Source of the DNA: Pyrococcus abyssi GE5
Lineage (GTDB): Archaea > Methanobacteriota_B > Thermococci > Thermococcales > Thermococcaceae
NCBI RefSeq assembly: GCF_000195935.2
Contig: NC_000868.1
Coordinates: 1,321,237 to 1,345,236, forward strand
Direction of reading: 5' to 3'
Length of the DNA stretch: 24,000 bases
Under the pieces are notes generated by a model. The model ran no database searches, was not told the origin of the DNA, and saw nothing but the letters and a program-made list of their open reading frames with translations. The position numbers and the translations under genes are program-made. Positions 1 through 24,000 of this stretch are shown here, in pieces; the stretch's first letter is position 1; each line of letters begins with the position of its first letter.

Positions 1-482
1 AGGAGAACCCTCTCATCCTCCGCAACTTTGTAAGCTAACAGGATTAAGTCCAAAGCTTCCTGATTGTTTTCAGCGTAGAACTGGATCCAGCCGGTATCTC
101 TTTGACTAATTGTGTCCTGCCAGTCGTTCCAGATGTTAATTGGAGCGCTTAAAGCTCTGTTACCTATTGCCATGACGATGGGTAACCTCATTCCAGCGGC
201 TATGAAGAGAACCTCATGCATTAAGGCTAATCCCTGAGAGGCAGTAGCTGTGAAAGTTCTTACCCCAGCTGCGCTCGCTCCAACTAGGGCCGAGATAGCT
301 GAGTGCTCGCTCTCCACCTTTATGAACTCTGCATCCAATTCCCCGTTTGCAACGAACTCACTAATCTTTTCTGGAACGAGTGTTGATGGAGTAATTGGGA
401 ATGCCGCAATTACTTTTGGCTTAGCAAGCTTGGCAGCCCAGGCTGCAGCTTCGTTAGCCTTCATAACTGTCCTAATCGGCAT
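1..482 (-). CDS. porA: Pyruvate:ferredoxin oxidoreductase alpha subunit, N-terminal part (gene runs off the left edge of the window)
   Basis: Absent from the ORF track because it is truncated. My translation of the minus strand from ATG 482..480 gives [90 protein letters not shown]... This is colinear with, and clearly paralogous to, the alpha subunit at 1781..2968 ([28 protein letters not shown]). The POR versus VOR label rests on the known Pyrococcus order porG-vorDAB-porDAB. Confidence 0.85.
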
Positions 483-493
483 CTTTCACCACC

Positions 494-811
494 TCACTTA
501 ACCTCTCTAACCATCTCTATAGCGTTGGTTGGGCATTCGTTAGCGCATATACCACAACCCTTACAATAGTCATAGTCGAAAACTGGGTAGCCCTCTTCGT
601 CCAAGTATATGGCAGGCTCTGGGCAGTAGATGTAGCACAGGAAGCACCTTACGCACTTGTCCTTCTTAAACTCTGGCCTGAAAACTCTCCAAGAACCGGT
701 CTTGTTAATTACGCTACTCCCAGGGATGTAAGCTATTGCTCCTGGGGTCATTTTTTCAGTCAACTCTTTTTGTGCCCTCTCGATATCGGCTTTAAACGGA
801 CTTTCAGCCAT
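494..811 (-). CDS. porD: Pyruvate:ferredoxin oxidoreductase delta subunit (2x[4Fe-4S] ferredoxin-like)
   Basis: Two CxxCxxCxxxCP motifs (CVRCFLCYIYCP, CKGCGICANECP). Paralog of the 105-aa ORF at 2970..3287. I prefer the internal ATG at 811 (MAESPFKADIE..., 105 aa), which is preceded by GGGGTGGTGTGAT. The track start at 859 would overlap the upstream gene. Confidence 0.85.
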   Translation of the reverse strand: MAESPFKADIERAQKELTEKMTPGAIAYIPGSSVINKTGSWRVFRPEFKKDKCVRCFLCYIYCPEPAIYLDEEGYPVFDYDYCKGCGICANECPTNAIEMVREVK

Positions 812-839
812 ATCACACCACCCCAAAATAATTAATAAA

Positions 840-1778
840 TCAGCCGAACACCTCGGCAAGCTTCTTCAACCTTTCCCACTCCTCAAGCACCCACTTCTGC
901 AATACCTCAATATCTTCCTTAGTCATGTATTTAAATCTACCCTGTAACTTGAGGAACTCCTCAATGGGTTTGGGCTCCTTCTTGGGGTTGGGCATGTTTA
1001 TCTTGTACTTACCGTTTTCGTACTCGAACAGTGGGAAGTACGCTGTCTGGACAGCTAACCTAGCTATCTCAATTGTCTTGTCCGTTGGGGCCCTCCATCC
1101 AGTTGGGCAGGGAGCGAACAGCTGGATGAAGCTCGGCCCAGGAATCTTTTGGGCCTTCTTGAGCTTCCTCAAGAAGTCCTCTGGATAAGCGACGCTTGCC
1201 GTTGCTGCATATGGAATCCTGTGGGCGATAACTATGTCGATTACCTTCTTCTTGTGCCTCTTCTCAAGGAAGTGCCTCTTTCCACCAGGTGTATTCGTTG
1301 TCCAAGCTCCATAGGGGGTTGAACTTGACCTCTGAATTCCAGTGTTCATGTAGGCCTCGTTATCGTACATTATGTATAGGGCATCGTGACCCCTCTCGAG
1401 GAAACCGCTCAAAGCCTGAAGTCCTATGTCAGCAGTTCCACCGTCTCCAGCCCATCCGACGACCATTATTCCGTCTTCTCCCTTGACCTTATATCCCAAA
1501 GCCTTTAGTGCCGCTTCAATCCCACTTATAACGGCTCCAGTTGTCTCGAACGCCGTGTGGAAGAGGTTTGCATTTAGTGCCGAATAGGGCCATGGACCGG
1601 CTATGATTGTTGAACAACAGGCTGGAATCACAAGGATCGTCTTCCTTCCATAAGCCTTAAGGACGTACCTTAGGCCAAGTGAAGCACCACATCCTTGGCA
1701 TGCAGTGTGTCCGGCGAAGAAGTTTTCCTCAAATGGTAGGGTCAGCCTCCTCTTAACATCCTCAGGAACTTCCATCAT
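840..1778 (-). CDS. vorB: 2-ketoisovalerate:ferredoxin oxidoreductase beta subunit (TPP-binding)
   Basis: TPP-binding GDG motif (GWAGDGGTADIG), N-terminal Cys cluster (CQGCG, PACC) and beta-subunit size. The likely start is ATG 1778 or 1775 (MMEVPEDV), just after GAGGTGA, which overlaps the vorA stop. The track start at 1802 is less likely. Confidence 0.85.
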   Translation of the reverse strand: MMEVPEDVKRRLTLPFEENFFAGHTACQGCGASLGLRYVLKAYGRKTILVIPACCSTIIAGPWPYSALNANLFHTAFETTGAVISGIEAALKALGYKVKGEDGIMVVGWAGDGGTADIGLQALSGFLERGHDALYIMYDNEAYMNTGIQRSSSTPYGAWTTNTPGGKRHFLEKRHKKKVIDIVIAHRIPYAATASVAYPEDFLRKLKKAQKIPGPSFIQLFAPCPTGWRAPTDKTIEIARLAVQTAYFPLFEYENGKYKINMPNPKKEPKPIEEFLKLQGRFKYMTKEDIEVLQKWVLEEWERLKKLAEVFG

Positions 1779-1780
1779 TC

Positions 1781-2968
1781 TCACCTCTTGAGGTGGTACC
1801 ATTCAACCTCCCTATCCAGTTTCCCGCTCTCAATTACCTTCTTCATATCCTCGGCTATCGCCTTAACGTCACTCACGGTAAAGTCCCTTCCACCGAGTCC
1901 AACGATGTAGTTCTTCATTATCGGCCTTGCTCCGTTGTTGTACAAAGCCCCCTTGGCCTCCGTGAACAGTATTCCCTCCTGGCCGAACGAGAAGTTCCTG
2001 TCGAGGACAGCTATCCCCTTGACGCTCTCAGCTATCTCCAAGAGTTCCTCCCTGGGGAACGGCCTGAACCATCTCACCTTAGCATAACCTACCTTGTAAC
2101 CTTGCTTCCTCAAGAGCTCAACTGCCTCCTTTACAGTCCCCATGAGGGAACCCATGCCCATGAAGACGAAGTCCGCATCGTCGATGTACGCTTTCTCAAT
2201 CATTTCACTGTAGTCCCTTCCGAAGCGCTCCCCGAATTCCCTTCCAACGTCTTTTATTACCTTCTTCGCCTCTTCATGAGCCCTGGCAAGCTTATATCTG
2301 AACTCGTAGTAGTCAGCTGGAGTTGCTAGGGCACCAACGGCTATTGGATTCTCAAAGTCGGCTAAGGAGTACAACGGCTTCCTCGGGGGTAAAAACTCAT
2401 CTACAAGCTCCTGGGGTATCATGTTAACTATTTCATAAGTGTGGCTCAGTATGAAAGCGCTCTCAACTACCATCGCCGGAACGTTAACGGTTTCAGCAAC
2501 CTTAAACGCCATTAAGACACCATCGTAAACTTCCTGGTTGTTCTCAGCGTAGAACTGCATCCAGCCGGTGTCCCTTTGGGATAAGCTGTCAGTTTGATCG
2601 TCCCAAACGCTCCATGGAGGGGCCATGGCCCTGTTAACGTCAACCATCACTATGGGCAACCTAGCTCCAGCGGCCCAGTGAAGCATCTCGTGCATTAAAG
2701 CTAAACCCTGGGCTGATGTTGCAGTGAAAACTCTAGCTCCAGTAGCGGATGCACCTATACATGCGGCCATAGCCGAGTGCTCACTCTCCACGGGAATGTA
2801 TTGGATGTCGGCTTCGCCATTTGCTATGAATTCAGCTATCTTCTCAATTATACTCGTCTGAGGCGTGATTGGATAAGCGGCAACGACTTGAACCCTTGCA
2901 TGGAGGACGGCGTAGGCTGCAGCATAGTTACCGCTTACAACTTTCTTTATCGGCTTATACTCCACCAT
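1781..2968 (-). CDS. vorA: 2-ketoisovalerate:ferredoxin oxidoreductase alpha subunit
   Basis: 395-aa ORF with 2-oxoacid:ferredoxin oxidoreductase alpha signatures ([40 protein letters not shown]). It sits between the delta and beta subunits. Confidence 0.9.
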   Translation of the reverse strand: MVEYKPIKKVVSGNYAAAYAVLHARVQVVAAYPITPQTSIIEKIAEFIANGEADIQYIPVESEHSAMAACIGASATGARVFTATSAQGLALMHEMLHWAAGARLPIVMVDVNRAMAPPWSVWDDQTDSLSQRDTGWMQFYAENNQEVYDGVLMAFKVAETVNVPAMVVESAFILSHTYEIVNMIPQELVDEFLPPRKPLYSLADFENPIAVGALATPADYYEFRYKLARAHEEAKKVIKDVGREFGERFGRDYSEMIEKAYIDDADFVFMGMGSLMGTVKEAVELLRKQGYKVGYAKVRWFRPFPREELLEIAESVKGIAVLDRNFSFGQEGILFTEAKGALYNNGARPIMKNYIVGLGGRDFTVSDVKAIAEDMKKVIESGKLDREVEWYHLKR

Positions 2969-2969
2969 A

Positions 2970-3287
2970 TTACTTCTCCTCCCTAACCATGGTTATAGCC
3001 TTGGTTGGGCATTCGTTAGCGCATATCCCACAACCCTTACAATAATCATAGTCTATTGCAACGAAGCCATCTTCTTTTATGTATATTGCAGGCTCGGGAC
3101 AGAACTTCCAACAAATGTAACACTTAACGCACTTGGATTCGTCAATGACTGGCATGAAAGTTCTCCAATCACCAGTAAAGTTAACGAGCGTAGTTCCAAG
3201 GGTTATCGGAGCCTCTGGATACTCATCAACTGATTTAGGAGAAATTACCCTCGCCTCTTCCTTTGCCTTTCCAAAGAGGGTGTTCAT
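2970..3287 (-). CDS. vorD: 2-ketoisovalerate:ferredoxin oxidoreductase delta subunit (2x[4Fe-4S])
   Basis: CVKCYICWKFCP and CKGCGICANECP motifs, 105 aa. Its stop lies 1 nt before the vorA start. Confidence 0.85.
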   Translation of the reverse strand: MNTLFGKAKEEARVISPKSVDEYPEAPITLGTTLVNFTGDWRTFMPVIDESKCVKCYICWKFCPEPAIYIKEDGFVAIDYDYCKGCGICANECPTKAITMVREEK

Positions 3288-3315
3288 GGATATCCCTCCA
3301 AAAAGTTAAGAAGAA

Positions 3316-3873
3316 TCAGACCTCAAATATCTGAGTCTTCTCGAAAGCTTCCCTTGCTGCTTTGGCGTTCTTTTCACCGAGCTCTCCTGAGAATGTGTCC
3401 TTAATAGCGGTTTCAACGCTCTCTATCTTGACGAGTCCTGTGGCCTTTGCCACAGCACCGAGGATTGCGGTGTTCGTAATTGGTAGACCCAAGGTTTCCA
3501 ATGCTATTGTAGTTGCATCAACGAGGGCCAGCTTCTTGGGTTTCCTCTTTAGCTTTTCAAGGACTTCCTCCTTGCTCTTTTCGGTGTTGACTATTACTAT
3601 CCCATCCTCCTTGAGTCCAGCGGTTACGTCAACGGTCTCGAGGAGTGATGGGTCTAAGACGACCACAACGTCCGGCTCATATATCTGGGTCTTTATCCTT
3701 ATTGGCTTCTCATCTATCCTTGTGAACGCTGTAACCGGGGCTCCTCTCCTTTCAACACCGAAGAATGGGAACGCTTGAACGTACTTACCCTCTATGAAAG
3801 CGGCTTCTGCAAGAATGTTCGCAGCGGTAACGGCACCTTGTCCACCTCTACCGTGAAAACGAATCTCTATCAT
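3316..3873 (-). CDS. porG: 2-ketoacid:ferredoxin oxidoreductase gamma subunit (shared POR/VOR gamma in Pyrococcus)
   Basis: 185-aa ORF with the gamma-subunit N-terminus [25 protein letters not shown]. It is the first gene of the cluster, and GGGGG lies 9 nt upstream of the ATG. Confidence 0.9.
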
Positions 3874-4044
3874 CTTTTCTGCCCCCTTAAGCTTTCAATT
3901 AATCCGAGTTCAATCTTGAATTTTTGAATTTGATTTATGTAGTTTTCGGTGCTAAGCTCAAAGCGTTACGACAATTGTCAAATTTTGGCATTACCTATGA
4001 CAATCGACTATCGTCGATAACGCATTATACTTTCACCGAAAGTC

Positions 4045-4053
4045 TTTTATAAA
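4045..4053 (+). promoter_or_regulatory. Candidate TATA box for the HMG-CoA synthase operon
   Basis: TTTTATAAA lies about 50 nt upstream of ATG 4100. AGGTGATGA (4088..4096) is in Shine-Dalgarno position, which implies a 5' UTR of roughly 20-25 nt. Confidence 0.45.
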
Positions 4054-4099
4054 GATAATAGGGCCTAAATGGATGAAGATAAACTCAAGGTGATGAGTA

Positions 4100-5152
4100 A
4101 TGGGCAAGCTTCTGAAGCCTTCAAAGGAGATAGGCATCGTTGGTTATGGAGCTTACGTGCCAATGTACAGGATAAGGAATGAAGAAATAGGAAGGGTCTG
4201 GGGGGTTTCTAACTTTCCAATAGAGGAAAAGGCCGTCCCAGGATTGGATGAGGATGCCGTAACGATAGGTATTGAAGCCGCAAGGAACGCACTGAAGAGG
4301 GCTAAAATCGACCCTAGGGAGATAAGAGCCATATGGTTCGGTAGCGAGAGCAAGCCTTACGCGGTAAAGCCTTCGGCAACCATTATAGCTGAAGCTATAG
4401 GGGCCACTCCAGACTTGGAGGCAGCTGATTTTGAGTTCGCATGTAAAGCTGGAACCGAGGCACTGCAAGCTGCAATAGGTTTCGTGGCATCTGGAATGGC
4501 GAAGTACGCTATGGCCATAGGAGCCGATACTGCCCAGGGAAGACCAGCAGATCACCTCGAGTTCACGGCTGGGGCAGGAGGGGCTGCATTCATAGTTGGA
4601 GAGAAAAGCTCAGAGACTTTGGCTTACTTTGAGGGTAGCTACTCCTACGTTACCGATACACCAGACTTTTGGAGGAGACAGCATGAGCACTATCCAAGGC
4701 ATGGAAACAGGTTTACTGGAGAGCCTGCCTACTTTCACCACGTGATAACCGCTGCTAAGACGCTAATGGACGAGCTAGGATTAACACCAGCGGATTTTGA
4801 TTACGCGGTGTTTCACCAGCCCAACGTTAAGTTCCCGCTTACAGCGGCAAAAATCCTGGGGATTCCAAAGGAGAAGGTTCTCCCAGGACTTTTAACGGGA
4901 AAAATTGGAAACACCTACAGCGGAGCGACCATGGTGGGAATATCGGCAGTTCTTGACATAGCGAAGCCAGGAGATAGGATACTCTGGGTATCCTTCGGCT
5001 CGGGAGCTGGAAGCGATGCGTTCAGCATAGTGGTTCAAGATGCAATAGAGGAGAAGAGGGATCTAGCACCAAAGGTGGAAGATTACGTGAAGAGGAGGAA
5101 GGTAATAGATTACGCCCTCTACGCAAAGGCAAGAAGGAAGTACATCTTGTGA
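4100..5152 (+). CDS. hmgS: 3-hydroxy-3-methylglutaryl-CoA synthase (archaeal type)
   Basis: 350 aa with a thiolase-fold condensing-enzyme pattern: active-site Cys context [20 protein letters not shown]. It is immediately followed by thiolase and DUF35, the conserved archaeal trio. Confidence 0.9.
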
Positions 5153-5162
5153 GGTGGGTAAA

Positions 5163-6329
5163 ATGGAGAAGCCCATAATAGTCGGGGTTGGAATGACCCC
5201 AGTTGGAGAGCACTGGAGGACTTCGCTTAGGGATTTGGCCGTTGAGGCTATACTAAAAGCGATGGACGATGCTGGAATTGACAAAGTCGATTCCCTATAC
5301 GTAGGAAATATGGCATCAGGCTCATTTGTCGAGCAGGAAAATCTTGGAGCTTTGATAGCTGATTGGGCTGGTTTAGGTAACATTCCAGCCGTTAAAGTTG
5401 AAGCTGCATGCGCCTCTGGAGGGGCTGCAGTTCAAGAGGGTGCAAAGGCAGTGTTAAGCGGGTTAGAGGATGTCGTTTTAGTAGTTGGAGTGGAAAAGAT
5501 GACGGATGCTTGGCCGAGCGATGCTACCAGATATCTGGCTTATGCAAGCGATGCTGAGTGGGAACTCTTCCACGGGGTCAGCTTCGTCGCCTTAAACGCT
5601 TTAATAATGAGGCATTACATGAACACCTATGGATACACCGAAGAAGATTTAGCGTTATTCGCCGTAAACGCTCATGCAAACGGAGCAAAGAATCCCTATG
5701 CGATGTTTAAGAGACCTATAACGGTTGAGACCGTAATGAAGAGCCCATACATTGCCGATCCATTGAAGCTCTTCGATGCCTCACCAGTTTGTGATGGAGC
5801 TGCAGCCGTAATAATAACTATCCCAGAGAAGGCCAAGGAACTTGGAATTCCAAAGGATAAGTGGGTTGAAATTGCGGGCATGGGAAGGGCAATAGACACG
5901 ATAAACCTAGCCAATAGGGAGGATTTGCTAACGCTAAAAGCAGCCAAAATAGCTGCGGAGAAGGCTTATAAGATGGCAAAAGTCGAGCCCAAGGACATTG
6001 ATTTCTTTGAGGTTCACGATGCGTTCACCGTTATGGCGGCCTTAAGCTTAGAAGCCCTGGGAGTTGCAGAGAAGGGAGAAGGAGCAAAGCTTGCCAAAGA
6101 GGGACAGATAGCTATAGATGGAGACTATCCAATACAAACCATGGGAGGACTAAAAGCGAGAGGACATCCAGTTGGAGCTACTGGAGTTTACCAAACCGTA
6201 GAATCCGTTCTCCAAATTAGAGGAGAGGCTCCAAACGGAATTCAAGTTCCCGACGCTGAAATTGGATTAACCCAGAATATAGGTGGAACAGGTTCAAACA
6301 TAACTGTCACAATACTCAGGAGGGTTTGA
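5163..6329 (+). CDS. Acetyl-CoA C-acetyltransferase (acetoacetyl-CoA thiolase)
   Basis: Thiolase catalytic Cys context VEAACASGG, C-terminal HPVGATG and NIGGTGS. I prefer ATG 5163 (MEKPIIVGVG), which is preceded by GAGGTGGG. The track ORF starts at GTG 5154. Confidence 0.9.
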   Translation: MEKPIIVGVGMTPVGEHWRTSLRDLAVEAILKAMDDAGIDKVDSLYVGNMASGSFVEQENLGALIADWAGLGNIPAVKVEAACASGGAAVQEGAKAVLSGLEDVVLVVGVEKMTDAWPSDATRYLAYASDAEWELFHGVSFVALNALIMRHYMNTYGYTEEDLALFAVNAHANGAKNPYAMFKRPITVETVMKSPYIADPLKLFDASPVCDGAAAVIITIPEKAKELGIPKDKWVEIAGMGRAIDTINLANREDLLTLKAAKIAAEKAYKMAKVEPKDIDFFEVHDAFTVMAALSLEALGVAEKGEGAKLAKEGQIAIDGDYPIQTMGGLKARGHPVGATGVYQTVESVLQIRGEAPNGIQVPDAEIGLTQNIGGTGSNITVTILRRV

Positions 6330-6330
6330 T

Positions 6331-6735
6331 ATGGGGAGACCCATGCAGGTTTCCCGTTATTGGAGGCACTTCAGGGAGAAGTACAGGTTAATAGGCGGGA
6401 AGTGTGAAAATGGTCATGTTTTCTTCCCCAAGAGGCCTGTATGTCCAGTATGCGGAAGCAGAAACGTCGAGGAGTTTGAGTTTAGTGGGAGGGGGAAGGT
6501 AATTACTTGGACCATAGTTAGGAATCCCCCGAGTGGGTTCGAATATTACAAGCCTTATCCAATAGCTTTAATTCAGCTTGAGGAGGGGCCCGTAGTATTG
6601 GCCCAGCTAACAGACGTCGAGCCAGATGAGATTCACGAGGGCATGGAAGTCGAGATGGTGACAAGGAAGATAAGGGAATTCGAAGAGGACGGAATAATCC
6701 TCTATGGATACAAGTTCAGGCCAAAGTTAAAATAG
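6331..6735 (+). CDS. DUF35 OB-fold/zinc-ribbon protein (scaffold of the thiolase/HMG-CoA synthase complex)
   Basis: 134 aa with a zinc ribbon C-x4-H...CPVCGS followed by an OB-like C-terminus. AGGAGGG lies 6 nt upstream of the ATG, and the gene is positioned directly after the thiolase. Confidence 0.85.
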   Translation: MGRPMQVSRYWRHFREKYRLIGGKCENGHVFFPKRPVCPVCGSRNVEEFEFSGRGKVITWTIVRNPPSGFEYYKPYPIALIQLEEGPVVLAQLTDVEPDEIHEGMEVEMVTRKIREFEEDGIILYGYKFRPKLK

Positions 6736-6757
6736 CCTCTCCTTCTTTTTTATTCTG

Positions 6758-7207
6758 ATGACAGCTCTAATAGTGGCCCTCGGGAACGAGGTAATGGGAG
6801 ACGATGGGGCAGGGATAAAAGTTGCCAGGATCCTAAAGAATAAGGGATACAGGGTCGAAATACTGGGAACGGATATATTTTCACTTCAGCAGAGGTACAA
6901 CGGAGAGGATAAGGTAATAATCGTCGATGCCGTTCTCTCAAACGACGCTGGTAAGGTTATTCACTTGAAGGACGAGGAGATCTTCCAAAAGTTAAAGGCC
7001 GAGATTAGGAGCGCTCACTTTATGGGGGCAATTGAAAGCCTAAAGCTCTTAATGACCCTAGATGAAAGGCTCAAAAATGCTAAATTCCACTTTGTTGGAA
7101 TAACTATAAAGAGAATAGAACTTGGCCTCGAGCTTAGTGAAGAAGTTGAGAGGGCAATTCCAAGGGCTATAGAAATCATTGAGAGCATAGTGGGGGATGA
7201 TGAATGA
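6758..7207 (+). CDS. [NiFe]-hydrogenase maturation endopeptidase (HycI/FrxA-type)
   Basis: N-terminal LGNEVMGDDGAG motif, a central IIVDAV motif and a downstream SAH motif typical of hydrogenase maturation proteases. 149 aa. Confidence 0.8.
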   Translation: MTALIVALGNEVMGDDGAGIKVARILKNKGYRVEILGTDIFSLQQRYNGEDKVIIVDAVLSNDAGKVIHLKDEEIFQKLKAEIRSAHFMGAIESLKLLMTLDERLKNAKFHFVGITIKRIELGLELSEEVERAIPRAIEIIESIVGDDE

Positions 7208-7443
7208 ACATAATAATTCCCCTAGTTCTCGGCATCGTTGTGGGATATGCAATAAGGGGTAAGGTCAAGTTTAACTTTGAGCTACTAATGTCAGTAACAC
7301 TAGTCACCCTGATACTCCTAATGGGAATGAAGGCCGGGAACGTCAAGGTCGATGCCCTAAAGATACTCTCCTATTCTATAACACTGGCGTTGACCTCGGT
7401 TGTAGGAAGCGTGACTTTGGCAAAGATTATGTGGAGGGAATAG
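7204..7443 (+). CDS. Small membrane protein, LysO/DUF340 family N-terminal-type subunit
   Basis: 79 aa with 2-3 predicted TM helices. It has an ATGA overlap with the upstream gene and is followed 1 nt later by the larger DUF340-like ORF. The family assignment comes from my memory of two-gene DUF340 arrangements. Confidence 0.5.
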   Translation: MNIIIPLVLGIVVGYAIRGKVKFNFELLMSVTLVTLILLMGMKAGNVKVDALKILSYSITLALTSVVGSVTLAKIMWRE

Positions 7444-7444
7444 C

Positions 7445-8035
7445 GTGAAGTTCACGGTAATAATATTGCTTGCACTATCACTTGGGTTTATCCTGGGAAA
7501 GCTAGGATTTGACCCAGGGAACTCATATGAGCTGGCTCTCTATGCCCTAATATTTGTGATAGGCCTTGACCTCGGAGCAAACGCCAAGGCAGAGGAGGTA
7601 AAGAAAGCGATATCGCATAAAACACTAGCCCTTCCTATAGCCACGCTACTCGGCTCGATAATCGGAGGCATCGTTTCCTCCTTCATTGTGGGCTTACCCC
7701 TAAAATGGGCCCTAACTATAAGTGCGGGAGTTGGATGGTACTCATTGACTGGAGCGATATTAACTCAGTACTCCCCCGTCTACGGAGTCATCGGCTTTCT
7801 TGCTAATTTTATAAGGGAAGTCATAACGGTTACAGCTTACCCAATCCTTGCTAGGATACTTGGAAAGGAAGTGGCTATCTCAATTGGAGGGGCAACTACT
7901 ATGGATACCACCCTTCCACTCATAGTTAAGTTCGGAGGAAAAGATGCTGGAATAATAGCTTTCATTCATGGATTTTTACTGTCTTTGTTAGTTCCTATCC
8001 TTGTTCCAACTCTAGCATCCATGGGGGGTGATTGA
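7445..8035 (+). CDS. Membrane protein, LysO (lysine exporter)/DUF340 family large subunit
   Basis: 196 aa and highly hydrophobic, with about 6 TM helices. GTG start. Contains a GVGWYSLTG-type motif. Confidence 0.55.
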   Translation: MKFTVIILLALSLGFILGKLGFDPGNSYELALYALIFVIGLDLGANAKAEEVKKAISHKTLALPIATLLGSIIGGIVSSFIVGLPLKWALTISAGVGWYSLTGAILTQYSPVYGVIGFLANFIREVITVTAYPILARILGKEVAISIGGATTMDTTLPLIVKFGGKDAGIIAFIHGFLLSLLVPILVPTLASMGGD

Positions 8036-8554
8036 ATGAGAGTTACGACGAAGGTTGGTGATAAGGGCTCTACGAAGCTCTTTGGAGGGGATGAAGTTTG
8101 GAAGGATTCGCCAATTATAGAAGCTAATGGAACTCTAGATGAGCTAACTAGCTTCTTGGGAGAGGCGAGACATTACTTAAACGACGAAATGAGGGAAATC
8201 ATAGACAGGATTCAGATGGACATATACAAGATTATGGGGGAGCTGGGAAGCAAGGGTGATATCAAGGGAATAACCGACGAAGACTTAAAGTGGATAGAAG
8301 GAATCATAGAGAAGTACGAGGGAGAGGTTGAGCTAAGGTCATTTGTTCTCCCTGGGGGAACCATTGAGAGCGCAAAGCTTGACGTGTGCAGGACGATAGC
8401 GAGGAGAGCCGAGAGAAGGGTAGCCACTATAGTCAGGGAGTATGGATTCGCTAGAAAAAGCCTAGTTTACTTGAACAGACTAAGTGATCTACTCTTCCTG
8501 ATGGCCAGGAAAATTGAGATAGAAAAGGGGAAGCTTAGGGAGGTAAGGGCATGA
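8036..8554 (+). CDS. ATP:cob(I)alamin adenosyltransferase, PduO type
   Basis: N-terminal [14 protein letters not shown]...[20 protein letters not shown] matches the PduO-type ATR signature. 172 aa. Confidence 0.85.
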
Positions 8555-9237
8555 AGGTCATTGGAATCCTCGGCGGAATGGGTCCCCTCGCAACCGTGGA
8601 GATGTTTAAGAGGATAGTCGAGAAAACGCCAGCAAAGAAAGATCAAGACCATCCGAAGATAATCATCTTCAACAACCCACAGATTCCAGATAGAACTGCC
8701 TTTATTCTGGGAAAGGGTGAAGATCCAAGGCCAGAGTTAATAAAAACAGCCAAGAAGCTTGAGGAGTGCGGTGCGGACTTTATAATAATGCCATGTAACA
8801 CGGCACATGCTTTCATAGAGGACATAAGGAAGGCGATTAGAATACCTATAATAAGTATGATAGAGGAGACGGCGAAGAAGGTTAAAGAGCTCGGCTTTAA
8901 GAAAGTTGGATTACTTGCCACAACGGGAACTATAGCCAGTGGAGTTTACGAAAAGGAGTTCTCCAAGTACGGAATAGAGGTTCTAATCCCAAGGGAGGAC
9001 GAGCAAGAAGAGGTTATGAAAGGAATATACGATGGAGTTAAGGCTGGAAACCTTGAGCTTGGAAAGGAACTCCTCATAAAAATTGCGAGGAAGCTAGAGG
9101 AGAGGGGTGCTGAGTGCATAATAGCCGGTTGCACTGAGGTTAGCGTTGTCCTTAGTGAAAAAGATTTGAAAGTTCCCTTGATAGATCCAATGGACGTTAT
9201 AGCTGAAGCTGCCGTTAAAGTTGCGCTAGAAAAGTGA
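8551..9237 (+). CDS. Aspartate racemase
   Basis: [16 protein letters not shown]-terminus and the two catalytic Cys contexts IIMPCNTAH and IIAGCTEV. It closely resembles the characterised Pyrococcus aspartate racemase. ATGA overlap with the upstream gene. Confidence 0.9.
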
Positions 9238-9239
9238 AC

Positions 9240-9388
9240 TGGTGGGGGCGCGGGGATTTGAACCCCGGTCCGCGGGTTTCTCCGGCCCTCGGGGCTCCAA
9301 AGGTTCATCACGCCCCGAGGTCAGCAAACCCGCCTGTCCTCATGGCCTCTGGAGCCCGCGATGATAGACCAGGCTACACCACGCCCCC
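9240..9388 (-). tRNA. tRNA-Trp (anticodon CCA) with a 71-nt intron and genomically encoded 3' CCA
   Basis: The reverse complement reads GGGGGCG...GCGGG-CUCCAG|intron|A-CCCGC-GGAC-CGGGGUUCAAAUCCCCG-CGCCCCC-A-CCA. The acceptor (GGGGGCG/CGCCCCC), anticodon (GCGGG/CCCGC) and T (CGGGG/CCCCG) stems are all perfect, with T-loop UUCAAAU. Exons total 78 nt including CCA. Confidence 0.95.
9278..9348 (-). ncRNA. tRNA-Trp intron = box C/D guide RNA (cis-guide for 2'-O-methylation of positions 34 and 39)
   Basis: The intron reads C(AUGAGGA)-CAGGCGGGUUUG-D'(CUGA)-CCUCGGGGC-C'(GUGAUGA)-ACCUUUGGAGCC-D(CCGA). Both spacers are 12 nt. GCGGGUUU pairs with exon-2 AAACCCGC, so the 5th nt upstream of D' faces position 39. 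UUUGGAGCCC pairs with exon-1 GGGCUCCAGA, so the 5th nt upstream of D faces C34. Confidence 0.85.
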
Positions 9389-9416
9389 ACTCGTTTAACC
9401 ATTAGTTCCTGATGAA

Positions 9417-9425
9417 CTTATAAAT
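9417..9425 (-). promoter_or_regulatory. Candidate TATA box of the tRNA-Trp gene
   Basis: The minus strand reads AAAAATTTATAAG about 30 nt upstream of the tRNA 5' end at 9388. Confidence 0.5.
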
Positions 9426-9436
9426 TTTTCTAGACG

Positions 9437-9460
9437 ATGGACTTATAAACCAAAGTCCAT
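9437..9460 (+). promoter_or_regulatory. 8-bp inverted repeat bracketing the candidate TATA box of the MFS transporter gene
   Basis: ATGGACTT-ataaacca-AAGTCCAT has perfect 8-bp arms. The left arm and spacer contain TTATAAAC, about 50 nt upstream of ATG 9496. SD AGGTGATG lies at 9483..9490. Confidence 0.4.
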
Positions 9461-9495
9461 TAAATTTTTCAGCTAAACGTTCAGGTGATGGTCTT

Positions 9496-10728
9496 ATGAG
9501 GCCCAGGGAACTAGCAATCCTCCAGGGACTTCAAGAAAAGTCTGGGAAGATAAGGAAGATTACCATGAGAAAGAACATCCTAATGTTCGCCATAGGCATG
9601 TTCTTCGCGGACTTCGCCTGGGGATTGGGTTTTCCCTACCTAGGGGTCTACATGAAGCTCATAGGCGGAACGATGTTTCTCGTCGGCTTACTGAGTGTAG
9701 TCTATAATTTAACATCCACGATATTTCAATATCCCTTCGGTTACCTCTCGGATAAAACCGGAAAGAGGAAGCCATTCATAATCCTGGGCATCCTGGCCTC
9801 TGGAACAACGTATGGTTTGGTAGCTCTCATTACAAGTCCGATCCTCCTCCTGGGATTGAGGGCATTTCAGGGAGCTTTAGGAGCGTCCCTTGCTCCAGCG
9901 CATTCAGCCTTAATCTCCGAGCTCTCTCCCAGGATAGGCTCCATGTTCGGGTTCTTTGGATTCGTGGAAAACCTAGGCTTCATGGCCGGAAATTTTGCCG
10001 GAGGCTACATAGTTAAGACCCTTGGAATGAAGATGATGTTCATAATAACATCCCTGGTCTCTCTCATTGGAATATTGTTCCTATTGAAGATTAAGGAGAG
10101 GGGGAGGGCAAAGGCTGGTGGAGATAGGCTAATTATAGTGAAGGAGGGCCGAGAGTCAGATAGGGTTGAGCTGAAGGAGATTGCCTTTAAGAAGCTAATG
10201 AAGGGTAGACTAGGGATATTTTACGTGGCAGTTCTGTTGGCGATGATAGCCTCAGGGGCGGTTTATGCCACGGTCTCGGTTTACTTTGAAGAGAAATTTG
10301 GAGAGGAGTTCGTCGGGTACCTATTCGGGATAGACTCATTGTCCGCGGCCTTGAGCGCCTTGATAATCGGAAGGCTCATAGATAAGTACGGAGAGAAGCT
10401 GTTCTTCAGGTTATCATTAGTCGGTTACATTATAACATTCATGGGCTATGCTCTCGCCAACAGCGTTATTATAATGGCCCTAATATCAATACTCTCAGGC
10501 CTTAAGTGGACTATGCTGACGAATTCATCCTCAACGTACGTTGCCAGAAGGGTTCCAACTTCGGAGAGGGGACAGGGTATGGGTCTACTCAACACAATGA
10601 TGACCCTTGGATGGGTAATTGGGCCCCTGATAGGTGGAATTTTAGCAGATAATTTCGGATTCGCTGTTATGCTTTACTCGACGGTGCCAATTCTCTTCCT
10701 AGGATTCTTGCTTTCTTTTAGGATTTAA
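9496..10728 (+). CDS. Major facilitator superfamily transporter
   Basis: 410 aa with about 12 hydrophobic segments. MFS motif A-like GYLSDKTGKRKP lies between TM2 and TM3, and a central basic loop is present. Confidence 0.8.
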   Translation: MRPRELAILQGLQEKSGKIRKITMRKNILMFAIGMFFADFAWGLGFPYLGVYMKLIGGTMFLVGLLSVVYNLTSTIFQYPFGYLSDKTGKRKPFIILGILASGTTYGLVALITSPILLLGLRAFQGALGASLAPAHSALISELSPRIGSMFGFFGFVENLGFMAGNFAGGYIVKTLGMKMMFIITSLVSLIGILFLLKIKERGRAKAGGDRLIIVKEGRESDRVELKEIAFKKLMKGRLGIFYVAVLLAMIASGAVYATVSVYFEEKFGEEFVGYLFGIDSLSAALSALIIGRLIDKYGEKLFFRLSLVGYIITFMGYALANSVIIMALISILSGLKWTMLTNSSSTYVARRVPTSERGQGMGLLNTMMTLGWVIGPLIGGILADNFGFAVMLYSTVPILFLGFLLSFRI

Positions 10729-11282
10729 AGCCTTATAACAATTCTGTCCGCGGCATCCCTCTTAACTAGGACGTTGCCTATTGACCTAGGAAGGGTGACA
10801 AGATCACCCGCTTTAAATGGTCCGTGCTCCCTTAACTCCTCATCTATTATCCTGGGAACGTCAATCTTTAGAAGGTACAGCTCGAGGAAGCCAGGAGTTG
10901 GTTTCCTTTCAACCTTGACCTCTTCTTCAACCTTCTCCTCAGCCTCAACGCTTATTGGTTCCCCGTTTATGAAGGCCGTTAAAATAGCAAATATCTTCTT
11001 CTCATCGCCAACCAAGTTCCTTGGGACACCCTCAAAGGCCATGTCAACTATCTTGTGCAACCTTATCTTGAGTATCTCCCTAACTATGCCCTGAACGAGC
11101 GAAAGTTGAGCTAAATAGAGCCTCTTCTCAACGTCCTCTCCCCTCTCCTCGTGCCTCTCAGCGTTGAGCTCGAGAGCCTTCCTGAAGCTCGCCAAATCCT
11201 TGTAGAATTCCTCATCTATCTCAGTCAGTTCATCTGATGATAGTTCCCTTTCAAGAAGCCGCCTTAGAACCTCAATGTCCAT
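10725..11282 (-). CDS. GINS complex subunit Gins51 (Sld5/Psf1-like)
   Basis: 185-aa acidic helical protein encoded directly downstream of PCNA, 31 nt away, with AGGGGATAA upstream of its ATG. This matches the PCNA-Gins51 arrangement I recall for Pyrococcus/Thermococcus. The call rests on synteny and composition, not on a motif. Confidence 0.65.
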   Translation of the reverse strand: MDIEVLRRLLERELSSDELTEIDEEFYKDLASFRKALELNAERHEERGEDVEKRLYLAQLSLVQGIVREILKIRLHKIVDMAFEGVPRNLVGDEKKIFAILTAFINGEPISVEAEEKVEEEVKVERKPTPGFLELYLLKIDVPRIIDEELREHGPFKAGDLVTLPRSIGNVLVKRDAADRIVIRL

Positions 11283-11313
11283 GGTTATCCCCTAAAAGAA
11301 AAGTTAAGGGAAA

Positions 11314-12063
11314 TTACTCCTCAACCCTGGGAGCCAGGAGGAATATCAGCCTACCCTCGTCCCTTATGTAATACTCCATTTGCATCGGCATCTCGTTTCC
11401 GAACTTTATCGTTACCTCATCGGCCTTTCCAAGGCCCTTTACCATATCGGAGAGGTAGCTGATTCCATACGCGCTCTTGGTCTCTTCCTGAACCTCAATA
11501 TCTAGAAGTCCTTCGTCTTCAAGGGTAAGCTTAACTTCAACCTCCTGGGTTTCACCTTCGGCCCTCATCGTGAATTCGTTCTCCTTTGCTATGAACTTCA
11601 TGCTATCGCTAACCAGCGAAGCATCCTTGACTGCCTCCTTAATAACGTCTCCCAGGATAACAACCTTTGCCGTGAAGGGTAACTCTGGCAAGTCAACTTC
11701 GATCTCCTCAACATCTATTAGTGGTAGCTTGAAGGTTCTAGTTGCAGTTCCTTGGAGACTTATCTCCAGGAAGTTCTCCTCTCCCTTTCTAAGTATTAAG
11801 GTTTCCTTGGCCTTCCCCCTCTTTAGAACTTTCTTGAGGTGATCCATGTTAACTCCGATAGTCTCCTCTCCATCGACCTCGTACTTGCTGAAGATGCTAG
11901 CCGGTAGATTTAGGTCTATCAGGACAACCCTGCTGGGATCCATAGCCCTCATCGATATTCCTTCCTCAGTAACCTTGAATGCGGCTTCATCTATAAGTCT
12001 ACTGGCCGTCTCTATAAGCTGGGCAAACTCCTTTGCACCTTCAAAGACTATCTCGAATGGCAT
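11314..12063 (-). CDS. pcn: DNA polymerase sliding clamp PCNA
   Basis: 249 aa. MPFEIVFEGAKEFAQLIETASRLIDEAAFKV...LAPRVEE is recognisably Pyrococcus PCNA. A strong SD GGGAGGTG lies 8 nt upstream. Confidence 0.95.
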   Translation of the reverse strand: MPFEIVFEGAKEFAQLIETASRLIDEAAFKVTEEGISMRAMDPSRVVLIDLNLPASIFSKYEVDGEETIGVNMDHLKKVLKRGKAKETLILRKGEENFLEISLQGTATRTFKLPLIDVEEIEVDLPELPFTAKVVILGDVIKEAVKDASLVSDSMKFIAKENEFTMRAEGETQEVEVKLTLEDEGLLDIEVQEETKSAYGISYLSDMVKGLGKADEVTIKFGNEMPMQMEYYIRDEGRLIFLLAPRVEE

Positions 12064-12232
12064 CCTTTTGCACCTCCCTCAGAATGTTAAGCATGAGCCT
12101 AACCCTCTCTTTACCTCTAAATAAATAAGTTTTTCCGTTGTCTACTTCGGGTATTCTTTTATAAGCTTCTTCCAATTCTTTCAAGGCCTTCTCAGCTAGC
12201 CTAATAAGGACTTTCACTCGTAGCTCCTCCAT
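12041..12232 (-). CDS. Doubtful small ORF (63-70 aa, K/E/R/L-rich) between TFS and PCNA
   Basis: An open frame links the TFS stop to the PCNA start, overlapping PCNA by 23 nt. A possible GTG at 12217 forms a GTGA overlap with the TFS stop. The same DNA carries promoter-like TATA elements and the PCNA SD, and I recognise no family. Confidence 0.25.
   Translation of the reverse strand: MEELRVKVLIRLAEKALKELEEAYKRIPEVDNGKTYLFRGKERVRLMLNILREVQKDAIRDSL
12118..12129 (-). promoter_or_regulatory. Candidate TATA box for PCNA-Gins51
   Basis: The minus strand reads AAAAACTTATTTATTTAGAGG about 55-60 nt upstream of the PCNA ATG. A second TATA-like CTTATAAAAG lies at about 12155..12168. Confidence 0.35.
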
Positions 12233-12546
12233 ACGTAGCCGCACCTTTTGCACTTATAGAATATCGTTGAGGGTTCGTCGCCAGCCCTCGTCTGTAGTTC
12301 CCAGTACCAGGCTTCATGATAACCGCATTTTGGACACGTAACCTTGGCCGTTGGTAGGGTTGAGAAATCCTGCTCCACCACTATAACTCCCTCGTCGGGC
12401 TTATGCTTAACCTCCTCTGTCCTCTTGTAGGCCTTAGCATCCTCGGGATTAATAGGTTCCTCGTAACCACACCTTCTACACACAAAAACTCCTCTCTTCT
12501 TGTCAGGAATCATGATACTCCCGCACTTAGGGCAGAACTTCACCAT
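12214..12546 (-). CDS. tfs: Transcription factor S (TFS; RNA polymerase cleavage factor, TFIIS/RpoM-like)
   Basis: 110 aa with an N-terminal zinc ribbon CPKCG...CRRCG. The C-terminal ribbon CPKCG...CKRCG carries the acidic hairpin QTRAGDEPST. Confidence 0.9.
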   Translation of the reverse strand: MVKFCPKCGSIMIPDKKRGVFVCRRCGYEEPINPEDAKAYKRTEEVKHKPDEGVIVVEQDFSTLPTAKVTCPKCGYHEAWYWELQTRAGDEPSTIFYKCKRCGYVWRSYE

Positions 12547-12582
12547 TCTCTCACCCCCGATTAGCCAAGGTCAAGGTAACCT

Positions 12583-12598
12583 AATTTAAAATAAAAAC
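12583..12598. promoter_or_regulatory. AT-rich divergent promoter core between tfs (-) and the translin-like gene (+)
   Basis: AATTTAAAATAAAAAC sits in a 77-bp divergent intergenic region. It is flanked by SD GGGGGTGAG for tfs and GGGTGAAGG for the GTG start at 12624. Confidence 0.4.
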
Positions 12599-12623
12599 TT
12601 TTAGTTCAGTTGGGTGAAGGAAA

Positions 12624-13253
12624 GTGAAATTGGCGGAAATCATAGCGAGGATAAAGGAAGTACTTGACGAGAAGGATTCCCTTAGGGAAGAGGCCCTCCA
12701 AGTTACGAGGGAGATAGTTAGGCTGAGCGGAGATGCCATAAAAGCTATGCACAGGGGAGAACTAGCTCTCGCAAGGGAAAGGCTTGAGAAGGCTTCTAAA
12801 CTAGTTAAAGAGTTAAAAGAGAAGCTGAAAGGCCATGAAGACCTTTACTATGCAGGTTACGTTCAAACGGCGAATCAAGAATTCGTTGAGGCGATGCTTT
12901 TGTTTAGTTACTTAACAAAGGAGGAGTTCCCCGGATTCGAAGAGCTAGGGGTTCCTCCACAGGATTACATCCTGGGGGTCGGAGATTTCATAGGAGAGCT
13001 AAGGAGACACTTTCTCATAAACCTAATGGAGGGGAGAATTGAAGTGGCCGAGGAAACCTATAGATTCATGGAGAGCGTATATGAAGAGCTAATAACCCTA
13101 GAGTATCCAAAGGGATTAGTCAACATAAGGCAGAAGCAGGATCAGGCGAGGTACGTACTCGAGAGAACCCTTGAAGACTTAACGAGGGCAAAGATAAATA
13201 AGAGGGTCGAAGATAAGATAGAGGGCCTGTTAAATGCTGGAAAAGATAGCTGA
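12624..13253 (+). CDS. Translin/TRAX (C3PO-like) family protein
   Basis: 209-aa all-helical protein, GTG start. It has a TRAX-like acidic pattern, ExxE (NQEFVEAM) and DxxxE (GDFIGELRR), as in the archaeal C3PO-like COG2178 family. Confidence 0.65.
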
Positions 13254-13818
13254 AGTTCAGAAAAAACTCAGTAAAAGGATAGTAGAAAAAGAAGTAAGAA
13301 TGGTTAGCAAAATAGCGGCCGTCGATGTTTCGTACAAAGGAAACAAAGCTAGGGTAGCCCTGGTGATATGTTCCTTTCCAGATTGTAAAGTTTTAAAGAC
13401 TAAAGTCCTTGAAACCGAGGTTTCGTTCCCTTACATCCCAACTTTCTTCTTCCTCCGCGAAACTAGGCCGATACTCCTAGTTACCAAAGGAGAAGAGTTT
13501 GACGTTTTGATAGTGGAAGGCCACGGAAAAGCCCATCCGAGGAAGTATGGATTGGCTTCTCATATAGGGCTTATCCTGGGAAAGCCCACGATTGGCGTTG
13601 CGAAGAAATTGCTAAGGGGCACTCCAGAGAATAGTTACCGGAAAGTTGGAAAGGCCTACGTAAGCGTTGGAAACATGATAACTTTGAAAGATGCTGTAAG
13701 GATAATCGAGAAACTCCTCGACGGGGGCTATCCAAAACCGTTAAAACTTGCTGACAAACTATCAAAGGGGAAGATAAGTGAAGATGAAAACACTCTTCCT
13801 TCTGATAAAACTAGCTAA
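13234..13818 (+). CDS. nfi: Endonuclease V (inosine-specific endonuclease)
   Basis: AAVDVSY (catalytic Asp), [12 protein letters not shown] (wedge plus Glu), [17 protein letters not shown] and PTIGVAKK motifs. It overlaps the upstream gene by 20 nt. Confidence 0.85.
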
Positions 13819-14416
13819 AATGGGGGCAATAGGGAAAGAAATCACGGTAACGATGAGAGAATTAAGCAGAGAACTCGATGTTTCTCCTCAAACCGTTCTA
13901 AGGTGGCTTGAAGAGTTAAAGGAGCAGGGTTACATTCACAAGAGGGAATCCAGGAAAGGGACGTTAGTAGAGCTGACTGAAAAAGGAATAAACCTTCTCG
14001 AAAAGCTCTATGAGGAAATTTCTACTGCCCTCTATTCAGGTTTCATCGTTGGGGAAGTAATCTCAGGGATAGGGGAAGGAGCATATTACGTTAGACAGTA
14101 CGCCCCACTAATTAGGGAGTACCTCGGATTTGACCCATACCCAGGAACGTTGAACGTTAGGGTTCTATTTCCAAAGACAATCTTCGATGCGTTGTGCACG
14201 GCGAGGCCAATAATAATCCCAGGCTTCACGAGGAACGGCAGAACGTTCGGCGATGTCAGGGCCTATAGGGTGAGAATCGATGGGATAGAGGGGGCTATAG
14301 TTATACCCTCCAGAACGGTTCACCCACCAAAGATAGCAGAGATAATAGCTCCTGTAAAGCTCAGAGATGCTCTTAACCTAAAAGATGGGGATAAGGTTAG
14401 AATTGAAGTGGTATAG
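13778..14416 (+). CDS. ribK: Bifunctional wHTH regulator / CTP-dependent riboflavin kinase (RbkR-type)
   Basis: An N-terminal winged-HTH ([28 protein letters not shown]) is fused to an archaeal riboflavin kinase domain (DPYPGTLNV, GxxxPSRTVHP). ATG 13820 is an alternative, non-overlapping start. Confidence 0.85.
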
Positions 14417-14573
14417 GCCCGGCTTATCCACCCGCCCTCATTGCCCGCCGTTGTCGGCAACCTCAGGCGGCCCCGGAGACCGGGCCCTGTCCGCCCGGCG
14501 ACGTCGCCTCGTTCATGGCGCGCCTTTCTCGGCACGCTCCCTCGGTCGGGCCTCCGGGCGGCAGGTCGGACAA
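14411..14573 (-). ncRNA. Unidentified GC-rich structured RNA candidate (Hgc-like / possibly H/ACA-like); ends approximate
   Basis: A block of about 160 nt made almost entirely of G and C fills an otherwise AT-rich intergenic region. On the minus strand it forms these helices: CCGCCCGG/CCGGGCGG (14554..14561 with 14491..14498); GCGUGCC-GAGAAA-GGCGCGC (14518..14537); GGGCCCGG/CCGGGCCU (14480..14487 with 14415..14422); and CCGCC/GGCGG flanking a UGAGG...UGAG tandem-GA loop. Two of these helices need a G:U pair on the minus strand that would be an A:C mismatch on the plus strand. TTTAAAAA lies about 25 nt upstream on the minus strand. Confidence 0.6.
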
Positions 14574-14593
14574 TTAAATCTTACCCAAAAGGA

Positions 14594-14602
14594 TTTTTAA
14601 AG
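14594..14602. promoter_or_regulatory. Near-palindromic TATA element, possibly shared by pheS (+) and the GC-rich RNA (-)
   Basis: TTTTTAAAG reads as TTTTTAAA on plus and TTTAAAAA on minus. It lies about 25-30 nt from the pheS start region (14625/14631) and about 25 nt from the edge of the GC block at about 14571. Confidence 0.45.
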
Positions 14603-14624
14603 TTGACATCCTCAACCTTGGGGG

Positions 14625-16133
14625 ATGAATATGACACTTGGGTATAATGAAAAGCTGGTCCTCCTCACGATTGCAAAGCTAGAAAAGGCAAGCGTGGAAG
14701 AGATAGTTAAGGAAACGAGATTGGATCAGGTAGCCGTAATGAGGGCCATTCTGACCCTTGAAAAAGAGGGATTAATAAAGTTACACGAGAGAAAGGAAAA
14801 GATTATCGTTCTGACAGACATTGGAAAGGAGTACTCTAAAATAGGCCTTCCAGAGATTAGAGCGCTTAGGGTTCTTAGGGAGAAGAAGAAAGCATACCTT
14901 GACGAACTTAAAGATGTGCTGAGGGAGGATGAGCTCAAGGCAATAGTTGGAATCCTTAGAAGGGAGGGACTCGCAAACGTCAGGAAGGATGAAAAGGGGT
15001 TAGTCCTTGAGATAACGGAGAAAGGTGAAAAACTCGGTGAAAGACCAATAGATATAGCTTTAAAGCTGTTAAGCGAGAAGGGAGAAGTATCTGTCGATGA
15101 GATAAGTAGGATAATTGACGTCAAAGACCTCAAAAGGAGAAAAATAGCCAGAGAAGATGAGAGGGTTGAGAGAACGGTTGAGATAACCGAGAAGGGAAAG
15201 AAACTCGTGAGTAAAGGCATCGAACTGAAGAGAGAAGTTACGAGACTCACCCCAGAACTAATCGCGAGCGGTAAGTGGAGGGAAGTTGAGCTAAAGCCCT
15301 TCAACATAAAAGCGCCAGTTAAGAGGATCTACCCAGGGAAGAAGCAACCTTATAGAGTTTTCCTGGACAAGATAAGGAGAAGGCTAATCGAGATGGGATT
15401 CATAGAGATGACCGTTGACAGTTTAATAGAAACCCAGTTCTGGAACTTCGACGCGCTCTTCCAGCCCCAGAATCATCCTGCTAGGGAGTGGACGGATACG
15501 TACCAGCTGAAGTATCCTGAGAAGGGTTACCTACCTGATGAAAGCTTAGTCTCTCGAGTTAAGGAGGCCCACGAAAGAGGTTTAGCTGGTTCAAGGGGAT
15601 GGGGATACGTTTGGTCGCCAGAGAGGGCTATGCTCTTAATGCCAAGGGCCCACGCAACGGCTTTAAGTGCTAGACAGCTTGCAAAGGGCATAGAAATCCC
15701 AGGGAAGTACTTCACGATCCAAAGGGTCTTCAGGCCGGATGTTCTGGATAGGACTCATCTAATAGAGTTCAACCAGATAGATGGATTCGTCGCTGGCGAG
15801 GACTTAACGTTCAGGCATTTACTCGGAATACTCAAGAGGTTCGCAATAGAGATAGCTGGGGCAAAGAAAGTGAAGTTCTTCCCAGACTACTATCCATTCA
15901 CGGAACCTAGTGTTCAGTTGAGTGCGTATCATCCAGAGCTTGGATGGGTCGAGTTTGGTGGAGCAGGGGTTTTCAGGGAAGAAATGACGGAAGCTTTGGG
16001 AATAAAGGTTCCAGTAATAGCTTGGGGAATTGGAATCGACAGGCTTGCGATGTTTAAGCTCGGAATAGATGATATAAGGTACCTCTTCAGCTACGACTTG
16101 AGGTGGCTTAGGGAGGCCAAGTTGATATGGTGA
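14625..16133 (+). CDS. pheS: Phenylalanine--tRNA ligase alpha subunit
   Basis: 502 aa with the archaeal/eukaryal-type long helical N-terminus and a class II core ([29 protein letters not shown]). ATG 14631 is an alternative start, preceded by GGGGGATGA. Confidence 0.95.
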
Positions 16134-16148
16134 GAGGGTGGTGGTAGA

Positions 16149-17819
16149 ATGCCAAAGTTCGACGTTTCAAAGTCGGACCTCGAGAGGCTCGTTGGAAGGA
16201 GCTTCTCACTTGAAGAGTGGGAAGACTTAGTTTTGTATGCGAAGTGCGAGCTTGACGATGTCTGGGAGGAAAACGGGAAAGTATACTTCAAACTCGACTC
16301 AAAGGACACGAACAGGCCAGATCTGTGGAGTGCGGAGGGAGTTGCTAGGCAAATTAGATGGGCCCTTGGACTTCAAAGTGGTTTACCTGAGTACGAAGTC
16401 AAGGAGAGCGATGTTGTAGTTTACGTCGATGAGAAGCTCAAGAACGTTAGACCTTACGGAGTCTACGCGATAGTAGAGGGCCTTAACTTAGATGAGGACT
16501 CGCTCAGCCAGATGATACAGTTGCAGGAGAAGGTGGCCTTAACGTTTGGTAGGAGAAGGAGGGAAGTTGCGATAGGGATATTCGACTTTGAGAAAGTGAA
16601 ACCCCCAATCTACTATAGGGCAGCCGAAAAAACGGAGAAATTCGTGCCATTAGGCTTTGAAGAAGAGTTAACTTTGGAGGAAATACTTGAAAAGCACGAG
16701 AAGGGGATAGAGTATGGACACTTAATCAAGGACAAGCCCCACTACCCCCTCTTAGTGGATAGCGAGGGTAACGTCCTCTCAATGCCCCCAATAATTAACT
16801 CCGAGCTCACTGGCAGAGTGACGACTGAGACAAAGAAGGTCTTCATAGATGTCACCGGCTGGGATCTAAAGAAGGTCATGCTAGCACTCAACGTCATGGT
16901 AACTGCACTGGCGGAGCGCGGAGGAAAGATAAGGAGCGTGAAGGTGATTTACAAGGACTTCGAGATAGTGACCCCCGACCTAACGCCAAAGAGGTTTGAA
17001 GTCGAACTTAATTACATAAGGAAGCTCTCGGGTTTGGACCTCAAGGATGAGGAGATAAAGGAGCTACTTGAAAGGATGATGTACTCGGTGGAGCTGGAAG
17101 ATGGGAAGGCAAAGCTACTCTACCCGGCGTTTAGGGATGACATAATGCACGCGAGGGATGTTCTAGAGGATGTGCTCATAGCCTATGGATACAACAACAT
17201 AGAACCTGAGGAACCAAAGCTGGCAGTTCAGGGTAGAGGAGACCCGTTTAAGGACTTTGAAGATGCAATAAGGGATTTAATGGTAGGCTTCGGGCTTCAG
17301 GAGATAATGACTTTCAACTTGACGAACAAGGAGGTTCAGTTCAAGAAGATGAACATCCCGGAAGAAGAGATAGTTGAGATAGCGAACCCAGTAAGTCAAA
17401 GATGGAGCGCCCTAAGGAAGTGGTTATTGCCAAGTTTAATGGAGTTCCTAAGCAATAACACCCACGAGGAGTACCCCCAGAGGATTTTCGAGGTTGGTCT
17501 TGCAACGCTTATTGACGAATCAAGGGAAACGAAAACGATCAGCGAACCAAAACTTGCCGTTGCGCTCGCGGGTAGCGAATATACGTTTACAAACGCAAAG
17601 GAAATACTGGATTCATTGATGAGACACCTCGGAGTTGAATACGAGATAGAAGAAACCGAGCACGGAAGCTTCATCTCAGGAAGGGTTGGAAAGGTACTAG
17701 TGAATGGAAAAGAAGTAGGGATTATAGGCGAGATACATCCCCAAGTCCTCGAGAACTGGAATATTGAGGTTCCCGTAGTTGCGTTTGAGATATTCTTAAG
17801 ACCCCTCTATCAGCCTTGA
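16149..17819 (+). CDS. pheT: Phenylalanine--tRNA ligase beta subunit
   Basis: 556 aa, 15 nt downstream of pheS. Archaeal PheT N-terminus MPKFDVSKSDLERLVG and a B3/4-B5-type organisation. Confidence 0.95.
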   Translation: MPKFDVSKSDLERLVGRSFSLEEWEDLVLYAKCELDDVWEENGKVYFKLDSKDTNRPDLWSAEGVARQIRWALGLQSGLPEYEVKESDVVVYVDEKLKNVRPYGVYAIVEGLNLDEDSLSQMIQLQEKVALTFGRRRREVAIGIFDFEKVKPPIYYRAAEKTEKFVPLGFEEELTLEEILEKHEKGIEYGHLIKDKPHYPLLVDSEGNVLSMPPIINSELTGRVTTETKKVFIDVTGWDLKKVMLALNVMVTALAERGGKIRSVKVIYKDFEIVTPDLTPKRFEVELNYIRKLSGLDLKDEEIKELLERMMYSVELEDGKAKLLYPAFRDDIMHARDVLEDVLIAYGYNNIEPEEPKLAVQGRGDPFKDFEDAIRDLMVGFGLQEIMTFNLTNKEVQFKKMNIPEEEIVEIANPVSQRWSALRKWLLPSLMEFLSNNTHEEYPQRIFEVGLATLIDESRETKTISEPKLAVALAGSEYTFTNAKEILDSLMRHLGVEYEIEETEHGSFISGRVGKVLVNGKEVGIIGEIHPQVLENWNIEVPVVAFEIFLRPLYQP

Positions 17820-17821
17820 TT

Positions 17822-17838
17822 CTGTTTAATATTTTTTG
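17822..17838 (+). terminator. Oligo-T terminator candidate after pheT
   Basis: TCTGTTTAATATTTTTTGG, containing a T6 run, starts right after the TGA at 17817..17819. Confidence 0.4.
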
Positions 17839-18000
17839 GATAAGCGCGAGCATTATCTCAAAGTTCTCAAGGTTTAGCATAAGCTCAACATCCACTTTCC
17901 TCACCTCCAGGATTCAGTAGGACAAGGAAAAAATAAACCTTTGGATAATTCCATTGAAATATGTCCAAAAAACTTTACAAAAGTAAAGACAAAGTTTAAT

Positions 18001-18012
18001 CATAAAAACAAA
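18001..18012 (-). terminator. Oligo-T terminator candidate after the ATPase gene
   Basis: The minus strand reads TTTGTTTTTATG 9 nt after the TAG stop at 18021..18023. Confidence 0.35.
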
Positions 18013-18020
18013 GTTTTTCC

Positions 18021-19400
18021 CTACCTGAATTTTTTCTCGAAGTGGAGCTTCAAATCCTCTAAATCCCAAACGTTGAATCCATACTCCCGCAATTTTGATT
18101 TCCCATGAACATTTTTAGCTACTAGGGCGAAACTTGCATCCCAGCCTTCGAGGTTCATCAGCTTAAACTTTCTTTTTAAATCCTTTAAGATTCCCTTAGC
18201 TTCCCGCTTACTCAATTCCTTCCATTTCACTTCCGCAAGGAGAATTCGCTTTAATCTCTCGTTAACGGCAACTATATCAATTTCTTCACCCTTATACCAC
18301 CACCGACCTATCCTTGTGAACCTGAAAGGTAACCTTCCTCTTCTGTTTAACTCAACCAGGAATTCCCTTGCCACGTCTTCAAATCTGATTCCATAAATTC
18401 TCTGAATATCCTCTTTGACGTCATCATAACTTATTATACCCAGCTCTATCCCAGTCCTGTTCTTCGGTACTATCGAGAACCACGTCAATAACATGGGATC
18501 CTTAAGCTTGTAGATTCCTCGCTTATCATTCCTGGCAATTGGAATTTCCCTTTCAATGAAGCCCAAGCGAACGAGGGTGTCCAAGTATGGGTATATTTTC
18601 CTTCCTTCTAATCCGGCATAGCTAGCTATTTCCGAAGCTCTAGTTTTTCCACTAGCTGTGGCTGATAATATGGAGAAATACGTTTTTAACTCTCTGAGCT
18701 CTCCCGAGAGAAGGATATACGGCTCATCGTAAAAGAAGCCTTCTGTCCTAAGAAACGTTTCCTCGATGAATCTCCTGGTATCTTCGTACCTTGAAGCTAT
18801 TATCAAATATGCTGGAATTCCACCTACAAGCATATACATCTCTAAACCGACTTCAAAACTGTCAAAGAACTTAAGGGAATTGAAGAGTGTCAAAGGTTTA
18901 AGGTGGAAGCTCATCGTTCTTCTCCCATATAGGGGGGAAGAATAACTTAAGACTTCATCGATCATCATACCTATGAGAGATCCCGATAGAACTAGCATTA
19001 CTGGCTTTTTTGAGAAATCATGATCCCATGCCCTCTGTAGGGCACTTACTATGGTTCTATCGCTTTTTATAGCATAGCTGAATTCATCAAGTATTATGAG
19101 AGTTTTTTCAGTAACTTTTGATGCAAGGTATTTGAAAAGTGGATACCAATCATTAAAGCTAAGGAACAGCTCGTCGTTGAAATGCTCTGCAAGCTCTTCC
19201 CTAAGCCTCCTTATTTGTCTCTCACGGGTATCTTCCATGAAAGTATAAAAGAAAGTTGGTTTTCCCTGGGAAAATTCCACGAGAAGTCGTGTTTTACCAG
19301 TTCTTCGCCTTCCATATATGATTACTAGAGAAGGAGTGCTGTTCCATTGGTCTTCGAGTGCTTTAAGTTCATCCTCACGATCCACAAATTTACTAATCAT
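18021..19400 (-). CDS. Archaeal AAA ATPase (Arch_ATPase) with wHTH and C-terminal DUF234 / PD-(D/E)xK-like nuclease-fold domain
   Basis: Walker A GRRRTGKT and Walker B LIILDEF. Central wHTH-like SEIASYAGLEGRKIYPYLDTLVRLGFIERE. The C-terminus, GRWWYKGEEIDIVA...LLAEVKW, matches a D...ExK restriction-endonuclease-fold pattern. Lines I sampled by eye look more AT-rich than the flanking genes. Confidence 0.8.
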   Translation of the reverse strand: MISKFVDREDELKALEDQWNSTPSLVIIYGRRRTGKTRLLVEFSQGKPTFFYTFMEDTRERQIRRLREELAEHFNDELFLSFNDWYPLFKYLASKVTEKTLIILDEFSYAIKSDRTIVSALQRAWDHDFSKKPVMLVLSGSLIGMMIDEVLSYSSPLYGRRTMSFHLKPLTLFNSLKFFDSFEVGLEMYMLVGGIPAYLIIASRYEDTRRFIEETFLRTEGFFYDEPYILLSGELRELKTYFSILSATASGKTRASEIASYAGLEGRKIYPYLDTLVRLGFIEREIPIARNDKRGIYKLKDPMLLTWFSIVPKNRTGIELGIISYDDVKEDIQRIYGIRFEDVAREFLVELNRRGRLPFRFTRIGRWWYKGEEIDIVAVNERLKRILLAEVKWKELSKREAKGILKDLKRKFKLMNLEGWDASFALVAKNVHGKSKLREYGFNVWDLEDLKLHFEKKFR

Positions 19401-19422
19401 GATTAGTACTAATCACGATTAG
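19391..19422. promoter_or_regulatory. Array of four alternating CTAATC / GATTAG half-sites (8-bp period) spanning the ATPase start codon; candidate operator
   Basis: The plus strand reads TA-CTAATC-AT-GATTAG-TA-CTAATC-AC-GATTAG-G. 19391..19408 is a perfect 18-bp palindrome centred on the CATG of the start codon, and 19401..19414 is a perfect 14-bp palindrome. TATA-like CTTAAATC sits about 26-29 nt upstream of the ATG on the minus strand and there is no SD, which suggests a leaderless mRNA. Confidence 0.5.
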
Positions 19423-19444
19423 GATTTAAGGCTTCCGGATAAAC

Positions 19445-19458
19445 ATAAAAAAGAAGAA
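19445..19458 (-). terminator. Oligo-T terminator candidate after tdh
   Basis: The minus strand reads TTTCTTCTTTTTTATG immediately after the TGA stop at 19460..19462. Confidence 0.35.
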
Positions 19459-19459
19459 A

Positions 19460-20506
19460 TCACTTGAGCATGAAGACTACCTTACCCGTCTTTCCAGCCC
19501 TCATTAGCTCGAAGGCTTCCTCGTACTTGTCGAATCCCTTGTACTTGTGGGTTATTATTGGGTCCAAGTTAAGCTTTCCGCTCTGGAGTAGCCTAGAAAC
19601 TGTGTACCATGTCTCCCAGAGGTGCCTACCTGTGATTCCATAAACAGTTAGAGCCTTGAAGATTATCAGATTGTTGAAGTCTATGCTAACCTTCCCTGGG
19701 TAAAGGCCCAGGAGGGATACTCTTCCAGCTGGTGTAACAGCCTGAAGTCCCTGTTCTAAAGCCTTAGGAGCTCCGCTGAACTCAAGGAACACGTCAACTC
19801 CATTTCCATCCGTTATGTCCATGACTTCCTTAACGACGTCTTCCTCGAATGGATTTATCACGTAATCTGCACCGACCTTCTTAGCTAGCTCTCTCCTGAA
19901 ATCGCTCGGCTCGGAAACTATCACCGGATAAGCCCCGGAGGCCTTCGCCACCGCAATTCCAAGTAAGCCAAGGGGGCCAGCTCCAGTTATCAAAACGCTC
20001 TTTCCAGAGATTGGCCCGGCCAGAACAGTATCAACTGCATTTCCAAGTGGTTCTTGAAGGGTTGCGTACTCCGGAGGAATTGACTTTGGATTCTTCCAAA
20101 CGTTTTGAGCTGGAACCACCGCGTACTCAGCAAATACACCATCGGTGTCTACACCGAATATCTTCGTGTTTTGACAAACATGGTACTGTCCCCTTCTACA
20201 CGCGTAGCATTTCCCACAAACTATGTGGGTTTCAACGCTTACGTAATCTCCAACCTCAATTCCCTCAACTCCCGGGCCCACCTCAACTACTTCACCGGCA
20301 ACCTCATGACCCATTATCTGTGGGGGCTTTATCCTTGATTGGGCCCACTCGTTCCACTCATAGATGTGTAGGTCTGTTCCACAAATGCTAGTCGCTATAA
20401 CTTTTATTAGAACCTCCCCAGGTCCTGGCTTTGGAACATCAACCTCGACGAGCTCAGCGCCGTAAGCCGGTTTCGTCTTCATGATAGCTACCATCTTCTC
20501 GGACAT
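19460..20506 (-). CDS. tdh: L-threonine 3-dehydrogenase (zinc-dependent MDR family)
   Basis: Catalytic Zn ligands CGTDLH and GHEVAGEV, structural Zn cluster [15 protein letters not shown] and NAD fold GAGPLGLLG. 348 aa, very similar to the characterised Pyrococcus TDH. Confidence 0.9.
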
Positions 20507-20577
20507 GGAGAACCACCCCTAAGTTTTGACACATTAACAAATATGAGATGAGCATTTAAACGCTTTATGGAATATCT

Positions 20578-21504
20578 CTAGAATCCAATGTTAAATCTAG
20601 TTCCCAACCAGAAGACGCTACCGGCCATTATGGCTATGAGAACCCCATACCTCAAACCAGCGGAAAACTTTCCTTCTCTGATTACACCTATACCAACTCC
20701 AGTGACGAATCCCTGTATTACAGAGAACAGCCATAATATTAATTTAAGCTCTCCAGATGGTAATTGAACTTGCATTCCACTTGTATTTACGAACTCCGAT
20801 ATCCTAGAGACTATTGCTACTATCATCGGCCCAACGAATCCCCCAGAAGTTAGAAAGAACATCATCTGCATTCCAGTGGATGCCTTCCTCTCCTTCTTTA
20901 TTCTAAGTATCTCCCTAACGTCGTTTCCTACCGAAACTAGAACATCTGCCATCGGAGCTCCTCTCTCCAGGGCTTCAATCACGATCATCATGGACCTGTA
21001 AACTATCGGAGATTTTTTGTTCCTGAGTGCGAAAGCCCTTAATGCATCGACGGTCGGCCTACCCCTCTTCATCTCAGCAACGGTTCTCCTAAACTCCGCT
21101 GTCAAGGCACCGAACTTTGCAGTCGCGAGTTCTTCTAGGGCCTCGGAAAACGAAACACCAGCCCTTAAGGAACCCGCTAAATAGAAGAATGCATCCGGCA
21201 ATGCCTTCTCCATTTCCTCAATCCTCTTAGCAATTCTGAAGTTTGGATAAACGTACAAGAAGCCCAGGAAAACTCCCAGGAACGCTATTAAAGCTGAGCT
21301 CAAAGTTCCGAACAAGATAAACGCTACAGCACCACCTATGACGCCCATAATGATTGATATGGTAATGTATTCAGAGGCCTTGAAGTCAATTCCAGCCGAG
21401 TAAAGTAGTAGATCGTACCTTTTGAGATACCTCTTAGGGATTATCCTCTCGATGGCAGCTATGAACCTAGAGGATATCGGGCCTTCCCTGGCCAAATCCC
21501 TCAC
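20578..21504 (-). CDS. Type II secretion system F-domain membrane protein (TadC/FlaJ-like)
   Basis: 308 aa, GTG start in a GTGA overlap with the upstream gene. T2SSF-type cytosolic helix bundle (LPDAFFYLAGSLRAGVSFSEALEEL) flanked by TM segments. Confidence 0.7.
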   Translation of the reverse strand: MRDLAREGPISSRFIAAIERIIPKRYLKRYDLLLYSAGIDFKASEYITISIIMGVIGGAVAFILFGTLSSALIAFLGVFLGFLYVYPNFRIAKRIEEMEKALPDAFFYLAGSLRAGVSFSEALEELATAKFGALTAEFRRTVAEMKRGRPTVDALRAFALRNKKSPIVYRSMMIVIEALERGAPMADVLVSVGNDVREILRIKKERKASTGMQMMFFLTSGGFVGPMIVAIVSRISEFVNTSGMQVQLPSGELKLILWLFSVIQGFVTGVGIGVIREGKFSAGLRYGVLIAIMAGSVFWLGTRFNIGF

Positions 21505-22568
21505 CTCGGCTCTGCCCTCTTTATCATAACTATTATGATCAATGATAAAGCCGGGAAGCCAAACAGGAATAAAATAGCTAATCCAGCCATATCAATTATC
21601 AACCTCTTGGCGAATATTGAGCCTGCTATTATAACTACTATAAGCAGCGTTGGCATGACCACCGTCATAAACATGTAAACGAAGGATATACCGTTTATCT
21701 TTTGAACGTAATCCATAAGCTTTATCCTATATTCAAACGAGAATTCATCTGCCATCTTGTACAAGATGTCAGCCAAGTTACCTCCAAACTTTAGGGCCCT
21801 CAATATTTGCTTCACGACCCTGCTAACCATATCGGACTTCATCTTCTCCTCAAAGCTCGCTAGTGCATCCTCAAAGCTTGAACCCTTATGCATCTCCTGA
21901 ACCATCATGCGGAACTCCTCTGATATAACGCCGTAATCTGACTTTGCAACTGAGACCATGGTCTCAGCTAAACCAATTCCAGCGTTGAGTAGCGACGCCA
22001 TATGCCTAAGCACATAAGGCAAGGCCCTCTCTACTTCTTCCACTCTCCTCCTCCACACACTCTTGGGGTAAAATCTCATGTACATAAAGCCGAGTAAGAA
22101 TCCAGCAACTCCTATTAGGAGACTCATATCAATGGGCATCTCGATTATTATGCCGAAGAGGAATGCAAAGACTCCTGAAATCAAACCGACGGCGAGCATT
22201 AGAGCTACGTAGAGTTCTTTTGACATCATTATGTTCGCCCTATATAGATCCTCTTCTAAACCCCTAATTGATCCACTTAGAGATTCAACGGGGCCTCTAA
22301 AGTACTTTAGGACTCCTTTAGCAAGCCTTTGAGAGAATGGCTCTTTTATTTCTTTCTCACGCCATTCAACTGACTCCTCTATGAGCTCCTCTTCTTCCTT
22401 CTCCTTCTCTTTCTCTATCTCCTCTCTCATCTTTTTTAGTAGCTCAAGCCTTTCCTTAATAGTGAGCTCTTTGCTGGGCAACTTCCTTATTGGTGTCTCA
22501 GCTATCTCGATGGTCTTCCCACCAAGCCTTTCCAGGAACCTAACGAATCCATCGAGGATTCTTGGCAT
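21501..22568 (-). CDS. Type II secretion system F-domain membrane protein (TadB/FlaJ-like)
   Basis: 355 aa. An N-terminal charged coiled region is followed by TM pairs around a T2SSF-like domain (LPYVLRHMASLLNAGIGLAETM). SD GAGGTG lies upstream. Confidence 0.7.
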   Translation of the reverse strand: MPRILDGFVRFLERLGGKTIEIAETPIRKLPSKELTIKERLELLKKMREEIEKEKEKEEEELIEESVEWREKEIKEPFSQRLAKGVLKYFRGPVESLSGSIRGLEEDLYRANIMMSKELYVALMLAVGLISGVFAFLFGIIIEMPIDMSLLIGVAGFLLGFMYMRFYPKSVWRRRVEEVERALPYVLRHMASLLNAGIGLAETMVSVAKSDYGVISEEFRMMVQEMHKGSSFEDALASFEEKMKSDMVSRVVKQILRALKFGGNLADILYKMADEFSFEYRIKLMDYVQKINGISFVYMFMTVVMPTLLIVVIIAGSIFAKRLIIDMAGLAILFLFGFPALSLIIIVMIKRAEPR

Positions 22569-22580
22569 TATCCAAACACC

Positions 22581-24000
22581 TCAAATGAATTCCTTGACCC
22601 TTCTACTAATTTCCATGGTGGCGGCTTCCCTCTGTATCTTCTTAAAGAACTCCTCCTCGTCTATGTAGAACTCTCTTATCTGAGCTCCAACTTCATCTAT
22701 CCTTCTAAGACCCTTCTCTATCATCCAGTCCAAGACAAGTTTTCTCTTTTCAATTTCAAGATGTATCTCCTCTAACGACATTCCCGTGTGATAGGATAAA
22801 ATCTGAAGGAATCTGCTTGGAACTTCAGTTCTAACGAGCTCATCCTTAGCTGGATCATACTTGTAAAGGAAGTTTAACTGGATGCTCTCCCCCTCTATTC
22901 CCGAAACCTCCGCTATCTCTGTTACACGCCTTATCGTTCCCTTCTTCCTGGTGTGGTACCTAACCTGCATGATTATTATGTCCAAAGCCGGTATCATTAT
23001 CTTAGGAACATTCATCGGTGGGCTTTCAAGTCTAATTATAGTCTCTCTAGCCGAGTTTGAGTGTATTGTCCCCATGCAATTCGAAACGACGATTCCATTT
23101 GCAACGTAGTTATGATTAATGTCCACGGTTAAGTCATAGAGATATTCCACTCCGAGCCCTTTGGCATCGATCTCATCGACTTCAACAACTTCATCCCAAG
23201 CTACATCCCCGATACTTGAAAGCTCATAATTAAAGGGCTCAGAAAGAAGTTCTGGCATTGCCGGAGGAGAAAGTACGCTGAAATCTGGCCTAGTGTTAAG
23301 GACGGCTATCTCATCTCCAACTTTAACGTTACCCGCATCTCTCCTAGCAACATCTCTCCCTAGTAGTACGAATACCGGATGATCCTGGGTTAGCACCAAT
23401 TCTTTTCCACTAGCCGTTCTAATTTTAACTAACTTTTCCCCATCCTTGACTTTCCTCCTCCAAACGTGGGTAACCTTGTGCCTTCTAGCGCTTAAATCGG
23501 GCCCAATGCTGATAACCTCGAACGTATCTTCTTCGTTAAGCTCCACGTACTCCATGTCTTTGTATTTTCCTATTTTGTCGTGATACTTTTCGAAGAGCTC
23601 ATCGACGAGTTTGCCTATGAATTCCTTACCGTTTGGCAATTGAATCTCCGAGAAGTAGTAGAGGGCGCCGTCATGTCCAGTATTCATGGCAGTAAACATC
23701 GTCCTTGCCTCTGGACCTCTAACCTCACCGACTATTATCCTGTCTGGACGCATTCTCAACGTGTTCTTAACTAGGTCATCCATTGTAATTTCTCCCTTAC
23801 CCTCAACGTTCGGTGGCCTAGTTTCTAGTCTAACCCAGTGCTCTATTGGTAACTGGAGCTCCGCGGTATCCTCTATTGATATTACACGCTCGCTCGGAGG
23901 TATGAACATAGCTAGGGAGTTTAAGGTAGTAGTTTTACCAGAACCAGTCCCACCAGCTACCAGGATATTGGCTGGCTTAACTCCAAGCCCATCAACTAGC
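22581..24000 (-). CDS. klbA: KlbA / VirB11 / TadA-type secretion (type IV pilus-like) ATPase, intein-containing; N-terminus lies beyond the right edge
   Basis: The frame stays open upstream of the track's Met. My translation of 23910..23999 gives [30 protein letters not shown] (Walker A). This is followed by [23 protein letters not shown] (Walker B region) and a His-box split by the intein: TGHDG | intein | [12 protein letters not shown]. Confidence 0.85.
23079..23666 (-). mobile_element. 196-aa mini-intein, KlbA type (Ala1, class 2 splicing), no homing endonuclease domain evident
   Basis: It interrupts the conserved TGHxG...T(I/L)H box. The N-terminal block is [13 protein letters not shown], starting with Ala rather than Cys/Ser. 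Block B is [10 protein letters not shown] (TxxH) and block F is [17 protein letters not shown]. The C-terminal junction is IVVSN|C. I saw no LAGLIDADG or HNH motifs. Confidence 0.85.

Follow-up and report, generated by a model that had tools for sequence, protein, structure and literature searches.

The nearest described counterparts of the RNA discussed here are the box H/ACA sRNAs of Pyrococcus, and foremost among them Pab105, which is one and the same as HgcE, RF00060 and P. furiosus Pf3 (PMC2377435, PMC4652768, PMC3849170) and whose two-motif architecture has been published (PMC2377435, PMC4652768). This RNA is already known: it was discovered in 2002 by GC-content screening, HgcE being traced by a citation in PMC3849170 to the base-composition screen of Klein, Misulovin and Eddy, and its function was dissected in 2008, when Muller et al. 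detected P. abyssi Pab105 by northern blot and found its sRNPs to be active after in vitro reconstitution with L7Ae, aCBF5, aNOP10 and aGAR1 (PMC2377435). In that study motif 1 was assigned to position 2554 of 23S rRNA, where pseudouridine was seen by CMCT-RT in cellular rRNA (in vitro activity ++), and the earlier prediction for the same motif, 23S 2552, showed neither cellular pseudouridine nor in vitro activity; motif 2 was assigned to 16S 27 (cellular pseudouridine present; in vitro ++), 23S 2794 (cellular pseudouridine present; in vitro +++) and 23S 1377 (CMCT-RT obscured by a reverse transcription pause; in vitro +++), and 16S 995 was negative both in cells and in vitro (PMC2377435). As a class, archaeal H/ACA motifs carry an ANA box, usually ACA, and have an H2 helix of 5 or 6 bp and a distance of 14 or 15 nt between ANA and the target U, Pab105 motif 2 being described with a 6-bp H2 and the 15-nt distance (PMC2377435); the geometry applied below combines this H2 length with a lower stem of at least 7 bp and an internal loop of 5-11 nt per strand (PMC3849170, PMC2377435).

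Other Pyrococcus H/ACA sRNAs (Pab21, Pab35/HgcF, Pab40/HgcG, Pab91, Pab160/Pf9 and Pab19) resemble Pab105 in RNP class and in their hairpin-pocket-K-turn-ANA design, and all of them target rRNA, mostly domain V of 23S; they differ from it in that each has guide sequences and targets of its own, and the number of hairpins ranges from one to three. Eukaryotic box H/ACA snoRNAs share with Pab105 a synthase of the Cbf5/dyskerin family and bipartite pairing around an unpaired U-N, but are laid out as hairpin-hinge (H box)-hairpin-ACA and lack the L7Ae-binding K-turn.

The locus analysed here lies in a 24 kb stretch of DNA (the window), to which all positions refer, with RNA elements read 5' to 3' on the minus strand. 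Between ribK (CTP-dependent riboflavin kinase, plus strand, 13778/13784..14416, the annotated protein being 2 aa shorter than the GTG-start ORF) and pheS (PheRS alpha subunit, plus strand, 14625..16133), the interval 14411-14573 has a GC content of 0.724, where the window overall reaches 0.462 and the adjoining spacer 14574-14624 only 0.373, and the 160-nt segment starting at 14410 is the most GC-rich of its size in the 24 kb (0.74, z = 6.1; runner-up 0.67 at 9234). An Rfam scan of the whole window at the gathering threshold (50 bits for this family) identified RF00060 (HgcE, Pab105; H/ACA-box type), which aligns over its entire length (model positions 1-130 of 130) to minus-strand 14524..14395 and scores 150.5 bits (E = 7e-34). 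The product of the adjacent ribK is 100% identical to a P. abyssi protein. The island is almost certainly the gene of Pab105 (HgcE, Pf3), a box H/ACA guide sRNA of about 160 nt encoded on the minus strand, with its own TATA box and two hairpins. It coincides with the described RNA in species, two-motif architecture and guide strands, with no biological difference; the one discrepancy concerns the Rfam model, which spans 14395-14524, whereas the RNA itself would run from about 14409 to about 14571. An earlier reading of this DNA, made from the sequence only, had proposed a GC-rich island with a structured RNA on the minus strand and had suggested a link to the Hgc-type RNAs; the island is real and the most extreme in the window, its bounds of 14411-14573 are accurate to a few bases, the RNA call is borne out by the RF00060 match and a strand-specific fold, and the family is indeed an Hgc one, HgcE. 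Two of its statements must be withdrawn: the RNA is not novel or unannotated, because the Rfam scan which that reading proposed returned a clean match that removes the novelty and leaves the RNA call standing, and its function is not largely unknown, the targets of P. abyssi Pab105 having been mapped and reconstituted in vitro (PMC2377435).

The 3' hairpin, motif 2 (Pab105.2, 14487..14412), follows from the structure line of the Rfam match. Its 8-bp lower stem GGGCCCGG/CCGGGCCU (14487..14480 / 14422..14415) encloses the 9-nt 5' guide UCUCCGGGG (14479..14471) and the 9-nt 3' guide GUGGAUAAG (14431..14423), above which stand a 6-bp upper stem CCGCCU/GGGCGG (14470..14465 / 14437..14432), a K-turn sequence motif of the GA...UGA type (U-GA at 14465..14463 opposite U-GA-G at 14441..14438) and the apical stem GCCG/CGGC (14458..14455 / 14450..14447); an AUA box (14414..14412) closes the motif. 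Folded alone, motif 2 has a z-score of -2.88, and 1 of 200 shuffles folds equally well. The H/ACA fold, the L7Ae-type K-turn and the AUA box that had been drawn for this half from the raw sequence are all present; AUA, which had been regarded as an anomalous box, is within the archaeal ANA consensus (PMC2377435).

The sequence-only reading had confined the H/ACA fold to this 3' half; the 5' half, which it overlooked, forms another H/ACA hairpin, this one followed by a canonical ACA box. This motif 1 (Pab105.1, 14561..14488), delineated from the fold and the alignment, with pocket borders of our own reading, consists of an 8-bp lower stem CCGCCCGG/CCGGGCGG (14561..14554 / 14498..14491), the 8-nt 5' guide AGGCCCGA (14553..14546), an upper stem CCGAGG/ACGAGG of six positions with an internal tandem G.A/A.G (14545..14540 / 14512..14507), a K-turn sequence motif (GA at 14539..14538 facing CAU-GA at 14517..14513), a distal stem GCGUGCC/GGCGCGC (14537..14531 / 14524..14518) with the loop GAGAAA, the 8-nt 3' guide CGACGUCG (14506..14499) and the ACA box (14490..14488), from which the RNA passes directly, without a spacer, into motif 2. 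The RF00060 model covers only the 3' part of motif 1, from 14524 onwards, and its structure line describes motif 2 only; 14525-14571, which holds the 5' arm of motif 1, is absent from it. Both hairpins lie within the geometry of the class (motif 1: 8-bp lower stem, 8 + 8 nt loop and six-position upper stem; motif 2: 8-bp lower stem, 9 + 9 nt loop and 6-bp upper stem), and in both an ANA trinucleotide directly follows the lower stem on its 3' side (ACA 14490..14488, AUA 14414..14412) and is invariant in six species. K-turn sequence motifs with conserved GA dinucleotides lie above both upper stems and are predicted to be L7Ae sites.

Upstream of motif 1, an element TTTAAAAA at 14601..14594 on the minus strand has the sequence of a TATA box, and its spacing suggests that it is the promoter of the sRNA gene. 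A TATA box for a minus-strand RNA had been claimed from the raw sequence, and it is there, its TTAAAAA core unchanged in all six Pyrococcus-group loci; 30 nt past its first base begins the leader GUCCGACC(UG), 14571..14562, so placed that the TATA spacing would put the transcription start at G14571. The GTCCGACC portion of the leader is identical in six species, and the UG at 14563..14562 is a 2-nt insertion specific to P. abyssi; in the MFE fold it lets CCUG form a pairing with CAGG that spans the ACA box. The leader GUCCGACC (14571-14562) also repeats the CCGACC of motif 1 (14546-14551), which straddles the boundary between the 5' guide and the upper stem of that motif. The TATA box itself is nearly palindromic, reading TTTAAAAA on the minus and TTTTTAAA on the plus strand, and stands 24-31 nt ahead of the first ATG of pheS (14625). 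As TTTTTAAA it may also drive pheS, which would make it a bidirectional promoter and the pheS mRNA leaderless; alternatively, GGGGGAUGA before the second ATG (14631) could be a Shine-Dalgarno sequence, with pheS expressed by read-through from ribK across the sRNA antisense.

At the other end, the RNA meets ribK. The stretch 14412-14422, made up of the AUA box and the 3' side of the lower stem of motif 2, overlaps the last codon and stop of ribK on the opposite strand. The ribK stop TAG (14414-14416) overlaps the AUA box, which is the complement of a UAU running from the final GUA codon into the UAG stop; both genes, whose 3' ends converge, thus constrain the same bases. The RF00060 model extends a further 17-19 nt beyond the AUA box as a 3' tail (14411..14395, model positions 111-130) that is antisense to the last ribK codons. 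This tail has probably been conserved through the coding constraint on ribK and not as part of the RNA, and the mature RNA, judging from the general H/ACA rule, is probably trimmed about 3 nt past the AUA, at about 14409.

These overlaps and repeats bear on whether the H/ACA sRNA has an added role, such as extra targets, a role as chaperone while rRNA folds, or antisense regulation of ribK at its 3' end. The convergent overlap of the RNA 3' end with the ribK stop codon, the CCGACC of the motif 1 pocket repeated in the invariant leader and the fact that motif 2 is already multi-target (PMC2377435) speak for such a role, but the overlap with ribK comprises only a few nucleotides and Muller et al. 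found none of the seven sRNAs to have a tRNA target (PMC2377435); we consider it improbable. The preferred reading is that of Pab105 as a guide sRNA for rRNA.

Pairing with one rRNA site can be drawn. When the motif 2 pocket is set against the Arch21F primer site UUCCGGUUGAUCCUGCCGGAGG, the universal 5' end of archaeal 16S rRNA, the best solution centres on the U of GAUCC-U-G-CCGGAGG, with 13 pairs out of 14 positions and a distance of 15 nt from the U to the AUA box (7 guide and 8 stem nucleotides). Together with the 6-bp upper stem, this agrees with the H2 length and the distance published for motif 2 (PMC2377435). The U at the centre is numbered 15 in P. furiosus and 27 in P. abyssi (PMC2377435). 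The 23S targets (2554, 1377 and 2794) are taken from PMC2377435. A guessed motif 1 site, CGACGUCG upstream of GGCACCUCGAUGUCGG, returned only bacterial 23S genes and chance matches in a metagenome scan; with the pattern CGACGTCG N{1,10} GGCACCTCGATGTCGG there were 43 matches, every one of them to bacterial-type 23S or a chance match in GC-rich coding sequence. Some bacterial 23S rRNAs have the octamer of the motif 1 site in their helix 89, which is uninformative for P. abyssi. Moreover, a spurious-ORF bait translated from a 16S sequence gave one match, to a 2.8-kb contig (ENA ERZ27236680 k127_20304), of which positions 1-189 are 94% identical to 700-888 of a Thermococcales-type 16S rRNA and cover no target site, followed by a 622-aa ORF with a TGT (PF01702) domain; the contig is probably a chimeric assembly, or the ORF was mis-called and runs out of an rRNA fragment.

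In the mechanism that best accounts for the locus, the TATA box of the Pab105 gene would drive minus-strand transcription of an RNA of two consecutive hairpins, each with a lower stem, an internal loop serving as pseudouridylation pocket, an upper stem of six positions and an apical K-turn, and each followed by an ANA box (ACA after the first, AUA after the second). Each hairpin would bind L7Ae through the K-turn and aCbf5 through the ANA box, lower stem and pocket, together with aNop10 and aGar1; the two strands of the pocket would pair with the rRNA segments that flank an unpaired U-N dinucleotide, whose U aCbf5 would turn into pseudouridine. As reported for P. abyssi (PMC2377435), motif 1 specifies 23S pseudouridine 2554, and motif 2 16S pseudouridine 27 as well as 23S pseudouridines 1377 and 2794.

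Orthologous loci were obtained through ribK homologues from P. sp. NA2, P. sp. ST04, P. kukulkanii, P. yayanosii and 'Thermococcus' chitonophagus. In line with the conservation check that had been proposed for the ribK-pheS gap, all five carry RF00060 at full length and on the same strand in that gap (about 210 nt; 107-148 bits), with compensatory changes in both lower stems. Across the alignment of the six sequences there is no variation in the TATA core, the leader GUCCGACC, either ANA box (ACA or AUA), the GA dinucleotides of the K-turns or the 5' guide of motif 2, and the 3' guide of motif 2 varies at two border positions only (GYGGAUAAN). Over the 39 proposed pairs and six sequences, 90% of cells are paired, a share that falls to 34-45% if the 3' partners are shifted by 1-3 columns; double-sided changes affect four pairs, a count reached by 1 of 500 shuffles. 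Both lower stems are 100% paired, and in each of them a C-G pair has become U-A through changes on both sides (P. yayanosii for motif 1, P. sp. NA2 for motif 2); the last pair of the motif 2 upper stem is U-G, A-U, U-A or unpaired, depending on the species. In P. yayanosii, C-G pairs replace both G.A/A.G positions in the upper stem of motif 1, which supports the helical nature of that stretch. The alignment, drawn from six close relatives only, provides modest covariation evidence.

Outside this group the picture changes. A set of 80 pheS loci (closest 78% identity, with no named Pyrococcus), searched by nhmmer with the RNA of the window, and Rfam scans of 35 of them yielded no HgcE; 28 of the loci are from Thermococcales, mostly Thermococcus, and none has HgcE beside pheS. 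In T. barophilus, ribK is adjoined downstream by other genes. Among the loci compared, the location of HgcE between ribK and pheS appears to be confined to the Pyrococcus group. Within the group, the HgcE of P. yayanosii (2118-2337 of its locus, aligned to 14488-14561; Rfam 107 bits) has a strongly diverged motif 1, which keeps the lower stem, the K-turn GA dinucleotides and the ACA box, but has approximate guides UCGCCCCGG and CUGGACAC in place of AGGCCCGA and CGACGUCG of P. abyssi, and most of its pocket is closed in the MFE fold. This divergence could reflect co-evolution of guide and target with 23S helix 89, retargeting or decay. A lineage history may be imagined for this RNA of the Pyrococcus group in which the two guide strands of motif 1 were rewritten in the piezophile P. 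yayanosii in step with 23S helix 89, or with retargeting or loss of pseudouridine 2554, and in which the leader GUCCGACC may have an extra role; we hold this account to be unlikely.

The same comparisons, together with the fold, decide the strand. On the minus strand, 14410-14573 folds with an MFE of -86.9 kcal/mol (z = -2.77), which none of 200 shuffles equals, whereas the plus strand (MFE -72.4 kcal/mol, z = -0.01) is equalled or bettered by 94 of 200; stable folding of the island is confined to the minus strand, the one that the sequence-only reading had chosen, and a plus-strand RNA is rejected on its z-score. Its supporting argument, that G:U pairs turn into A.C mismatches on the plus strand, is equally sound, and every sequence element that it had listed, the helices included, was found in its place by a sequence check. 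These observations weigh heavily against a plus-strand, cis-acting pheS leader (a regulatory 5' UTR structure, T-box-like) or a ribK 3' UTR or terminator, either of which would suit an island placed directly between two plus-strand genes, the more so as archaeal guide RNAs frequently overlap UTRs (PMC3849170): not only does the plus strand fold like its shuffles, with A.C mismatches in place of the G.U pairs of three helices, but the Rfam scan of the window gave no plus-strand match at the island, only a minus-strand RNA explains the two ANA boxes (ACA and AUA), the GA dinucleotides of the K-turns and the conserved spacing of the TATA box, and the 28 Thermococcales pheS loci (mostly Thermococcus) have no such element upstream, which leaves these readings with hardly any probability at all. 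Equally negligible is a composition artefact or a gene for a small Arg/Pro/Gly-rich protein, suggested by three Arg/Pro/Gly/Ser-rich ORFs of 68-71 aa across the island (14320..14535 minus, 14385..14600 plus and 14441..14647 plus) and rejected on the ORFs' failure to match any Pfam family at E <= 0.1, which is consistent with their earlier description as compositional artefacts, as well as on the 150 bits scored against a structure-aware RNA model and on between-species substitutions that keep base pairs and not reading frame.

Elsewhere in the window, the second GC island (9229-9390, GC 0.65) is accounted for by a tRNA-Trp(CCA) gene on the minus strand (9240-9388), with a 71-nt intron at position 38/39, and by the Rfam sR40 C/D-box RNA (9347..9287, 97 bits) held in that intron. 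The tRNA was missed by ARAGORN at default settings and found in intron mode, and sub-threshold tmRNA matches at the locus were rejected as chance matches to its tRNA-like part. An intron-encoded C/D guide reportedly methylates its own tRNA-Trp (Clouet d'Orval, 2001), and the pair in the window is presumably this known self-guiding arrangement. A further GC island (1080-1142, 63 nt, GC 0.67) has no Rfam match at E <= 0.1.

In summary, identity, strand, architecture, conservation and the pairing of motif 2 with its 16S site come from the present analysis, the expression of Pab105, its protein partners and its four targets from the literature, and the exact 5' and 3' ends are placed by inference. 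For the annotation of the family, RF00060 omits the 5' arm of motif 1 and includes ribK antisense at its 3' end, so that coordinates derived from Rfam misplace both ends of the RNA. The locus also serves as a positive control, since the raw sequence by itself had allowed a real guide RNA to be read correctly as to its strand and promoter, its H/ACA fold and K-turn, and the family to which it belongs.
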